A DNA stretch of 64,000 bases from positions 1 through 64,000 of IMG/VR virus record IMGVR_UViG_2974731955_000001; one strand, 5' to 3'. This document shows positions 1 to 64,000 of the stretch, piece after piece (position 1 is the first letter of the stretch; the number at the start of each line of letters is the position of its first letter). Source of the stretch: a virus (lineage: Duplodnaviria > Caudoviricetes). Both the position numbers and the translations under genes were made by a program. A model generated the notes under the pieces. The model did no database searches and was not told the DNA's origin. It was given only the letters and a program-made list of their open reading frames with translations.

Positions 1-3000
1 ACCCGACCGCAGAAAGATTCTATTTGCTGTTGGATTAAACCAGCTATAATCGGAATAGTAAGTAGTTTCAGATCCACCATGTGCTGTAGGAACTACATCA
101 CCATATTTACCTTGAGCTATGGCTTTAGTCCATCCAGAATATGCTTCTGTTGCAGCTGGATTAGGTTCATACCCTACAACTCTGATATTAGTAGCACCTG
201 CTGCTTCAAGCTCTGTTACATCCTTATCTGGGAATGAACCTCCATCATATACAACGTATTTACCTTTTAAAATGTTTATTCCTTGTACAAACTCCCACTT
301 ACTGTAATAGCAGTCTTCAAGTCCTAAGAAGTTAGTTGAGTAATATCCAGCATCATTATTTACAGCTGCTTTCCCATCTCTATTACCTAAAGCCTTTGTT
401 CCACCAGTCCAACCGTAGTTATATCTCTTAGTACCTCCTGAACAAGGAATAGCACTATTGCTTGTACTAATATTAGTAGTCTTATAGTAAGCACAAAACA
501 TTCTAGCTATAGTAGCATGAGACCTATAATCACCAATGCCATACATTGAACCATTTACCTTTGCTGCTGCAACGAACTGTGCTATAGTTTTAGATGCTGC
601 TGATATAGAAGATCCAGTACTAGTCAACGCTCCTCCATTTTCATCTGAAATTATTCCTTCAAATGTACCTAATAATAATTCTGGTTCCTCAATGTAGTCA
701 TTATCAATTTGTTGTTCTGATATGTATGTTCTCCAAATACCTGGGCTTCTTTCTATAGTTTTGTGATAGTATTTAGGGAAATGTACCATTAAACTCTCCT
801 TTCTAACGGTTTCGTAAGTAGCACCTGTACCATCAGGCCATTTATTACTATCTGTTTCGTTTAAGTAACTAATCAATGCAGCATCATCTCCATATGGTTT
901 AGCAATACATCTCTTGAACTTACTTCTTAATGATTCAATTACATTTCTATTACCACCTGTTGCACATGTTGTGGATGAATTGTTTTCATCATTTTCATAC
1001 CAGTATGCTAGAGTATCTTCTAGATTAGAAGTATCTACTAATGTTTTATAATACCAGGTTCCATTATAAGAACCGAATAATATGGAGCTTTTATTAATTA
1101 AATTTACTTGACCTGAACAATATTTTGGTAATCCTGTTGTGTTATCTTTTCCATCATTAGCATAAAGATTCAAAACACACCACCCCGAGACAGCAGGAGT
1201 AATCTCTCCTTGTAGCAATACATGGGAAGTTTCATCCGTATAATTGTTTATTGCCCATTTACATAATGCAATCAAAAAATCCTCTGTCGGATAGCCAACT
1301 GTCTCATAATCTGATCTTAATAAACCCTGACTTATTAAATCAGTTATTTTTGGAAAATTAATATATAATGCAAGATTACCATTTTTATATCCAGCATGAT
1401 AACCATCTAGCAAATCAGCATCTAGTCCACTACCTGCACCATCATTACCAGCATGCCATACTTTATTATTCTTATAAGTAAATGCATCTTTAGATACAGT
1501 AAGATTATTAGCACTATCCCAAGGACTATTATCCCATCCTACATAAGCATTATAAACTCTATATATAGATCCGTTTCCAGTAGAAAACATTCCAATTCCA
1601 CCAATATAACCGGTTTTATCAAAGTTTCTAAAAAATAAACCTTTTGCATTAGCACTGGTTTTAGAAGTCTCTAATTTTAATCCATCTAAAGAAACTTCAG
1701 CATTGTATCCAGCAGCCGTTATATTAAGAGCACCTGTTATGGTATCTCCTGCCTTTTTGACATATCTGGCATCGCTAGCATCTTGAGTCATTGCAGTAAT
1801 ACCTTTAGCAAATGCAATCTTAGTACCATTCTTAGTAGCTGTAGTAATTACATTACCTGTACCAGTTACTTCAATTGTCTCAAGTTTGTTTGCTTTTATG
1901 TTGGTAATGTCCTGAGTAATTGTAGAATCATCGTAATTACTCAACCCATCAAGTTTAGTCTTATCAGCAGCAGACATTACACCAGCTTTACTAGTAGTAG
2001 CTTTATCAATAGTTATTGCACTACTATCTGCTGTACCTGTTGTAGGATCTTTCTTTTCCAGAGTAATAGCAACAGCATTAGCATCAGCAGTAGCACCTGT
2101 AGCATTAGACACATAACTACCTAAGTTAGTTACTTTCTTTTTATCTTCAGCTGTATAGTCTTTAGTAGATAAACCTTTACCTGCTTCCTTCTTTACAAAT
2201 AACTCATCGGCTTGTGCTTGACTATAACCATCAAACGTAAAGTCATAGTTTTCACTGGGATCTAACCACATGATCTCTTCCTCAGTAGGTTCAGTATCTG
2301 AGATCTTAATATCCTCTGGAATAGTCACGTTCTTATTAACAACATTGAGTTCTACTCTTTTAGTAATAGTCTCAATCTTATTAACTTGTGCACCTGCTTC
2401 AATATCCTGTAACTTTGCAAAGTCTTCTTTAGACATCAAACCATTAGATGTTAATGAAGCTAATTCAGCAGTACCTCCTAATGCGTCCCAACCTTCACTT
2501 GTCCATGCATAGTTAGTATCATTTTTACGAACATTCCATACATCACCAATAATATTACCTTCAGTAGGTAAATCTTCAATCGTATCTACAGATCCTTTGA
2601 AAATATATACAGAAGTAAACTTACTGTCTACTTGGGATTTATTATAGTAATTGTTAGCAAGGTCATCTGCTACTACCTTTATATTAGCATCAGTTTGATC
2701 CTTAGTATAATACCTAGTATCATGAGTATGAGTAGTTACTTCACCTACTAACACAGCTTCAATAGCTGCTTTACTAAGTTCAGCATCTTTACCGGGTTCT
2801 CCTTGAGGCCCTTGGAATCTACCCATATTAACCCATTCAGTACCATTCCAAAAGTATAAGTCTGTACCAACAATATAAGAATCACTAAGTTGTGGATCTA
2901 CTATAGTATCTAAATCTTCTGGACTATCAAGACTACCTTTTAATACAATACCTGAGGATGGCCAACCTGTGTTTACATACACATCATTGACTTCATCCCA

Positions 3001-4644
3001 AAGATACCAATAACCATCATCCCCTACTTTGGGAGGATTGTCTGCATATTCTTTAGCTCTGTTTGCTTGAGTATTAGCATTATTAGCAGCAGTAGTTGCA
3101 TTTGTAGTAGCCTGTTGTGCAGCTGTTTTAGCCTCATTTACGGCAGTTATAGCATCAGCTGTATTCTTTTCCCTTGCAGCCTCTTGAGTCTCTCTAATCG
3201 CCTCATTTGCCTGTCTAGTGGCTTCATTTGACACTCTTTCCTGTTCTGCTGTATCACGAGCTGTTTCAGCTGCTATTCTAGCATCTTCGTTATCTACACG
3301 TTTAGTTTCAGCTGCAACTCTTCCCTCTTCAGAACTGATTCTCTTTGTTTCTTCCTCAATTCTTTTCTGTTCATTTGTATTGCGTTCAACTTCAGCAGAT
3401 GCTCTTAATGTTTCTGCACTAGCTCTAGAACTTTCAGCAGATATACGATTAGCTTCATTAGTTTTACGAATATCCTCTTCAGACCTTCTGGAGTTCTCTG
3501 CAGCAATACGCTCATTCTCAGCAGTTACCCTTTTAGACTCTTCTGCTTTCCTACTGTTTTCATTAGATATACGTGTATTCTCATTACTTACTCTGGTATT
3601 TTCAGCATTTACTCTACCTTGTTCCGCAGTAACACGTAATGCTTCTGCTTCTTTAACAGCTTTTTCAGTAGCTTCTACTTGTGCTTTAGCATCCAATGCT
3701 TCTGCTGCTGCATCTAATGCAGGTTGTTTTAATGACTGAACCCACTCTTCTTCAGTACCTACGAAACCATGTTTTACTGCAACTTCATATGCTGACCAAC
3801 CTTGAATACCTTGCATACCAGATAAGTCAACAATAAACTTCCAGCCTTCTTGAGTTTTTAAGTAAACTTTAGCATCATCAGGATCTTCTACATTATTAGT
3901 ATTAATAAGTACATATTCACCTAACTTTACATCAGCAGTACCCCAATCAGCTTCCATTGCTTCTACTGAAGGATATTCCTTCTTGTAAGTGAAAGCATCA
4001 CCAATAGCAGCTATACCAGTATTAACATATTGTTTAGTATCGTAGTCATAAATCCACCAATCATTATCTACGATCTTTGGTGGATTACTAGCAATTTCTT
4101 CAGCTTTATCAGTAGCAGCGATAGCATCATCAACTATACCCTCAATTTCTTCTACAGCTTGATTGGCTTTATCTGCAGCTTCATTTGCTTTGTTAGCTGC
4201 ATCTAGTGCAGCAACAGCTGCATCTTCAGATGCTTTACTTAAACTATCAATCCAATCTTGTTCACTACCTTCGAAACCTAACTTAACCGCAATATCATAA
4301 GCACTAAGACCACGAGCTTCTATACCTGTATCTACATATACTTTGTTGATAGGATCATAAGTAAACCAATGATCATTCTCTCCTATATATGGAGCCTCTG
4401 CAGTAGCTTTTACTCCAGTATCTCTATTGTCTACCCACCAGTTGCCATTAGAACCAATAAATGGTGGTACATAGTCATCTTTACTTACATCAAAGAGTAC
4501 AACCCATTTTTCTATATCACGATTGTAAACTTTAATTATTCTACCTTTTGAATCTGCTCCCAAGTCAACCCAGTACCCAACCTGATCTGGATTGGGTACG
4601 GTTATACTGGCAAACCATTCATAATATACATTATTCTTAACCAT
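1..4644 (-). CDS. Tail fibre / receptor-binding protein (>1548 aa, C-terminus beyond left edge)
   Basis: Missing from the ORF track because no stop lies in the window. Starts ATG 4644 (MVKNNVYYEWF), overlapping the upstream stop. Spot-checked in frame: IGSNGNWW, SAYDIAVKLGFEGSEQDW, coiled coil, GPQGEPGKD, WHAGNDGAGSGLDADLLDG, and GGSETTYYSDYSWFNPTANRIFLRSG at the edge. Confidence 0.88.
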   Translation of the reverse strand, partial: MVKNNVYYEWFASITVPNPDQVGYWVDLGADSKGRIIKVYNRDIEKWVVLFDVSKDDYVPPFIGSNGNWWVDNRDTGVKATAEAPYIGENDHWFTYDPINKVYVDTGIEARGLSAYDIAVKLGFEGSEQDWIDSLSKASEDAAVAALDAANKANEAADKANQAVEEIEGIVDDAIAATDKAEEIASNPPKIVDNDWWIYDYDTKQYVNTGIAAIGDAFTYKKEYPSVEAMEADWGTADVKLGEYVLINTNNVEDPDDAKVYLKTQEGWKFIVDLSGMQGIQGWSAYEVAVKHGFVGTEEEWVQSLKQPALDAAAEALDAKAQVEATEKAVKEAEALRVTAEQGRVNAENTRVSNENTRISNENSRKAEESKRVTAENERIAAENSRRSEEDIRKTNEANRISAESSRASAETLRASAEVERNTNEQKRIEEETKRISSEEGRVAAETKRVDNEDARIAAETARDTAEQERVSNEATRQANEAIRETQEAAREKNTADAITAVNEAKTAAQQATTNATTAANNANTQANRAKEYADNPPKVGDDGYWYLWDEVNDVYVNTGWPSSGIVLKGSLDSPEDLDTIVDPQLSDSYIVGTDLYFWNGTEWVNMGRFQGPQGEPGKDAELSKAAIEAVLVGEVTTHTHDTRYYTKDQTDANIKVVADDLANNYYNKSQVDSKFTSVYIFKGSVDTIEDLPTEGNIIGDVWNVRKNDTNYAWTSEGWDALGGTAELASLTSNGLMSKEDFAKLQDIEAGAQVNKIETITKRVELNVVNKNVTIPEDIKISDTEPTEEEIMWLDPSENYDFTFDGYSQAQADELFVKKEAGKGLSTKDYTAEDKKKVTNLGSYVSNATGATADANAVAITLEKKDPTTGTADSSAITIDKATTSKAGVMSAADKTKLDGLSNYDDSTITQDITNIKANKLETIEVTGTGNVITTATKNGTKIAFAKGITAMTQDASDARYVKKAGDTITGALNITAAGYNAEVSLDGLKLETSKTSANAKGLFFRNFDKTGYIGGIGMFSTGNGSIYRVYNAYVGWDNSPWDSANNLTVSKDAFTYKNNKVWHAGNDGAGSGLDADLLDGYHAGYKNGNLALYINFPKITDLISQGLLRSDYETVGYPTEDFLIALCKWAINNYTDETSHVLLQGEITPAVSGWCVLNLYANDGKDNTTGLPKYCSGQVNLINKSSILFGSYNGTWYYKTLVDTSNLEDTLAYWYENDENNSSTTCATGGNRNVIESLRSKFKRCIAKPYGDDAALISYLNETDSNKWPDGTGATYETVRKESLMVHFPKYYHKTIERSPGIWRTYISEQQIDNDYIEEPELLLGTFEGIISDENGGALTSTGSSISAASKTIAQFVAAAKVNGSMYGIGDYRSHATIARMFCAYYKTTNISTSNSAIPCSGGTKRYNYGWTGGTKALGNRDGKAAVNNDAGYYSTNFLGLEDCYYSKWEFVQGINILKGKYVVYDGGSFPDKDVTELEAAGATNIRVVGYEPNPAATEAYSGWTKAIAQGKYGDVVPTAHGGSETTYYSDYSWFNPTANRIFLRSG

Positions 4645-5056
4645 TGTAATAGTTATTATTTAGTTCTTTTGCGTTAGCATATTGCCACGGTCCTATTTTT
4701 GTAAACCCTTTTTCTGCTTGTATTTGTGAGTAGATGTTCTCAATTTTTGCATACATTGACATACCCTCATCATTCAATCTATTAGTTGCATTTAAAACCA
4801 TTATTTTATCTGCAAGATAAATTATTTCATTTTCAGTAAATTCATAGTTTTGGGTAGTTTCTAGATCCAAGGCGCCACTAAACTGTGTATATATATTACC
4901 ATCAACACCAGTATATTGGCTAATCCCTTCAAGCTCCTCTTCTGTAAAGTCAACTTTTTGTTTAATAGACTCTTTTGTTTGTAAATTAACATAAGAATCA
5001 TATTTCCAAAGTAAGTTGTATATTATAATTGCTCTTTCCTTTAAATTAAGTTCCAT
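4637..5056 (-). CDS. Hypothetical tail-module protein
   Basis: 139 aa ORF tightly coupled between two tail genes. Confidence 0.7.
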   Translation of the reverse strand: MELNLKERAIIIYNLLWKYDSYVNLQTKESIKQKVDFTEEELEGISQYTGVDGNIYTQFSGALDLETTQNYEFTENEIIYLADKIMVLNATNRLNDEGMSMYAKIENIYSQIQAEKGFTKIGPWQYANAKELNNNYYNG

Positions 5057-5057
5057 A

Positions 5058-8000
5058 TTATCCTTCTATATATAAATATCCACCATTACTCACCCTAACA
5101 TTAAAACTAGTATCACTAGACTCCAAACCGTAATTTTTTAGTTGAGTTAAAGTAGGTAACTGAACAAAATTAACAATAGTTCTTTCCATGTTGTTTGAAT
5201 CTCCGAAGTATCTACTTTCTAAAGAAAAACCAGATCCCCATCCTGAATCAGTATAATGTTGACAATTTAACCAACGTTGTGGAGTATTACTATATCTAGC
5301 AGATCCATTATATAATATGAGAGTAAAACCATTTGTAGCACCTTCTCTACTATTCAAAGTATTCAATACTACTGCAGGACATGTTTGTCCAGTAGTTGCT
5401 GGAATTGCTGATAAACCAAAACCAACAGCAGCAGAAGGAATTCCATAACTACCGTACATAGTCATAGTAGGGGATAATGTGAACTTGTTTCCATAACTAT
5501 CTGAATTAGAACCTGTCATTCTACCTTCCGAAATATCAAATCCTCCTACAGTACCACCTACTGCATTTAGCTTTGATGTGTAACATTGACCACTAGTATC
5601 TACTCTAAACGGTGCAGATCCAGGTGAAGATGCCGCATTAGATCCTATTGCTAAATGAATTTTACTTGTAACGGCAGCAGTTGTTCTACCATCTAATCGC
5701 ATTGTACCAGATTGAGATTGAATATTAGTATTATAAAAATCCCATCCTGCAATAGTTGCTTTATCTGCGAATAATAAATCTGTAGCTACATTTTCAAATG
5801 AATTAAATTTAACCCAGTAGTAATTGCCACCATCTGTACCTGCATTACTACTTGGAGTTTTTCCACTAAACGCACCAGCACCTTTCTTAGATCTATTCAC
5901 TGCATAAAACGAATCCCTATACTTTACTATATCTCTTACGTTTCCCTGAGAATTTGTTGTCCAAGCATAGTTAGTAGTTGAAGAGTATTCACCACGATAA
6001 CTTAAACCCGGGCCATAATCTCCATCACTTCCTGTTGCACCTGTAGTACATACTGCATTTGTATATGAATAATCCCCATCATCAAATACTATATATAATC
6101 TAGTCCATATCCAATATCCACTTTCTGCTGCAGGAGCACTTGAACTCCAACTCCCCCCAGATAAACTAGTTGGTGAAGTAGATTTATAATATTGCATAGT
6201 AACACTTTTCACACCTCTACCATCTGAGCCATTTTCTCCATTCAATGGAGAAAAAATAATAGGTTTTGTCCACCTGTAACCCGATTTATCGGGTAGTAGA
6301 TCTATTTTATTTGTATTTGGATTAAGATATCCTGTACTTGTCCAAGTTAGAGTGGTTGTACTATTAGTGGGATCTGGATACCATGCAAAAGAACCAGAAG
6401 TACCACCACTAGAAGAAATCATTTCTGTAAAAGTAGGACGTGTTGGAGTGGAATTAGTATTACAATAAATTTGTATAGAAGAATTGCCAACATTTCCATC
6501 TTTTCCAGTAATATTCTTTACTAAAGATAACACTACTGTATCTACAGTTATTCCTTCGTACACAAAGTTTATTTGCCACTGCACAGTAACATAGTTATTT
6601 GGGATACTGGAACTATTGACAGTGATCTGTTTCTTTTCTTGATTTATACTTAATGTACCTACACCACTTAACTGGGAAGAAGTTAGAGTATATTCAGTAT
6701 TATTAAATTTTGTGCCACCTCTTCTTAAGTGAGCATAAGTAGTGGCTTGAGACCAATCACTGACAACACCTTCGTAATTTGCTGGAACTGTCATACTTTC
6801 ATTATCTAATGCTCCTCTATACGCACTTTCTCCATCTCGAACATTATTTATTGTAATTATATCTTCAAACGATACCCCCCCAGTACTAGTTACTACACAT
6901 CTAAATGTAATTTCATCTTCACCTGTCTGGAAATATACTCCATTATAAACTACAACTAATTCAGATTTTGTTTCTCCCTCTAGCAAAGTCCATTCAGAAG
7001 TACCAGATATTTTCCAATACCACTTATACGAAGCTACATCCATTAATGTGGTATCCATCTTTAATGTTATTGATTGAGGAGTTGGTATTTTTGCATATTC
7101 TGCGTAGTGAAAAAATTGTTCTCCAGTTAAATATGTTCTAACAGCATCTTCTCCATTGAAGCCATCTTCTCCATTTTTACTTTGGTTAATATACCAATCT
7201 TTGGTTACTGTTACACCTTCGTCTACTTCAATTGTAAGAGTTATTCTTGCACTAGTAGAAGTTAATGTTTTTAAAGATACTCTATTATCTTTAACTTCAC
7301 ATGTACCAGAACCTTCAGTAAATTTAGCTGTCATGGAAATAATTGGTATTTGAGTAATTCCATGATATGCAAATACATCAGTGTATATTGTAGATGGGTC
7401 TATTAGTATATTACCAGAACTATCAAATGGAACAGATGCGGAATAATTTGTTAAGTCTATATAATACGCATCTAGACCTTCGGCACCATTTGCTAATTTA
7501 GCAACTTGCATCTCATCATAATAAGTCGCTTGAGTATCATTATCAGTTACGGTGCATCTAAAAACAGCAGTTCTGTCAGTAATCATATCTGGTGTAACTA
7601 TTAAAGAATTACCATACCCAACAATTTCACTATTGTTTGTTACATTTGTCCATTGATATGATGGTTGCACAATTCCATATGTCTTTGCGTTTAATCCTAA
7701 ATTAACTGGAGTGGGAGTACCAGAAAAGTCTGGGGAATCATACAGAAACATTCTATTTCCAACAATTTCTACCCATTTTGCAACATCATCACCAGCTTGC
7801 CCATTTTCTCCTTTTGCAATATAAATTGTCCAATAAGGACTTCCTTCTTTCGGTTCTTTACCAATGTTGTCTTGAGTGGCTATCCAAGTACTACCATTAT
7901 ATGTTACACAGTCATAATAATAATATTGCTTATCTACCGACCAAGTTCCTCTATAAATAGGAATACCAGTTTCAGTTCCATCTTTAGATACTACTGTAAT

Positions 8001-9398
8001 TGTACCAACAAATTTACTATCTTTTCCAATTACTGTTTTATCTTTGCCTTCCAAAGTAAAATCATTAATTCCCGAGTAAAAGGCAATCCTTGGAGCATTT
8101 GATCCTTTTGCAGAAATGAAAATAGCGTTACGTCTATCTTCCATTTGTTTATCATATTCCGCATCTCCTTCTACTCGATGACCCAATAATAATATTTCAT
8201 CATCTGCAGAAGGTGTGCTACTGCCAGGCTCACACACATCCTTAGATAGTAATATATAATCACTACCTACTTCTGTTACGGCTCTCCAATATCTTTTTAC
8301 ATTATGTCCATCAAATTTTTGACATATTGCTTGGTCGTTTACAATAAATTCATTATACTTGGTGCCATCTTCTGTATCAAAGTAACATTTGTATCCATTA
8401 ACTTTTTCCTCTACTTTAATACATTTCATATCACCTAATGTAACTAAAATATCTCCACCTACTGCTTTTATTTCATTTACAGTTAATTCATTAACTGTCA
8501 TATTACCTCTAACAAATAGGTTATCTAATTCTAGATTCCATTTAGAATTTGATGGATACAAACTAGCTCCAACTCCATCCCAACCAGAACGGAATGTTTG
8601 CCCTCCTTGTATTCCTGTGGTATATATTATTCTTCCCGGTACAGTATCCCCACTTTTAAATATATAGTCTTGTTTTACCTTACCAGCAGTATAAATATAG
8701 TTATCAGTAGGAGTAGTACTTTCACCCATTTTGATTACAGGCAAAGAACCAGATCCATCCGCAACAGCTTCTACTTGGTTCTCAAGTTTAGATAGTGCTT
8801 GATTTAATGTATCTGTACTTACCAAGGGATCTGCACTTACGCCTTTATAATATCCTTGTAAAGAAGTAATAGTACTAGAAGGTTGTGTATGATAACCTGG
8901 TACGTTGCCACTGCCCCCACCACCATTAGCAATCACTTCTGCTAAAGCAGTAATAGTATTCTCAGCTACAGTAAGTCTGTTCAATGCATCCTGTAATTGT
9001 TCAATAGTAGATCTATTATCAATATCATCTATCCATTCTTGCATAGTACCACCAATCTCTGACATATCGGTGTCATGCTTAGTATCTAAAGTAATGATCT
9101 TATTATTCAATACATCATAGTAACTAGTGATAGTACTATTAAGATTAGTAGTTACACTAGTATCTCCTTCTACTATCTTATTACTAAGATCTTTATAATT
9201 ATCATTTACTTTAGTATCTAGTATCTCAACATCTTCTTCTACAGCATCTACTCTCTCATTAGTGGCAAATGTACCTGATAGTGATGTAGTAAAACTTCCA
9301 CTAGTAATATTTTTATTACTACCATCTTGTACAAGGGTAATGAGGTCTTGCTCTTGCAGTTTAGTTGTTAGTTCAAATTGTGATATCTTTTTATTCAT
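5058..9398 (-). CDS. Large tail/tail-fibre structural protein
   Basis: 1446 aa; N-terminal KKISQ motif, LELDNLFVRG, YRGTW..YYYYDCVTYNGSTW module, Ig-like repeats with GxDG linkers, APFRV and GTVGGF tail motifs. Confidence 0.82.
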   Translation of the reverse strand: MNKKISQFELTTKLQEQDLITLVQDGSNKNITSGSFTTSLSGTFATNERVDAVEEDVEILDTKVNDNYKDLSNKIVEGDTSVTTNLNSTITSYYDVLNNKIITLDTKHDTDMSEIGGTMQEWIDDIDNRSTIEQLQDALNRLTVAENTITALAEVIANGGGGSGNVPGYHTQPSSTITSLQGYYKGVSADPLVSTDTLNQALSKLENQVEAVADGSGSLPVIKMGESTTPTDNYIYTAGKVKQDYIFKSGDTVPGRIIYTTGIQGGQTFRSGWDGVGASLYPSNSKWNLELDNLFVRGNMTVNELTVNEIKAVGGDILVTLGDMKCIKVEEKVNGYKCYFDTEDGTKYNEFIVNDQAICQKFDGHNVKRYWRAVTEVGSDYILLSKDVCEPGSSTPSADDEILLLGHRVEGDAEYDKQMEDRRNAIFISAKGSNAPRIAFYSGINDFTLEGKDKTVIGKDSKFVGTITVVSKDGTETGIPIYRGTWSVDKQYYYYDCVTYNGSTWIATQDNIGKEPKEGSPYWTIYIAKGENGQAGDDVAKWVEIVGNRMFLYDSPDFSGTPTPVNLGLNAKTYGIVQPSYQWTNVTNNSEIVGYGNSLIVTPDMITDRTAVFRCTVTDNDTQATYYDEMQVAKLANGAEGLDAYYIDLTNYSASVPFDSSGNILIDPSTIYTDVFAYHGITQIPIISMTAKFTEGSGTCEVKDNRVSLKTLTSTSARITLTIEVDEGVTVTKDWYINQSKNGEDGFNGEDAVRTYLTGEQFFHYAEYAKIPTPQSITLKMDTTLMDVASYKWYWKISGTSEWTLLEGETKSELVVVYNGVYFQTGEDEITFRCVVTSTGGVSFEDIITINNVRDGESAYRGALDNESMTVPANYEGVVSDWSQATTYAHLRRGGTKFNNTEYTLTSSQLSGVGTLSINQEKKQITVNSSSIPNNYVTVQWQINFVYEGITVDTVVLSLVKNITGKDGNVGNSSIQIYCNTNSTPTRPTFTEMISSSGGTSGSFAWYPDPTNSTTTLTWTSTGYLNPNTNKIDLLPDKSGYRWTKPIIFSPLNGENGSDGRGVKSVTMQYYKSTSPTSLSGGSWSSSAPAAESGYWIWTRLYIVFDDGDYSYTNAVCTTGATGSDGDYGPGLSYRGEYSSTTNYAWTTNSQGNVRDIVKYRDSFYAVNRSKKGAGAFSGKTPSSNAGTDGGNYYWVKFNSFENVATDLLFADKATIAGWDFYNTNIQSQSGTMRLDGRTTAAVTSKIHLAIGSNAASSPGSAPFRVDTSGQCYTSKLNAVGGTVGGFDISEGRMTGSNSDSYGNKFTLSPTMTMYGSYGIPSAAVGFGLSAIPATTGQTCPAVVLNTLNSREGATNGFTLILYNGSARYSNTPQRWLNCQHYTDSGWGSGFSLESRYFGDSNNMERTIVNFVQLPTLTQLKNYGLESSDTSFNVRVSNGGYLYIEG

Positions 9399-9399
9399 A

Positions 9400-9696
9400 T
9401 TACTCTTGAATTATGTGTTCTTCTACTTCGGTCAAAATACAATCTGAAGCAATGTTCTTTTCTGGATAGAAATTCATCTGTTTCTTAAGACAGTTTATAT
9501 ATCTATTGACTTTTTTTAAAGTCTTAGTTTTTTGTTCCTCAGTAAGCTTAGTATCAGCACTTATTTGTTTCACAAGATCTCCAAAATGAGATATTAGTAC
9601 TACATTTTCAATAGATGTTCTGTCTAATTTAACATTGTACTTAGTAGAATCATTTACTAGTTTACCTACTTTATTTACATAATTGACAGTATCCAT
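9400..9696 (-). CDS. Hypothetical structural-module protein
   Basis: 98 aa ORF in operon. Confidence 0.65.
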   Translation of the reverse strand: MDTVNYVNKVGKLVNDSTKYNVKLDRTSIENVVLISHFGDLVKQISADTKLTEEQKTKTLKKVNRYINCLKKQMNFYPEKNIASDCILTEVEEHIIQE

Positions 9697-9937
9697 CTTT
9701 ACAGTTTTTACAATCGTTAATAGTACAATTACATGTTCTCATATCAAGTAAATTCAGCATTTCATTGTAATACTGTTCTGCATCATCTGTAAGATTCAGA
9801 GCAACAGCATTATCATATAATGTTTTCTTGAGTAAGAACATCATTATTTTATCTTTCATTTTATTGTCTAAGCAATTGTGACAGTATGTGGTTAGTAACT
9901 TCACTTCTGCATAGTATAATGATTCATTTGCTTCCAT
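9671..9937 (-). CDS. Hypothetical Cys-rich protein
   Basis: Track ORF 9671-9982; probable start MEANES at 9937, downstream of a hairpin; CxxC motifs. Confidence 0.6.
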   Translation of the reverse strand: MEANESLYYAEVKLLTTYCHNCLDNKMKDKIMMFLLKKTLYDNAVALNLTDDAEQYYNEMLNLLDMRTCNCTINDCKNCKDGYCQLCK

Positions 9938-9954
9938 ATCAATCGTATATAAAT

Positions 9955-9991
9955 AAAAAGGGGAAAGGGATATTACTCCCAATCCCCTTTT
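9955..9991. terminator. Intrinsic terminator-like hairpin after auxiliary capsid gene
   Basis: AAAAAGGGGA...TCCCCTTTTT inverted repeat; U-run follows on the minus strand. Confidence 0.6.
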
Positions 9992-10013
9992 TGGTTTGAA
10001 TTATATTTTTTGA

Positions 10014-10991
10014 TTAAGCAACTTCTACAAAAGCTTTTAAAGCTGTCATAAATGCAGAGTCTTCAAGTTCACCAGCATTTACATATAATTCACAAGCTAA
10101 TGGAGTTGTTTTGATGTATTGATTATCATCACTAAGATATTTGTTATCCCATTCGATAGACAATGTATCGTAAGTAGCACTTAAATCGGCTTTTAACTCA
10201 GGAGCAATGTACGGATAGATACCATTTGCACGATGTGTAATACCTCTGTAACCAAGAGCTGCATTTTCACGATCACGAACAATCTTCGGATTACCTTTAC
10301 CAGGAGTACCTTGAGTTTTAGCAATTGTCAAATTAGCAATAGAATACATTACATTGCTCAACAAACCAGAAGGAATAGTTTTCCGCATAAACGCTTCTAC
10401 AGAAACCTGAGAATAGTTTGAATCCAACATGATGCCTTCATTGTATGGCATTTCTTTTGCATTCAAAGTAAGTACAGCAGCTGAACTAGTTGCTACTACT
10501 CTAGCTTCTTTGTGTTTGTTGATCTTATTCTTAAAAGCTGTGATCAAATCAGTTGCACTTGTACTCTTTGCAATAACTTCATAAGTATGAGTAAATTGTC
10601 CTGGTGCTTCATAAATGTCAGTGTATACTAAACGTAATACATAACGATGTCCAACTTCTGGAGTAACATCAGTAGCAGTAATTACAATTTTGTCCTCAGC
10701 TGCAGCTACATATTCACTAAATACCATGTTAGGTTTAGAACCCTTCATGATAGGCATTGAAAAACGAATAACTGATTTAGTTGATTTTGTTCCTTCTCCA
10801 TTATAAACATCTTCTTTGCCTTCACAAACGCCAATGTACAATGAACTAGCAGCTTTAGCTTCAGCTGCATCTTTTACGATTGCTCTATTTTGATCGAACA
10901 ATGCGATCTGACCCTTTGTTAAAGCATCTGCAGTAGTATAAGATGCAGGTGCATCAGTACCAATAAGTACCGTGTTCACATGATTAAGCAT
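10014..10991 (-). CDS. Probable auxiliary capsid protein
   Basis: 325 aa, Ala/Thr-rich, biased codons, own terminator; position between ring proteins and tail genes fits crAss-like virion gene order. Confidence 0.6.
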   Translation of the reverse strand: MLNHVNTVLIGTDAPASYTTADALTKGQIALFDQNRAIVKDAAEAKAASSLYIGVCEGKEDVYNGEGTKSTKSVIRFSMPIMKGSKPNMVFSEYVAAAEDKIVITATDVTPEVGHRYVLRLVYTDIYEAPGQFTHTYEVIAKSTSATDLITAFKNKINKHKEARVVATSSAAVLTLNAKEMPYNEGIMLDSNYSQVSVEAFMRKTIPSGLLSNVMYSIANLTIAKTQGTPGKGNPKIVRDRENAALGYRGITHRANGIYPYIAPELKADLSATYDTLSIEWDNKYLSDDNQYIKTTPLACELYVNAGELEDSAFMTALKAFVEVA

Positions 10992-11484
10992 AATTATTAT
11001 TTTTTATTATTGCTTGACAAAATTTTTTTAATTCCGATAAAGAAAGTTCACCTTTCATCATATTTGCAGCAAAACATACAAATTGAACATTTCCGACTTC
11101 ATAACCTTTATTTGGATCAATTTTATCGATGCTCAAACTATAAGGATTGCGTTTACCTTTTGATTGTTGATAACTCATAGGAAAATTAGTTAAAGCGCAT
11201 TTGCCCTCTTGTTTATTCCACAATTGTTTCAAATACTCTAAAGTAATATCTATATACAGATTTTTCTTCTTTGCTCTAACTTGTGCATCATGTAATCTTA
11301 TTTTTAGTAATTTATCTAATGCTTCGCTTTCCTTTACCTGTCTTCTATTCTTTCCATATATATCCTTAAAACACTTTTTACAAGTACAATTTAGACAATT
11401 TCTATATTTGTTTCTTGAACACTTAGGAAATTCAGAAGCAGTTTTGTATTTTTTACAAACAGAACAAATATAAGTTTCGGACAT
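10984..11484 (-). CDS. Free-standing HNH-like homing endonuclease
   Basis: CxxC zinc motifs; SIDKIDPNKGYEVGNVQFVCFAANMMKG beta-beta-alpha-Me motif. Confidence 0.8.
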   Translation of the reverse strand: MSETYICSVCKKYKTASEFPKCSRNKYRNCLNCTCKKCFKDIYGKNRRQVKESEALDKLLKIRLHDAQVRAKKKNLYIDITLEYLKQLWNKQEGKCALTNFPMSYQQSKGKRNPYSLSIDKIDPNKGYEVGNVQFVCFAANMMKGELSLSELKKFCQAIIKNNNYA

Positions 11485-11606
11485 AATTTTATCAAGCTTG
11501 GTTAAACTTATTTTTGGATATCCTTAGTTTAACGCTTCGTTTAATCTTTCTACTTTCATGTTTCAGATTTCCTCGTCAGATTAAACTAAGAAAATTTTTC
11601 GTATAA

Positions 11607-12308
11607 TCATTCCATTGTTGAAACTTCGTTCATATACGATTGATATCTTGGATTAGCCTCATTCTCCAAATACAACTCCGCTGCTAATTTCACTATTTCT
11701 AAATGAGTTGAAACTGGCATATCAGTATACTCCTCAAAAGGAGCATCTGTGAGACTAATCTTTTTGGGGGTTCTCAAATAAGTGAGAATATAATTTCTTA
11801 AATGATAATTACCATCTGTATACAAGTGAATTTCATTTCCTTCATACAATCTTAATGGTCTAGCAGATCTACCATGTAATCTATATTCTGACAAAGTGTT
11901 TTGTCTTTGTCTATCTATATTTTCTACTGTGGCTTCTAACACATCTGTATTTTTAGTTCTTGGTTGACCACTTGGACCCACAGGCCAACAATGATCATAA
12001 CTAAATATTACAGCAGTTTCTCCTACAGTAAACATATAATCATCTGGTAGAGTAACTGAATATTCTTCTGGATATGTAGTGAATTGATAAGACTTTCTAG
12101 TAACTAATGTACGCAGGTCATCTATTCTTTTTTGATCTTGTTCGAATCCAGTTTGCTTAAAATTGATACCGGAGTATCTAGTTTTAATAAATTTATCTAA
12201 CCCAGCCATTAACCAATACTCAATATCTGAAGTAGTAGGTTTTGTTAGATTATTATCTAATTGATCTATTTCTAATTCAAAAGCGGTTTGTAATTCAATA
12301 TACTTCAT
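11607..12308 (-). CDS. Tail ring/tubular protein
   Basis: One of three paralogues sharing LTYLRxP..H.EIVKLA. Confidence 0.72.
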   Translation of the reverse strand: MKYIELQTAFELEIDQLDNNLTKPTTSDIEYWLMAGLDKFIKTRYSGINFKQTGFEQDQKRIDDLRTLVTRKSYQFTTYPEEYSVTLPDDYMFTVGETAVIFSYDHCWPVGPSGQPRTKNTDVLEATVENIDRQRQNTLSEYRLHGRSARPLRLYEGNEIHLYTDGNYHLRNYILTYLRTPKKISLTDAPFEEYTDMPVSTHLEIVKLAAELYLENEANPRYQSYMNEVSTME

Positions 12309-13006
12309 TATTGTTGATCATTTGGTTGTTTTACTTGTAATCTATATTTACCTTCAGTAATAAACATATTAACTGCTAAATCTACAATTTCACTATGAAT
12401 TGATTCTGGTAGTTCACATTTACTAGCCCCATTAGTAGTATTGAATCTTAATGGTTTCCTGTAGTAAGTCAATGTAACATTACCTAATGTAGTATATGAA
12501 TCCACTGCTACTTCTATATAATTATATTTAGTAGTAGGATCTGATACTAATGCAACAGCAGGTTGTCTAATAATAGGGGTATTGTATGCTGTTTTAATAA
12601 ACTTACCAAGATCTCTATACTTGACCAATTGATTATCTACCCTAACAAAATCCTTGTATTGTTTATATGTACCTTTTACTTTACTAAAGGAATGTACATA
12701 TAAGAAATATTCTTCAGTAGATACATATGGTAATCTGTATCTTGTAAAACCATTAAGAGTAGTACCTGTTGCGGTTAACTCTTTTTCTACTAATAAACTC
12801 TTAATAGAATCTGTATTTCTAGTATGTATGTTGGTTTCAGTTTCCATCTGATCATCACCAACATAGTTCATCATTACATATCTATCTTGAGCTTCATTTA
12901 ATATTGAAAATATAAGATCAGAATTAGGCTTTTGGTCTATAGTAAGAGTAGGATCTATTAACTGTATCCTGCGCTCAAATTCCATTTGCATATTTTTTGC
13001 GTCCAT
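12308..13006 (-). CDS. Tail ring/tubular protein
   Basis: LTYYRKP...ELPESIHSEIVDLAV. Confidence 0.72.
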   Translation of the reverse strand: MDAKNMQMEFERRIQLIDPTLTIDQKPNSDLIFSILNEAQDRYVMMNYVGDDQMETETNIHTRNTDSIKSLLVEKELTATGTTLNGFTRYRLPYVSTEEYFLYVHSFSKVKGTYKQYKDFVRVDNQLVKYRDLGKFIKTAYNTPIIRQPAVALVSDPTTKYNYIEVAVDSYTTLGNVTLTYYRKPLRFNTTNGASKCELPESIHSEIVDLAVNMFITEGKYRLQVKQPNDQQ

Positions 13007-13015
13007 CTATACCTC

Positions 13016-13726
13016 CTATTCTGATAATTGTGCTACGTACTGTGGATGTGTTTGAGTTCTTGGAGATTCAATATTCTCAATTGCCATGTCAGCAGCTAGT
13101 TTAACTACTTCATATTGCATATACTCTGGAATTTCGTCTAGAGTAGACGTAATATCTTGATTATTAATCTTTCTTGGATATGCTAAATAAGTAATATCTA
13201 TAGTATAGGGACCTACCATAAGATCCCTATCTATAAATACTATTAACTTATTATCCTCTAGTATTGCTACAGGCTCTTCAATCCAAGGTTTATTATTATA
13301 AGTTTCTAAGAATCTAGTAGCTTGTTCGTGACTAATAAGTTTTACTGTAGCTATTTTATTACTACCAAAATGTAAAATTCCTTCTAAGAAGTACATACGC
13401 TTATCTTGAGTATCATCACCATAAGTAATACTAGATTTGAAATTATTCATAGTGAGTCTATTACTTATAGGTTCACTTAGTAAAGACAATCCTTTATCAG
13501 TTTTTACTAAACCCTCTAAATCTGCTACTCTTTTTATATTACCTTCAAATGGTATTCTAAGAGTATTATTACCAGTAGCTTTAGTAGCTATCTTACTTAG
13601 ATATGCTGTATACAACCAATAATCAATTTCCTCAGGCAAAAAAGATGGACAACCAGATATGCCAATATTAACGGCATTCTTGTCCGCTTCAATCTTAAAT
13701 GCTATATGTGCTTCTAATACTGTCAT
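13016..13726 (-). CDS. Tail ring/tubular protein
   Basis: PEEIDYWL; ITYLAYP...EIPEYMQYEVVKLAA. Confidence 0.72.
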   Translation of the reverse strand: MTVLEAHIAFKIEADKNAVNIGISGCPSFLPEEIDYWLYTAYLSKIATKATGNNTLRIPFEGNIKRVADLEGLVKTDKGLSLLSEPISNRLTMNNFKSSITYGDDTQDKRMYFLEGILHFGSNKIATVKLISHEQATRFLETYNNKPWIEEPVAILEDNKLIVFIDRDLMVGPYTIDITYLAYPRKINNQDITSTLDEIPEYMQYEVVKLAADMAIENIESPRTQTHPQYVAQLSE

Positions 13727-13734
13727 GTTTACTT

Positions 13735-14487
13735 TTACTTAGATTCTATTTCTTGAAGTATAGTCATTTTGATGTCCTGATTCTTTTTATCATTCAATGA
13801 AGCAATTGCATCTTCCAAACTTCTACCAATAATGTCAGTACCATAGTAGTAGATGTTTTTAGACTTGCGAATTACATTCTTTGAAATAGCTGCTTCAATA
13901 ATGTATTGAGTATCTCTTACTTTGTTGTTTACCCAAATCAAGAAGAACTTATCAGGATTGTTTTCAATGAGATCAAATAAACTACTTTCAACTAGCTCAT
14001 TACTGATATTATCAGTCTTGTGACCATATAAGCGTAAACATTTGCGCATTTCCTCAATTGACATCTTATTAAATTCAGAGAATGCCTCACGTTTAGCTTT
14101 ATTTCTTTTGTTAGCTTCTTCAGCTTCAATTTCTTTATTTACAAGAACATAGTCATGAGTAGGTTTAAGATTATTGATTCCATTTGCTACTCTTTTGTGT
14201 CCTTTTAAAAATAAATATGCAAGTTCATCTTCAGGTCTTTCAGTATGTAAAACTTTATCTCTTGCGCCTAAACCGATTGCATATGTTTTCCAGAATCCAC
14301 TTTGTGGAGATAAATGTCCTTCTTCATATCCCATTTCTTTCTCCAAACGTCTAGCATCTTCTGGGGTTAAACCAGTATATCTATTACCAGATCTTGTCCA
14401 GTAAGTACTGATATAATCTTTACAATTCTTATACTTAGCGATTCCAGCCCATGGGTTTGTACGGGCGAATTTTAATATTATATCCAT
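13735..14487 (-). CDS. Conserved virion-module protein downstream of major capsid gene
   Basis: 250 aa ORF; position in crAss-like capsid operon. Confidence 0.65.
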   Translation of the reverse strand: MDIILKFARTNPWAGIAKYKNCKDYISTYWTRSGNRYTGLTPEDARRLEKEMGYEEGHLSPQSGFWKTYAIGLGARDKVLHTERPEDELAYLFLKGHKRVANGINNLKPTHDYVLVNKEIEAEEANKRNKAKREAFSEFNKMSIEEMRKCLRLYGHKTDNISNELVESSLFDLIENNPDKFFLIWVNNKVRDTQYIIEAAISKNVIRKSKNIYYYGTDIIGRSLEDAIASLNDKKNQDIKMTILQEIESK

Positions 14488-14493
14488 AGTATT

Positions 14494-15597
14494 TTATTCT
14501 TTATAAAATTTCAGATATCCTACATTAGGTATTATTCGAATGCCGTATCGTTTTAACTGCTTACCTACTGTAGATCTATCTACATTTGTAAGTTTTGATG
14601 CATCTTCCAATGTATCAAATATTTTTATTAATTCATTATCTTGATTGTATAAAGCAACTTTTCTGGTATTGTTACCTGCACGTTTACTCATTGCGACATT
14701 TTCCTGAGTATGTAATACGTTTAGATCTTCTGCTGTTAAATTAGCAACATCTTCAATTTTACGCCACGTGCAATTCTTGATATTTTTATTATTTAGATAT
14801 ACTCCAGCACAATGCTCTTTTATGGTTCTTAACGATACGCCAGTTTGTCTGCTTGCTTCAGCTATACTGTAGAATAATGCAATTCTTTTACCTTGTAAAT
14901 CTAATTGTTCTACTATTGTATTGGCAAACATGTTATCACGACTACGTTGTTTTTCTCCTGCTTTTAAAAAGTTTTCTGATACTTTTCTCTCATACACTTT
15001 GTTACAATACATATCAGAAGTATCTATTTTAGTAGGAACAGTTTCAAATTCATCTTTATAAAACCATACATATGGATTTACTTTAGATTGTGTTTTTAAT
15101 GTCTTATTAAGAGCTCTTAACATTGAAGCTCTACTAATCTTAGTAAATTCACAAGCGTGAGTTACACTGGGATATTCTTGAATAAAGTCACCTTCTTTGC
15201 TATATTGCAATACCGCTCTGTAGTACGATGACATATCTTTACCTTTGTGTATTGCTGATATTTTGACCTTTGCCTCTTCTGTGTGGAACATTATATCACC
15301 ACCACAGTCACCATTATATCCATACTTAGGATTTGTAGATCTGTATTGAATGATCCAATACTTTTCTCTTTCTTTTGCTTCATCAATGGTGTTTACGTAT
15401 TCTAATGTTTTCACTTCAAAAACATCTGTACCAAATTCTCTTATTGCTTTATGAAAAGAATAATTGGAGCCACTTTCCGATTTCCAAACGTGTTGTTTGA
15501 AACGCTTTGCACTACCTTGGCTAGTAGCTCCAATGTATACTTTATTGTTTTGTGTATTGCTTACTAAGTAAATTTCAAATAATTGGTTCTTTTTCAT
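14494..15597 (-). CDS. Free-standing GIY-YIG homing endonuclease with NUMOD repeats
   Basis: EIY..N..NNKVYIG, RFKQH, E...GYN; three NUMOD1-like HTH repeats (QYSKEGDFIQEYPSV, FYSIAEASRQTG, FDTLEDAS). Confidence 0.9.
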   Translation of the reverse strand: MKKNQLFEIYLVSNTQNNKVYIGATSQGSAKRFKQHVWKSESGSNYSFHKAIREFGTDVFEVKTLEYVNTIDEAKEREKYWIIQYRSTNPKYGYNGDCGGDIMFHTEEAKVKISAIHKGKDMSSYYRAVLQYSKEGDFIQEYPSVTHACEFTKISRASMLRALNKTLKTQSKVNPYVWFYKDEFETVPTKIDTSDMYCNKVYERKVSENFLKAGEKQRSRDNMFANTIVEQLDLQGKRIALFYSIAEASRQTGVSLRTIKEHCAGVYLNNKNIKNCTWRKIEDVANLTAEDLNVLHTQENVAMSKRAGNNTRKVALYNQDNELIKIFDTLEDASKLTNVDRSTVGKQLKRYGIRIIPNVGYLKFYKE

Positions 15598-15627
15598 AAA
15601 TATTCTTTTTGTTACATTTATTTATGT

Positions 15628-15652
15628 AACGTAAGAATATCAGAAATGTTCC
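15628..15652 (-). promoter_or_regulatory. ECF-type promoter for GIY-YIG gene
   Basis: GGAAC-N16-CGTT on minus strand. Confidence 0.7.
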
Positions 15653-15671
15653 AATTAAGTGTGTCCATTTC

Positions 15672-17980
15672 TTAGTCCTCGACCTCCATCAGCAATTCAC
15701 CGCACGCGCGTGGGTCACGTAACATTATCCCCATCTCGCCTAAAAAATGCACAGAGTACCCGTCCTTTGCATTAGATCTTACTGTGGATTTATTTTTAGA
15801 GTAACCAGTTCCCGGAGCTACAGAACCTGAAGTATTCCAGATAACCATCTCACGGTCCTTACGAACAACCTTAACGATATTAGCTTGACCATCACGTCTA
15901 CCAAGATCCAAGAATGTCATTCTATAAGATTCCAGTGGTTTACCAGATACCGGATGTAACAAACGATTATAAGTAGTATCATCATACAACGGGAAATGTT
16001 TCAATGTCAACTCGATGCCATTTGTCATCTTGTATGTTACAAACTGACCACCTAAAACCAAAGCCTGACCAGAACCACTGATAAACTTCGTATCAATTAA
16101 GTTCATTGTAGCTGCTTTTTGTTTCAATACACGGTCAAATTCTCTCATACCCATTTCACCAGTCAAAGCAACAAACTTACGTTCGTTAGTACCTAAGATA
16201 TTGTAAGACAAGTCAAACAAAAAGTCTTCCAATAATTCCGGAGTTAACTCAGTGTAGTAACGTCTGTTAGACGGAGCAATCTGTTGCAACAGACCTGCAG
16301 GAATGTAAACCGGACGGCCATTTGTGCCTAACAATGAAGTAGAACCATCTTTGTTTACATTAGACTTAGAGTAAACCATCATTCTCTCACATCTCTTAGA
16401 CCACTCACGCATTGCCTTCCATTCCTGATAATCAGACCACAAATAAGAAGTCTTACCAGTTTTAGGATCTTTCAAAGCAATCCAAAGTACTGTAGAATAA
16501 GCTGTACCTGTAATATCATAATCCAAGCGAGTTGTAAACAAGAAGTTTCTCATCTTGAAATGAGTATTATAATTCAGGATATCACCCTCTTCACTGTACT
16601 CTTCGTAAGCAGAAGCTAAACGAGATACTTGACGACCAGCTAACAAATATTCACCAGGAATATAAGAGTTAGATTGACCATCCGCAATGAAACAAGTATA
16701 AACCCATTCATTACCATCTTGATAAGGAGCACCAGAAACACGTACTTGATACTCTCTATTATCAAATTCCAAAATTGCACCAGGACCAACAATATGTTCA
16801 ATATGGTTCGCTACACCATATCCGCCTTTCGGCTGCTTTATCTCTCGATAAATGTTCAGACTATATCTTAATCCTACTTAGGATTCTTTGCATTTCGACT
16901 CGCTTGAGTCTACTCCCAATTGGGATAGTCGTTGAACCTTCAAATATTCAGAATCTACTCTTAAACCTTTAAAAATACCTTGTTTTACATAAGATCCAGT
17001 GTTCGCATATTTTACAATAATTGCTTTAAAATTTTTTGCAGTGCAGTGAAATTGTTTTGCTACATTGTTTATTCCAATTATTGTAAATGCCTTACCATTA
17101 TAAACATTTGTAAAAGTATAGGCTTTATAATTTTCTGGTATTTTATATCTATTTTCTTTAAAAGAGTAGTGGGCGTTTTCATAATTAGTAGTCCACTCTA
17201 AGTTTTCTACTGAATCATTTTGACGATTATAATCTTTATGATTTATTTGTGGTTTGTTCTCAGAATTTTCTATAAAAGTTTCAGCTACTAGTCGTGCAAT
17301 ACGATATTCTCTTCGTATCTTATTATTACATAAACAAACTCTTCTATAACCGTCCATTGATAGTCTAGGTTTTAAATATATTCCACGTTTCAATGAAAAA
17401 ACCTGACCATTTTCTGTTATTTCGTACAGCCCTTCCCATCCTCTGATAGGTCTTCTTTCTATTTGCTTGGCTGCTGATTGTCCATTTTTAACTTTCGTTT
17501 CCATATATTTATATTTTACTCTTGGGTTTAAATATCTTTAGGAGTTTCCAGCAATTAACAAAGTTTATTTTTCGTAGTATTACTACTACGCATGGCTTGG
17601 CGTTATGCTAACCATTTGTCCTCTAACCACAACATGATAGGCGTGTTACCCAAACCTGCCATAACTGTGTTAGCATTTGCAGCAGTGATTTCTGTTCCCT
17701 GCCATTTTGCAGAGCGAATCGTCACAGCTCTATCACTATCGATCATTACAGACCATTCGTAGTCTCTTTGGTCAATTGTCATTACATTACCAAGACCACC
17801 AGTAATTGCATCCAAAGAAGTGCTATAACCATCATCTTTAGAACCGAATACGTAAGAAATAACACGGGTTACTTCATACGGTCTAGTAAGCATTGCATTT
17901 GAAATCATATTCTCATCAACAAGATCTGAGAACCATTTACCTCTACCGATCTGTAAATTATTTAAAATTCCGTTATCCAT
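15672..17980 (-). CDS. Major capsid protein, two exons (17980-17611 + 16789-15672), 495 aa spliced
   Basis: Joining TGG-T|TT-GGT restores frame: LEDKW-F-GPGAILEFDNREYQ. Length and position after scaffold fit a crAss-like MCP. Confidence 0.9.
16790..17610 (-). mobile_element. Group I intron in major capsid gene (821 nt)
   Basis: Core elements AATTGCTGGAAA, AATCAGCAGCC, GTTCAACGACTA, AAGATATAGTCT. Exon ends U, intron ends G. IGS GCCAT pairs exon ATGGT; GCCAA pairs exon 2 TTGGT (P10). Confidence 0.93.
16878..17504 (-). CDS. Intron-encoded NUMOD4-HNH endonuclease
   Basis: PIRGWEGLYEITENGQV (NUMOD4); RLVAETF..INHKD.NRQND.VENLEW...EN (HNH). Confidence 0.9.
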   Translation of the reverse strand: METKVKNGQSAAKQIERRPIRGWEGLYEITENGQVFSLKRGIYLKPRLSMDGYRRVCLCNNKIRREYRIARLVAETFIENSENKPQINHKDYNRQNDSVENLEWTTNYENAHYSFKENRYKIPENYKAYTFTNVYNGKAFTIIGINNVAKQFHCTAKNFKAIIVKYANTGSYVKQGIFKGLRVDSEYLKVQRLSQLGVDSSESKCKES

Positions 17981-18005
17981 ATAAATGTTAGTAATTTATT
18001 TTTAA

Positions 18006-19187
18006 TTAAAGTAGTTGTACTGCACGACTAAAAATAGAGTTAGATGAACTTGTATTAATTCTCTTAGTACCTTTACTAACGCCTGTTGATCTGAGACTAT
18101 TTTTCAGATTTTTAATAGCAGAGCTAGTACCCTGTTTTTTGGCAGCATCTAACAAAGTGTCACCTCGCATTGTAAAATAAGCTGACTCTATTAAATTCTT
18201 TACGCTCTTGGAATAGTCTTTTTGGTACTGAGTTTTTCCACTAGCGTCGGCTTTAAATATATAAGCCAATAATTCTTTCTTGTCCTTAGCTGGTATCTTA
18301 ATACCACGTATATTGTCCAAGGACTTTATTTCACCGACAACGTCATCAAAAAACTTTTGTTGGCGCTGTACCATTTCCTCCTTTTTGATTCTTTGTTGCT
18401 CTAATAGCTCTTCTTTCTCTTTTGCAACAATCTCTTGAAGTTCCTCAACCGCATCTCTAGCCTCATCTTCTAATACTCCAGCATCTTCAAATCTTTCGAT
18501 TTTCTTAGCAATTTGTTTGTCACTGTAACCTTTTCTAGCTAGTAACTCTCTCAATACTATCTTTTGCTCATTTTCATTTTCAATATCAACATTGTCAACA
18601 TCAATGTCTGGAGTAATAGAGAAATAATCTTCTAACTTACCCCCATTACGAACAAATTCATCTAATTTTGCAACATCTTCGCTTGCATATTCTGGAGTAG
18701 ATTGTTCTTCGATTACTTCTTTAAAATACTTAACCAATTCTTCTACAGTCTTTGGTTTTTCTTCTTCCTCTTCTTCATCAAAATCCCATTCTAATTCTTC
18801 AGCAATTGCATCAAATAAAGCAGATACTTGTTTAGATTCAACTTCATCTTCTTCAGTCTCTTCTTCAATTTCTTCTTCGGTTTCCTCTTCTTCAGTCTCT
18901 TCTTTATCCTTTTTCTTAGAAGCTTTTTTAGATTTTTTAGACTCTTCTACTTCTTCCTCTTCGATGTCTTCAGTTTCCTCTTCCTCTTCTTCCTCTTCTA
19001 TTTCTTCTGTCTTTTTATTTTTAGATCCAGGAGTAGCAGGTCTAGCTTTAGCAGACTCTTGTTTCAGTCTCTCTAATTCTTCATCATCAATATCATCATC
19101 TTGATGAATGTTGTTGCCAACTTGTTCAGTAAACATATCAGTTATAGCTGTAAATCCAAATAGTGTATCGTTACTATTGTTTTCCAT
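18006..19187 (-). CDS. Acidic putative capsid scaffolding protein
   Basis: Poly-Glu N-terminal half, coiled-coil C-terminal half, directly upstream of MCP. Confidence 0.7.
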   Translation of the reverse strand: MENNSNDTLFGFTAITDMFTEQVGNNIHQDDDIDDEELERLKQESAKARPATPGSKNKKTEEIEEEEEEEETEDIEEEEVEESKKSKKASKKKDKEETEEEETEEEIEEETEEDEVESKQVSALFDAIAEELEWDFDEEEEEEKPKTVEELVKYFKEVIEEQSTPEYASEDVAKLDEFVRNGGKLEDYFSITPDIDVDNVDIENENEQKIVLRELLARKGYSDKQIAKKIERFEDAGVLEDEARDAVEELQEIVAKEKEELLEQQRIKKEEMVQRQQKFFDDVVGEIKSLDNIRGIKIPAKDKKELLAYIFKADASGKTQYQKDYSKSVKNLIESAYFTMRGDTLLDAAKKQGTSSAIKNLKNSLRSTGVSKGTKRINTSSSNSIFSRAVQLL

Positions 19188-19213
19188 AATTAATTATAAT
19201 TAGATTGTAATTG

Positions 19214-19432
19214 TTATTTTTTCTTTCTGCCTCCAAAATTTCTAGCAAAATTTGCCCTCTTCTTTAAAGTTGGGCTTGCATTTGGGTCTTTTAATACTTT
19301 TTTGGCATACGCTTGAACACCCATCCCTGCTCTTTTAGCTGCTGCCGTAAACTTACCACGGTTCTTTTTCTTGATGTGTATACCTCCATCTTTATAAGAT
19401 GGAATTGGGTATACTGGGTATAAATTTTCCAT
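19214..19432 (-). CDS. Small basic virion-module protein
   Basis: YKDGGIHIKKKNRGKFT...LKKRANFARN, very basic. Confidence 0.7.
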   Translation of the reverse strand: MENLYPVYPIPSYKDGGIHIKKKNRGKFTAAAKRAGMGVQAYAKKVLKDPNASPTLKKRANFARNFGGRKKK

Positions 19433-19437
19433 ATTGA

Positions 19438-20733
19438 TTATTCTTTATTTAGTTCGTAACCTGCGAATCCAGCACCACCTAATGGCATTAAAATTTCCAT
19501 AGGAATTAATTTATTTAGTCTATCAATATATTCGTTTTTATTTCTATACAAATCATATTGATTCTTAACCATTTTATTTGATGTTGGATTTCTCATATAT
19601 TCCAAAATCATCTTTTCGTCTACAGGAGTACTCCAGTTTGTAATTTTACCAGAATCTTTTAATGATCTCTTTAGAGTTAACATATGACTTTTAGCTTCTG
19701 TAGGATTCAACAAGTATGCCCTACTACCAGCAGCATCAAATAATCCCATTTTTCTTAACTCCGCAGAACTATATGCATTGTTAGGATTTGCTAAATAATT
19801 TAGATAAGTGTTTGTAATGTATTCTTTACCACTATCAAAATCCTGAATCTTTCTAGACCCAGCTAAACCGTCCGCTACGTGTCCTAACTCATGATTGGCA
19901 GTTCCGGGCATATAAATATTATTATCTAATATCACACTATAATCATTTATATCTGTAGGTAATATATTATCTTTAATATTTTTTATATTTATTTGCCCAT
20001 AACCATCTTTGTCTGTATCACCCCATTTGACATAACTTCCTCTTTTAGTCATGTCTTTATATGCAATATTAGAATAAGCTCGTTTATAATTAGTTCCATA
20101 TGTTTTGTCTACATTTTCTACTAATTCACGAGTTCTTTCATCTGGAAAAATTGCTTGTTCTATTGTTCTAGAAATTTCTTGTTGGTACTTCTTAGAATTT
20201 CTATCTTTTCTTAATACTTCAGAAAATTCAGAATCATAATCTTCTTCTGTTTTCTTTCTAGTTTTCTTTTTAGTTTGAGTAGGAGCAAAACTGTGAACAC
20301 TAGCTCCATCAACTTCAGTACCCTCAATAATTCTTCCTACTTTGGATTTTAGTTTTTTGATACCTTTTCCAACTCCCCAAGGAATCAAGTTCAATACTGC
20401 ATCCATAGCTGCACCAGCATAATCTCCCTTACCTAAATCTTCAATAAAATTAACTGCATCTTTAATGTATCCAGCTGGAGTAATGTAAGCTTCTGGTTGA
20501 ACTGTATTAACTGCACCTGATATTTTCCTTTGTCTTTCAAAGTATTCAGGAGTACCGATTCTATATTCTGGTGGTAAATCTGCTTTGTTTATAGTTTTAC
20601 CCTTACCATCTTCATACGCAGGAATGGAATCAAATTGTTGCTTGATATCAAGATACGTAGCATCAGGGTTATTCACCCTGACACTATCGTATATTTGTTT
20701 TCTCTCTTTAAGAGATAAATCTTTCCATTTCAT
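19438..20733 (-). CDS. Putative virion cargo protein with zincin-like HExGH motif
   Basis: ANHELGHVADG plus downstream PTEAK; glycine-rich hydrophobic segment. Confidence 0.6.
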   Translation of the reverse strand: MKWKDLSLKERKQIYDSVRVNNPDATYLDIKQQFDSIPAYEDGKGKTINKADLPPEYRIGTPEYFERQRKISGAVNTVQPEAYITPAGYIKDAVNFIEDLGKGDYAGAAMDAVLNLIPWGVGKGIKKLKSKVGRIIEGTEVDGASVHSFAPTQTKKKTRKKTEEDYDSEFSEVLRKDRNSKKYQQEISRTIEQAIFPDERTRELVENVDKTYGTNYKRAYSNIAYKDMTKRGSYVKWGDTDKDGYGQINIKNIKDNILPTDINDYSVILDNNIYMPGTANHELGHVADGLAGSRKIQDFDSGKEYITNTYLNYLANPNNAYSSAELRKMGLFDAAGSRAYLLNPTEAKSHMLTLKRSLKDSGKITNWSTPVDEKMILEYMRNPTSNKMVKNQYDLYRNKNEYIDRLNKLIPMEILMPLGGAGFAGYELNKE

Positions 20734-20744
20734 ACTAGTAATAT

Positions 20745-20807
20745 TTATTTACCTGTCTTACCTGGTTTACCTTTTCCGCCCTTTTTAGAGCCTCCTTTAC
20801 AAGCCAT
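20745..20807 (-). CDS. 20-aa Gly/Lys peptide MACKGGSKKGGKGKPGKTGK
   Basis: Translated by hand; AGGAGG 7 nt upstream; fills the gap after the portal gene. Confidence 0.65.
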   Translation of the reverse strand: MACKGGSKKGGKGKPGKTGK

Positions 20808-20818
20808 AATTAGTCCTC

Positions 20819-23383
20819 CTATTTTTTAGATTTAGATTCACCAACTACTTTATTTTTTAAAGCAGTCTTTGCTTTTAATTGTTCTCTCTTATAAGCTGCA
20901 TCATCTTTCATCTTCTGCAACCTCTTAGCCTCTTGCAATTTTCTATTCTCAAGAGCTATTTTCTCTTTTTCGATTGTAGCTTTTAACTTGTCAGCTTTTT
21001 CTTGTGCAGCAATTTTGCGCTTTTCAAGTTCTTTCTTATTTTCTTCAGCTCTAGCTTTATTAGCTAAATCCATTTGTTTGCTCATAGCATCAGATACAGC
21101 TTTTTGTCTAGCTATTTCTTGATTACCAATCTCAATAGGATCTGGTATACCATTCATATCCTGATCCATATTCTCAGATCCTCTATAAGCATTTAATTGA
21201 GCTACAGTAATCTTAGTAGCATTGTCTTGATCAATCTTATATTTAGTAAGATCAAGTTCAGCTTCTTTAAGCATAAGTTCTTCTTCCTTAACTTGATTCT
21301 GCATTTCAACAAGCTGTTGCTGTTGTTGATTTTCTTGCTCTTGCATTGCTTGTTGTTGCTCCAATCTGTTGTTTTCTATATCTTGTAATTTGGATTTGAT
21401 TACACTTAAATTGTCGCTAGTAAATATTTCAGCAGCATCTAATAATGATGCACCATTTTGCATAGCTGGCTGTACAAGACTCTTAAGTTGTTCAATGGCT
21501 TGACTTTCTTTAGTACTATCGGTTACAAAAATATCAAAGTCTTCATATGACCAATTATCATCCATTCTTAAGAATGTTCTAGTACCTTCATCAAATATAT
21601 AATTTAAGTATTTCTTGTCATCTTTCCATGCAAACTTAGCACTATCTAATAACATTGACAATACGTGCGTTTTAATCTGATTGTGCAACCAAAACCACGG
21701 TTCAGTGATATGAGCAGATTGAACTACAGATCTTTCTACATTACCCACTAACTCATTACTAGAAATAGATCCTTGTCTTTGCTTTGTTACTCCGGACAAT
21801 TCAGACACCATTTCTTCAATCTTTGCAAGTAATTGAATGTACGTATTAATAGTATTAGACATACTTGCATCAATAGAAGTCCACTGATTGTATGGTGATG
21901 GTTTACCACCCTCTCTACCAGGGATATCCCAACCTTCTTCGTATGGATTAACAAATGCTACACCAAGTGCTCCTAAGTAATGCATCCACTTATCTACATC
22001 TATACCCATACTCTTAGGTATTTGAGTAACATCTATCACAGGTATCTTACCTTTATCCCTAGCTATTGCCATTTCAAGACGATACCAGAGTATGATATAC
22101 ATGTATTGTAATGGTTTCATGATAGCAACTAATGATTTAGCTTTAGTATTTGTATTACTATAAGCTGCACCAGTGTATGGTAATTTAGCACTATTTAAAT
22201 TGTCTCCTCTACGGAATTGGTACTCTAATGGTTGCATACCAAAGTAAAGATCATCCCCTGCTCTATATCCTTCCCATGCTTCAATGATCCATTTCCATTC
22301 AACATTGATCTCTTCACCAGTAGGTTTATAATATTCATCTACTTGTATTTCATCTGGCATACCTGTCTCAGGATCTATTATTGTAACAAACCCTATCTTT
22401 TTAAGTGATTTCCAGCATACATGATAAACTACAATGTTATCTGGATCTCCATAAGGATTATGGTCTGGTAATTTATTGTATGATTTTAAGTTATAATGAA
22501 CAAAATCATCTACTGGACTTTTGTCTGGACCAAATCCAGATGTAGGTTTTTGATCTACTATTTCTAACAATTCATTTAATTGCTTTTCATCCAGTTTATC
22601 ATAAAACTGATCATATATTTGGCTCCATGACATTAATGATCTATAACAACACCAAGATGCATCATGAATAAATTCAATGCCTTCTTCTGCAGGATACTTA
22701 AAATCTTTAGGATTGATTCTTTTAATAACTGGTTCACCATTTCTAATTCCTATGTAATACTCTTCAAGTCCTGCAACAAGTGCATCTTTAAAGCCTTTCA
22801 TAAATTCATGAGAAATGTTTTCTTTCTTAAGTAAGAATAATAAGCTTTGATATGCTGTTGTTTCTGCTGCATCTTTGTAATCCTTTGTTAAATACTTCTG
22901 TATTTGTTCTGGTGTTTGAATTTCGCCTGTTTGTAATCCTTCTTGAAATCTAGCTTGATCTTCTGGGCTTAATTTAGCAAGCATAGCAGCTTGCATATAA
23001 TTCAACAGCATCTGTTTAGCTTTGTCTTGTACTTCACTACTAGCAATATCACTAGTACGGCACACTCTAAAGTTAAATGGACGTTTTGTTTCTTCACCTA
23101 ATAATAGATCTACTTTTGGACGTATGATATTATAATCCTGTGCCATTGCTGGAAAGCCATCATCTTGATTGAAAGGATTTGTAACATACTTTAGGTCTTT
23201 TTCATTGTATATACTATTATATAAATCATAATAGCTTTGCATTTCTTCTTCATCAGGTATACTTTCGGACGAAGCTATGCCAGATATTCCAATAATGTAA
23301 TCCACGCAGTCTTTTCGCCATTCTTCGGTTTTTTTACTGAGTGGTAGTCTTTGGATAGGAAATGAGTTGACTGTTCTTTCCAT
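20819..23383 (-). CDS. Portal protein
   Basis: 854 aa after terminase; YNIIRPKVDLLLGEE, SGVTKQRQG, C-terminal coiled coil. Confidence 0.9.
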   Translation of the reverse strand: MERTVNSFPIQRLPLSKKTEEWRKDCVDYIIGISGIASSESIPDEEEMQSYYDLYNSIYNEKDLKYVTNPFNQDDGFPAMAQDYNIIRPKVDLLLGEETKRPFNFRVCRTSDIASSEVQDKAKQMLLNYMQAAMLAKLSPEDQARFQEGLQTGEIQTPEQIQKYLTKDYKDAAETTAYQSLLFLLKKENISHEFMKGFKDALVAGLEEYYIGIRNGEPVIKRINPKDFKYPAEEGIEFIHDASWCCYRSLMSWSQIYDQFYDKLDEKQLNELLEIVDQKPTSGFGPDKSPVDDFVHYNLKSYNKLPDHNPYGDPDNIVVYHVCWKSLKKIGFVTIIDPETGMPDEIQVDEYYKPTGEEINVEWKWIIEAWEGYRAGDDLYFGMQPLEYQFRRGDNLNSAKLPYTGAAYSNTNTKAKSLVAIMKPLQYMYIILWYRLEMAIARDKGKIPVIDVTQIPKSMGIDVDKWMHYLGALGVAFVNPYEEGWDIPGREGGKPSPYNQWTSIDASMSNTINTYIQLLAKIEEMVSELSGVTKQRQGSISSNELVGNVERSVVQSAHITEPWFWLHNQIKTHVLSMLLDSAKFAWKDDKKYLNYIFDEGTRTFLRMDDNWSYEDFDIFVTDSTKESQAIEQLKSLVQPAMQNGASLLDAAEIFTSDNLSVIKSKLQDIENNRLEQQQAMQEQENQQQQQLVEMQNQVKEEELMLKEAELDLTKYKIDQDNATKITVAQLNAYRGSENMDQDMNGIPDPIEIGNQEIARQKAVSDAMSKQMDLANKARAEENKKELEKRKIAAQEKADKLKATIEKEKIALENRKLQEAKRLQKMKDDAAYKREQLKAKTALKNKVVGESKSKK

Positions 23384-23384
23384 A

Positions 23385-25448
23385 TTAATTAGTAAACATA
23401 AATGTGGTTGTGTTATTATTTAAAGGCGTGAATGTAAATGAATCATCTGTATTTTTAAACAACGGTTTATCAAACAATCTCATTTTCTTTTCAACATCCT
23501 CTTTCTTCTTTACTTGTATATTATACAATTGTTCTCTATAGACCATTACCTGCATAAATGCCATAACCCTATCAAAGTTTCCTTTGTCATTATATTGAAT
23601 AAGTTCCTCTAGAAATGGTTCAGACAATACAGTATTTAAACCTAATTGTTTTTGATCCCTAAGTTCTTCTAGCCATTCTTTAATCTTACCTTCTCCCCAA
23701 AGTTTGATTTCTCTATTCATATGACATCCTTTTCGTCTATTTACTGTAGAATTATTAACAATATCTTTAATGATGTCTGGTTGATCAGCAAGTAAATGGC
23801 TACAATGTTTGTTATTGAAATAAGTAAATAAACCAGTGTTCTGGTTTTCTACCATTGCTTTTGCATTATAGTAAATAAGTAACTTACGAACATTTTCATA
23901 AAACTCTTCAGCAGTTTTTGGCCTACCTGTATATTCTGCTACAATGATATCTGAATATGATTCAAAGTCTTGAAAACGTTTATATATAAAACAAGAACCT
24001 AATGAATTAGTACCTGATTGATCGTGATCATATGGGTCAATACCAGCTATATATAAACCAAATGGTGCATCTTTAACTGGGTGTTCCCATATAACTATTT
24101 TACCAGTAGGGTCAGAATTCTTTGGTAATGGGAATTCGGTTATGTCTCCTGTTTTCTGTATATTCCAAATTATCTCTCCATTAACTAGAGTAAGAGTACC
24201 TACTTGTTTATGATTCTGTAACTTAGTGTTAGTTCTTATCCTTGCTAATTGTTTTTGTAATTCTTTCTTTGGAAATATGTTACCAGATAATTCAGTAAAT
24301 GCTTCAGCTGGAGATTCAGAGTGTTCTGCTACGTATCTATCTATTTGTTGAGAACTAGTAGCCTCCTTTAATTCCTCTTCACGTAAATTTAAAATAAACT
24401 GTCTTGCTTTTTCATGAAGAGTATTACCATCTTCATCCATGTACAATCGCTTACCATTCTCATCACGTATATCCAAATTAGTATGTTGAGGTATAAAGAA
24501 CCCACATTCTTTACTCTGGATGCCATCATCCCATATATTTTCAAAACCTATACAGTTATATGATTTAGGATTATAAAATGCTTCACGTAATGTCATTACT
24601 GCAGGACCTTCATCACCACCAGTACCAAACATAATCATCAGACCAAAGGCAACACCATCTTGTTCTACAGATGGTCTAGCAATTTGCCATGCAGCTTTAA
24701 GTTCTGGGAAAGTACCTGCCTCTTCCCAGAGTATTAACATACCTGCTTTACCACGTACAGCATCTGGGTTATCTTTCAATGATACACCTATTATCTCTGA
24801 TTTATAACCAACTTCAATTTTATTACCAAAATTATCAGTTACAATCATAGAAGCTCTACGACGCATGCTAGTATTTACAGCTTGTCGTTTCTTACCCCAT
24901 GCTGTATTTTCATCTATGAAGTCCATGTAATCCCAAGCCTTAGTAAGGATACCATCATCAGTAAGATACTGTTTATTTGATGCATATACATAAGACTTAG
25001 AACCAGGTATCAAAAAGAAATTACGACAAAGCATAGAACCACCTTTATAGGAATAACCCTTACGTCTAGCTTTTGCTACACACAAGTGTTTACCTTGATC
25101 TTGTGCACTTTCAATAGCTTGAAAATAGTAGTAATCATAATCATAAAAGTCTGGAAATGCTAATTCTCTTACTTTGATTAACTCTTCTTGCCCTTGTTTA
25201 TTCTTTTTATTTTTATATACAATTCTTTGAATTGGGCAATAGTTTAAATAAAAATAGTTATACCCAGTGATGTAGTCCCCATCATCTGCAGTATAACCAT
25301 TAATGCATCTATCGGCCTCTGTTTCCCAAAAATTGAAATACTCTGATGTACCTTTTGGGAAGGAACAATAAGACCCCGACTCTATATAAGTTAGCGCCGG
25401 GGTTCTGAATTTATTAGAATTTTTGATTTTCTTTGTGAAATCAATCAT
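23385..25448 (-). CDS. terL: Terminase large subunit
   Basis: KARRKGYSY Walker A, ILWEEAG Walker B, GTGG, AGIDPYD and NFDRVMA nuclease motifs. Confidence 0.95.
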   Translation of the reverse strand: MIDFTKKIKNSNKFRTPALTYIESGSYCSFPKGTSEYFNFWETEADRCINGYTADDGDYITGYNYFYLNYCPIQRIVYKNKKNKQGQEELIKVRELAFPDFYDYDYYYFQAIESAQDQGKHLCVAKARRKGYSYKGGSMLCRNFFLIPGSKSYVYASNKQYLTDDGILTKAWDYMDFIDENTAWGKKRQAVNTSMRRRASMIVTDNFGNKIEVGYKSEIIGVSLKDNPDAVRGKAGMLILWEEAGTFPELKAAWQIARPSVEQDGVAFGLMIMFGTGGDEGPAVMTLREAFYNPKSYNCIGFENIWDDGIQSKECGFFIPQHTNLDIRDENGKRLYMDEDGNTLHEKARQFILNLREEELKEATSSQQIDRYVAEHSESPAEAFTELSGNIFPKKELQKQLARIRTNTKLQNHKQVGTLTLVNGEIIWNIQKTGDITEFPLPKNSDPTGKIVIWEHPVKDAPFGLYIAGIDPYDHDQSGTNSLGSCFIYKRFQDFESYSDIIVAEYTGRPKTAEEFYENVRKLLIYYNAKAMVENQNTGLFTYFNNKHCSHLLADQPDIIKDIVNNSTVNRRKGCHMNREIKLWGEGKIKEWLEELRDQKQLGLNTVLSEPFLEELIQYNDKGNFDRVMAFMQVMVYREQLYNIQVKKKEDVEKKMRLFDKPLFKNTDDSFTFTPLNNNTTTFMFTN

Positions 25449-25451
25449 AAA

Positions 25452-25670
25452 TTACTTTCTTCGTTTAAACAGGTTCTTAATTTTCTGCCATAAACTAGTT
25501 TTAGTAGTGTGATTATTTTCTGTTTTTTCATCCATGTGTGATATAGCATAAGCAGCAGCTTCAGCTAAATCTCTTTCTTGCTCTGCTTTCATGTTGTTAT
25601 ATACCTCAGTAAAGTCAAAAATAATCATTGTCGGTTTAGTATTCTTTTTACTAGTTTTAGTCTTAGCCAT
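25452..25670 (-). CDS. Hypothetical protein
   Basis: 72 aa ORF in operon. Confidence 0.6.
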   Translation of the reverse strand: MAKTKTSKKNTKPTMIIFDFTEVYNNMKAEQERDLAEAAAYAISHMDEKTENNHTTKTSLWQKIKNLFKRRK

Positions 25671-25735
25671 AATTGCAATTTCTTTAAGCCCTTAACGGGC
25701 AGGTTTTTATAATGTCTTTTATTGTGTCGTAGTTT

Positions 25736-26272
25736 CTACAACTTCTTTTTTGGTAATTCAAATGGGTTCATTTCTCCACCGCCTCTAACTTTGCTATTCT
25801 TAATCTCTTCTGCTCTTACTTGAGATTTAAGTTTCACAATAGATTCTATTACTCCGGCCATGTTCTTAGCACCATCTGTAAGTTTCTTAATAGAATCTAA
25901 ATCCATTTCATCGTCTTTAGATAAGTGATAGTATTTAGCAGCACCTTCAAGTTTCAATAGTAATCCATCTAACATATACTCAAGTAAGGAGTATGTTCTA
26001 CTTTTCCAACTATCTTCTGCTTGTATTACTATTTCTGGTAATTCATAGTTTTCATCTCCAAATAGTTCTTTCTTTAATGTAGGTTCTATTAGATCTCTCT
26101 CCATAGTTTCTACGTAAGGAGAATCGTATTTGTTTTTAAGTACTATGTACCATAAATATTTCGTTGCTAAATCTTTATCTTTGAATGAATCCCAAAGTTT
26201 TTTGAATGGTGGGATAGCCAACATATCTGGATGTATGACTACTTGTCCACCAACTATATCTGCTAAATTCAT
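25736..26272 (-). CDS. Conserved protein, possible terminase small subunit
   Basis: Helical 178 aa protein upstream of terL; function inferred from position only. Confidence 0.45.
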   Translation of the reverse strand: MNLADIVGGQVVIHPDMLAIPPFKKLWDSFKDKDLATKYLWYIVLKNKYDSPYVETMERDLIEPTLKKELFGDENYELPEIVIQAEDSWKSRTYSLLEYMLDGLLLKLEGAAKYYHLSKDDEMDLDSIKKLTDGAKNMAGVIESIVKLKSQVRAEEIKNSKVRGGGEMNPFELPKKKL

Positions 26273-26274
26273 TT

Positions 26275-26637
26275 TTAGGCTTCCTTAACACAAGCTTCGC
26301 AACAATCGCAACCCTTCATATTACGATTTTGATCGTATTCTTTATTCAATTTATAATTATTATAAAAATCTTCATTTCTCATAATAACAAAATCTCTAAC
26401 TTTTCTTCTATCTTTAACCGGTACTTCTTTTTCTCTATAACCAGCATAGAGAACCAATATTACATCACCAGCTTTTACATCATATTCTTTTTCATTAGCT
26501 ACAAAGGTACCATCTTCCTCAATTACCCAAGCCCAATCAATATTTAAGTAATGATTACTAATAGTATCAAAATTCTTAATATCGTTATCCTTCATTGTTA
26601 ACAATGAGCTGTCACCTGTATAAATATACGTATTCAT
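26275..26637 (-). CDS. Hypothetical protein
   Basis: 120 aa ORF, Cys-rich tail. Confidence 0.6.
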   Translation of the reverse strand: MNTYIYTGDSSLLTMKDNDIKNFDTISNHYLNIDWAWVIEEDGTFVANEKEYDVKAGDVILVLYAGYREKEVPVKDRRKVRDFVIMRNEDFYNNYKLNKEYDQNRNMKGCDCCEACVKEA

Positions 26638-26638
26638 A

Positions 26639-26803
26639 TTAATCTAAATTTATTTTAATGTATCTGTTTTTATAATGTCTATTCAATGCATCTACTGCTT
26701 CTTGTTTAGTATAAAATGCATTAACATACTCTGGATTTTTACTGTACTGATTGATTATCTCCTTCAGTTGCTCCGCTTTCTCGTCCCTGTTCTGCATTCT
26801 CAT
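26639..26803 (-). CDS. Small hypothetical protein overlapping dUTPase 3' end
   Basis: Track ORF 26639-26842; start uncertain (MRMQNRDEK). Confidence 0.45.
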   Translation of the reverse strand: MRMQNRDEKAEQLKEIINQYSKNPEYVNAFYTKQEAVDALNRHYKNRYIKINLD

Positions 26804-28178
26804 TTTCTTCTTTATTATCAGTTGAACCAAATCCACCACCACGATCTTCGCCTGCTAATTCCTCTACAATTACAGGCTCCATCTTCGGATAAGGCATTAC
26901 TACTAACTGAGCAATCTTTTCACCTGGTTGATAGATTGTAGGAAGAGCATCTGTAGTAATCTTGAATTTAACAAGAATCTCACCTTTATAACCCTTTATT
27001 AAGGTGTTGTTATATTATAAGGCTCTTTATCCTTATATTTCTACAGTTTCAATTTGTTATATCTGTAGTTCGGACTATATCATCACCGCTAAGCGGGCAG
27101 GGCACTCGTGTCAGCATTACTGTCCTCAGTAAGGACTCGGCTATTAGTCTCTGAACCTTCAAGAATGTTACCATTCAAGCTTGGCTGCTGATTGACCTCT
27201 TCAGGCTTTTCCAGCAATTCACCCCGTTTTAAGACTGCAGTTAATTTACCAGTTTTAGGATCTCTAATTTGAATACCTTCTAACATATGAATTGTTTTAT
27301 GTTCTGATCTAGTTACTGGCATTAAATTTTCTATTCTATTATCATTGTGATCGCCGTTTATGTGATGCACATTGATTTTTCTTTTTAAATAGTACTTTCC
27401 ATCAATAATTTCAAAGTATTTATTATTAAATAAATAATAATATTCTTCTATGATCAATCTGTGTTTGAGAACTCTATTGTTTCTATCCTTATTTGGATGT
27501 TCTGGACAATAAACTTTTATATCAACTAATTTATGATTGTTCCTCGTTAATTCTTTTCCTTTAAAAGAAGCGTTTAAGTCCCCTTTTAATCCAAATTGGT
27601 GATTACCTTTTCCTAGATACAAAGTTTCTTTAAGTTTATTTGCACATTTTGTACTACAAAGAGAATGTTTATTTTTGTTAATCCAAGACTGTTTTCTATG
27701 AAATTTCTTACCACATATTTCACATGTGCAATTTAGTTCTCCTTTTAAACTATCATGTTGACATTTGCTACTACAATACTTAGCTGTATTTGTTCTAGAA
27801 GGTTTTACTTTGAACGTTTTACCACAAATTTTACAAATTAATTCCATTTTATAAATTCTTTTTGTAGAAAACGTAAGAAAATACTATGGGTTCTATTGAT
27901 ATGTATTAAAATACAATCAAAATTTTACAGTCTATAACACCTACAGCATTACACATTGACATAGATCTCTGAGAAATAGACGATCTCATAAAGATCAAAC
28001 CCACATGACCTTCAGGAATCTCTACTGACAAACCTGTATGATATACTAATACTAACTTACCACTCTTATCAAATTCTTGAGTAAAGGAGACTGCTGTTAA
28101 ATCTAATCCAGCATCATTAGGATTAGCGTAACTGGGTAATACTGCGTCTTCTTGTAATTTCTTAAATTTTAATTCCAT
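26739..28178 (-). CDS. dut: dUTPase, two exons (28178-27927 + 26993-26739), 168 aa spliced
   Basis: Motifs AGLDL, RSS, GVIDC|GYKGEI (motif III split by intron), KIAQL, RGGGFGST. Confidence 0.93.
27089..27847 (-). CDS. Intron-encoded HNH endonuclease
   Basis: Two CxxCGK zinc repeats; KHRLI..VHHINGDHNDNRIENL...EHKTIH. Confidence 0.9.
   Translation of the reverse strand: MELICKICGKTFKVKPSRTNTAKYCSSKCQHDSLKGELNCTCEICGKKFHRKQSWINKNKHSLCSTKCANKLKETLYLGKGNHQFGLKGDLNASFKGKELTRNNHKLVDIKVYCPEHPNKDRNNRVLKHRLIIEEYYYLFNNKYFEIIDGKYYLKRKINVHHINGDHNDNRIENLMPVTRSEHKTIHMLEGIQIRDPKTGKLTAVLKRGELLEKPEEVNQQPSLNGNILEGSETNSRVLTEDSNADTSALPA
27870..27894 (-). promoter_or_regulatory. ECF-type promoter for intron HNH gene
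   Basis: AGAAC-N16-CGTT. Confidence 0.68.
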
Positions 28179-28264
28179 ATTATTTTCTTACTATATTGTT
28201 TCCTAATATTATTTCTGTCATTTGAGCTGCTAGATTTGCGGCATAATCTTCTACAAATTGACTT

Positions 28265-28630
28265 TCATTTACCTTTGATTGAATCTGTAGTAATAACTTT
28301 ACTATTAGTGCTTGATTTGCTAGTATTTGATCTAATTTTTCTTCCATGCTTTGCATAATATAACATAGCTATTGCATTAAAACACATTGCGGCTTCATGT
28401 CTCACTTTGGTTTCCTCATCAAATTCTTTAGTTTCTGCAGCATACAAATGTCTAAGAAGAGCACCTTTGTAACGTTCGTAACCGTTTTCTAAATTCTGCC
28501 ACGTATTTTCACCATATTTCTTAGCACCCTCTGTATACACTCTAGCGATATCTTCCAGACAATCCAGTGGTATTAACTCCCATCTTGTTTTATCATCTAT
28601 ACGATCGTTCTTTCTTGCTTTATCTTCCAT
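28265..28630 (-). CDS. DUF5664-like dATP/dGTP diphosphohydrolase domain protein
   Basis: KTRWELIP..LEDIARVYTEGAKKYG..W..ALLRHL..DEETKVRH...FNA; likely start MEDKARK. Confidence 0.75.
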   Translation of the reverse strand: MEDKARKNDRIDDKTRWELIPLDCLEDIARVYTEGAKKYGENTWQNLENGYERYKGALLRHLYAAETKEFDEETKVRHEAAMCFNAIAMLYYAKHGRKIRSNTSKSSTNSKVITTDSIKGK

Positions 28631-29267
28631 AGTACTTATCATAAAGTTTGTCAAAAATGACGGGTATTTGTTCATGTAATTGTTTAAGTAAATCCAGAGC
28701 CAATACTCTAATATCTGGATGAGCTGCAGTAGAACATCTAAGAGTTAAGAAATGTAGCCACTCCCTTAAATTTGCTTTACAATTAATTTCAGTCTTAGTA
28801 GCATTTGGTAATATTTCTCTAGCTTCCTGTGCTAAGAAACCTCTTTTGTTTATTAAGTTATTGTAATAACTCTCACAATCTGCTAAATACTTTCTAAAAT
28901 CTTCTTTGTCTATTTCATCCTCTGATTGATTATACCAAGTAGGTAATATAAAAGTAATTTCATTGTTAAATTTATCTTTACTATAATTGCAATATCTTTG
29001 ACTTTCCATCGCAAATGACATCAATCTGTGTCTAACTATTTCGTGACTTATTGATCTACTACAGATAAATTTCACAGTAACGTCAGCAAATTCAATCATT
29101 GCAAAATGGTTAGAATTAATTAATCTTTCTACTAAAGCTTTGTCGGATTCTGGAGTACTAGAAGCTTCTGACTTGTAGCAAGTTCTAGCAACAGCAGCAA
29201 TACGATTGATTATTTCCTCACCATTCAACTTATCAAGTATTTTTACTTCAGACTTAATTAATTTCAT
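28620..29267 (-). CDS. thyX: Flavin-dependent thymidylate synthase
   Basis: ARTCYKS, HFAMIEF, HEIVRHRLMSFAMESQRY, AREILP, NLREWLHF..LR..AHP. Confidence 0.95.
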   Translation of the reverse strand: MKLIKSEVKILDKLNGEEIINRIAAVARTCYKSEASSTPESDKALVERLINSNHFAMIEFADVTVKFICSRSISHEIVRHRLMSFAMESQRYCNYSKDKFNNEITFILPTWYNQSEDEIDKEDFRKYLADCESYYNNLINKRGFLAQEAREILPNATKTEINCKANLREWLHFLTLRCSTAAHPDIRVLALDLLKQLHEQIPVIFDKLYDKYYGR

Positions 29268-29686
29268 TTGACTTTCCTTTTGTTTCTATATTGTATATAA
29301 TCATCCAATTGTTCTACACACCATGTAACTAAGTAAGCATATTGTTCATTTCCTTCATTATATCCTTCAGCATTCATTTTTAAGAAGTCATATACAGCAT
29401 CTGCATAGTGTATAGATTCATGAGCTAACGTTGAACTAGAGTAATCACCAATTAATATTAGTATACCAATGGCTCTTGTATTCTTTTCTCTTACCAAGTA
29501 AGTTGCAGCTGATGCATTTACTGGTTTGCTTGGTCCACCATTTACTTCATCATTTCTAAGATTATCTGTAGTTATAAAAAAGTCAAAGAAATTATTTACA
29601 TCATCCCAATCATCAATTAAGGCTACATATAAATTAATCGGATACAGATTCTGATATAGAAATGCTTTTGTCTTTTTGTTTTTCAT
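29264..29686 (-). CDS. HExxH zincin-like protein
   Basis: LAHESIH...NEQYAYL; likely start MKNKKT. Confidence 0.6.
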   Translation of the reverse strand: MKNKKTKAFLYQNLYPINLYVALIDDWDDVNNFFDFFITTDNLRNDEVNGGPSKPVNASAATYLVREKNTRAIGILILIGDYSSSTLAHESIHYADAVYDFLKMNAEGYNEGNEQYAYLVTWCVEQLDDYIQYRNKRKVK

Positions 29687-29873
29687 ATTTTTTCTTAGGT
29701 TTGATTTTGAATAAGTAACCAAACATTATAGCTTTCATATCATCTTCGTTGGATATTATTCTATTTGCAAATCTAAAAGGATAGTTACATATTACTTCTA
29801 TTACTTGATGTGGAATATTGTATTTATTTGCCAATTGTACATAAATACTAGAAGTCTTTTCCTTTTGAATCAT
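29634..29873 (-). CDS. HU/IHF-like small DNA-binding protein
   Basis: Helix-helix then IMFGYLFKIKPKK strand pattern; basic. Confidence 0.5.
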   Translation of the reverse strand: MIQKEKTSSIYVQLANKYNIPHQVIEVICNYPFRFANRIISNEDDMKAIMFGYLFKIKPKKKYEKQKDKSISISESVSD

Positions 29874-30258
29874 ATAATACTTTATAGTATTTGTTCTGGA
29901 GTAATCCAGAGATAGAGAAGTTTGAAGAATTAATGGTTGATGGTCTTACTGAATTTATAATAGTAAACATATCATCCATCTTACTATTGTTAGACACAAA
30001 CTCTGTGGCTACTAATTTTAATTCTTCTTTCTCCTTTTTGCTATATTGTTTAATAGGTTCTAAGAAGATGTATCTTTCTTCATCAGGTACTTTAACATTC
30101 GTGAGTTCTACAAATATCGAACTATTGTCATAATATATTTTGTATTCATTGAATGGTAATTCCTTTTTTGTAATCTTACTCCATAATTGTTTAAAGAAAC
30201 CATAATTCTTATAGATGCATATAGAACCTGCTTTAATATCTAAACGCTTTGCTTTCAT
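29848..30258 (-). CDS. Hypothetical protein
   Basis: 136 aa ORF in operon. Confidence 0.6.
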   Translation of the reverse strand: MKAKRLDIKAGSICIYKNYGFFKQLWSKITKKELPFNEYKIYYDNSSIFVELTNVKVPDEERYIFLEPIKQYSKKEKEELKLVATEFVSNNSKMDDMFTIINSVRPSTINSSNFSISGLLQNKYYKVLYDSKGKDF

Positions 30259-30620
30259 TTTATTTTCAGTATTATCGTCAATTGTAAACGATCTCCAATT
30301 ATGATTGGTATCAGAGCCTTATTTACACTAAGTTCGTCTTCAGCAGGTCCAGCTATTAAAATACCTTTCTCTTTGAAAGACTTAATGTATCTACTTAGGT
30401 TATCCTTAGTAATACCTAAATTATCGATAATGTATTTTCTATTAACTCTGTTGGCTACATTCTTATTAGTATTTGGTTCTTTAACATATTCCATATCTAA
30501 TTTAATAAGTGTTGCCATTAATTCAAGTTCTCTATCGGTTAACCTAAGTATGCCATTAAGTGCTCGTAAAAACTCTGGTATCAATTCATGGTTTGATACG
30601 GTTTTTACTAATTTATTCAT
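30255..30620 (-). CDS. Winged-helix DNA-binding protein
   Basis: LTDRELEL...LGITKDNLSRYIKSFKEKGIL. Confidence 0.7.
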   Translation of the reverse strand: MNKLVKTVSNHELIPEFLRALNGILRLTDRELELMATLIKLDMEYVKEPNTNKNVANRVNRKYIIDNLGITKDNLSRYIKSFKEKGILIAGPAEDELSVNKALIPIIIGDRLQLTIILKIK

Positions 30621-31026
30621 TTATAATAGCTTCGAATTTATTTAACAATTTCATCATGTTAAAGTATACAGTGTCGTGCTCTACCTTTACACATGTTTGA
30701 ATTTTGCCATCATTATATTTCTTTTCGATGTTAGCCTTACGTTGATTATAAGTATTCTTTAATTGAGCAATTAATTGAGCTACTTTCTTAATCTTATTAA
30801 GATTATCATCATCAGGATCTTTAGTATTTGAAATTGGTTCTAATAAACCAGACTTTGCATACTCTTCGGCCATATCTGTATTAAATGCTACTCTTGTAAA
30901 AGAGTAAAAATCATTCATTCCAGTCGATAGTTCATTTTCAAACTTGAAAATATCACCATCTAATTTCAAAACATCACCTACCTTCAAAGTACCAAAAGGT
31001 TTAATTACTTTATATTCTGTAACCAT
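30613..31026 (-). CDS. Hypothetical protein
   Basis: 137 aa ORF in operon. Confidence 0.6.
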   Translation of the reverse strand: MVTEYKVIKPFGTLKVGDVLKLDGDIFKFENELSTGMNDFYSFTRVAFNTDMAEEYAKSGLLEPISNTKDPDDDNLNKIKKVAQLIAQLKNTYNQRKANIEKKYNDGKIQTCVKVEHDTVYFNMMKLLNKFEAIINE

Positions 31027-31221
31027 TTATTTTATAATATTTAAAATTTGTTTCATTTTATCCTCACCTATCTTTCTAGTAGAAATAGTAGTCTCTATTC
31101 CAAGTCCAGAACAAGGATCTTTCCAAGCTTTACACACTTTACAGTATTCCTTACTCTTACGTTTAGAATCAAATGGACATTTATCTTTAACTGATGTGAT
31201 AGTTATTCGGTAATCTGACAT
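31027..31221 (-). CDS. Small Cys-rich hypothetical protein
   Basis: 64 aa with four Cys. Confidence 0.55.
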   Translation of the reverse strand: MSDYRITITSVKDKCPFDSKRKSKEYCKVCKAWKDPCSGLGIETTISTRKIGEDKMKQILNIIK

Positions 31222-31225
31222 AGTG

Positions 31226-31522
31226 TTATTTTTTAATAATTCTAAGTGCCAACTTGATCCATTTATTTAAATCAAATTCAGGATCTTTTTCAGATACAAT
31301 TCTACATTTATCTGGAGAATCACATATTTCATATTGTTTAGGCTGGGTTACTAAACCCATTAAATTCAAAGCTTCTTTCTGTGTAAGAACTACTTCTGTA
31401 GCTCCTTCCTTTGAAGGATTGTTAAGATCTTCTGGAACGAATACTTTAACAGTACCATCTTGTTGGAATTGAATGAATTTTGAATGTTCACCTAACATGT
31501 TATTCATCATTTGTTGAATCAT
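31226..31522 (-). CDS. Hypothetical protein
   Basis: 98 aa; ATG 8 nt after promoter -10 box. Confidence 0.6.
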   Translation of the reverse strand: MIQQMMNNMLGEHSKFIQFQQDGTVKVFVPEDLNNPSKEGATEVVLTQKEALNLMGLVTQPKQYEICDSPDKCRIVSEKDPEFDLNKWIKLALRIIKK

Positions 31523-31530
31523 GTCTATAT

Positions 31531-31555
31531 AACGGTATCATTTAAAAAAAGTTGC
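31531..31555 (-). promoter_or_regulatory. ECF-type promoter
   Basis: GCAAC-N16-CGTT. Confidence 0.68.
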
Positions 31556-31648
31556 ATATTTTATACAATTATTTTGAAATAAAAAAGGGGTCAACATTTG
31601 TCAACCCCTAGTACATCCAACTACAACCACGATTAATTAAGACTACGC

Positions 31649-32038
31649 TTAGTCTTTAAAATATTTATCTTTCCTAATATAAGCTACTACATTATAAGGA
31701 TTTACCAATTGACTATCTTTGAATAGATCAAAATCAATTGACGATTTCCTAGGATATGCAACTACATCACCTACTTCAGGATGATTGTCAGGATCAGACC
31801 ATTGATATCCTGATGGAAGGGAAAGTACAATACCTTTTCTGAAGATAGTTAATACCTTTTCCTTGACAGTTTCACTGTCTGTGATCTCATATCCATTTTC
31901 ATCTTTCTTTCCAGTATGTACTGGCTTAATAATTTCTTTCTCTACATACTCATCTTCTAAGGGTTTTACAATCATATCCTTAGTAGGAGTATAATCTAAA
32001 CCTGCTAATACAGTTTCTAATATCTTATCTTGCTCCAT
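31649..32038 (-). CDS. GroES/Cpn10-like co-chaperonin
   Basis: P..DMIVKP, mobile-loop-like segment, KGIVLSL..G, EVGDVVAY, LV...NVVAYI. Confidence 0.6.
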   Translation of the reverse strand: MEQDKILETVLAGLDYTPTKDMIVKPLEDEYVEKEIIKPVHTGKKDENGYEITDSETVKEKVLTIFRKGIVLSLPSGYQWSDPDNHPEVGDVVAYPRKSSIDFDLFKDSQLVNPYNVVAYIRKDKYFKD

Positions 32039-32046
32039 GTTGCCTA

Positions 32047-32071
32047 AACGTGCTTAATTAATTTTTGTTCT
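32047..32071 (-). promoter_or_regulatory. ECF-type promoter
   Basis: AGAAC-N16-CGTT, ATG 8 nt downstream. Confidence 0.68.
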
Positions 32072-32252
32072 ATTGTTCTTTGAAAATTACACCACCAGTA
32101 CAACAAACTTTGTGTGCTAGTATTGGACAATTTTTATCTTGAAAACAACAACCATCACAAAATCCTTGTGGATGTTTGATTATTGTATATTTTTTGTTAT
32201 TTATCTCTATAAAGCCATTTCTTAAGGCTTCGTAAGCTTCTGGTTCTCCCAT
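32070..32252 (-). CDS. Small Cys-rich protein
   Basis: CDGCCF..C..CC..VIF. Confidence 0.6.
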   Translation of the reverse strand: MGEPEAYEALRNGFIEINNKKYTIIKHPQGFCDGCCFQDKNCPILAHKVCCTGGVIFKEQ

Positions 32253-32254
32253 AG

Positions 32255-32359
32255 TTAGTAGTCAAATTCTTCGTCAATCTCTTCTAATTCATTCTCCCAC
32301 AAACTGTCAATAACATCTTCTACTGCTTCGTAGAATTCATATTCTTCATCATCGTACAT
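32255..32359 (-). CDS. 34-aa hyper-acidic peptide
   Basis: MYDDEEYEFYEAVEDVIDSLWENELEEIDEEFDY; stop lies 2 nt before the next ATG. Confidence 0.65.
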   Translation of the reverse strand: MYDDEEYEFYEAVEDVIDSLWENELEEIDEEFDY

Positions 32360-32487
32360 ACTATGTAGTATTAGTTGATATATCTAGAGTAAGAGTAATA
32401 TAATAGTTGTTATCCTAAGTAGGAGTAATGGTTTTATTGGTATCTAACTGCATTTAAACTACTACTATACCCTACTCTGGATGTAGG

Positions 32488-32513
32488 AACGTATTACAGT
32501 TTAATTTTGTTCC
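32488..32513 (-). promoter_or_regulatory. ECF-type promoter
   Basis: GGAAC-N17-CGTT. Confidence 0.62.
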
Positions 32514-32566
32514 ATTATTAGTAAAATAAAAATATTTTTAACATTATTTATGATTATTTAACATAA

Positions 32567-32758
32567 TTACGAAAGTTTTGTAGATAATTCATTAATCTGT
32601 TGCCTTAATTCGTTGACAAATTTAGTAGCACCTTTAGGTCCTGTATAGCCTAAATCGGGTATTCTATATATATGATCTCCAATACTATCTATCCCATACA
32701 CATTATTTTCCTTACTAAGGATAGCTTCTACCTCTTTAACTGTTAATTCTTTTAACAT
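32567..32758 (-). CDS. Hypothetical protein
   Basis: 63 aa ORF. Confidence 0.55.
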   Translation of the reverse strand: MLKELTVKEVEAILSKENNVYGIDSIGDHIYRIPDLGYTGPKGATKFVNELRQQINELSTKLS

Positions 32759-32771
32759 AATTTAACTATTT

Positions 32772-33041
32772 TTAACGTATCTTATAACCTAAAAGTGTTA
32801 ATAATTCATAAAATTTGTTAATATCCCTAAAGTAAAGTGAATATGAAATCATCATATGAGCCATACCTTCCTCCATAGGATTCATTAACCTAAGATCTGA
32901 TACTTTCAAAGCTTTAGTACCATCAGCGCAATCCCATTCACTTACTCTAGCTCTTAATAGCTCAAAGTCACTAAATTCATAATAGAGTTGATTATCTTTA
33001 ATTTCAAATCCTTTATCTTTTAATTCTTGTTCAAATATCAT
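32772..33041 (-). CDS. Hypothetical protein
   Basis: 89 aa; first gene of leftward arm. Confidence 0.6.
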   Translation of the reverse strand: MIFEQELKDKGFEIKDNQLYYEFSDFELLRARVSEWDCADGTKALKVSDLRLMNPMEEGMAHMMISYSLYFRDINKFYELLTLLGYKIR

Positions 33042-33069
33042 ATTGCTGTTATTTAAATTCTAATTAGAG

Positions 33070-33094
33070 AACGAAAATGAATAATAAGTGTTGT
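33070..33094 (-). promoter_or_regulatory. ECF-type promoter at head of leftward arm
   Basis: ACAAC-N16-CGTT. Confidence 0.62.
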
Positions 33095-33249
33095 AAAAAT
33101 TTTTTATAAAAAATATTTTTGTGGGTATAATTGAAAGCGAGGACCAGTACAATATCAAGTCCCCTCTCCTAACAAGTAGGGGAAATCCCCCGTCAAAGAG
33201 TTAATGTGTTAATGAAACCTTATGGTGTATAGGTCAACCGTAAAGTATT

Positions 33250-33849
33250 ATGGATTTGTCTATCAAAGGTAAAGACGTGAAGAATTACGAACTCACTAAA
33301 GTAGAGGTAAAGACCTCTAAAGACGGCAAAGCACGCTATGCCGTATGTGAGTTCAAACAAGTTGGCTTAAGCAAACTATTGCAAGAGCAAGCTTCTGGTG
33401 TTACAATGCAGTTAATGGCTGCATATGGTAGTACTAAGGAACACGAAGATGCGTATTTCAAGCTGATAGAAGAGTCTATTGGTGAGAAGATGCTTATTTG
33501 TCGTGTTGAAGTGGCAGGCTTTCCTGACTTCATCCGTAAGGACAATGATGGTAAAATCATCACTGAGACTAAGGAAAGAGACGGTAAGCAAGTAAAAGTA
33601 GCTTCCATCTATAACTCTGTCTTCATCTATGCACTGTGTAATGATGAAGGTGAATGTATCAAGTCTGACGCAAGTCTTATCAAGCGTGGTGAGAACTCGT
33701 ACAACAATTCTCAGCGCATTGTTGATTATGTTGAGTATGATACTAAGCGTAAAGCAGCTAAGGCAGCTAAAGAAGCAGCTAAGGCAGCTGAGGAGAATAA
33801 GTCTAATCCGTTGTTGGAGGGTGAAATAGTGGATGACGATGAGTTGTAA
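33250..33849 (+). CDS. First rightward gene; beta-rich protein with acidic tail (possibly ssDNA-binding)
   Basis: 199 aa, biased codons, ends EIVDDDEL, followed by terminator hairpin. Function is inference. Confidence 0.6.
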   Translation: MDLSIKGKDVKNYELTKVEVKTSKDGKARYAVCEFKQVGLSKLLQEQASGVTMQLMAAYGSTKEHEDAYFKLIEESIGEKMLICRVEVAGFPDFIRKDNDGKIITETKERDGKQVKVASIYNSVFIYALCNDEGECIKSDASLIKRGENSYNNSQRIVDYVEYDTKRKAAKAAKEAAKAAEENKSNPLLEGEIVDDDEL

Positions 33850-33856
33850 TGAGTAA

Positions 33857-33898
33857 GTGGGAGGGAGTGGTAAACACCATCCTCTCTCCCCTCATTTT
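33857..33898 (+). terminator. Intrinsic terminator
   Basis: GTGGGAGGGAGTGG...CCATCCTCTCTCCCTC hairpin followed by T-rich tract. Confidence 0.55.
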
Positions 33899-33973
33899 CA
33901 CTCTTTTTCACACCAAGCCCATTAGTAATTTATATAATATATAGCGTAATTTAGAACATAAACAAAATCGGTC

Positions 33974-34156
33974 ATGAGTAACGGAACAAAAGCAACAATA
34001 GGATTTTACATAATGTCATGTTTATACCTATTATCAATAGGATTAGATCCAAAAGCGAAATTCTCAGCAATATTAGATATAATATTAGAATGGTCATTAG
34101 CTTATTGGATATTTATTGGAATATGTTACTTAATAATAAACTCATTTAATAAATAA
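33974..34156 (+). CDS. Small membrane protein
   Basis: Two hydrophobic segments. Confidence 0.55.
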   Translation: MSNGTKATIGFYIMSCLYLLSIGLDPKAKFSAILDIILEWSLAYWIFIGICYLIINSFNK

Positions 34157-34160
34157 TATC

Positions 34161-34370
34161 ATGAGCAAAAGAAAATATCACAAATCAAATTGTGATGCCA
34201 CAGTTAGGGCAATAGTCGAAGATGCACTAGGACGTAAAGTTATCCTAGTTGGAAAGCACGCTTTCGAATGGTCTATTATCCTCGAAAAAGAAGGAAGATT
34301 AGTAATAACTACATTTCCTAAGAGAGAACAAGCAGTAGACATATTTAACAAAAAGTACAGAAACAAATGA
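34161..34370 (+). CDS. Hypothetical protein
   Basis: 69 aa ORF. Confidence 0.6.
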   Translation: MSKRKYHKSNCDATVRAIVEDALGRKVILVGKHAFEWSIILEKEGRLVITTFPKREQAVDIFNKKYRNK

Positions 34371-34413
34371 TATGTATACGTATCCAGTGTATGAAGTGAT
34401 ACACAACTTATAT

Positions 34414-34487
34414 ACTCCTATAGTTTAATGGAAAAACACTGGTAGTACATGCACCAGAGATTGATAGTTCGATTCTATCTAGGAGAT
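34414..34487 (+). tRNA. Atypical tRNA with 9-nt anticodon loop, identity unassignable
   Basis: CTCCTA/TAGGAG acceptor, GTTT-AATGGAA-AAAC D arm, CTGGT-AGTACATGC-ACCAG, GATAG-TTCGATT-CTATC. Confidence 0.75.
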
Positions 34488-34507
34488 CAAATTAAATCAT
34501 TCAAGTT

Positions 34508-34714
34508 ATGAAAAAAGTATTATCATTCATTTGGACAACTATAAGAGTAACTATTTATATGATAGTATTACTCTTTTTGTTAGATGATCCCATCCTTTAT
34601 CCAGTGTGTGTAATACTATTTACATATGTTGAATGTAAGGATAAACTGAGTATTAGTGTTTTTCATGGTATTTTAGATGAAGTTAGAAAGGAAATTCAGA
34701 GCGACAACTCTTGA
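34508..34714 (+). CDS. Small membrane protein
   Basis: Hydrophobic N-terminal half. Confidence 0.55.
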   Translation: MKKVLSFIWTTIRVTIYMIVLLFLLDDPILYPVCVILFTYVECKDKLSISVFHGILDEVRKEIQSDNS

Positions 34715-34984
34715 TAGCTTTCAGCTTGTACCCATCTGTTGTGAAACACGTGGGTATATTTTCTTACCATTTGGCATAACAACAAATATGGCAATTATTG
34801 TACATGTGTTGTGAAATACGTGTACAAATCTCCAGAGTAAAGACAACCTCATCGTAGCTAACATGCTTTATTATCTACAAATTATCCGTTTCTACATCTA
34901 GTTTATTTCTATCTGTTAGCGGGTTCTGGAGTCTAGTAGGTTTAAATTGCCGGGCTGAACGAATGCCAACGGCTACTGAAGCTA

Positions 34985-35389
34985 ATGTCTTTAAAACTTG
35001 ATCATTTAAATATATTAAATATGATTCGAGTTATAGCGCAAAGGAGAGTACCATCTGCACATTCTTTTTTACAAAGAGTGAGGATGCTCCATAATACATT
35101 CAATATAAGTTATTTTAAGGCAATTAAACTAGCTTATAAATTGAATAAAGGCTATGGAATTGTAATCAATACGACCATGGCTAGTAAAGACCAAGGGATG
35201 ATGCTTATGATGAGTGACATCCACAGTAAGTTGCATAGGATCTATGATACTCAATGGAAAATTGGTATCGAAGGATGTGGGCAACAAACACCACTAAAAG
35301 ATTACAAACAAATAATCGTTAGAGGTGGTTATAGGGTCTTTATCTCTCTAAAGCCCGGTTTTATAGATTCTAGATTAGAAATCTATTAA
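34985..35389 (+). CDS. Hypothetical protein
   Basis: 134 aa ORF; start may be 35021. Confidence 0.55.
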   Translation: MSLKLDHLNILNMIRVIAQRRVPSAHSFLQRVRMLHNTFNISYFKAIKLAYKLNKGYGIVINTTMASKDQGMMLMMSDIHSKLHRIYDTQWKIGIEGCGQQTPLKDYKQIIVRGGYRVFISLKPGFIDSRLEIY

Positions 35390-35584
35390 TTGGGTAGGGG
35401 GATTATTCCCCCTTTAAATAGACTACTTGTTAACTCAAAACTCTATTTTCGGTATCTGTTGTGAAACACATACTGATTAAACTTAAATCCTGAGTAAATA
35501 CATGTAACAGCTTGGCGGCGTTAGTGGCTTATGGTTTACTCAGGATTATTTATGTTGAATTATTAACAATAAAATATAATCAGT

Positions 35585-36010
35585 ATGATAAACATGAAAA
35601 TTAAAATCGATTTTACGCATCCTAATGTACGTAGTTATAAATTACAAGCTATTAAAGCACTTAAAGAAATTACAGGCATGGGACTTAAAGAAGCAAAAGA
35701 TACTGTAGATTCTGGCGATTACACTATTGTGCAGAGTAAAAAATCAGAGAAAGACGTAGAAGTAGAATATAGAACAGTATTAAATATATTTGAAATAAAT
35801 GGTATAATAGAACCTCATTCATTCTGTACTTTAATTACAGAAAAGAATTCTGTTAAAGAAATTGAACCAGACGTCGTAAAAGTAGGTTCAGTATACATTA
35901 TTACTGAGGAAAAATATCAGTATCTTCGCAAATCTCTAAGCATCCTTATGGATTTACTTGGTACATCCAAACAATTCATCCAAGCACACGATGCTTTATT
36001 AAATAAATAA
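35585..36010 (+). CDS. Protein with ribosomal bL12 (L7/L12) C-terminal-like domain
   Basis: KLQAIKALKEITGMGLKEAKDTVD matches bL12 consensus KI.VIK.VR..TGLGLKEAKDLVE. Confidence 0.8.
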   Translation: MINMKIKIDFTHPNVRSYKLQAIKALKEITGMGLKEAKDTVDSGDYTIVQSKKSEKDVEVEYRTVLNIFEINGIIEPHSFCTLITEKNSVKEIEPDVVKVGSVYIITEEKYQYLRKSLSILMDLLGTSKQFIQAHDALLNK

Positions 36011-36012
36011 GT

Positions 36013-36234
36013 ATGGATACTATAACAAAAAGTAGCATTAAATGCTTAATTTATATAATAATATTGTTTGTTACAATATGTGGTGGACTTTATGCTGTAA
36101 TTTCTACAAAAGAATTAATAGCAGTATCATTAGGTGCAGGAATTATATGTGGTTTATTATTTATATTAATAAATATAGAATCACAAAAAATCGAAAAATA
36201 TTTAATTGAAGAAGAAGAAAAACAACAAGATTAA
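36013..36234 (+). CDS. Small two-TM membrane protein
   Basis: Two hydrophobic helices, charged tail. Confidence 0.6.
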   Translation: MDTITKSSIKCLIYIIILFVTICGGLYAVISTKELIAVSLGAGIICGLLFILINIESQKIEKYLIEEEEKQQD

Positions 36235-36273
36235 GGCAATATTGCAAAGTTTTATTAATAAATCAATTATTTT

Positions 36274-36738
36274 ATGAACAAATTTCGTGACTGGGCATTA
36301 GGATGCCTATGTTTAGTACTATTAGGAGCAATCCTATGGTACGGGTACGATAAGTACCATGGTACAAAACCAGAAATGGTTGAAGATCAACAAAGCACCG
36401 AAGTAATTATTCCTACTTTGGATCAAAAGTTAAACGATTGGAATGCAGAGAAACATAACACTGAACTGTATGATCTCTGTATGGAACTTCCCGAGCAAAT
36501 AGTTAAAACTATTCTTAATAGAATAGGTACAACTGCAACTTATGAAGAGATAGCTGAGGAATATCTTCGTAATACTAATTATTATATTAGTATGCAGTTA
36601 AAAGAAGTTATGCCGGGAATAACTGGTCCAGATGCTAAAAATGCTAAAGTGGAAATAAGAACCGAGGTAGAAAGGCCAATACCAGAGAAAGATAAACCTG
36701 TAACTGTTCCAGTAATAGTGAAAGATTCAGTCAAATAA
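36274..36738 (+). CDS. Membrane-anchored hypothetical protein
   Basis: N-terminal TM helix. Confidence 0.65.
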   Translation: MNKFRDWALGCLCLVLLGAILWYGYDKYHGTKPEMVEDQQSTEVIIPTLDQKLNDWNAEKHNTELYDLCMELPEQIVKTILNRIGTTATYEEIAEEYLRNTNYYISMQLKEVMPGITGPDAKNAKVEIRTEVERPIPEKDKPVTVPVIVKDSVK

Positions 36739-37171
36739 TTCTCTTATACAAAGCCTTTGGTACGTATTGCCTGTGAAGGTAATACGTACAATCCTCAGGA
36801 GATGACAAGCATGTGGGGCGTAAGTAAATGCATATCTATATACTTAGCTGAATACGACAGAAAGAATATAGAAATACTCGTATTTGTGTTTATGATCGTG
36901 CAGATGTAAAAATCATGCCGTTAATAAGAATTGTACTGGCAATACAATTCTGCTACAACGTAAAATATGTTAGATAGCCAATTTTAAGAAGTTTTGTGTA
37001 AAAGTTTTTTAATATTTATTTTGCAGACATAAAACTTCACAACAATTCTTGTTATTAGTTACTCACAGTACAATGTGAGTTGTTGTTAATCAACAATCGT
37101 TCATTCACAAACCTTCCCCATAGTTGTACATATGGGGACATCCTCAAAGTTATAACTTAAATTTATCAAAA

Positions 37172-37606
37172 ATGAAACAGTTATTATTGTATGGTAGCAC
37201 AGGTAATAATGTCTGTGTTATCCAAATTCCGACTAATTGGTCAGTTGATGAAGCTAGAGAATTTCTAGAAAAAGCTCTCTTAGAATTCGCAGCAAATAAG
37301 CAACACAACGAATTCTTTTCAATTTCAAATGAAGATGAACTCAACCAGAAATGGCCTAAGAAATCTTCAGAAATTGAAGAGTGTTGTAAAATTATTCTCA
37401 ACAACATTGGCAGTCCAATTAATGGTGCTGGTGGTCTAATTTGGCAAGTCAGATTACAGTCATACATTATGACAAATCCTGATTTTACAAACAGACTATT
37501 CAAAGCCTTTGAGAAAAAATTAACTCGAGAAGAAGAGGCATTTCTAAGTGCCAATTATCTCGAGTTATTACCCACTTTAGTTAAAACTATTAAAAATAGT
37601 TTATAA
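37172..37606 (+). CDS. Hypothetical protein
   Basis: Track ORF 37124-37606; likely start MKQLLL after A-rich leader. Confidence 0.6.
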   Translation: MKQLLLYGSTGNNVCVIQIPTNWSVDEAREFLEKALLEFAANKQHNEFFSISNEDELNQKWPKKSSEIEECCKIILNNIGSPINGAGGLIWQVRLQSYIMTNPDFTNRLFKAFEKKLTREEEAFLSANYLELLPTLVKTIKNSL

Positions 37607-37722
37607 TGAGTAAAACATTTAAAGACTCAAAAGGTACAAAACAAGGACGATCTGAAAAAGGTCGTCCTAAGCCAAAAATGACTCCTTACAAAAAGAGTAC
37701 AAAAGTAAAAGAAGAATATTAA
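37606..37722 (+). CDS. 38-aa basic peptide
   Basis: MSKTFKDSKGTKQGRSEKGRPKPKMTPYKKSTKVKEEY; TAATG coupling to upstream gene. Confidence 0.55.
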   Translation: MSKTFKDSKGTKQGRSEKGRPKPKMTPYKKSTKVKEEY

Positions 37723-37942
37723 TCTCTCGCCAGTTATTGATATTTTTTAATTTTACATATATGGTGGTTATCCCCAAAAAGTCATGAATAAGCCAGAGTC
37801 CTAAGGCAAATCAAAGCTATATGAAGATGTATAGTACGCTGATAAAGTAAAGGGGCTAGTGTATGATAAGACAACAAAGATTACACCGTGACTTTATTCT
37901 AAGACAACACAACATTTAACAAAATAAAATCAATTTATTAAA

Positions 37943-38335
37943 ATGCGAAGTAGAAAAAAGATGGAAACTACAAGAATTCGCAAAGCGAATGCTGTAGTAA
38001 AAGAAAAAGAGATTCTGTATTTTGCACAGGATAGAGATGTAAGTACTCGCATGCTTGCAATACTATCCGTAAGTAAAACAAAATCTGGAGTAATGAAAGA
38101 GATAAAAGGTGCTGATGGAAAAGTCCAACAAATACTTTGTCCTGAAATTACTCGCTACAAAGTTATTTGTGGCTCCAATGGAAAAGTTGGAACAAGATTC
38201 AATACAGTAGCGTATGTTATTGTATGTAGGAAGGATATTCATAGAATAATCAATGAGACTCTAACTTGGAGTGAAACTAATCAAAGAATAAGTTTCTGGA
38301 ACAATGTATATAATATGGCAGAAGATATAGAATAA
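37943..38335 (+). CDS. Hypothetical protein
   Basis: 130 aa ORF. Confidence 0.6.
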   Translation: MRSRKKMETTRIRKANAVVKEKEILYFAQDRDVSTRMLAILSVSKTKSGVMKEIKGADGKVQQILCPEITRYKVICGSNGKVGTRFNTVAYVIVCRKDIHRIINETLTWSETNQRISFWNNVYNMAEDIE

Positions 38336-38383
38336 AAACTTTTTTAAAAATCAATTTTATAAACCTTTTAAATTATCAAAATT

Positions 38384-38761
38384 ATGGCAGATTTCAATTT
38401 AGATGCAAAAATGCAAGAGCAAGAGAACAATCAAGGTAAAGTTAACACTTCCGCAGTAGATAAAGCAAAAGAGAATATTGCTGCAAAGAAGTTAGAACAA
38501 GAGACTCGTGAGGTTGAACGTCGTCTATCCAATGCAGAATCTACAGAAGATCGTGCATTAAAGGAATTACGTATGGCTCGTAAGAAAGAGGAAGCTCAAA
38601 AAGCATTTTTGACAGCTGTATCTACAGCTAAAACAAAGTTTGAGTCCGACGGAGATTATCGTGCATACGACAAAGCCGTTGAAGAAGCCGAAGAGAAGCG
38701 TGACAAGGCCGTTAGTGAGGCTAAGCGTGCTATCTATGGTGAAGATTATTGGCGTTATTGA
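38384..38761 (+). CDS. Coiled-coil protein
   Basis: Ala/Glu/Lys-rich, biased codons; directly upstream of RNA cluster. Confidence 0.7.
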   Translation: MADFNLDAKMQEQENNQGKVNTSAVDKAKENIAAKKLEQETREVERRLSNAESTEDRALKELRMARKKEEAQKAFLTAVSTAKTKFESDGDYRAYDKAVEEAEEKRDKAVSEAKRAIYGEDYWRY

Positions 38762-38779
38762 TACCCATTGATCACTCCA

Positions 38780-39350
38780 AATCAGAGCTGAGAGTGTCCG
38801 AGAGGCCTCTCAGTCTCTAATTATAGCTATATGCTGTAGTTAGAGATTAATGCCACGATTTAAAACTTCCGAATCGATAGTAGGAAAAATTACTCTGAAT
38901 TAACAGAGTACTCAAGAGCCTTGAGCCAGAGTGGAAACTTTGAGCCACTGATCATGTGCCTAAGATCATTACTATCACTTGAAAAGTAACAGGATGTTAC
39001 TGCTGAATCGCTAGAACCTTGAGTCAAGACCTAGTGATAGGCTTACGTAAGTAAGTTAAGTATAGTAATGATATCAAATCACACATAGAATTAGAGCTTT
39101 AAGCCGAAGTTGATGGTTATCGTCTTTTGATGGTAATTTAAAACTTCAAATTCTATAGATCTATCAAAGGCATTTACTATAGTAATAGAGAGCTTACATG
39201 CCTAAGTATTCTTTTTGAGGAGGTAAATATGTATGCAAGCCGCATTGCGCACTCTTACAGAGTAATACACTCGCAATAAAGAAGGATACTTACTATTACT
39301 ATAGATATTTTAAAGAGAGTAAAGAGAGAGATCTCTTTACTTTCACTATC
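38780..39350 (+). ncRNA. Putative structured RNA of about 570 nt
   Basis: No ORF; nested helices CATTACTAT/ATAGTAATG and CTATAGTAATAG/CTATTACTATAG, many hairpins, recurring (A/T)GCC motif. Confidence 0.55.
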
Positions 39351-39384
39351 CCAATTTGGGAATTTGTTTGGAATTTTTCAAATT

Positions 39385-39463
39385 CATAGTATAAGAACTG
39401 TACTATGTCTTATTAGGTTTATTGGAAACTATTAGGACGAGGGTTCGATTCCCTCCAACTCCA
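39385..39463 (+). ncRNA. ssrA: Permuted tmRNA, acceptor piece (5' limit approximate)
   Basis: ACTATTA-GGAC-GAGGG-TTCGATT-CCCTC-CAACTCC-A, a canonical tmRNA 3' end. Confidence 0.85.
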
Positions 39464-39567
39464 CATCTTTTTAAGTTTTAATTCGGTGATGTCACGCATG
39501 AATCATGGATAAAAGAATACGGCAGTAATCGCTTCCAGTACTATAAGTTCGTAATAGTATAAGGATA

Positions 39568-39615
39568 CCTGCCACCCACGGTCAGAAGCATAGAGGTTCG
39601 ACTCCTCTTGGCAAG
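39568..39615 (+). ncRNA. Truncated tRNA-like element in tmRNA intervening segment
   Basis: TGCCA/TGGCA stem plus AGAGG-TTCGACT-CCTCT T-arm. Confidence 0.45.
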
Positions 39616-39677
39616 GGTATAAACCACTCCTAGATTAAAAGCCGCAAAGCTTCCAAGCAGGTGTGAGGCCTGCATAA

Positions 39678-39806
39678 GGGGTTGCATGGATTTGACTAGT
39701 AGTGAAAGGTAAAATAGGTTCGATTTAAAATTAAATGGCAATAACTTTGTCACAGATTATACTGCGATAGGAGCGTAATCTAACGTGCTAACTACGAAAG
39801 TGAGGG
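39678..39806 (+). ncRNA. ssrA: Permuted tmRNA, coding piece; tag frame 39737-39778 GNNFVTDYTAIGA*
   Basis: GGGGTTG-CATGGATTTGAC-TAGTAGT canonical 5' end; pairs with the acceptor piece (G3.U70); TTAAAT-GGC resume context. Confidence 0.85.
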
Positions 39807-39878
39807 TATCTGATAGCTTAATGGTCAAAGCCTTGGATTTTACCAAGAGATTGTGGGTTCGAGTCCCACTCAGATAAC
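39807..39878 (+). tRNA. Atypical tRNA with 6-nt anticodon loop (Lys-UUU-like or pseudo)
   Basis: TATCTGA/TCAGATA acceptor, GCTT/AAGC D stem, CTTGG-ATTTTA-CCAAG, GTGGG-TTCGAGT-CCCAC. Confidence 0.75.
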
Positions 39879-39911
39879 AACTTTTTATTAATCAATAATA
39901 ATTAAAAGCGT

Positions 39912-40280
39912 ATGGATGTAAAATACGAAAGTAAAAGACTAGTAATGTTTCGAAAGGAATGTATACTAGCAGGTCCTAGAGACTCTGTAGTAGGATTCTT
40001 TAGGTTTTTGAAGGAATTAGGGGCAGATGTAGCCAAAACAGTTAATTCTGAAAATCTAGTAACTTCAAGAGGAAAAATAGTTCTTCTTCTTAAAAATGAG
40101 GGGAAAAATAAATTATTTCCACAAGTAACTGTGTTAAATAGAACATGGTGGGATTTCTACCATAATCCTAGAAAACACAAAACTAAGATTAAAACATACA
40201 ATCTTCCAAAACAATGGAAACAAGTATGTGAAAGTATCTTAATCCTTGAAAATGTACCACTATTAATTCCTGAATCATGA
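39912..40280 (+). CDS. Hypothetical protein
   Basis: 122 aa ORF. Confidence 0.6.
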   Translation: MDVKYESKRLVMFRKECILAGPRDSVVGFFRFLKELGADVAKTVNSENLVTSRGKIVLLLKNEGKNKLFPQVTVLNRTWWDFYHNPRKHKTKIKTYNLPKQWKQVCESILILENVPLLIPES

Positions 40281-40453
40281 AACTTGAACATTGGATTTAT
40301 TTTGAAAAAGGAGAAAAAGCAAAACTCCAAGAAATAATGAATACTTACTCTGAAGAGTTTCAACAACTTGAGGCAATTCAGAAAGAATTTGAAGTTGATA
40401 TGCTAACAGCTTCTAGAGTAATCAATATATATAATAATAAAATAAGAAAGTAA
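40277..40453 (+). CDS. Hypothetical protein (58 aa)
   Basis: MKLEHWIYFE...; ATGA overlap, stop abuts next gene. Confidence 0.55.
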   Translation: MKLEHWIYFEKGEKAKLQEIMNTYSEEFQQLEAIQKEFEVDMLTASRVINIYNNKIRK

Positions 40454-40454
40454 C

Positions 40455-40946
40455 ATGAAGGCGGGAATTTATCTAGTTAAAGACAAATTTAGTGAAGCTA
40501 AGCATCTACTATCTTTAAATGGTAAAGAACCATTTATAAGAATAGAGAATTGCATTAGTTTATCTGAATTTGCATGTGGTAAACTTGAAAAGGATCATTG
40601 TGTAGTAAAAGAAATTCTAGAAAATCCAGAGAATTTCGAGTTCTCTCTATTATCAAATGAAGTTGAGAAAACATTAGAAATAAGAGAAGAACCAGAAGAA
40701 TTACCTACACTATCTGATGATGAATACATGAGAATTACTCAAGATGAGTTCATTCAACCTGATGGAGAACTTAGTCAAGTACTAGCGATAGCAGAAATTA
40801 ATGCTGTCTTTCATACAGACTGGGATAAATCTCGTGAGATCTTTACAAACATAGTATTACCTAGATATGAGGCAGAAAAATGGGAAAGACTTCAGTTAAA
40901 GAATCGCTCATCTTCAATCAGCGAGGCGACCTCTGTGATAAGCTAA
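40455..40946 (+). CDS. Hypothetical protein
   Basis: 163 aa ORF. Confidence 0.6.
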   Translation: MKAGIYLVKDKFSEAKHLLSLNGKEPFIRIENCISLSEFACGKLEKDHCVVKEILENPENFEFSLLSNEVEKTLEIREEPEELPTLSDDEYMRITQDEFIQPDGELSQVLAIAEINAVFHTDWDKSREIFTNIVLPRYEAEKWERLQLKNRSSSISEATSVIS

Positions 40947-41380
40947 AAACATTTTTACTACAGGAGTGTGATAAAGCATATATACCAACATGTACAGATC
41001 AAGGCTTTCGCTTTGATTGGAAAATTATAGGTCTAGAGTATGAAAAATACTTTGGATATCCACATTTAGGTAAAGATGGTACTATGTATCCTATAAAACC
41101 AAATGATATCTCTTTTGAAGTATGGCAGAAAGCTATACCCCAAGTAAGAGAATGGATTTGGTGGGTATCCTACAAATTATTTTATCCTACAAGAATAATA
41201 GGTCGTAGTAACGCTGCTGATAGAGTACTGTTAAGAATTTCAGTATCTCTACTTGACAAAATAGAGTTACCTAAATATTATATAGATAATATGTTTGATA
41301 ATCTAGTAGTATGTTATTACTCTAGAAAAAGAGCATATAATTCATATTTCTATAAAAGTATTTTAGGTATACCATTTTAG
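40880..41380 (+). CDS. Hypothetical protein
   Basis: 166 aa ORF ending IPF. Confidence 0.6.
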   Translation: MGKTSVKESLIFNQRGDLCDKLKTFLLQECDKAYIPTCTDQGFRFDWKIIGLEYEKYFGYPHLGKDGTMYPIKPNDISFEVWQKAIPQVREWIWWVSYKLFYPTRIIGRSNAADRVLLRISVSLLDKIELPKYYIDNMFDNLVVCYYSRKRAYNSYFYKSILGIPF

Positions 41381-41459
41381 TTTAGAAATAAGGAAGTGTA
41401 ATAAGATTTGCCTACTTTCAGACAAGATTGCTGTGTCGTCGCAGAGGGCGTTCTAAACA

Positions 41460-41491
41460 AAGTACTAGAGGTTCGACTCCTCTAGTACTTA
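41460..41491 (+). ncRNA. tRNA minihelix-like hairpin (12 bp + T-loop)
   Basis: AAGTACTAGAGG-TTCGACT-CCTCTAGTACTT-A, perfect pairing, 20 nt before the sigma gene. Confidence 0.65.
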
Positions 41492-41510
41492 CTAACCAAA
41501 CTGCTAGTTT

Positions 41511-42068
41511 ATGAATGATGAAAACTCATTAATAGACCAAGCGAAACGTGGTGATGAAAAGGCTTTTAATCAATTATATAATCGGTATTATAAATTGATA
41601 AGATATATTATTTTTGACATTGTTAAAGATGATAATCTTACTCAAGATTTATTGAGTAATACATTTATAAAAGCCTTCGGTAAACTCAATTCCTATGTAA
41701 ATCCTATAAGCTTCGAAGCGTGGCTCAAAACAATTGCAGTAAATACTACAATTGATTATATTAGAGCCTCGAAGGATTTACAAAAGAATTTCAGCATAGA
41801 TGATGAGAATAATAAGACTCAATTAGAAGAAACAGCTCCAGATCCCGAATCAGATATGATTAAAACAGAGAATGTAGAACTTCTTAGAGTTGCATTATCT
41901 CGCCTAAGATCTAAATATCGTAATTTACTCGAGATGCGATATTTTGAAGGTCTTAGTTACGATCAACTTAGCGTTAAGCTTGGTATTCCTATTGGTACTG
42001 TAAAGTCCGATTTGAACAAAGCAAAACATAAGTTGAGAGAAATATTTCAAAAACTTTCAAAAAATTAA
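41511..42068 (+). CDS. ECF-family RNA polymerase sigma factor
   Basis: GDEKAFNQLYNRY, DLLSNTFIKAF, FEAWLKTIAVNTTIDYIR (region 2); EGLSYDQLS..LGIPIGTVKSDLNKAK (region 4). Confidence 0.95.
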   Translation: MNDENSLIDQAKRGDEKAFNQLYNRYYKLIRYIIFDIVKDDNLTQDLLSNTFIKAFGKLNSYVNPISFEAWLKTIAVNTTIDYIRASKDLQKNFSIDDENNKTQLEETAPDPESDMIKTENVELLRVALSRLRSKYRNLLEMRYFEGLSYDQLSVKLGIPIGTVKSDLNKAKHKLREIFQKLSKN

Positions 42069-42074
42069 CAAAAC

Positions 42075-42464
42075 ATGACAACAACATCTTTCATCTGTAT
42101 GTTAGTTGCTTTGGTTTTACTAATTGTTGCAATTGGTAGAGTACAAGGCAGTCCAAAAGTAGCTGCGAATCTTTTGATCGCTTTAGCTTTTGGAGTTGTT
42201 GTAGGCTTAGGAATCAATAGTAAGAATGACATTCGTAAGTCATCTAAAAATGATACTAAGATTGAGAAGATCTCTAATGTAAACCAATTGCCCATACAGG
42301 CTATGCAGATTATTGGAGTGACACCAGTAATTACTGCAACAGTTGAGTCTGTAGGTAAGGCTCATAATTGGTTTATTAGAGATCAAGGAGACCTACAACA
42401 AAGTGTAAACCATCTCACCTATGTGAGTACTAGGGCCAGCCCTATATACGAGGATTCAAGTTAG
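42075..42464 (+). CDS. Membrane protein next to sigma gene
   Basis: Two N-terminal TM helices. Confidence 0.6.
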   Translation: MTTTSFICMLVALVLLIVAIGRVQGSPKVAANLLIALAFGVVVGLGINSKNDIRKSSKNDTKIEKISNVNQLPIQAMQIIGVTPVITATVESVGKAHNWFIRDQGDLQQSVNHLTYVSTRASPIYEDSS

Positions 42465-42554
42465 ATTACAAGAATTTATCGGGATCATCGTATGTATAAT
42501 TATTAGTTTAACAATTAAAACGCTGTAAAAAGGACAGTATAAAATCAATTTAAA

Positions 42555-43976
42555 ATGTCTAAAAATAAGAACAACAAAAACTCTCAGCAAGCAGTAGCTA
42601 CTGAGAAGGAAAAGGAGAATAAGAACGTGCAGACTACTGCACAAGTAAGTAACCCCACAAAGAAGGAGGACAAGCCAAAAGCTGATCCAAAACCTAAGAA
42701 AGATAAGGAACAGACGGCTACTCCACCACCTGCAGCAGATCCTTCAGTAATTGATGCTACTAAAACAGCAGAAGTTATTGATCCGGAACCAAAAAAGAAA
42801 TCCAATATCCCGAAGAAGATCGATCTTGCTAAGATTTCACTGACCACTAGTCAACGATTATCCGGTGATGGTTTTGCTCGTATGTTGGATGTAGCAGAGC
42901 GCTATATCTCTCGTATGAAAGCAGGTGAGCCAGCAACCATTAAGATGGAGCAGGCGTTCACTTATAATCTTGCTTGGGGCATCACAAAGATGTCAATTCA
43001 GGCTCGTGAGGAGAAGATTGAGTATGGTCTTAATGTACCGAATGATGATGTTATTGTAACTGATATCATTGATACATTCAATAGCCTTGGAGTGGCATTA
43101 GCTCCACATGTCTCTGAAGATGGCAAGCAAATGACGCTTGAGTTTCAGGAGATTAGTCCAGAAGCAGAGAAAGCAGCCAAAGAAGAGATCAAACAAGAGA
43201 AGACTCCGGTTGTTCCAGAGTTAGATCCTGACAAATGGAAGAGTGAAGACGATGCAAAGAAAGGATTATCTTATATTCTTGCAAAACAAGATCAGTCATT
43301 TCCAAATCGGTTTAATGAAACTTTATTAAAGGTTCGTACCTTTAAGAAAAATCAGGAGACAGATGAAGAAAAAAAGGCTGTATGGGACAAGATTGGTTTA
43401 GGTGCCCTATTCGAGAACGCAGTTCAACTATTAGGAAACCGCTCAACTGCTCTTGTTCGTGGATTATGTCAAGGATGTGTATCTGCCTTAATTACGGATC
43501 ACAATCCGATATTTGCTCATTCAACAGTTAAGTATAACTTACCAATGTTGTCTGAGGAAGAGGCCGCTGACTTGATTAAATCCTTTATTAAAGTACGTCA
43601 GGAAGATCCTAAACTTCCTATTGACGAGACTCCAGCTGTTAAGTTTGGTATTCTTGAGGCAACTCGTGAACAGTTCCTTAACATTCCAATGGATAACGAA
43701 ATGCCGTTAGCCGAAATGGGATTGAAGAAGGATGATCCAAAGTACAAACAGATTACTCTGGCTAAGAAGATTATGAATAAGTTCCTTGAAGCGTATGGAA
43801 ATGAAATCGGATATGATGATCCGAAATTCTATTTACATGCGACTAACAAGATGATCGAAATTCGTAATCTATATGTCGATAAAGATGCGGCATTTACACC
43901 GTATACTGAAAGTGAATATCCAAAAACTACTTCTACGGAAACTGCAGATCCTGAGAAGAAGAAAGAGGGTAAGTAA
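42555..43976 (+). CDS. Hypothetical 473-aa protein with disordered N-terminus
   Basis: Long ORF, Lys/Pro-rich N-terminus, helical core. Confidence 0.75.
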   Translation: MSKNKNNKNSQQAVATEKEKENKNVQTTAQVSNPTKKEDKPKADPKPKKDKEQTATPPPAADPSVIDATKTAEVIDPEPKKKSNIPKKIDLAKISLTTSQRLSGDGFARMLDVAERYISRMKAGEPATIKMEQAFTYNLAWGITKMSIQAREEKIEYGLNVPNDDVIVTDIIDTFNSLGVALAPHVSEDGKQMTLEFQEISPEAEKAAKEEIKQEKTPVVPELDPDKWKSEDDAKKGLSYILAKQDQSFPNRFNETLLKVRTFKKNQETDEEKKAVWDKIGLGALFENAVQLLGNRSTALVRGLCQGCVSALITDHNPIFAHSTVKYNLPMLSEEEAADLIKSFIKVRQEDPKLPIDETPAVKFGILEATREQFLNIPMDNEMPLAEMGLKKDDPKYKQITLAKKIMNKFLEAYGNEIGYDDPKFYLHATNKMIEIRNLYVDKDAAFTPYTESEYPKTTSTETADPEKKKEGK

Positions 43977-44002
43977 GTAATTATTATTAAACCATTATCA
44001 AA

Positions 44003-44404
44003 ATGAATACACATGGTAATCTACTTACGTATATCGCATTTGCTATTGTAGGTTTATTATTAGCTTACAATACGAACTTCTTTAAATTAGAGGAAGTTCG
44101 GGCAGACCCAGTAAAACCACTAGATTTGCCCGCATTACAGTTTAATCCTAAAGCTAATTTATCTTTAGAGATTGATCTAGACAAAGGTGTTTCCAACGTA
44201 AAAAGCGATATGCCGATTGCTAACGTTGATGTCACTGTCAATCACCCCACGAAACTCGTGGAAAAGGTAGTAAAGAAACCATCTAAGAAGGAGGTAATAT
44301 ATGAAACAAAAACTGAATATTTGGAGAAAGTAGTGATGTTTACTCTACCTACTCCTCACTTTCACGTACCAAGTATTCAGATCCCTAAAAGCGTAGAGAG
44401 ATGA
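44003..44404 (+). CDS. Membrane-anchored hypothetical protein
   Basis: N-terminal TM helix. Confidence 0.65.
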   Translation: MNTHGNLLTYIAFAIVGLLLAYNTNFFKLEEVRADPVKPLDLPALQFNPKANLSLEIDLDKGVSNVKSDMPIANVDVTVNHPTKLVEKVVKKPSKKEVIYETKTEYLEKVVMFTLPTPHFHVPSIQIPKSVER

Positions 44405-44496
44405 AAGCAAATAATAATACATTAGATAAATTAGCATTTGTAGGCTTAATTATCTTCTTTATAATGTGTTTATTTTTTGCATGGTGTATAACATAA
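44401..44496 (+). CDS. 31-aa single-TM peptide
   Basis: MKANNNTLDKLAFVGLIIFFIMCLFFAWCIT; ATGA overlap. Confidence 0.5.
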   Translation: MKANNNTLDKLAFVGLIIFFIMCLFFAWCIT

Positions 44497-46900
44497 CAGT
44501 TAAAGATAAAAGCTGTCAGGTCAAACGACTCCTTACCTGTAATAAGAAGAAGAAGAGTGATATTGTAGCTGTACACTTAAAAAGCAATAAGATAGCGCAT
44601 ATTATATTTGGATGAGTCTGATCAACAAATCGTATAATATGGACAAGAAAGACAGGATACGAGGATATGATAGTGCTAACACACGATTCAAAAGGTAGTA
44701 TGATAACTTATTAAGAGTATTTTTTCTTTTACTCAGAAAAATTAATAAGAAAATGGGTAAGTGTAGATATCAACCCATTCTATTTATATATTGAGAACCG
44801 CTTGGAGAATATATAAATTAGAGAAGACACTTATTAATACTTATCGATAAAGTAGAGAACTATTAATATAAACGATACCGGAGTATGCTTAAGCAGCTAC
44901 CAATAATATTTAGTGACAGTAAATATTATTATGTCTAGAGTAAAGACAGTAGTCAACTTCGTTAAGAGTCCGTGGAGGAAACCAATCCTGAAATCAAGAA
45001 GGGACTTTAAACAGCAACTGCAACTATCACAAAGGGTGATAGAATTACTCAACAAAGAACTGACTAAGTTCCAGGTAGTGTCCAAAGCTACCTTACTGAA
45101 TCCATTTTAATTAATTTGGATAGGTTAAATAAATTGCTATCTTAGTGTTCACTGCATCAGTTTTGAAACGCTTATATGAAAGAATATAGGGAAAATGTAG
45201 TTATGAAGGAGATTAGATATAATAGAGGGTGCTATAAGGTGCTACGAGTCTAAATAGAGTAGAATCAATTTCTACAACTTTTACTCTTGGAAGTAAAGGT
45301 TAATAGTAGGTATTACTAGTAAGATTCATATGGCTGAGAGGCTATGATCCATACATGGGAAAGTAGATAATCGAGACTATCTATGGATATTGTATGACAG
45401 ATTATCCGGATTAGGTGCCAAACCTATACTTTATAGAACTATTATATCAAACGTGATAGTGTTTTCTGCAATTGAGTTATATCACGATAAAATAATGGAA
45501 ACGCAGAGGTTTGAAGAAGTGAGCCAAATCATTAGTTCATATTATAGAATATATCTGGCAAGTATAGTATATAAGGAGAAACTTATATTTTATCTATAGT
45601 AAGTTTAATCCACTTAATACGAATCTTTACGTCAGTAACACAGCTGTTGGTTGATATCCATAAATTGTGCAAAGTTCAGTTAAAGCTTTCCTTAAAATAT
45701 ACAGCGAAAGTAGGGCTTCGTGAATAAGCCAATGGGCTAAATTCAAGTCTATGAAAGTAGAGCTACTGAATCTAACGATTCATCACTGGCCCGAGAGTTA
45801 ACGAGACTCTTAAATAAAAGCGTTATTAACATGTTTAACCAAAGTAGTGGCTACACCCACGAAATAGTAAATTATCGAGAAGTCCTCGCTGGTCTTATTA
45901 TAGTGAATGAGCTACTGTTGTTAAGTAGAGAGTAACTTAGGATGAATGCGACTCGATCAAGCCAACCGTTATAGCTAAAAGAAAACTATTAGAGTTATAT
46001 TACCGCAATGATATAATGTTCAATAGAAAGCGTTTCGCAGAAGCTTATAGACCTTTAGACCTGTCGTAAGCAAGAGTAAGCGGAAATAGGTGAAAGTCCT
46101 AGATATTCGTGCTTGTAAAACAAACAAATCCTCGTAAGGGTCACATGGGCAGTATACTGCATGTGAAAGAATAGAGTGGTAACCACTTCAGGGTGAAAAG
46201 ACTGAAAGAGTTAGGTTTAGTAACGTTTCCTTAAACGACCGTATGTGTGGAGCATTCGATAAAGTAATCCTATGTGGTTTATTATAACTATCAGTATACT
46301 TAGGCCAATCTAAGGTATACACACTTTCTAGTGTATTTGTTTTGATAAGATTATAATAGTTCGCTGAAGAAGCTCAGGAATTTATAAAACTAGTAGCATG
46401 TGCATATCCCTATCAATATACAGCGGTAGAAGATAGTAAATAACGTATTGATCTTGTGACTTATTAGTCAATGTCGTAAGATCTCATTAGTCTGATGTTG
46501 GGCAAACGTAGTGGACCATTTAGGCCATGACACGAACCTTCATTGACGAGTATGAAGAGTAAAGAAAGATTCTAAAGTAAGACTAGTTCCATAATCTGTG
46601 GTGATGAAAACACAGTATTTAAGAAGAGGAAGTATCTACTTAAATATGTCTCTATGGAGTGCTAGAGTAATAGCAATAGCAGAATTACAGAGTGAAATAG
46701 AATCCAATCTATCTCATCAAGTATAAAGAAATAATTTCAAGGAGTAAGCAATTGAATTTGCGTAGGCGATCGGATAACAGGCAACTGGGCAACAAACTCC
46801 CCTATAAGAGAAAACTCCAGTAAAGAAGTTCTTTTTATTTTTGAGTTTATTAATTTTTTAACAACATTTTAAAAGTTTCGTTGGTGGAATCAACCACGAA
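44497..46900 (+). ncRNA. Putative very large structured RNA or RNA cluster (about 2.4 kb)
   Basis: No credible ORF; dense succession of hairpins plus long-range helices (see findings). Confidence 0.6.
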
Positions 46901-46918
46901 ATCAAGGAGGAAACAATT

Positions 46919-47452
46919 ATGAATTATATTCGAGTAAATGCCGCCATTTGCGGTTCAGTATTAGGTAAAAAGATTCTAATCGTAGAACGGAATCCAGTAG
47001 ATCCAAATTATTCAGAGGATAAGAAAAACGGACGGTTGTGTCTCAGTCGCCCTATTTATCTTTATTCTATTAAGCCGATTGATGTATCTTCAGTCGAGCT
47101 TGTAACTACAGCAAATGGTGAGGAACGGATTGAGTTTAATCATGAGCCGACATTACGGCTAGATATTGCAAATGTTGAGGATATCAATAAAGTAATTCCC
47201 GTTCCATCGGCAGCCAGTGTACGTGCAGCTATTGAGAAGTACGAACGGTCTAAAGAAGATATTACTATCTTCGTCGATTACGAAAAATTATTACGGGAAG
47301 TAATTGCGCTAAATCTTGACGAGAAGAAGACTTATGCAGCATGGTTGTCTTATCAGATGAAGTTGTGCGGCACATTAGCCGAGGCAAACGAAGCTGAGAT
47401 TGCAGCTTGTAAAGCGAGTATGAAAGAGTTTGGAATTGAGATTAATCTTTAA
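46919..47452 (+). CDS. Hypothetical protein
   Basis: 177 aa; AAGGAGG upstream. Confidence 0.7.
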   Translation: MNYIRVNAAICGSVLGKKILIVERNPVDPNYSEDKKNGRLCLSRPIYLYSIKPIDVSSVELVTTANGEERIEFNHEPTLRLDIANVEDINKVIPVPSAASVRAAIEKYERSKEDITIFVDYEKLLREVIALNLDEKKTYAAWLSYQMKLCGTLAEANEAEIAACKASMKEFGIEINL

Positions 47453-47457
47453 TCGCA

Positions 47458-47988
47458 ATGGATGCCCTAAGTAAATGGGCATGGTTCGATCTTTGTTATA
47501 TGTTCTCTGATAGAGATTTTGTTAGTGATATGCTAGAAACAGATGAGAAAGTTCTAGCAAAACATGTTACGGTAAACAAAGATGGATCAGTGACTCTAAA
47601 AAAAACAAAATATTCTTGGATTAATAAATTATTCCGAGGTGAGATTGTACTCAGTCCAGAGACAATTTGTCTTCGACTGATTAGGAAAGTAACCGGTTAC
47701 GGTGGTGGTCGAAATGACGCTGCATACAATGATTTGTGTCAACGTTTTTCTGAATATTATAAAGACGGAAATTATAGTTTGGCTATTTCCGCAATATTTG
47801 TGGCTTATCGTTTTGTTCTAGCTCCAGATATAAAACAAATGCAAGAGAATAATCCCGTAGTTGAGAGAGGGGTTATTCGTAAAAATTCAAATGTTTTATT
47901 AAATGGAGTTATGGTAAAAGACGGTTCAGGTCAAGCTGTTGTAGTTGATTGGTCTGATCCCAATCAAATTCTATTTCGTCGTCCATAA
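47458..47988 (+). CDS. Hypothetical protein
   Basis: 176 aa ORF. Confidence 0.7.
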   Translation: MDALSKWAWFDLCYMFSDRDFVSDMLETDEKVLAKHVTVNKDGSVTLKKTKYSWINKLFRGEIVLSPETICLRLIRKVTGYGGGRNDAAYNDLCQRFSEYYKDGNYSLAISAIFVAYRFVLAPDIKQMQENNPVVERGVIRKNSNVLLNGVMVKDGSGQAVVVDWSDPNQILFRRP

Positions 47989-48268
47989 AAATCGACAATC
48001 CTAAGTAAGAATAATATTGACAGTAGATGAGTTTTGTTAATATTATATCTTACTCAAGATATTTACTAAAAGAGAGACAGATGAGTTACGTCTCTCTTTA
48101 AATATGGACGTGATAATGTATCTGTAATGGATACTAAGTAGATGGCTAGCTCCAAGAATAAGACGGAGATGCTATATCGAGGATAGACACGTCCTCACGG
48201 GTAGTTGATCAAATTCAAGTATAAATCGATTTAGACAAGATGAGTATTAATTTAAAATCAATTTGTAT

Positions 48269-48778
48269 ATGAAGACAAAATCAACGGAAATTAAAACAAA
48301 ATTAGAGAAGTTACACAAAGATATCTCTTGGCAGTGGAATATCATTCGTAGTGAGAACAAAGTTGAGAAAGGTTATAAACGTCGTTATGATATGAAATCC
48401 TTACTTGAGGATATCTTCAGTAAAGCAGAGGAGCGAATTCAGTGTAAACTAGATCAGCTCTGTATAAATATGGGATTTAAGTCTCGTGCGGACTTACCAA
48501 AAGACTGTATTTATCCTACTATCTTCAAGTTGTCTGAGGTAAATGAGCAATATGTTCAAATTGGTATTATTATCGATAAGGCAACAATTGATCCTTCTTA
48601 TAAGATGAAAAAAGGTAAGAAGAATCTAAAAGAAGAAGAGGAACTTACTCGTGACTTCTTAAATAAGATGAAGAATAATTTGCAATTGCAGATTATCGAT
48701 CTTAAAAAGAAACTGGCTGACTTCAATGATGCTGCGGAGTTAGATCTAGATAAGGCTTATATGTATTTAGCAGCATAA
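48269..48778 (+). CDS. Hypothetical helical protein
   Basis: Likely start MKTKS; ends YLAA. Confidence 0.7.
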   Translation: MKTKSTEIKTKLEKLHKDISWQWNIIRSENKVEKGYKRRYDMKSLLEDIFSKAEERIQCKLDQLCINMGFKSRADLPKDCIYPTIFKLSEVNEQYVQIGIIIDKATIDPSYKMKKGKKNLKEEEELTRDFLNKMKNNLQLQIIDLKKKLADFNDAAELDLDKAYMYLAA

Positions 48779-48784
48779 GGAATT

Positions 48785-48850
48785 GATCTATCGTCTCCAT
48801 TAAGTTGGATAAAAGATCTGGCAAGTCGGGTTCGAATCCCGGATAGATCT
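48785..48850 (+). ncRNA. tRNA-like element with remodelled core
   Basis: GATCTAT/ATAGATC 7-bp acceptor, TCGGG-TTCGAAT-CCCGG T-arm; no canonical D or anticodon arm. Confidence 0.65.
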
Positions 48851-48893
48851 CAAGTCTCGAATCTATTATTAACACTTTAAATTATCAAAATTT

Positions 48894-50036
48894 ATGGAAA
48901 CTAAAGATATCAAATCTAAAGAAAAGAAAGCAACACTTTTAGATAAAGCAAAAGCATACAAAGAATTAATTATTAAGAATGCAAATGATCTTGCGGATCG
49001 GATTCTCAATAAAGCAATTGCCAAAGAAGAACAAGAAAAAGCTTGGCAAAAAAGAAAAAAAGAACTTAAAGCAGAAGCTGATAAAAAACGTAAAGAAGCT
49101 GCTTTAAAGAAGCGAGAGGAGAAAGCAAAGAAACTTATCTCTATTCATACTTCAATTCCTAGTAAAGATACTTCTGAAAAGCAAAAGAAGATCGATAAGG
49201 ATATTGAAAAGAAACATGATGAAAAGATGATTGCTAGTGAGACTAAATATGAAGATTGGTCACCTAAGCAACAGAAGCTTACTAAAGAAGAGAGGATTGA
49301 GCGTAATAAAAAACGTGCAATTAAACTTATTCATCATGAAGAAGTTAAAGATAAAATAAAGCATACTACAGCTGAAGAGAGAGAAGCAAGTGCGGCAGAG
49401 CAACGTCGTATTGCTTACCAAAATTATCTAGCTGAAATGCAACGTCAACAATCTGAAAAAGAAGCTGATCCAAAAGCAGCTGCAGAACGTAAAGAAAAAC
49501 GTTTAACGGCGAAGAAAGATCGTATGCAGATGTTGGCAGAGAAACGAATTAAGCGAATGGAAAGACTCCAAATCGTTGAGTTAACTCAGAAGCAAAAGTT
49601 AGCTAAGGATCTTGAACACTTCAAACAAGCACAAGAAGCTCGAAATGCTAAAAAGAAAGAGCAACGAGCCAAATATCTTACTAAGGGTGGAAAAGAAGTT
49701 CCCAAAGTAAAGAACAAAGTTGATATAAGACCAACGATAATTGAGAACAAAGTAGATAACAAACATCGTTATATTACTAGAACTCAACATATTGAAAAAA
49801 ATACACCTATTGGGGAGACAGTAGGCGCTATCATCTGTATACCTACAAAGTTAAAGGATATTGTAAAATATAACTTTAACAAATTAATGGAGAAAGAATC
49901 CGATAATCTAGTTGGAATCTTTATCTATGATAGCGATAATCCTGAAGTGTGTATAATGGAAATGGTTAATTCAAAATATCGTGAGATAGATGGAGTAACT
50001 ACTACGCGCATGAATCAGGAAAAACAAGCAGCATAA
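48894..50036 (+). CDS. Lys/Glu-rich coiled-coil protein
   Basis: 380 aa, highly charged; ends QAA. Confidence 0.7.
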   Translation: METKDIKSKEKKATLLDKAKAYKELIIKNANDLADRILNKAIAKEEQEKAWQKRKKELKAEADKKRKEAALKKREEKAKKLISIHTSIPSKDTSEKQKKIDKDIEKKHDEKMIASETKYEDWSPKQQKLTKEERIERNKKRAIKLIHHEEVKDKIKHTTAEEREASAAEQRRIAYQNYLAEMQRQQSEKEADPKAAAERKEKRLTAKKDRMQMLAEKRIKRMERLQIVELTQKQKLAKDLEHFKQAQEARNAKKKEQRAKYLTKGGKEVPKVKNKVDIRPTIIENKVDNKHRYITRTQHIEKNTPIGETVGAIICIPTKLKDIVKYNFNKLMEKESDNLVGIFIYDSDNPEVCIMEMVNSKYREIDGVTTTRMNQEKQAA

Positions 50037-50084
50037 GCTGATATTCGTCTATGAAACAGGGGCGCGTCTGTTCAACGCGCAAAT

Positions 50085-50163
50085 GATCCACTCGTCTATT
50101 GGTTAGGACGCAAGATTTTCTTGAGTGAAAATTTGAAAAAAAGTTCGATTCTTTTGTGGATCA
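50085..50163 (+). tRNA. tRNA-Glu-like element with extended anticodon arm
   Basis: GATCCAC/GTGGATC-A acceptor, TCGTCTATTGGTTAGGACG D arm typical of tRNA-Glu, CAAGATTTTC-TTGAGT-GAAAATTTG, AAAAG-TTCGATT-CTTTT. Confidence 0.7.
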
Positions 50164-50179
50164 CATAAATTCCATAGCT

Positions 50180-52096
50180 ATGAAAATTAAAGACAAAACT
50201 TGTATAGTCTTTGATATTGAAGTTCTTAAGAATATATTTACCTGTACGTGTAAAAATACAGAAACAGGAGTAATTACTACTTTTGAAATATCTTCTAGAA
50301 GAGTAGACATTCAAGAATTAGTATATTATTTTACTCAAGACTGTTACTTTGTTGGTTATAATAACCATCATTATGATAATCCAGTACTAAATTATGTATT
50401 TTCTTTATATAATAAAAATTATATAAACTATTTTAGTACTAGAGAGATAATAGAGTCTATATTCAGAATGAGTCAAATTGTAATTGATAAAAACTCTAAT
50501 TTTGAATTATGGAAAGAATATAAATATACTAAGAATTTCTTATCAATTGATCTATTAACTATGCTATATTCTAAAGCATTACGAGTATCTTTAAAAGAGA
50601 TGCAAGTAACTATGCAATATAAGAATGTAGAAGAATTCGTAGTAGATTGGCAACAAGATCTTCCTGAGAAAGATATGGATCGATTAATATCCTACAACAT
50701 TAATGATGTAGAATCTACTGAGGAACTTTTGTATCGATGTAAGGATTTACTTGAACTAAGAGTAGAAACTGAAAGAGATTTTGGACTACAATGTTTAAGT
50801 TTAGATAGAGTAAATTTAGGAGATAAACTATTGCAGCTTAAGGTTATGCAAAAAGCAAACCTAAGTAAAGATCAATTAGAAAATATGAAATCTCCTGTTG
50901 ATCGTGTAGATCTAGAGAAAGTAATATTTCCTTGGATTAAATTTAGCAATCCAATACTTCAAAAAGCATTGCAAGATATGAAAAATCAACACAATGTATC
51001 TCCGGGTAGAAAAGGCTATATAAATACTTTTATATTTGGTGAAATGGAAGTAACTATTGGAGTAGGTGGTATTCATGGTGATAATGGTTGTTGTTCAATC
51101 AAGTGTAATGATGATGAACTATTATTAGATTCTGATGTAAATTCACTATACCCAAGTTTAATTGCTAAATATGAATTATACCCTCCTAAATTAAAATTTA
51201 TTCTTAAAGAAGTATATCCAGAAATTATTCGAGATAGACTTGAATTTAAGAGAACTAAACAGAAAAACAAAAACGAAACATATAAATATATGCTTAATGG
51301 AGTAACTGGTAAAATGCAACAAGAAGTATCTTGGTTATATGCACCATTCTCTATTATGCAAGTACGTATCAATGGTCAATTATTACTTTTAATGCTTGCT
51401 GAAAGACTTTTAAATTTAGGATGTAAGTTATATCAGATTAATACTGATGGTATCTTATATAAGATAAAAAAGACTAAATATGAGGAATTACAACAAATAT
51501 TAAAGGAGTGGGAAGAATTGACTAAACTTACTTTGGAAACCGAACAATTTACTTCATTCTATCAATTAGCAATAAATGATTATTTTGGAGTAGATCCTAA
51601 TGGAAATATTAAAAAGAAAGGATTCTTTTTAACTGATGTTGAATTAGGAAAAGGTTTATCACCAAAGATCATTCCCGAAGCGATTATTAATTACTTTGTA
51701 CATAACGTTCCAGTAGAAGATACTATTAAATCTTGTAGAGATATACGTAAATTCTTACAAGCAGAGAAGACAGGTAAACAATGGACAGTTGAATATAACG
51801 AACAAGTTCAACAAAGAACCAATAGATTTTACGTTAGTAATAGTGGATACTATTTATGGAAATGGAAACTTGATGATACTGGTAAGAAATCATATCAGAA
51901 TATGTTAAAAGGTTACGGAGTAAGACTTCATAATCGATTTTATTCTGATGAAGATCTTCAATGGAAGTATTCTCAAGGAGAAACATTCCAGAGTATATAC
52001 GATATTAATTATCAATATTATATTACTCAATGTATTAAAGTAATAGAACAGTTAAAACCTAAACAGTTAAACCTATTTAATTTTGACGAATTTTAG
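50180..52096 (+). CDS. polB: Family B DNA polymerase
   Basis: Exonuclease VFDIE, GYNNHHYD, YNINDV; polymerase DVNSLYPS, KYMLNGVTGK, INTDG. ATG 50180 preferred over GTG 50156, which lies inside the tRNA-like element. Confidence 0.93.
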   Translation: MKIKDKTCIVFDIEVLKNIFTCTCKNTETGVITTFEISSRRVDIQELVYYFTQDCYFVGYNNHHYDNPVLNYVFSLYNKNYINYFSTREIIESIFRMSQIVIDKNSNFELWKEYKYTKNFLSIDLLTMLYSKALRVSLKEMQVTMQYKNVEEFVVDWQQDLPEKDMDRLISYNINDVESTEELLYRCKDLLELRVETERDFGLQCLSLDRVNLGDKLLQLKVMQKANLSKDQLENMKSPVDRVDLEKVIFPWIKFSNPILQKALQDMKNQHNVSPGRKGYINTFIFGEMEVTIGVGGIHGDNGCCSIKCNDDELLLDSDVNSLYPSLIAKYELYPPKLKFILKEVYPEIIRDRLEFKRTKQKNKNETYKYMLNGVTGKMQQEVSWLYAPFSIMQVRINGQLLLLMLAERLLNLGCKLYQINTDGILYKIKKTKYEELQQILKEWEELTKLTLETEQFTSFYQLAINDYFGVDPNGNIKKKGFFLTDVELGKGLSPKIIPEAIINYFVHNVPVEDTIKSCRDIRKFLQAEKTGKQWTVEYNEQVQQRTNRFYVSNSGYYLWKWKLDDTGKKSYQNMLKGYGVRLHNRFYSDEDLQWKYSQGETFQSIYDINYQYYITQCIKVIEQLKPKQLNLFNFDEF

Positions 52097-52139
52097 CAAA
52101 GCGTATCATATCATGTCAGGTTCTTAAAAGAAGAAGAAC

Positions 52140-52700
52140 ATGATCATTGAACTAGATACAAATCTAATGGAAACATTAGATATTTCAATAAATCAGCTAG
52201 TATTTTTAAGTCTTGTATTAGATAAGAATCAAAAGTCCAATCAAGGTATCACAACCATTATTCGCCGGGTCAGTGATAATGAGATACAAGACTTAATCGA
52301 TAGAAATTTTATTCAAAAGAAAGACGATAGTAAAAAAGTAACATATAAACCTACTAAGGAATTAGTAGATAAATTAACTCCTAAAGATATACTTTTCGAG
52401 CAATTTTATATGTTATATCCTATCATGGTTACTAGACCAGATGGAACTAGAGGCTTTCTTAGAAGTAATCTAAAGAAATGTAGAGAATATTATAACAAAT
52501 TAGTTAAAGGTAATCCCGATCTTCATAACAGAATCGTAACTGCTTTAAACTTTGAGCTTACTGATAAGGCAATGACAGGAAAGCTTGGTTATATGAAAAC
52601 TATGTGGAAATGGCTTACTTCACATGAATGGGAATTACTTGAAGAACAAATGAATGCTAACCAATCTGTATTTCAAAGTTATGGAACAGAATTACGATAA
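52140..52700 (+). CDS. Putative replication/helicase-loader protein
   Basis: Winged-helix-like N-terminus; FEQFY..YP and YMK..KWL..W pattern; precedes helicase. Confidence 0.55.
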   Translation: MIIELDTNLMETLDISINQLVFLSLVLDKNQKSNQGITTIIRRVSDNEIQDLIDRNFIQKKDDSKKVTYKPTKELVDKLTPKDILFEQFYMLYPIMVTRPDGTRGFLRSNLKKCREYYNKLVKGNPDLHNRIVTALNFELTDKAMTGKLGYMKTMWKWLTSHEWELLEEQMNANQSVFQSYGTELR

Positions 52701-53592
52701 CTTACCTATCTTTAAACATATATCTGAAGTAACAGAAGATACTAAAGAATATATTAAAAAGAGACAAAATCATGAAATTGAACCATTAAAAACAAGATGG
52801 AATAAATTTAATGAAATGTGTAGTATAGAACCTGGCATGGTTTGTACTATAGCAGGTATATCAGGAACTGGTAAGTCTTCATTTGTAAATACGTTACAAA
52901 CTGATTTAATTGAACTTAATCCTAATCAAGATATAGTTATTCTTTCTTTCTCGTTTGAGATGCTTAGCCGTGCACAAGTAGGAAGAACTTTATCTAATAA
53001 GTTGCATCAAACAACTAAGGCTTTGTATTCTTTAAAAGATATTTCATTAAACGAAATAGATAATACTTTAAATACAATTAAAGATTATCCAATATATTTT
53101 GTTGATGAATATCTAACAGTACAACAAATAGATAAAACTATATCATATTTTCAAGAAACTATTGCTAAAGATAAATGGTTAATCATAGTACTAGATCATA
53201 CTTTATTAGTTAGTAGTGATAATTATAAAGATGAAAGAATGATTATATCAGAACTTGAAAAAGTATTTATTAAAGCAAAGAAAATTGGAAAAACTACAAT
53301 TTTTCAATTATCTCAAATGAATAGAAATATTGAAAATATAGATAGGATTAATAATCCATCGGCTCACTATCCGATGAGAAGTGATTTATCTGCATCTGAT
53401 TCTGTATTTCAAGGAAGTGATGTTATAGCTGTCTTACATAGACCTGAAATTTTAAATTTGATGGCATATGGCGTTCAAAGACTACCCGTACAAAATCGTA
53501 TATATCTTCATTTTCTTAAAGTAAGAGAAGGAGAATTAGCGATACTTGAATTTGAAAACGACCTGAAATATAACAACCTAATTGAATTATAG
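52681..53592 (+). CDS. dnaB: DnaB-like replicative helicase
   Basis: GISGTGKS, FSFEM, VLDH, LSQMNR, P.RSDL, LHRPE, LKVREG. Confidence 0.9.
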   Translation: MEQNYDNLPIFKHISEVTEDTKEYIKKRQNHEIEPLKTRWNKFNEMCSIEPGMVCTIAGISGTGKSSFVNTLQTDLIELNPNQDIVILSFSFEMLSRAQVGRTLSNKLHQTTKALYSLKDISLNEIDNTLNTIKDYPIYFVDEYLTVQQIDKTISYFQETIAKDKWLIIVLDHTLLVSSDNYKDERMIISELEKVFIKAKKIGKTTIFQLSQMNRNIENIDRINNPSAHYPMRSDLSASDSVFQGSDVIAVLHRPEILNLMAYGVQRLPVQNRIYLHFLKVREGELAILEFENDLKYNNLIEL

Positions 53593-53630
53593 ATAAAGAT
53601 TTTTATTAATTGGTTAAAATTTTGGCGAAT

Positions 53631-54125
53631 ATGACAACAGTATTTAATTCAAACGGCAACAATAAGAAATTTAACGAGAACAATAACTTTGATTATAAAA
53701 TCGATTTGACTAAGTATTTCGCTACTCCTACTACAAAGTATCATAGTGACTATACGTCAGATATTCTGAATAAGATTCGATCGATCTTTCCGTGGGCTAC
53801 AAAGAAGAACGATACTTCTTATACTATTACTCTAGATAATGCTCCTATTGAGTCTTATACTCTATTAGGCGTTACTCCTGAGGCATTAAATCTTGAATGG
53901 AATAAGGCAGCTTCTCGCCTGTATGATTATATTTATTATACAGAGAATCCGTCCTATGACTTCATGATCGGTGGTATTCCGGTTAAGATTCATGGGAATT
54001 ACATTCAAGTTGGTACGAAGATTGTTCCGAAGTTTACGACTTCGAAATTCTTTAATAACTTATCTAAGAAAGAGCAGATTATTATTTATAATATTTCTAT
54101 AAATATTAATGCAATTTCTGCATAA
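53631..54125 (+). CDS. Hypothetical protein
   Basis: Track ORF 53610; likely start MTTVF. Confidence 0.6.
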   Translation: MTTVFNSNGNNKKFNENNNFDYKIDLTKYFATPTTKYHSDYTSDILNKIRSIFPWATKKNDTSYTITLDNAPIESYTLLGVTPEALNLEWNKAASRLYDYIYYTENPSYDFMIGGIPVKIHGNYIQVGTKIVPKFTTSKFFNNLSKKEQIIIYNISININAISA

Positions 54126-54221
54126 TTAAAATAAACAGATCTTTTCAGAATTTTTTCAAATATTATCGAACTGTATCAAACTTTTTCATTCATTTCTGAA
54201 AAGTAGATAAAACTTCAATTT

Positions 54222-55973
54222 ATGATAGTATTACCTACTGAAAAAGTCAAGGCAAAAGTAAATAATCCACGATTTTTAATTATATACGGTCGTCCAAAGA
54301 CCGGTAAAACCTCTTGTGTAGCGGCTCTAGAAAACAATTTGATTATTGATCTTGAAGGTGGATCTGAATTTTTAGATTGTTTGTCTATACAAGCAAGATC
54401 TGTAGCAGATTTAGGTGATATTGCAAATGCAATTAGAACTAAAATTAAAGAAACTGGAGTAAAGCCATATAAATTTATTACTCTAGATAATGCTACACGA
54501 CTAGAAGAAATATGTCTATCTTATGCAGCTACGCTTTATAAAGCGCAACCTCAAGGTAAATCTTGGCAAGGTACAGACGTTAGATTATTACCACAAGGAA
54601 GTGGATATCAATATATTCGTCTAGCTGTAAGAAAAGTAATAGATATGTTTAAAGAACTTACAGATAATCTTATTTTAATTGGTCACACTAAGGATTAAAA
54701 ATAGTCCCTTTAGCTGGTAACAGTTATAGCAAATCTCTTGAATTGCTGGAAACTCTTCTATAAATAGAACACATATACTGTTATAACGTTAATATGATAT
54801 ATGTACAATTTATATAAGACAATCAGCAGCTATGGAAAAATATAGTATTTTAGATAAAAAAACAATAATAGGACAAAATAAAAAAGGTAAAACTTATAGA
54901 TATTTAATACAAGTAAAATGTAATGATTGTGGACATATTAAATGGGTAAATCCATCTAATCCTTTTTATAAAAAAGGAATATGTAGAAAATGCAATGAAT
55001 CTAATTATAGAAATCAAGTATTAAATATTGAAAATGATACTTTTAAGGTTCTTTCTATCGATAATGAAAGTACTGCAAAAAATCCTCGTCATACAAAATA
55101 TTTTGTACAATGTAAAAGATGTGGAAAAATTTTTAGTAGACGAGCGAGTGTAATACGAAAAAGTTTAGAAAGTGTTGTTTGTTCTAATTGTAGAAAACTT
55201 CGAAATAATAAACCATTAAACGTTATAAAATATAAAGAATACTGTTATTATAGATCTGGTGCAAAAGCTAGAAATTTAGAATGGAATTTAACGGAAGAAC
55301 AATTTGCACATTTAATAAATCAAAATTGTGTATATTGCGGAGAAAAGCCTTCTAAAAAACAAACAGTATCTTATAAAAATGAATATGAATTAGTAAATGG
55401 TATAGATAGAATAGATTCTTCTAAAGGATATACAGTTAATAACTGTGTACCTTGTTGCAGTAAGTGTAATCTTATGAAAAATAATTTTAAGAAAGAAGAA
55501 TTTTTACAACATATAACTAAAATATATAATTATTCTATTAGTTCAACGACTATCCCGAAAGGGAGTACATTCGAAGCTAATGCGAATGGAAGCGAGAGAA
55601 TTCCTAACAAAAGGAATATGATATAGTCTATTCTACATGGTGACATGTAGCAGTTCATAAGAGAACGTATACAAACTTGCGAATTGTATAGAATATTAAG
55701 AAATTGATCAATAAAAATGGTGAAGATATGACAGAAATGTCCTTAGATTTAGTAGGTAAACTAGGGGATATTGTCTGTGGAGAAGCAGATGCTGTAGGTT
55801 TTATGTATAGAAAAGGTAATCAAACCATTGTTAATTTTGATAGTGGTGATGATACTACAAAAGGTGCTAGAGCACCACACATTAGAGAAAAAAGAATCGT
55901 TTTAGCTGAAAGCGATGAAAATGGAAATTTAAGTTTTCATTGGAATAAAATTTATTTGCCAGACCAAGAATAA
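54222..55973 (+). CDS. AAA_24/Sak4-like ATPase, two exons (54222-54695 + 55701-55973), 248 aa spliced
   Basis: YGRPKTGKT, IDLEGG, ITLD; joined GHTKD|KLINKNGEDM in frame. Confidence 0.88.
54766..54790 (+). promoter_or_regulatory. ECF-type promoter inside intron
   Basis: AGAAC-N16-CGTT upstream of the endonuclease ATG. Confidence 0.68.
54832..55626 (+). CDS. Intron-encoded HNH-like endonuclease
   Basis: CxxC repeats; CVYCG..NGIDRIDSSKGYTVNNCVPCCSKCNLMK. Confidence 0.88.
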   Translation: MEKYSILDKKTIIGQNKKGKTYRYLIQVKCNDCGHIKWVNPSNPFYKKGICRKCNESNYRNQVLNIENDTFKVLSIDNESTAKNPRHTKYFVQCKRCGKIFSRRASVIRKSLESVVCSNCRKLRNNKPLNVIKYKEYCYYRSGAKARNLEWNLTEEQFAHLINQNCVYCGEKPSKKQTVSYKNEYELVNGIDRIDSSKGYTVNNCVPCCSKCNLMKNNFKKEEFLQHITKIYNYSISSTTIPKGSTFEANANGSERIPNKRNMI

Positions 55974-55991
55974 CCAAAATAATAGAATAAG

Positions 55992-56624
55992 ATGATTTAC
56001 AGTTCACAAAGAGCACAAGCAATCCAAAAGAAAGATGTAGCATATTTAGGTGCAGGTATCCAAGATAATGTAGTATTAGAAGCAATTAGAGTTGATAAAT
56101 CCATTAATGGAAATAACTTTATTGAATTTAAGTTTACTGCAAAAGATGGTAAATTTATGACCCATACTGAATGGGAACCATCTAAAGGTCCTAATATGAC
56201 TGATGAAGATCTACAGAAGAAGTGTGATAACCAATTCTCTAGAATCGATCAAATCCTAGAATGTTACTATCCTAATAAGGAAGATCGAGTATTTACCGGT
56301 GAGAGTTTTAAAGAATTCATCGAATGGGTTGCTGAAATGCTTAATAAAGCAGACAGATCTACATTACTTCGTATTAAAGTAGTATATAACAATAGTGGTT
56401 ATACTACACTTCCGAAGTATGCAAAATATAGATTTATCGAACCTATGTCAATAGTAGATAAAAATGAATCAGTAATTGTCAAGTTAAACATTGATAATTT
56501 TGAGAAACCTATTATTGCAGATGTAGAGCAGTCTAATCCAAATCCACTAACATCTAGTTCATTTGTAATAACAGATGGAACTTTAGATAATACAGAAGAT
56601 AATCCTAACGGATTACCATTTTAA
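55992..56624 (+). CDS. Putative ssDNA-binding protein
   Basis: OB-like pattern, acidic tail ending LPF, follows Sak4-like ATPase. Confidence 0.65.
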   Translation: MIYSSQRAQAIQKKDVAYLGAGIQDNVVLEAIRVDKSINGNNFIEFKFTAKDGKFMTHTEWEPSKGPNMTDEDLQKKCDNQFSRIDQILECYYPNKEDRVFTGESFKEFIEWVAEMLNKADRSTLLRIKVVYNNSGYTTLPKYAKYRFIEPMSIVDKNESVIVKLNIDNFEKPIIADVEQSNPNPLTSSSFVITDGTLDNTEDNPNGLPF

Positions 56625-56741
56625 AAATATAAAGCTATTCGTACGATAGAACGAAAACTATACGGCCTCTGACTTTTGTCATGTAAGTATACCAGATCGT
56701 AGGCTGGCACTGACCACACAGGGGGTATTGTAAAGGTGGAA

Positions 56742-56849
56742 GAAGAGTAAGCACATAACTATAATAGTTAAGCAGATGTGTGAATGGGCCTAATACAAAC
56801 GCTAACTAGCGTGTATTTAAATGGGGCGGTTCGAGTCCGCCACTCTTCA
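56742..56849 (+). ncRNA. tRNA-like element with enlarged core
   Basis: GAAGAGT/ACTCTTC-A acceptor, GGCGG-TTCGAGT-CCGCC T-arm, two long internal hairpins. Confidence 0.65.
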
Positions 56850-56873
56850 CTGATTATTAAAAAATTATATCAT

Positions 56874-57839
56874 ATGTATGACTCTAATAGAATAACAAAA
56901 CAAGATAATCCTATTACTCTAGACTATATCTTATCCAAAGTCACAGAATATGATATTTATGCTAGATATTTAGGCCAATTTAAAGTTGGTTTTATCTATA
57001 ACAGTCCGTTTCGAAAGGATAAGAATCCTTCATTTGGAATATTCCGAAGTAAGAAGACTGGAAAATTACTATTTAAAGATCATGGTAATGGAGAATGCGG
57101 AGATGTAATTAAATTCGTAGAGTTATATACTGGTATAACTAATTATAATGATCTACTAAATCAAATAGTAAAGGATATGCAAATTACTAATAATACGGTA
57201 TTGCATAGTAATAAAGAAGTAGAGAAATCTACTGAAACAGTTATTGGAGTAGTTAGACAAGATTGGACAGATATAGATAAACAATATTGGTCACAATTTG
57301 GAATTTCTCTAAAGACTTTAAAGAAATTTGGTGTAAGTAGTATAAAATATTATTTGTGTGATGGTGTAGTAAAGGGAGTGTATAAGGAAAATAATCCTAT
57401 GTATGCATATAAAGTATATGATAGATTCAAGATTTATAGACCTTTAGCAGATAAATATACTAAATGGCGTAATAATTTAACTCCATATGATATTCAGGGA
57501 TATGAACAATTACCTAAAAAAGGTGATTTACTAATTATTACTAAATCTATGAAGGATGTTATGTGTTTATATGAAATGGGTTATACTGCAATATCACCAG
57601 CTTCAGAAAGCACATTTCTTACTCCAGATGTTATAGATGCACTTAAACTTCGATTTAAGCGTATTTTAATATGTTTTGATAGAGACGTTCCTGGAGTTAA
57701 AAATATGCGTAAGATAAGCCTTAAAACAGGTTTAAATGGATTCTTAGTACATAAGAAATTCCAAAGTAAAGACATATCTGATGCTATTAAGAATAATGGC
57801 TTTGAAGTAATTAAAAATTGGTTAAAAGAAACACTATGA
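56874..57839 (+). CDS. dnaG: DNA primase
   Basis: SPFRKDKNPSF..FKDHG N-terminal domain; TOPRIM IITKSMKDV, CFDRD..G, KDISD. Start MYDSN preferred. Confidence 0.88.
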   Translation: MYDSNRITKQDNPITLDYILSKVTEYDIYARYLGQFKVGFIYNSPFRKDKNPSFGIFRSKKTGKLLFKDHGNGECGDVIKFVELYTGITNYNDLLNQIVKDMQITNNTVLHSNKEVEKSTETVIGVVRQDWTDIDKQYWSQFGISLKTLKKFGVSSIKYYLCDGVVKGVYKENNPMYAYKVYDRFKIYRPLADKYTKWRNNLTPYDIQGYEQLPKKGDLLIITKSMKDVMCLYEMGYTAISPASESTFLTPDVIDALKLRFKRILICFDRDVPGVKNMRKISLKTGLNGFLVHKKFQSKDISDAIKNNGFEVIKNWLKETL

Positions 57840-58423
57840 TATGGTTTACTTCAGATCTACATTTCTTTCATGACCGTATATTAGAATTTCATCCTAAGCG
57901 AAAAAAGATATTTGGGGATACTGTTGAAAAAGCTAAAGAAGCTATGATACAGTTATGGAATTCTAGAGTAAACAAGAAAGATACTATATATATTTTAGGT
58001 GATCTTGCATTTGGTGAAGTAGAAGATAAAAGAAAACTATTTCAAAGACTAAATGGTAACAAAGTACTAATACTTGGTAATCATGATAAAGTACCAGATC
58101 ATTTAAAATGCTATTTCAATCATATTACTCAGATCAAGAATATTAAATTTAAGAAATCTGTATATAATTTCTTACATAAAGATCTAGAAGTAATAATGTG
58201 TCATTTTCCGATATTAAGTTGGGAACACAAAGATAAAGGATCTGTTATGATACACGGTCATTGTCATGGAAAAGTAGATAAAATAAATACAGATTCTAAA
58301 GAATTAAGAGTAGATGTAGGTATAGATGGAAATCTAGCTAATTATGATCTAATATCTTTAGAAAAACTTGCAAATCATTTTACAAAAATAGAAAAAGACA
58401 ATGAACATGGAATGGTTAAATAG
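57836..58423 (+). CDS. Calcineurin-like metallophosphoesterase
   Basis: SDLH, LGD, GNHD, HGHCH. Confidence 0.9.
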   Translation: MIWFTSDLHFFHDRILEFHPKRKKIFGDTVEKAKEAMIQLWNSRVNKKDTIYILGDLAFGEVEDKRKLFQRLNGNKVLILGNHDKVPDHLKCYFNHITQIKNIKFKKSVYNFLHKDLEVIMCHFPILSWEHKDKGSVMIHGHCHGKVDKINTDSKELRVDVGIDGNLANYDLISLEKLANHFTKIEKDNEHGMVK

Positions 58424-58562
58424 TACACCAGGTCTAACATGGTTACAATTAATTCTGATTAGTTTTATTGGAAATCTTTGTGGAAGTATACTTTGTACAT
58501 ATATTGATCGTTATGAAGCAAAGAAAAACAAAAAGAAAGAAAACGACAAATCAGAAAGTTAA
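58407..58562 (+). CDS. 51-aa single-TM protein
   Basis: MEWLNSTPGLTWLQLILISFIGNLCGSILCTYIDRYEAKKNKKK..., translated by hand. Confidence 0.45.
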   Translation: MEWLNSTPGLTWLQLILISFIGNLCGSILCTYIDRYEAKKNKKKENDKSES

Positions 58563-58920
58563 AAATGCCACACCAAATATATATGATGGTATTGAATTTA
58601 AAAGTAAACTTGAAACATATGTTTATAAACAATTAAAGGCTCATAATCTCAAAGCAGAATATGAGCCTATTAAGTTTGAATTAATACCAGCATTTACTTT
58701 TTGTGGTAAAAAGATCCGAGCGATGACTTATACTCCAGACTTTGTTGGAGATAATTTTATTATCGAAGCTAAAGGAAGACCTAATGATGTATGGCCATAT
58801 AAATGGAAATGGTTTATGTGGTCTTTATTAAATAAAGGTCTAGCTGAAAAGTATAAGTTATTTGTAGTACATAATCATAAGGAAACTGATGAATGTATTA
58901 AACAAATTCAAGAACTGTAA
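58513..58920 (+). CDS. PD-(D/E)xK endonuclease (T7 endo I/DUF1064-like resolvase)
   Basis: DGIEFKSKLE, YTPDF, IIEAKG. Confidence 0.82.
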   Translation: MKQRKTKRKKTTNQKVKNATPNIYDGIEFKSKLETYVYKQLKAHNLKAEYEPIKFELIPAFTFCGKKIRAMTYTPDFVGDNFIIEAKGRPNDVWPYKWKWFMWSLLNKGLAEKYKLFVVHNHKETDECIKQIQEL

Positions 58921-58951
58921 GATAAAGTACAAAAACTAAAACCAAACAAAG

Positions 58952-59260
58952 ATGAAAAATATATCTGAAAATACAATTAAGTTATTTAAGAGTAATTATA
59001 AGTTAGCTATTTCAGAACTCGAAAATAAGATTTTAGAGAAAGAAATAGAACTTGAGAACTTTTTTAATAATGATAATATATCCAAAAGTAAAGATAGTTA
59101 TACAGTAAGTTTATTTGGTTCTTATTATGATAGGAATTTATTTAAGAGATATCATGATTTGAAACAGGATCTTATAAGACATTATGATCTATTACAAGAA
59201 TATAAAACAACTTATGATAACTTTATTTTAGGATTAAAAAATGAAAGTAACAGCAATTAG
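58952..59260 (+). CDS. Hypothetical protein
   Basis: 102 aa ORF. Confidence 0.55.
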   Translation: MKNISENTIKLFKSNYKLAISELENKILEKEIELENFFNNDNISKSKDSYTVSLFGSYYDRNLFKRYHDLKQDLIRHYDLLQEYKTTYDNFILGLKNESNSN

Positions 59261-59951
59261 TGACTTACATGGCAATCTTATTGATATAGAACCATGTGAT
59301 CTATTATTGATATGTGGTGATATATCTCCATTAGAGATTCAAAGAGACTATATTCAAATGACAAAATGGATATTTAATGAATTTCAAGAATGGATAATGA
59401 AGATAGATTGCCCTACTATTATACTTACTCCAGGTAATCATGATTTTTGGTTCGAAAAGATGATTACTCAATCAAATACTTACTTATTTAATAAGTTAAC
59501 TATATTGATTGATGGAGAAACAAAAGTATACAATAGTACTGACGACAAATGGTATAAAATCTATGGAACACCTTGGTGTAAACAATGTGGACCATGGGCA
59601 TTTATGGCTAATCACGCTGAATTAGCTAAGAAATACGAAAAAATACCAAAAGATTTAGATATATTAATGACTCACGAAGCGTCTAATCTTGCAGAAGTAG
59701 GAACTACACACGATAATGGAACTGAAATCCAATATTGTTGTGCTGCATTAACTGATGAAATTAGACGAAAGAAACCAAAGTATGCATTATGTGGACACGT
59801 TCATACTGGAAATCATAATATTACAGCATGTCCTGTATATGATTATGTATTTCAAGAGGAAACAGAATGGACTAATGTACGTGTAGCAAACGTAAGCATA
59901 CTTGATGAATCTTATTCGATTTATTTTAGACCAACAACATTTGAACTATAA
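59241..59951 (+). CDS. Metallophosphoesterase
   Basis: SDLHG, CGD, PGNHD, TH, CGHVH. Confidence 0.9.
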   Translation: MKVTAISDLHGNLIDIEPCDLLLICGDISPLEIQRDYIQMTKWIFNEFQEWIMKIDCPTIILTPGNHDFWFEKMITQSNTYLFNKLTILIDGETKVYNSTDDKWYKIYGTPWCKQCGPWAFMANHAELAKKYEKIPKDLDILMTHEASNLAEVGTTHDNGTEIQYCCAALTDEIRRKKPKYALCGHVHTGNHNITACPVYDYVFQEETEWTNVRVANVSILDESYSIYFRPTTFEL

Positions 59952-59969
59952 CTTAAAAAATTTACGATT

Positions 59970-60137
59970 ATGAAGAATTACGAATTAGTTAATTTACAAT
60001 TAGACGAGCAAAATATGAATAATGATATAATGTCTCAGACTGAACAAGATATTTATTTTGAAGCAGATGAACTAAATGACATTGCATTCATTAATGAGTT
60101 AATGGAAGCAGATCGTTTAAGTAAATTAGAAGAGTAA
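59970..60137 (+). CDS. 55-aa acidic peptide
   Basis: MKNYELVNLQLDEQNM...SKLEE; fills the gap exactly. Confidence 0.55.
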   Translation: MKNYELVNLQLDEQNMNNDIMSQTEQDIYFEADELNDIAFINELMEADRLSKLEE

Positions 60138-60139
60138 TT

Positions 60140-61135
60140 ATGGATATAAGTATACCTTATTATGAGGATATGTCTAGAATATCCAATTCAAATATCGGAT
60201 GGTTCCTAAAAAAGGGACCCCGATATCTAAAGGATATGCTAGATGGAAAAATTGAAGGATTAAAAGCAAGTTTCTTAGATAAAGGAACTATGATTCATGA
60301 ATATATTCTTCAACCAGAAGAATTCTGGAATGATTATATTATTTTAGACTTTGCAGTACCTAAAGTAAAGCAACAAAAAGATCTTCTAGAATTTTATTCT
60401 ACTGCAAGATTAACCGATCCTTTTGCTACTGAAGAAGATATATTATTAATGAGTTATAATGCAGCTTATAGTAATAATAAATCTATCGATAAAAGAATTC
60501 AAGAAGCAAGAGAATTAGTAGAATTATATAAAAACTACATTGAATACTTTAGAAATAAAGATAGTAAGAAAGTTATTTCTTTTGCTGATTTGGCTCTTCT
60601 AAAGACCATAAAGCAAAATATGCAAGAGCATAAAAAAGCAAATGAGATTTTATTTGCTTATCCAAAAACATTTGAAGTTCACAATGAATTTCATATAAAT
60701 TGGGAATTTCCAAATGCTTCTAAATTAGGAGATTTTCCTTGTAAATCTTTACTCGATAGAGTAATGATTGATCATACAAATAAGAAAGTAGTACTCGTTG
60801 ATATTAAAACTACAGCTGATGTGTATAATTTCAGACATTCTATAGAAGAATTTGACTATTGTAGACAATTAGCTTATTACTGGTTTGCAATTTATTGGTA
60901 TTTTAAAAATGAATTAAAACTAGATTTAGAAGAATATACACGAGAAACATATATAATAGCTGTTCAAAGTCATGACGGTTATGAAGTAAAGGTTTTTAAT
61001 ATTGAGAATCAATACATCGAAGCCAAAGTATGTGTTATTGAAGATGCTATCAAACGCATAGCTTGGCACAAAGATAATGACTTATGGGATCATATAAAAG
61101 AATATTATGAAGGAGATGGAGCAGAACTACTATGA
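60140..61135 (+). CDS. RecE/exonuclease VIII-like PD-(D/E)xK nuclease
   Basis: ISNS, GTMIH..IL, KSLLDRV, VDIKTT, Y.RQLAYY. Confidence 0.85.
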   Translation: MDISIPYYEDMSRISNSNIGWFLKKGPRYLKDMLDGKIEGLKASFLDKGTMIHEYILQPEEFWNDYIILDFAVPKVKQQKDLLEFYSTARLTDPFATEEDILLMSYNAAYSNNKSIDKRIQEARELVELYKNYIEYFRNKDSKKVISFADLALLKTIKQNMQEHKKANEILFAYPKTFEVHNEFHINWEFPNASKLGDFPCKSLLDRVMIDHTNKKVVLVDIKTTADVYNFRHSIEEFDYCRQLAYYWFAIYWYFKNELKLDLEEYTRETYIIAVQSHDGYEVKVFNIENQYIEAKVCVIEDAIKRIAWHKDNDLWDHIKEYYEGDGAELL

Positions 61136-61638
61136 TTATTAATAAATATACAAAACATAGTATATTTTCACTTCCTCAAATATTTTATGATACCTTTACA
61201 AAATATGATTTGAAAAATAGTGAGTTTGTAAATATGTACACAAGTGATATGAATAACCCATTACTTTCAAATCATATTTTTTTAGTATTTCATAATACTA
61301 AAACTTACTTAATAGAGAGATTAAAGAAACATAGACTATATTATTGTGATTATACTTTAACAATAGATAGAATTAATTATAGAGTATTTGCCTTTAATAA
61401 GGCTTATTCAATTCATTCCATAGTAAACAAAATAGATCTTGGTTTATATGAACGTCTAGGATATCAAGCTAAATTACAAATATTAAATTTTTGGAATATT
61501 AGTGTTGATAGTAAAGTTCATGAATACCTATTTAATCCTCTTGCAAAAGTAACAAAACCGGTAGGTGAAAGTATATCACTACAAGATTTAAAATATAGAA
61601 AAGCCCCAACAGCAAAAACTGAAGGGGCTTTATTGTAA
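61132..61638 (+). CDS. Hypothetical protein
   Basis: 168 aa; last rightward gene. Confidence 0.65.
   Translation: MIINKYTKHSIFSLPQIFYDTFTKYDLKNSEFVNMYTSDMNNPLLSNHIFLVFHNTKTYLIERLKKHRLYYCDYTLTIDRINYRVFAFNKAYSIHSIVNKIDLGLYERLGYQAKLQILNFWNISVDSKVHEYLFNPLAKVTKPVGESISLQDLKYRKAPTAKTEGALL
61599..61632. terminator. Possible bidirectional terminator at convergence of arms
   Basis: AAAGCCCC...GGGGCTTT. Confidence 0.5.
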
Positions 61639-61661
61639 TGGCCGTTAAAATTTTTGTGGCT

Positions 61662-64000
61662 TTAAAAGTTAAATATTGAAATCACATTATCGTAATACTC
61701 CATTTTTGATCTTGGATCTTGTGCTTCCCATATACTTCTTAAAGGAGTAGCCTTAATTAATGATCGTTGGAATCGGTTCATACCCTTGTATGGACCTTTT
61801 TTTATCTCCTGTGTAGGATCATTCAACATCATTGTAATTAAGTCACCCCAATATTGTAAAGTAGACCATGCAGCAGTAGGAGTATTAAGTAAGTTAATTA
61901 CTTCAATAGGTAATATGTTACCACGTGTCTCTAATGAAGCTCTTAGAGTAAGATAAGCTGCTTCTTGTTTCCACCAATTACGTTTGTCATCATCTGCCAT
62001 CGCTCTTACTAAAGAAGAAATGATCATAAAACCTACTGTGGAAAATAAAACTTCATAAGTAACTCTTTTAAGACATCCTTTTTCGAAATCGTCCAATTCA
62101 TCATAATGATTTTGATATAGTTCCTTTAATTGATCTATTTTATTCTGATTAAAGTAATGTCTATATACATATTTAACTGCAGCTGGTACTTGAGCTTCGC
62201 TCCACATGCCTGTAGAATAGTTAAATTGACGTTTAGTTAAGAACTTAGTTTGTAAATTAACCAAAATAAAGTTACGGAAGATAAGTAATAATTGTCCAAT
62301 TACAGTTGCATGTAATTTACTTCTATCCAAGTCTGTTAATTGCGTGTCAATTCTGGTACCTACTTGTTTTGCCGTATTTCTAACTTTGTTTATAGTAGCT
62401 TCATCGAGAGATTTAGCATACTCTGGTTTTATTACTAGTTTGTTGTTTTTAACTTCAAATGCATCATAAAAAGTTACACTTAAAGTATTCCATTTGGCAT
62501 TGCCTTCCTTTTTACTCTTAAATCTTCTTAGGAATTCGTTCTTATTTAAGAATTTACCAGATTCAGGATCATATTTATAGTATAAACCAATTGCCAATGC
62601 CATTTTACCTTTTGTTACATAATCTGACATTTCATGTCCAAAATACCAGAAGTGTTGATTTAATGCTCTTAAAAATCTAGATTGATTAAGTTTACTAAAG
62701 GTTTGAGCATTTTCTCTTACTACACCTAAATACTCCATATAACATAGAACCTTGTCTTTGTTGTTTGAATGACCTATGTTCTTTATTGCATTTGCATATG
62801 ACGGTATGATTAATTTTGTTGCTTGTGCAAGTTCCTTATTTCCAAAGTATATACCAGAAATTGCTTCGAGTCTATTTTGTATTTTGTTTGTAATAAGACC
62901 AGTAAGAATCACATTCATATTTTGAGCTATGCCTTGTATTCTAGTGTATGCAGCTAAATTAGCAGCTAACTTACCAACACTTACTGTCACATGTTTGCCT
63001 TTTGGTAAAGGAACATCTAATTCTAATGCATTCTTTTCCATACCATATACCAATTGATCTAGTACAGATTTTAATTTATCATATGTCTTACTTTCCAAAC
63101 CTTGTATTCTACCACCCTTCTTATCGGTAAAATCTGTACGACTAACAAAATCAAGAGCTACTTCTAATTCTGGGGCAATTTCACTCATTTGTTCATAATT
63201 TTCTGCCATTTTGTAATAAGCAATGACAGATCCTACTATATCGTTTGTTAAAGCGTCTGGATTTGATAACATCTTAATATACCTAGTAGGTATAAGTTTA
63301 ACAAGTGACCCATCTGATCGTTTAGCATTTTCCAACATATATGCATTATCATCATCCTTTACGGTGTAAGTATCTTCTATTGCATACGCTAACCCCTTTA
63401 AAATATTGTCCTTACTTCGGATTTGTGTCCATGCCCCACCTTCTATTTGTGGTAGTCTATATTTATTTTCATACTTTAAGAATTGAATCTTAGAATTTGA
63501 TAATTCCATTACATCAACAAGTTTATCGTAAAGCTTTTTTAAGTTTGAATCAGAAGTTATTTTACGATAATTTGCACTGTTGTCATACAATTCAGGATTT
63601 GGAATTCTTGTTTCTCCACGATCTGCATATTTAGTAAATCTTTTATCGTAGAAAGGTGATTCTTTATCGATTTCAGACCAAGATCTATTAGGTACTTTGC
63701 GCATGTATTTAGATCTTAACTCTTTCTTCGGAACTAATTTCTTCCAAAAAGAAGCTGGTACAAGATTTCCTTCATAGTCATATCTAGCATTTATAGAAAC
63801 CCACGCATTATATTCAGCTTGACCTAATTTTTCAACTCTTTCTAATTCTTCATAGAATCTAGGGTTTACTTCCCATTCAGCTATGTCCATTACTTTGGAT
63901 TTCTTTGATTTATCACGAGTTTTCAAACTTTCCTCAGAAATCAATTCATCATAAGTATTAATCCACGACTTTACTTGGTCAGGCATGCTATCAACATCTA
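61662..64000 (-). CDS. C-terminal part of giant virion (ejection/RNAP-module) protein
   Basis: Frame stays open to the right edge; helical with a hydrophobic segment near the C-terminus; position fits crAss-like giant cargo genes. Confidence 0.7.
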   Translation of the reverse strand, partial: DVDSMPDQVKSWINTYDELISEESLKTRDKSKKSKVMDIAEWEVNPRFYEELERVEKLGQAEYNAWVSINARYDYEGNLVPASFWKKLVPKKELRSKYMRKVPNRSWSEIDKESPFYDKRFTKYADRGETRIPNPELYDNSANYRKITSDSNLKKLYDKLVDVMELSNSKIQFLKYENKYRLPQIEGGAWTQIRSKDNILKGLAYAIEDTYTVKDDDNAYMLENAKRSDGSLVKLIPTRYIKMLSNPDALTNDIVGSVIAYYKMAENYEQMSEIAPELEVALDFVSRTDFTDKKGGRIQGLESKTYDKLKSVLDQLVYGMEKNALELDVPLPKGKHVTVSVGKLAANLAAYTRIQGIAQNMNVILTGLITNKIQNRLEAISGIYFGNKELAQATKLIIPSYANAIKNIGHSNNKDKVLCYMEYLGVVRENAQTFSKLNQSRFLRALNQHFWYFGHEMSDYVTKGKMALAIGLYYKYDPESGKFLNKNEFLRRFKSKKEGNAKWNTLSVTFYDAFEVKNNKLVIKPEYAKSLDEATINKVRNTAKQVGTRIDTQLTDLDRSKLHATVIGQLLLIFRNFILVNLQTKFLTKRQFNYSTGMWSEAQVPAAVKYVYRHYFNQNKIDQLKELYQNHYDELDDFEKGCLKRVTYEVLFSTVGFMIISSLVRAMADDDKRNWWKQEAAYLTLRASLETRGNILPIEVINLLNTPTAAWSTLQYWGDLITMMLNDPTQEIKKGPYKGMNRFQRSLIKATPLRSIWEAQDPRSKMEYYDNVISIFNF

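What the first reader, a model, noticed from the sequence alone, without database searches (positions are those of the whole stretch)
39385..39806. Circularly permuted two-piece tmRNA in a crAss-like phage, with a non-canonical tag
Seen: the tmRNA 3' end (T-arm + CAACTCC-A, 39439-39463) lies upstream of the 5' end (GGGGTTG CATGGATTTGAC, 39678). They form a 7-bp acceptor stem with the G3.U70 alanine determinant and an A discriminator. TAGTAGT (39697) pairs with ACTATTA (39428) as helix 2. TTAAAT-GGC opens tag GNNFVTDYTAIGA*. Known: permuted ssrA occurs in Alphaproteobacteria, some cyanobacteria and some Betaproteobacteria; Bacteroidota ssrA is one-piece with tags ending ALAA. Unusual here: a 214-nt intervening segment holding a T-arm element, apparently no room for pseudoknot 1, a tag ending IGA, a tRNA-like element abutting the 3' end, and no smpB in the window. 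Inference: an independently permuted minimal phage tmRNA using host SmpB to rescue ribosomes, possibly changing the fate of tagged proteins. I cannot check whether it is already catalogued.
Basis: partly seen in the sequence, partly recalled or inferred. Interest (0 to 1): 0.92.

Follow-up and report, generated by a model that had tools for sequence, protein, structure and literature searches.

The report
Two-piece tmRNA gene of crAss-like phage
This gut phage carries a real, split ("two-piece") gene for tmRNA, the RNA that frees stalled ribosomes; the gene was already listed in public annotation, but its stripped-down build, its swappable spacer and its tRNA-like end piece have not been described in the papers I could search.

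Summary
Confirmed. ARAGORN and Rfam's permuted-tmRNA model (60.3 bits, cut-off 47) both call a circularly permuted tmRNA at 39385-39806. The order is acceptor piece (T-arm, CAACTCC-A), 214-nt spacer, coding piece (GGGGTTG..., tag GNNFVTDYTAIGA*), then a tRNA-like element.

About 150 related genes in crAss-like (Suoliviridae) contigs show compensatory changes in the acceptor stem, T stem and helix 2. They keep the tag frame, with variation mainly at third codon positions. It is therefore a real, selected gene. The complete 98.8-kb genome has no smpB.

The sighting is not new. GenBank annotates the gene in relatives. A 2022 paper's supplement lists 13 crAss phages as 'Permuted', including cr50_1, which has exactly this genome's length. 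This scan has also reported the family on other DNA.

I found these points in no paper I could search:
- a Bacteroidota-type tRNA-like domain, so probably a separate permutation event;
- no canonical pseudoknots (about 210 nt mature);
- a spacer swapped among 29 unrelated cassettes (15-603 nt: tRNA, tRNA relics, small ORFs, nuclease genes);
- group I introns in the T-loop of some relatives;
- a tRNA or tRNA relic abutting the 3' end in most relatives, probably the processing signal.

The IGA tag end is a singleton; relatives end LVA, LAA or IAA.

The parts
39349..39361 (+). Terminator-like hairpin upstream of the tmRNA gene (context; may mark the end of the preceding RNA unit)
   Evidence: Consensus scan. 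Function not tested.
39385..39412 (+). 5' end of the acceptor piece. It holds hairpin CATAGTA / TACTATG with loop TAAGAACTG, followed by TCTTA. It forms either a small H-type pseudoknot (TAAGA/TCTTA) or a loop that pairs with GGTTC of the coding piece.
   Evidence: The hairpin stem is fully paired in 39 of 40 group-1 relatives, with 15 different strand combinations. It also folds in the single-sequence prediction, z = -2.3. The second pairing is invariant, so it is untested.
39413..39438 (+). 3' strands of helix 2: TTTATT 39418-39423 (2b), ACTATTA 39428-39434 (2a), conserved TTAGG 39413-39417, and GGAC 39435-39438
   Evidence: RNAalifold on 112 unique relatives. Helix 2b columns switch between G-C and A-U; helix 2a columns take U-A, A-U and C-G.
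39439..39455 (+). T-arm, GAGGG-TTCGATT-CCCTC
   Evidence: Rfam alignment. The T stem shows up to 4 pair types per column across relatives, all paired in 112 of 112.
39456..39463 (+). Acceptor 3' strand CAACTCC plus discriminator A. A C follows but no full CCA, so CCA must be completed after cleavage.
   Evidence: Eight acceptor-stem variants in relatives each have their exact complement next to a T-arm. All 149 spacers start with C.
39464..39578 (+). Spacer (intervening sequence), first part: 115 nt found only in this genome
   Evidence: Absent from cr10_1, whose spacer starts at the equivalent of 39579. A 20-mer from it has no exact match in IMG/VR. No Rfam match. Folding energy is not unusual.
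39579..39677 (+). Spacer, second part: a 99-nt cassette shared with cr10_1-type phages
   Evidence: cluster of 7 loci.
39568..39616 (+). tRNA-relic minihelix inside the spacer: CCTGCCA / TGGCAAGG acceptor-like stem (one bulge) on the T-arm-like hairpin AGAGG-TTCGACT-CCTCT (39592-39608)
   Evidence: Read from the sequence. The T-like hairpin folds. Other cassettes also begin with a T-arm-like hairpin, and cr114_1 has an intact tRNA-His here.
39678..39696 (+). 5' end of the coding piece: acceptor 5' strand GGGGTTG (39678-39684) and the D-loop analogue CATGGATTTGAC
   Evidence: The GGATTTGAC motif is shared with Bacteroidales one-piece tmRNAs.
39697..39721 (+). 5' strands of helix 2: TAGTAGT 39697-39703 (2a), GGTAAA 39708-39713 (2b), conserved ATAGG 39714-39718, and GGTTC 39717-39721 (distal pairing)
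   Evidence: Distal pairing GGTTC/GAACT here corresponds to GGTCAAT/ATTGACT in cr60_1-type genes.
39737..39778 (+). Tag reading frame GGC...TAA, peptide (A)GNNFVTDYTAIGA
   Evidence: ARAGORN. Relatives give 20 peptides from 39 coding sequences in 148 genes. In the six-codon core all six third positions vary; first and second positions rarely do.
39779..39806 (+). 3' tail of the coding piece, with the conserved motif GTGCTAAC-TACGAAAGTGAGGG
   Evidence: Conserved in group-1 relatives. No stable fold of its own. Role unknown.
39807..39877 (+). tRNA-like element abutting the coding piece: a perfect cloverleaf with a 6-nt anticodon loop (ATTTTA). Proposed RNase P handle that sets the 3' end of the coding piece.
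   Evidence: Rfam tRNA 54.4 bits. ARAGORN 'tRNA-???' with a two-base anticodon. Fold z = -3.1. A tRNA or tRNA relic sits 15-58 nt after the stop codon in 118 of 147 relatives, in forms from true tRNA-Lys/Leu to 40-nt minihelices.

Best explanation
The locus is a functional, circularly permuted ssrA gene of a crAss-like phage. The phage is of the family Suoliviridae, subfamily Boorivirinae, and very probably cr50_1 (Cohcovirus hiberniae).

Proposed mechanism, all inferred:
1. One precursor is transcribed through acceptor piece, spacer, coding piece and tRNA-like element.
2. Host tRNA-processing enzymes cut it. RNase P cuts at G39678, giving the 5' end of the coding piece, and at 39807, giving its 3' end.
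3. A 3' nuclease trims after A39463, and the CCA-adding enzyme completes the CCA.
4. The 214-nt spacer is discarded, or its tRNA-relic is released.
5. The two pieces stay together through the 7-bp acceptor stem and helix 2. They form a pseudoknot-poor tmRNA of about 210 nt.
6. Host AlaRS charges it through G3.U70 and A73. Host SmpB and EF-Tu bring it to stalled ribosomes.
7. Translation resumes at GGC 39737 and adds AGNNFVTDYTAIGA.

Likely benefit (inferred): the ribosome pool stays free while host and phage mRNAs are being cut during infection, and truncated products are marked.

Shown here: the gene anatomy, covariation in its helices, selection on the tag frame, and the absence of smpB. Every processing, charging and tagging step is inferred.
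For: Detection
- ARAGORN calls a permuted tmRNA. Rfam RF04321 scores 60.3 bits against a cut-off of 47.

Relatives
- GenBank cr10_1, cr60_1, cr114_1 and Chryseobacterium phage MA9V-3 carry the homologous gene, annotated as tmRNA.
- 161 related loci were collected (window, IMG/VR, GenBank); 149 could be parsed.

Structure
- Eight acceptor-stem variants are each exactly complementary, with G3.U70 and A73 kept.
- T-stem columns take up to 4 pair types, and all 112 unique sequences stay paired. Helix 2a and 2b show G-C/A-U swaps.

Tag
- The tag frame is kept across 3-nt indels. All third positions of the FVTDY(T) core vary, while positions 1 and 2 rarely do. Overall pN/pS is about 0.5.

Genome and host link
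- The complete genome (direct terminal repeats, 100% by CheckV) has no SmpB.
- The 5' motif, resume context and tag start match Bacteroidales tmRNAs, so host factors should fit.

Processing
- A tRNA or tRNA relic lies 15-58 nt after the stop codon in 118 of 147 relatives.
- The spacer can be as short as 15 nt, so it is dispensable for the tmRNA itself.
Against: - There are no expression, processing, charging or tagging data. The phage is uncultured and its host is not known.
- There is no pseudoknot 1. From my own knowledge, this element matters for tagging in E. coli, although it can be replaced by simpler structures.
- The 5' end of the acceptor piece and the promoter are undefined. A terminator-like hairpin lies just upstream.
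- This genome's tag ending (IGA) is a singleton among 148 relatives. It could be a weaker degradation signal or a sign of drift.
- Some relatives have non-canonical T-loops, so constraints on the tRNA-like domain may be looser than in cellular tmRNAs.
- My parsing of relatives required acceptor complementarity. That count is therefore partly by construction, although each complement does lie directly next to a T-arm.
Confidence: 0.8

Rival explanations
1. Decoy or inhibitor. The RNA binds host SmpB, AlaRS or EF-Tu, or otherwise blocks host trans-translation, without tagging anything. This is what has been proposed for the tRNA-like-domain-only RNA of mycobacteriophage DS6A.
For: Phage RNAs consisting of only a tRNA-like domain exist and are discussed as SmpB titrators (PMC4131195; PMC11915505). 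This gene lacks pseudoknot 1, and some relatives have odd T-loops.
Against: A decoy needs no reading frame. Here the tag frame, resume context and stop codon are kept in 148 relatives, with third-position variation and in-frame indels.
Confidence: 0.08
2. In this particular phage the tmRNA is decaying. The locus persists mainly as a tRNA-style processing scaffold that expresses and releases what lies in and after it: the spacer cassette and the tRNA-like RNAs.
For: The spacer is one of the longest non-coding ones (214 nt) and holds a tRNA relic. The tag end IGA is a singleton. The downstream tRNA has a 6-nt anticodon loop. First-stage notes report similar tRNA-like elements elsewhere in this genome (not tested here beyond 39568 and 39807).
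Against: All tmRNA identity elements are intact in this genome: a 7-bp acceptor stem with G3.U70, A73, a canonical T-arm, helix 2, the resume context and an open tag with a stop. The Rfam score here is among the highest in the family.
Confidence: 0.08
3. Not a gene of the phage's own: either a false positive of the finders or a scrap of host ssrA picked up at an integration site.
For: tmRNA genes are common integration sites, and fragments of them occur in prophage-derived contigs. The T-arm/acceptor 29-mer is found in many unrelated IMG/VR contigs.
Against: Both halves are present, in permuted order, and complementary to each other. They are conserved with covariation in about 150 contigs of about 100 kb from three Suoliviridae subfamilies, at a syntenic position next to the same ribozyme/RAGATH RNAs and a sigma-factor gene. 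Host genes are one-piece, about 397 nt, and differ outside the termini.
Confidence: 0.02

Closest known systems
Permuted tmRNA genes listed or annotated in crAss-like phages: GenBank cr10_1 MT774382, cr60_1 NC_055891 and cr114_1 NC_055897; Table S1 of Buchholz et al. 2022, PMC9004378, which lists 13 'CrAssphage' genomes including cr50_1, 98,826 bp
   Same: The same gene family, and for cr50_1 very probably the same genome (identical length). All were found by ARAGORN as 'Permuted'.
   Different: Those sources only list or annotate the gene. I found no description of its structure, origin, spacer variability, introns or 3' tRNA-like element.
Two-piece tmRNAs of Alphaproteobacteria (Caulobacter; Keiler, Shapiro and Williams 2000), a betaproteobacterial lineage and cyanobacteria (Sharkady and Williams 2004); Rfam RF01849, RF01850, RF01851, merged tRNA-domain model RF04321
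   Same: The gene order is 3' half, spacer, 5' half. The tRNA-like domain is formed in trans. Maturation by tRNA-processing enzymes is assumed. The gene passes RF04321.
   Different: It does not reach the lineage models: beta 28-48 bits against a cut-off of 84, cyano 9.7 against 70, and no alpha match listed. The 5' motif, resume codon and tag start are of the Bacteroidota type. It is much shorter and lacks pseudoknot 1.
Phage-encoded two-piece tmRNA of marine myophages (OM43 phage Melnitz and pelagimyophages; PMC9004378)
   Same: A phage-borne permuted ssrA without a phage smpB, proposed to act early in infection.
   Different: Melnitz's gene is of the alphaproteobacterial type and carries a glutamine riboswitch. 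This one is of the Bacteroidota type, has no riboswitch match, and is followed by a tRNA-like element.
One-piece tmRNA of Bacteroidales (about 397 nt, tags GENNYALAA, GNNEYALAA and similar)
   Same: A nearly identical 5' end (GGGGTTGACTGGATTTGAC against GGGGTTGCATGGATTTGAC), an identical T-arm and acceptor 3' half, the resume context AAATTAA(T/A)T-GGC, and a tag starting G-(E/N)-N.
   Different: Standard gene order, four pseudoknots, and a tag of 9 residues ending ALAA.
Intron-form tmRNA genes (group I intron in the T-loop; Williams 2002; PMC11915505)
   Same: Relatives of this gene (cr55_1, cr1_1 and 8 IMG/VR loci) have a group I intron at T-loop position 7, after a U and ending in G.
   Different: In those relatives the interrupted gene is also permuted, a combination absent from that catalogue's list of forms. 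The endonuclease gene is on the opposite strand. The window's own gene has no intron.
tRNA-like 3'-end handles such as mascRNA on MALAT1, and the tRNA punctuation model of mitochondrial transcripts (recalled from my own knowledge, as a lead only)
   Same: A tRNA-shaped element directly after a functional RNA, where RNase P cleavage would create that RNA's 3' end.
   Different: Not tested here. In this family the element ranges from apparently normal tRNAs to anticodon-less minihelices.

Membership tests
tmRNA, permuted gene form (Rfam RF04321) | Score at or above the curated gathering threshold | tested here: met
   60.3 bits against 47, full-length model match 39410-39778. Relatives score 47-62 bits.
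tmRNA, permuted gene form (Rfam RF04321) | 7-bp acceptor stem formed by a 3' strand lying upstream of the 5' strand, with G3.U70 and discriminator A73 | tested here: met
   CAACTCC-A at 39456-39463 and GGGGTTG at 39678-39684. Eight covarying variants in relatives.
tmRNA, permuted gene form (Rfam RF04321) | T-arm with a T-loop of the TTCGANN type next to the acceptor 3' strand | tested here: met
   GAGGG-TTCGATT-CCCTC at 39439-39455. The T stem covaries and is paired in 112 of 112.
tmRNA, permuted gene form (Rfam RF04321) | Helix 2 joining the tRNA-like domain to the rest, formed between the two pieces | tested here: met
   2a TAGTAGT/ACTATTA and 2b GGTAAA/TTTATT. Compensatory G-C/A-U changes across relatives.
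tmRNA, permuted gene form (Rfam RF04321) | Short tag reading frame with a resume codon and a stop, conserved as a peptide | tested here: met
   39737-39778. Relatives give 20 peptide variants sharing G-N-x-(x)-[FY]-[VI]-[TM]-[DN]-Y-[TS]...A. Third-position variation and in-frame indels.
tmRNA, permuted gene form (Rfam RF04321) | Cleavage into two pieces, CCA completion, alanylation, SmpB binding and tagging | not testable with these tools
   Needs RNA-end mapping and biochemistry.
tmRNA (general) | Pseudoknot 1 between helix 2 and the resume codon | tested here: not met
   Only about 15-23 nt lie between the helix-2 strands and GGC 39737, against about 55 nt with a pseudoknot in Bacteroidales. 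This is not a feature of the RF04321 model, so it does not bar membership.
tmRNA (general) | Partner protein SmpB encoded with it | tested here: not met
   No PF01668 match in the complete phage genome. As in other phage tmRNAs, the host's SmpB is presumed.
[quoted passage not shown] | Score at or above each family's gathering threshold | tested here: not met
   Window: cyano 9.7 against 70, and no alpha or beta match listed. Relatives: beta 28.5-48.5 against 84, over the tRNA-domain part only. Overlapping lower-scoring clan matches are suppressed by the tool, so alpha scores were not seen.
tRNA (Rfam RF00005), for the element at 39807-39877 | Cloverleaf scoring above the threshold | tested here: met
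   54.4 bits against 29. The cloverleaf is the minimum-energy fold, z = -3.1.
tRNA (Rfam RF00005), for the element at 39807-39877 | 7-nt anticodon loop presenting a three-base anticodon | tested here: not met
   The loop is 6 nt (ATTTTA) closed by G-C. ARAGORN reports 'tRNA-???' with a two-base anticodon. Homologues range from tRNA-Lys(TTT) to tetraloop and armless forms.

The most novel reading that the evidence does not exclude
Suoliviridae crAss-like phages carry a fourth, independently permuted tmRNA lineage. It derives from a Bacteroidota one-piece ssrA and is stripped of the canonical pseudoknots, at about 210 nt. The parts that tRNA-processing enzymes cut away have become a modular slot. 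The spacer is exchanged among at least 29 unrelated cassettes: tRNA genes, tRNA relics, small ORFs and free-standing nuclease genes. The T-loop takes up group I introns. A tRNA or tRNA relic is kept at the 3' end as the cleavage signal. The conserved phage-specific tag core (FVTDY) would then give rescued proteins a fate different from host-tagged ones.
Probability: 0.4. Interest if true: 0.65.

Novelty: new variant of a known kind. Interest (0 to 1): 0.5.

Why it matters
- crAss-like phages are among the most abundant viruses of the human gut. A conserved phage tmRNA means they take a hand in the ribosome rescue of their Bacteroidales hosts.
- A naturally selected tmRNA of about 210 nt without the canonical pseudoknots is a compact test case for what trans-translation really needs.
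- The swappable spacer and the tRNA-like end piece suggest that phages use tRNA-processing enzymes as a general way to express and release extra RNAs and small genes.
- For annotation, finders miss the intron-split relatives, and they mislabel the 3' tRNA relics.

Tried and rejected
1. Link to stop-codon reassignment. I asked whether suppressor tRNAs might cause read-through and so a need for rescue. The genome has no suppressor tRNA, and ORF coverage does not rise when TAG or TGA is read as sense. Rejected.
2. Known ribozyme or riboswitch in the spacer. Rfam at E up to 10 on the window region, and at E up to 1 on eight loci representing eight spacer classes, found none.
3. Spacer as an unusually stable structure. 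z-scores of -0.3 to -1.2 are not significant.
4. Homologues of the 115-nt unique spacer part. There is no exact 20-mer match in IMG/VR. A 10-nt repeat shared with the acceptor piece's 5' end is within chance expectation.
5. The T-arm/acceptor 29-mer as a marker of host origin. Rejected, because the same 29-mer occurs in alpha-type and many other phage tmRNAs.
6. A one-piece crAss tmRNA (cr106_1, listed as 'linear' in PMC9004378) as a possible ancestor. A BLAST search of the phage collection with a host tmRNA did not find it.
7. Fetching the cr50_1 GenBank record to see its own annotation. It is not in the collection. The identification therefore rests on the identical genome length and on the relatives' taxonomy.
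8. Splice boundaries of the second intron type (L291 group). They could not be fixed by the -1 U / terminal G rules.
Full report
**What is there**

ARAGORN calls a permuted tmRNA at 39374-39869 with tag GNNFVTDYTAIGA*. Rfam's merged permuted-tmRNA model RF04321 matches 39410-39778 over its full length at 60.3 bits (gathering score 47, E = 3.5e-9 for the window).

The gene order is as follows.
- Acceptor piece. A 5' hairpin at 39385-39407. The 3' strands of helix 2 at 39418-39434. GGAC. The T-arm at 39439-39455. CAACTCC-A at 39456-39463.
- Spacer of 214 nt, 39464-39677.
- Coding piece. GGGGTTG at 39678-39684. The GGATTTGAC motif. The 5' strands of helix 2 at 39697-39713. The tag frame at 39737-39778. 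A 28-nt tail to 39806.
- A tRNA-like element at 39807-39877.

The window belongs to a complete virus record of 98,826 bp with terminal repeats. No frame of that record matches SmpB.

**Is it a real, selected gene?**

Relatives were collected from three sources: GenBank phages, 39 IMG/VR loci found with the 5'-end motif, and 115 more found with an acceptor-piece motif of the cr60_1 type. Of 161 loci, 149 could be parsed into acceptor 3' strand, spacer and 5' strand.
- Eight different acceptor stems occur (GGGGCAT, GGGGCTG, GGGGTAT, GGGTGTG, GGGGCTA, GGGGATG, GGGGTTG, GGGGGTG). Each has its exact complement lying directly after a T-arm, and each keeps G3.U70 and A73. My parser demanded the complement, so that count is partly by construction. 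Its position next to a T-arm was not demanded.
- An RNAalifold consensus of 112 unique re-joined sequences recovers the acceptor stem, the T stem and helix 2. T-stem columns take up to four pair types and are paired in all 112 sequences. Helix 2b columns switch between G-C and A-U (76/36 and 17/95). Helix 2a columns take U-A, A-U and C-G.
- The 5' hairpin of the acceptor piece is fully paired in 39 of 40 group-1 genes, with 15 strand combinations.
- The tag frame is kept in 148 genes, giving 20 peptides from 39 coding sequences. The consensus is G-N-x-(x)-[FY]-[VI]-[TM]-[DN]-Y-[TS]-x-[LIV]-x-A.
- In the six-codon core all six third positions vary, often among three or four bases. First and second positions vary little and conservatively. 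Length differences ahead of the core come in whole codons.

Together this shows selection on both the RNA structure and the peptide.

**Already catalogued**

GenBank annotates the homologous gene as 'transfer-messenger RNA, SsrA' in cr10_1, cr60_1, cr114_1 and Chryseobacterium phage MA9V-3. Table S1 of Buchholz et al. 2022 (PMC9004378) lists 13 'CrAssphage' genomes with an ARAGORN 'Permuted' tmRNA. One of them is cr50_1 at 98,826 bp, exactly the length of this genome. NCBI taxonomy places cr50_1 in Suoliviridae, Boorivirinae, Cohcovirus. The nearest GenBank relatives of the window are also Boorivirinae.

I could not fetch the cr50_1 record itself, so the identification is an inference.

Full-text searches found no paper that analyses the crAss tmRNA. 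This scan has reported the same family on other DNA, including intron-split forms, and has reported cargo in the spacers of other phage tmRNAs. I treated those notes as leads and re-tested the points below on my own loci.

**Origin**

The T-arm/acceptor 29-mer is universal among tmRNAs, including alpha-type phage genes, so it says nothing about origin. Three other characters point to Bacteroidota.
- The 5' motif with TTTGAC instead of TTCGAC. Fifty-two carried Bacteroidota-type tags (GENNYALAA and the like); the other two, in Bacteroides contigs, had mis-assigned tags.
- The resume context AAATTAA(T/A)T followed by a GGC codon.
- The tag starting G-(E/N)-N.

Alpha-type permuted phage genes in IMG/VR have TTCGAC and tags starting ANDE. 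The lineage-specific Rfam models are not reached. The most economical reading is a separate permutation of a Bacteroidota ssrA. Convergence on host factors is the alternative, and no tree was made.

Other IMG/VR phage contigs hold permuted genes with TTTGAC and unrelated tags. The event may therefore be older than Suoliviridae.

**Architecture**

The two mature pieces would total about 210 nt, against about 397 nt in Bacteroidales. Nothing corresponds to pseudoknots 2 and 3.

The 5' end of the acceptor piece may form one small pseudoknot. In the cr60_1 group two interleaved stems both covary. In the window the hairpin stem covaries but its second pairing (TAAGA/TCTTA) is invariant. That pairing also competes with a pairing of the loop (GAACT) to GGTTC at 39717-39721, which matches GGTCAAT/ATTGACT in the cr60_1 group. 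This is unresolved.

**The spacer**

Across 149 genes the spacer ranges from 15 to 603 nt and falls into 29 clusters with no sequence similarity to each other. The same cluster occurs behind different acceptor-stem types, so cassettes are exchanged between genes. Every spacer begins with C. Contents include:
- an intact tRNA-His (cr114_1 and two IMG/VR loci);
- small ORFs of 38 and 100 codons;
- a free-standing endonuclease VII/HNH-like gene on the opposite strand (L276);
- several non-coding cassettes that begin with a T-arm-like hairpin.

The window's spacer is the 99-nt cassette of cr10_1 (39579-39677) preceded by 115 nt seen nowhere else. Across that junction lies a tRNA relic, an acceptor-like stem on a T-arm-like hairpin at 39568-39616. 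No Rfam family matches any cassette tested, and folding energies are unremarkable.

The tmRNA catalogue paper called a tRNA gene inside a spacer 'unique' (PMC11915505). Here it is one of many kinds of cargo.

**Introns in relatives**

In cr55_1, cr1_1 and eight IMG/VR loci the T-loop of the permuted gene is split after TTCGAT by a group I intron of about 705 nt. Rfam RF00028 scores 58-69 bits. The boundaries follow the -1 U / terminal G rules, which puts the intron at loop position 7. An HNH endonuclease gene lies on the opposite strand (Pfam PF01844, E = 2e-13).

ARAGORN and the GenBank annotation miss the tmRNA in these phages.

Five further loci have a different intron nearer the 5' side of the loop, with an endonuclease VII-like gene. 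I could not fix its boundaries.

The catalogue lists standard, intron and permuted forms but no combined form. The window's own gene has no intron.

**The 3' element**

The element at 39807-39877 is a perfect cloverleaf (Rfam tRNA 54.4 bits; z = -3.1), but its anticodon loop has six bases. The homologous position holds different forms in relatives:
- tRNA-Lys(TTT) in Culoivirus;
- tRNA-Leu in cr60_1;
- six-base loops (ATTTTA, ATATTA, ATGTTA, GTCTTA) in many genes of both sequence groups;
- a tetraloop hairpin in cr10_1;
- 40-51-nt minihelices without an anticodon arm in cr114_1, L031 and L374;
- 122-nt forms.

With relaxed criteria, a T-arm plus acceptor stem starts 15-58 nt after the stop codon in 118 of 147 genes. 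The acceptor/T-arm half is what is kept, and that is the half RNase P recognises. I therefore propose, as an inference, that the element's conserved job is to define the 3' end of the coding piece.

**The tag**

The family's tags end in LVA, IAA, LAA, GAA, AVA or CVA. Only this genome has IGA, one codon shorter than the GAA type. From my own knowledge, C-terminal LAA and LVA are good ClpXP signals in E. coli. Nothing is known for Bacteroidales, so the fate of proteins tagged by this phage is open. The conserved feature that sets the family apart from its hosts is the inserted FVTDY(T) core.

**Verdict**

The locus is a real and selected permuted tmRNA gene, correctly read by the first stage. 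As a sighting it is already public, and this scan has found it repeatedly. Its lineage, minimal build and modular surroundings are undescribed in the papers I could search. All functional steps (processing, charging, tagging) remain inferred.

Noticed in passing
window 36791-36918 and 38788-38954: A Hatchet ribozyme (82 bits, cut-off 51) and a RAGATH-22 RNA (155.6 bits, cut-off 120.3) lie just upstream of the tmRNA. An ORF-free stretch at 38955-39350 lies between RAGATH-22 and the tmRNA. Relatives show the same non-coding RNA island (Hatchet, RAGATH-9 or -22, then tmRNA).
   Followed up: partly
L002 2199-2903 (cr55_1), L003 (cr1_1), L004, L011, L014, L026, L035, L039, L040, L041: The permuted tmRNA gene is also split in its T-loop (position 7) by a group I intron of about 705 nt, with an HNH endonuclease gene on the opposite strand. 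GenBank and ARAGORN miss the tmRNA in these phages.
   Followed up: yes
L291, L349, L367, L372, L378: A second intron type of about 1 kb, with an endonuclease VII-like ORF on the opposite strand, lies nearer the 5' side of the T-loop. No boundary pair satisfies both the -1 U and the terminal G rule while restoring a canonical loop.
   Followed up: partly
L276 5061-5636 (also L301 and others of that cluster): A free-standing endonuclease VII/HNH-like gene (191 aa, phrog_3322, E = 4e-26) sits on the opposite strand inside the 601-603-nt spacer of a permuted tmRNA gene. It is related to the endonuclease inside the second intron type.
   Followed up: partly
L274 1542-1614 (cr114_1), L357, L388: An intact tRNA-His(GTG) gene lies inside the tmRNA spacer. 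The tmRNA catalogue paper called such a case 'unique'.
   Followed up: partly
L276, L284, L301 and L277, L314, L320 and others: tmRNA tRNA-like domains with non-canonical T-loops. One type is GGGGC-TATCGTAT-GCCCC. The other is CGCGG-GGCAGTA-CCGCG, which goes with acceptor stem GGGTGTG/CACATCC and a spacer of only 15-17 nt.
   Followed up: no
window 34414-34488 and 50085-50164: ARAGORN calls tRNA-Cys with anticodon ACA and an 80-nt tRNA-Ser(TGA). First-stage notes group these with other tRNA-like elements spread along the early region. I did not examine them.
   Followed up: no
whole genome G000: There is no sign of stop-codon reassignment and no suppressor tRNA. Long-ORF coverage is unchanged when TAG or TGA is read as sense.
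   Followed up: yes
L184, L220, L221, L169, L198, L190, L257 (IMG/VR): Other uncultured phages carry permuted tmRNA genes with the Bacteroidota-like TTTGAC 5' motif but unrelated tags (GKTINFSNAPLRAVA, GEQVELAMAA, AKVITLGQPLRMAA, GKVVNMNQVGMRKAA).
   Followed up: no
window 39315-39344: A conserved inverted repeat (GAGAGTAAAGAGA / TCTCTTTACTTTC) lies upstream of the tmRNA. It is also present, with compensating changes, in cr10_1 and cr55_1. Its role is unknown.
   Followed up: no

Follow-up and report, generated by a model that had tools for sequence, protein, structure and literature searches.

A conserved structured region of about 2 kb in Suoliviridae phages that probably encodes a very large non-coding RNA

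The window analysed here is a stretch of 64,000 nucleotides, positions 1 to 64,000 of the Caudoviricetes virus record IMGVR_UViG_2974731955_000001. Positions 44497-46900 of this window form a gap between genes, all of which lie on the plus strand in the same orientation as the gap. The GenBank records leave it unannotated, and current annotations of the region are either blank or contain spurious small ORFs. Since the 31-aa membrane-peptide ORF on the 5' side ends at position 44496, the non-coding stretch begins at 44497. Clades A, C and D all have this hydrophobic ORF of 31-32 aa with its protein sequence conserved, and a different small TM ORF takes its place in clade H. The gene for a 177-aa protein lies 3' of the gap in every lineage and has its own AAGGAGG RBS, an ATG start and a conserved N-terminus. 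When the flanking proteins were searched against Pfam and PHROG, a sigma factor was the sole family assigned. A fold search with the AlphaFold model of the 177-aa protein (pLDDT 86) gave no significant match, and neither this model nor that of a 473-aa protein had a significant Foldseek or VIA match. Genes for tRNA and tmRNA are present at 39.4-39.9 kb, 4.6 kb upstream of the gap, and a tRNA-Ser gene at 50085, 3.2 kb downstream; in cr125_1 and cr115_1 a tRNA-Leu gene lies ~1.3 kb downstream of the gap.

The longest ORF in 44497-46900 has at most 69 aa with translation table 11, and a long frame was also absent when TAG was read as Q, TGA as W or TAA as Q. Alignment of the gap with clade B yielded 411 mismatches, distributed over the three phases as 138/146/127 (p=0.51), and 3-periodicity of substitutions was absent from every 300-nt window of the gap. 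The same alignment contained ~36 indels, most of them only 1-2 nt long. The flanking ORFs compared with clade B were 3-periodic (p=1e-8 to 1e-23), with indels that were multiples of 3. Retention of small ORFs across clades was looked for in the gap and none was kept. None of the marks of protein-coding sequence (an open frame, 3-periodicity, triplet indels) was found, and we conclude that the gap is truly non-coding. The first-pass annotation had called the region free of credible ORFs, which agrees with these results; the coding signal under an alternative code or frameshifts that it named as evidence to the contrary was looked for and is absent.

The same gap with the same synteny occurs in at least nine lineages from four Suoliviridae subfamilies. 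Its location is fixed in all lineages, and an empty site was not seen among them. Identity of the gap to clade B is 0.72-0.94, compared with 0.56-0.80 for the flanking genes, and the downstream protein is 67% identical to that of clade B. This comparison indicates that the gap is under purifying selection, with conservation above that of the neighbouring genes. A covariance model of core 1 (R1; see Table 1 for the domains) gave one match in the window and also matched the gaps of cr125_1, cr115_1, cr52_1 and cr6_1, once per genome; crAss001 gave no match. As the model matches once per genome in every Suoliviridae lineage tested and not in crAss001, it may serve as a marker of this family, which has no member in culture (PMC10136315). 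Among crAss-like phages, the element appears to be a family-wide hallmark of Suoliviridae, and it is so far known from that family alone.

Table 1. Features of the gap and of its borders, in window coordinates
Feature	Position	Strand	Details
31-aa membrane-peptide ORF	44401..44496	+	5' boundary; outside RNA core
Conserved non-coding structured core, ~2.0 kb	44497..46500	+	No ORFs, no codon periodicity, covariation
5' domain, 8 helices	44540..44800	+	Includes 44568-72/44592-96, 44598-607/44632-41, 44707-13/44743-49
Variable 'expansion' segment	44800..45320	+	Conserved hairpins 44969-74/45001-06 (inner 44977-80/44987-90), 45073-79/45087-93
Core 1	45321..45433	+	P1 45345-49/45400-04, P2 45350-54/45392-96, P4 45412-16/45422-26
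Linker segment	45434..45689	+	Hairpins 45452-57/45481-86, 45518-22/45529-33, 45541-48/45593-600
Core 2, multi-helix domain	45690..46125	+	61 pairs, 11 helices (alignment A5)
Core 2 helices	45734-39/45787-92 (encloses 45767-72/45777-82), 45793-97/45807-11, 45874-79/45952-57	+	
Core 2 closed multibranch	45958-62/46111-15	+	Encloses 46033-38/46080-85 and hairpin 46087-90/46098-101
3' hairpin series	46126..46500	+	46142-46/46161-66, 46294-301/46313-20, 46356-67/46374-83, 46479-82/46490-93
Lineage-variable tail	46501..46900	+	T-rich tract ~46826-46860; hairpin 46876-85/46893-901 directly before next gene's RBS
Downstream gene, 177 aa	46919..47452	+	3' boundary; substitutions 3-periodic

The conserved structured core spans about 2 kb (~44540-46500) and, from the comparative evidence, appears to contain at least 35 evolutionarily maintained helices in modular domains. 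Core 1 seems almost invariant and includes the invariant single-stranded motif GCUGAGWGGCUAUG; its P1 has an invariant G.U pair and its P2 encloses a hypervariable hairpin. Within core 2, the loop UGAAAGU of hairpin 46087-90/46098-101 is invariant and helix 45874/45952 has a distinct sequence in each of four clades. Compensation between clades A and B was observed in the 3' hairpin series, where the loop CUCAUUA of hairpin 46479-82/46490-93 is invariant. The linker segment carries an insertion of ~100-130 nt in clades D/F/H/E (alignment A3); its hairpin 45452/45481 occurs as three sequence variants in three clades, and hairpins 45518/45529 and 45541/45593 show A/B compensation. Indels of ~130 nt in the expansion segment distinguish clades, and two of its hairpins, 44902-11/44920-29 and 45024-30/45036-42, are lineage-specific, the latter (45024/45036) having compensatory changes when the window is compared with L006. 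In the tail, identity between clades A and B is still 85-90%. A cross-lineage consensus structure was sought in these ~400 nt and none was found (-1.9 kcal/mol, covariation term 0); compensated hairpins are present at 46596-600/46611-15 and 46876/46893.

Covariation was tested formally in three domains. The alignment of core 1 (A4) comprised 16 sequences from at least 10 lineages and was 97.9% paired. Changes on both sides were found in 8 of its 19 pairs, as opposed to 3.0±1.1 in shuffled alignments (0 of 500 reached the observed count) and 0-2 in slid controls. Core 2 (A5, 10 sequences, 96.3% paired) had both-side changes in 29 of 61 pairs, compared with 13.1±2.2 in shuffles (0/500 reaching the count) and 6 in every slid control. 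For the 5' domain (A8, 96.4% paired) the corresponding values were 21 of 41 pairs, 7.6±1.7 (0/500) and 1-6. Together these domains cover ~800 nt and 121 pairs, 58 of which have both-side changes. In two further segments, each aligned from 10 sequences and assessed by raw count, changes on both sides affected half of the common pairs of 44795-45325 (9/18; alignment A10) and 16 of the 21 in 46110-46500 (A11). The consensus energies were -19.0 and -13.0, with covariation terms of -4.4 and -4.7, respectively. Coding DNA from the same genomes, passed through the same pipeline, had essentially no consensus structure (-3.9 kcal/mol, covariation term +0.03). Compensated pairs on one strand beyond controls, with coding DNA as the negative control, are a generic criterion for a structured ncRNA, and such pairs were observed here.

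A preference for the plus strand, argued from G.U pairs in the first-pass annotation, was confirmed by invariant G.U/U.G pairs in core 1 and core 2. In addition, the consensus energy was lower on the plus strand than on the minus strand, and a structure-free census of stacks gave 12 versus 1 on the plus strand and 4 versus 5 on the minus strand. The absence of covariation, which the same annotation had listed as counting against a structured RNA, was checked, and plus-strand covariation was present across multiple lineages. With effectively only ~9 independent lineages, the statistics for individual pairs are modest. Tests confined to clades A and B, the stack census among them, are only weakly specific: the column-shuffle null is exceeded by the coding flanks as well, and these also have some antiparallel excess. 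RNAalifold of the whole gap gave an energy of -445 and 63 pairs, compared with ~-370 and 22 pairs for column shuffles; as the coding control beats the same null, this result is not relied on. Sliding-window SCI and column-shuffle z-scores over the gap were not discriminating.

The region had also been described as saturated with hairpins in near-continuous stems. Its local folding energy does not agree with this description: in 200-nt windows the mean MFE z-score of the gap was unremarkable (-0.79 on the plus and -0.70 on the minus strand) and weaker than that of the coding flanks (-2.02 and -1.34). The individual hairpins named at that stage had mixed outcomes. Those at 44598/44633, 45024/45036, 45073/45087, 46142/46160, 46596/46611 and 46876/46893 are kept through compensatory changes and that at 46087/46098 is partly kept, whereas the two at 44902/44920 and 46538/46552 proved weak or specific to a lineage. 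The long-range helices thought to close domains (44588/45135, 45382/45654 and 46117/46336) decay with divergence and show no compensation. Long-range stacks in general were tested for enrichment and none was detected (7 vs 9, 7 vs 6). The supported helices are nearly all local, with a median span of 17 nt, and no covarying long-range helix joining the modules into one fold was found.

Scans of 44000-47400 for sigma-70-type promoters and intrinsic terminators gave matches at chance level, with none standing out at the edges, and Bacteroidota TAnnTTTG motifs had no conserved internal site. Repeats or iterons in the gap were limited to short chance matches, and there is no GC-skew inflection at the gap. 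When the whole window was searched by cmscan with Rfam 15 at gathering thresholds, nothing was found in the gap; at E<=10, only chance-level matches to CRISPR-DR4 and SNORD15 were obtained in 44000-47400. This comparison, which the first-pass annotation had proposed, returned no match to any family, GOLLD, ROOL and OLE included. The group I, group II, RNase P and rRNA models were without a match at E<=10, consistent with the earlier statement that none of these signatures is present. The motif GGUGAAAGUCCU resembles a strand of RNase P P4, a likeness that we take to be superficial only. The tmRNA model had no match in 44000-47400; the phage tmRNA is elsewhere, at 39410-39778. An earlier description of the element was not found in the searchable literature.

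RNAs as large and ornate as OLE, GOLLD and ROOL are rare. Recent work revealed that they form assemblies of RNA alone, which was unexpected, and what they do is still an open question. GOLLD and ROOL assemble into homo-oligomeric nanocages via kissing loops. ROOL is ~0.6 kb long, as is OLE, which is chromosomal in extremophilic Firmicutes. OLE has membrane-protein neighbours, and here genes for the 31-aa TM peptide and a TM-anchored 133-aa protein lie immediately upstream; however, the Rfam OLE model is unmatched and partners resembling OapA/B/C were not identified among the neighbours. GOLLD is a large, elaborate ncRNA of phages and prophages with more- and less-conserved parts and a variable linker, its function being unknown, and both it and ROOL occur in phage and tRNA-island contexts (PMC12286853). 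The present element is likewise phage-borne and modular and has variable segments; a tmRNA/tRNA cluster on one side of it and a tRNA on the other are 3-5 kb away. It differs in that the Rfam GOLLD model is unmatched even at E<=10, in its length (~2.0-2.4 kb as opposed to roughly 800 nt), in not being directly adjacent to a tRNA, in its occurrence so far in one crAss-like family and in showing no sign as yet of pseudoknots, long-range helices or self-assembly. ROOL (Rumen-Originating, Ornate, Large) is a complex RNA of phages and prophages with no known protein partner and no known function (PMC12286853; PMC5737381). The element is likewise phage-encoded, gut-associated and complex in structure, but it is unmatched by the Rfam ROOL model, is several times longer and is dominated by local hairpins and two multibranch domains, in contrast to the pseudoknotted compact fold of ROOL. 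Group I and group II introns are also large structured RNAs and are frequent in Suoliviridae (PMC10136315). An intron was rejected as a candidate: the covariance models are unmatched even at E<=10 and no gene is interrupted, the upstream ORFs ending in stops and the downstream gene having its own RBS and N-terminus.

As the gap codes for no protein and yet is conserved family-wide with maintained helices, it probably encodes a very large, previously undescribed structured ncRNA on the plus strand. We regard it as a genuinely new RNA element that is large and structured, and its reading as a single giant ncRNA is a plausible hypothesis. The explanation we favour in full, a very large, structured, trans-acting plus-strand ncRNA that is a hallmark of Suoliviridae, has in our estimate slightly better than an even chance of being correct. 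Such an RNA would proceed from the 5' domain through the expansion segment, core 1 and the multibranch core 2 to the 3' hairpins, after which the ~400-nt lineage-variable tail would run into the RBS of the next gene. Its transcription would run rightward along with the early/middle genes, with the phage sigma-factor operon upstream, and the product, a stable RNA or an RNA-protein particle, would build up in infected cells of Bacteroidales. There it might work in trans as a decoy, as a scaffold or by sequestration, a mode of action also suggested for GOLLD and ROOL, which phages carry too. That the 2.0-2.4 kb region is one stable RNA, a family hallmark, which forms a particle, of RNA or of RNA and protein, that has a novel role in infection, is a more tentative proposal, for which we would put the chance somewhat below even.

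The region might instead be a tandem cluster of independent structured RNAs (small RNAs, riboregulators, ribozymes), cut from a precursor or separately transcribed. The predominance of local helices in separable modules, no covarying long-range helix linking them, the ~130-nt indels in variable segments between the conserved cores and the discrete ncRNAs in the same phage arm (Hatchet, RAGATH-22, tmRNA and tRNAs) are all consistent with a cluster. We nevertheless consider it rather unlikely: searches of 44000-47400 turned up neither an internal promoter or terminator nor a ribozyme or a signal for tRNA-like processing, no module matches an Rfam family even at E<=10, and in all four subfamilies the modules keep their order and the whole its length of 2.0-2.4 kb, which is easier to explain if selection acts on the whole unit. 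A role purely in cis, as a structured intercistronic spacer or giant 5' leader of a polycistronic mRNA that would govern when the downstream genes act, how stable their message is or how it is translated, would fit the co-oriented and tightly abutting neighbours, the failure to find a clear terminator or promoter, the compensated hairpin directly before the downstream RBS and the unusual structure of the flanking mRNA (z about -2, with a covarying hairpin in ORF 44003-44404). However, 2 kb of conserved multi-domain structure with near-invariant single-stranded motifs exceeds any known leader or spacer, the most conserved cores are 0.8-1.6 kb upstream of the downstream gene, and 46500-46900, the part nearest the gene to be regulated, is the least conserved; this role is improbable.

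Function at the DNA level, for instance in packaging, in recombination, at an origin of replication or through ssDNA hairpins, is very unlikely. Covarying hairpins made of Watson-Crick pairs only could form in single-stranded DNA too, but the census differs between the strands and some G.U/U.G pairs are invariant, both of which fit RNA from one strand. Moreover, iterons, repeats and a GC-skew inflection are absent at the gap, the divergent switch between the genome arms is elsewhere (~32-33 kb), and known phage origins are far smaller than 2 kb. Least credible of all is a cryptic or decayed coding sequence that uses an unusual code, frameshifting or introns, or is a recent pseudogene. Suoliviridae are reported to recode TAG in late genes and to have core genes with group I introns (PMC10136315), but none of the three recodings opens a frame, 3-periodicity is missing throughout, 1-2 nt indels are abundant and intron models are unmatched. 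The non-coding state is common to four subfamilies, and since conservation exceeds that of real genes the gap is not decaying.

If the favoured large ncRNA is one molecule, it would exceed in size every structured non-ribosomal RNA so far known in bacteria or phages, being 2.5-3x as large as GOLLD, and would widen the size range of prokaryotic non-ribosomal structured RNAs about threefold. It would represent a new class, much larger than OLE, GOLLD and ROOL, and, as an RNA or RNA-protein particle, might have a role in infection that lacks a described counterpart. The uncultured Suoliviridae, of which the element appears to be a hallmark, are among the most abundant phage groups of the human gut. 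With its domain boundaries and a secondary structure backed by covariation, the element offers a defined target, and it yields a prediction that gut metatranscriptomes could test.

A template RNA of a retroelement (DGR, retron or DRT) was rejected as an identity for the gap, as the only RT of the genome is ~51 kb away (97464-98036). This RT has its own adenine-specific TR/VR repeat pair and is a distant DGR; the paper on UG/Abi RTs deals with other phage families (PMC9226505). Homology of the 473-aa protein to Ro60/TROVE, a possibility raised by crAss001 Gp96, was unsupported. Residues 125-215 of this protein gave Alba/R3H/KhpB-like rows at Z 5-6, below noise, which serve as a lead only.

The ORF-free stretch at 44497–46900 (the gap) was compared across lineages of homologous gaps, and the pattern of substitutions indicates that it contains conserved RNA structure. 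A structure-free census counted stacks with 5 or more pairs if they were paired in every sequence and carried at least 2 both-side changes, i.e. pairs in which both partners were substituted. On the + strand this census returned 12 antiparallel stacks versus 1 parallel; the − strand gave 4 versus 5. Single helices are also convincing: 45874–79/45952–57 reads ATCGAG/CTCGAT, TTGAGG/CCTCAA, CCAGGG/CCTTGG and TTGTGG/CCACAA in four clades. Individual domains were analyzed with RNAalifold and pair-count controls; shuffle nulls and slid controls were computed for core 1, core 2 and the 5' domain. Cross-lineage structure was absent from the final 400 nt of the gap (−1.9 kcal/mol), where two hairpins were still compensated between clades A and B.

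Structured segments of the gap and neighboring features of the phage genome
Feature	Position	Pairs	Paired (%)	Both-side changes	Shuffle null (shuffles reaching observed value)	Slid controls
5' domain	44540–44800	41	96.4	21/41	7.6 ± 1.7 (0/500)	1–6
Segment	44795–45325	18		9/18		
Core 1	45321–45433	19	97.9	8/19	3.0 ± 1.1 (0/500)	0–2
Core 2	45690–46125	61 in 11 helices	96.3	29/61	13.1 ± 2.2 (0/500)	6
Segment	46110–46500	21		16/21		
Hatchet ribozyme, RAGATH-22, permuted tmRNA, tRNAs	34.4–39.9 kb, upstream of gap					
Operon: ECF-type sigma factor, three unknown proteins, putative 31-aa membrane peptide	immediately 5' of gap					
Two unknown proteins, then tRNA-Ser	3' of gap; tRNA-Ser at 50.1 kb					

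Because adjacent coding sequence also beat the column-shuffle null, that null was too easy; moreover, when only clades A and B were used, some antiparallel excess was seen in the coding flanks as well. The case was therefore rested on multi-lineage alignments. As a coding control, the downstream gene of the genomes in these alignments was taken through an identical pipeline; it gave only −3.9 kcal/mol over 573 columns, its covariation term was +0.03 and many of its pairs were broken, versus −11.5 to −35.7 kcal/mol and covariation terms of −2.0 to −7.1 for the RNA domains.

The first-pass annotation had described the gap as hairpin-saturated, but folding energy did not bear this out, as the mean local MFE z-scores (−0.79 and −0.70 on the + and − strands) were weaker than those of the coding flanks (−2.02 and −1.34). 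The many short stems visible by eye are the chance expectation for 2.4 kb at 33% G+C. Three long-range helices proposed to close domains also failed, their pairs decaying steadily with divergence and never showing compensation; long-range stacks were not enriched in the census (7 vs 9 and 7 vs 6). The proposed preference for the + strand was upheld. Several G.U or U.G pairs do not vary, and these, together with the census asymmetry, the lower + strand consensus energies (−445 vs −381 and −342 vs −314) and neighbors that all lie on the + strand, point to the + strand as encoding the structured RNA. Its conserved core spans ~44540–46500, roughly 2.0 kb, which is the gap length in other subfamilies. 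Near-invariant blocks, including GCUGAGWGGCUAUG, UUAUCCGGA, GGUGAAAGUCCU and the loop CUCAUUA, alternate with variable segments differing by 100–130 nt insertions, a pattern that recalls expansion segments. Within core 2, a closed multibranch domain (45958–62/46111–15) encloses three helices. Neither pseudoknots nor helices linking the domains were detected, and the invariant single strands lie outside the reach of covariation.

In agreement with the first-pass report of no credible ORFs, the longest ORF in the gap is 69 aa, and no frame opens when TAG or TAA is read as Gln or when TGA is read as Trp. Stop-to-stop frames of homologous gaps are short and not conserved in position. For a coding test the window was aligned to a clade B relative that is 84% identical. 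The 411 gap substitutions were divided about equally among the three phases (138/146/127, p=0.51), almost all of the ~36 indels were 1–2 nt, and none of the 300-nt sub-windows showed periodicity. Flanking ORFs had a third-position excess (up to p=1e-23), except for a short, well-conserved 133-aa ORF (p=0.13); within them indel lengths were divisible by three, and the few flank indels of other lengths were all intergenic. On these sequence criteria the even phase spread, short indels and lack of periodicity exclude coding whatever the genetic code, and this extends to genes of appreciable size that are frameshifted or split by introns; the alternative-code or frameshift signal raised at first pass was looked for and is absent. 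Since the gap lacks a coding signal, two CDSs that public records place in homologous gaps as 'hypothetical protein', of 53 aa (L166:1589–1750, cr125_1) and 61 aa (L005:3603–3788, cr10_1), are probably spurious.

The gap is strikingly conserved. Its DNA is 81–82% identical to clade B over its full length, versus only 67% for the downstream protein; in 250-nt bins the gap scored 0.72–0.94 and adjacent genes 0.56–0.80. More than 70 IMG/VR contigs from about nine lineages, found by querying with a flanking protein and a 21-nt core motif, carry a homologous gap of 2.0–2.4 kb (pairwise identity 47–84%). All share the order sigma factor, ~130 aa, ~480–510 aa, ~125–139 aa, gap, ~180–196 aa, ~175 aa. 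Named genomes with the gap span four Suoliviridae subfamilies: Boorivirinae (cr55_1, cr1_1, cr10_1), Uncouvirinae (cr125_1, cr114_1, cr115_1), Bearivirinae (cr6_1) and Loutivirinae (cr52_1). Their records leave it blank or hold one tiny 'hypothetical protein'. A core 1 covariance model gave a single match per genome, always inside the gap, cr52_1 (42 bits) and cr6_1 (33 bits) being among those matched; it had no match in crAss001 (Steigviridae), whose annotation has no gap above ~0.9 kb.

The phage genome is complete (98.8 kb, direct terminal repeats; the window is its first 64 kb), and among named phages it is closest to cr55_1, cr1_1 and cr10_1, which are uncultured and crAss-like (Crassvirales, Suoliviridae, Boorivirinae). 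The Suoliviridae have no cultured member (PMC10136315). The left arm (1–32 kb) is transcribed leftward and carries large late genes, all genes run rightward from ~33 kb on, and the gap sits within this rightward early/middle arm. Gathering-level Rfam matches to the Hatchet ribozyme, RAGATH-22 and permuted tmRNA (36791–36918, 38788–38954 and 39410–39778) lie 5–8 kb upstream of the gap, making the arm unusually rich in non-coding RNA.

Rfam 15 returned zero family matches in the gap, a result that covers group I and II introns, RNase P, rRNA, tmRNA, GOLLD, ROOL, OLE and self-cleaving ribozymes; the earlier remark that intron, RNase P and rRNA signatures were lacking thus stands after a covariance-model scan. 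An intron is also rejected in that the gap interrupts no gene, and a reverse transcriptase template in that the only such enzyme of the genome lies 51 kb away with its own adenine-mutated repeat pair. Syntenic neighbor proteins gave no functional handle. Full-text literature searches found no mention of the region, and the main comparative crAss-like genome paper (PMC7886860) and a Crassvirales review (PMC10136315) are silent on it.

We consider it most likely, though far from certain, that the gap specifies a large stable non-coding RNA or RNP scaffold, which would be made in early or middle infection. Such an RNA would be analogous to GOLLD and ROOL, which are phage-borne and whose functions are likewise unknown (PMC12286853). 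A processed cluster of smaller RNAs is an unlikely but serious alternative. A cis-acting mRNA spacer or leader is clearly doubtful. Neither iterons nor a GC-skew inflection were found, and a DNA element is very improbable; a cryptic coding sequence, given the even phase spread, is scarcely credible.

Several further observations were made. The reverse transcriptase (G000:C1:97464–98036, − strand, beyond the window; PF00078, 62.8 bits, 347-aa ORF) adjoins a 66-nt imperfect repeat pair (L170:2477–2542/2750–2815) whose mismatches are nearly confined to one base (A on the reverse transcriptase strand), and the two are identified as a diversity-generating retroelement with template and variable repeats. 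An 8-bp hairpin (44317–44324/44369–44376) within the 3' end of the coding ORF 44003–44404 shows full compensation from clade to clade (ATATTTGG/CCAAGTAT vs GGTACAAA/TTTGTACC, plus G.U variants), so conserved RNA structure and coding sequence overlap here. The hydrophobic 31-aa ORF at 44401–44496, absent from public annotations of relatives, is conserved as a protein in clades A, C and D despite sequence divergence and is probably a genuine gene for a small membrane protein. The syntenic 473-aa protein (42555–43976) has a ~134-aa disordered Lys/Pro/Glu-rich N-terminal tail, then a small alpha/beta domain with only sub-threshold matches (Z 5–6) to Alba, R3H and KhpB-type nucleic-acid-binding folds, and helical repeats. 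Region 47400–48260 may be a further structured element: around 47800–48100 the z-scores for local folding reach −3 to −5.6 on either strand, next to an unannotated 275-nt intergenic stretch (47989–48262). Coding flanks generally fold more stably than shuffles. The largest unannotated gap of crAss001 (~0.9 kb, L172:45964–46870; record 95964–96870) directly adjoins the 472-aa TROVE/Ro60-like protein Gp96, which makes it an obvious site in which to seek a Y-RNA-like partner.
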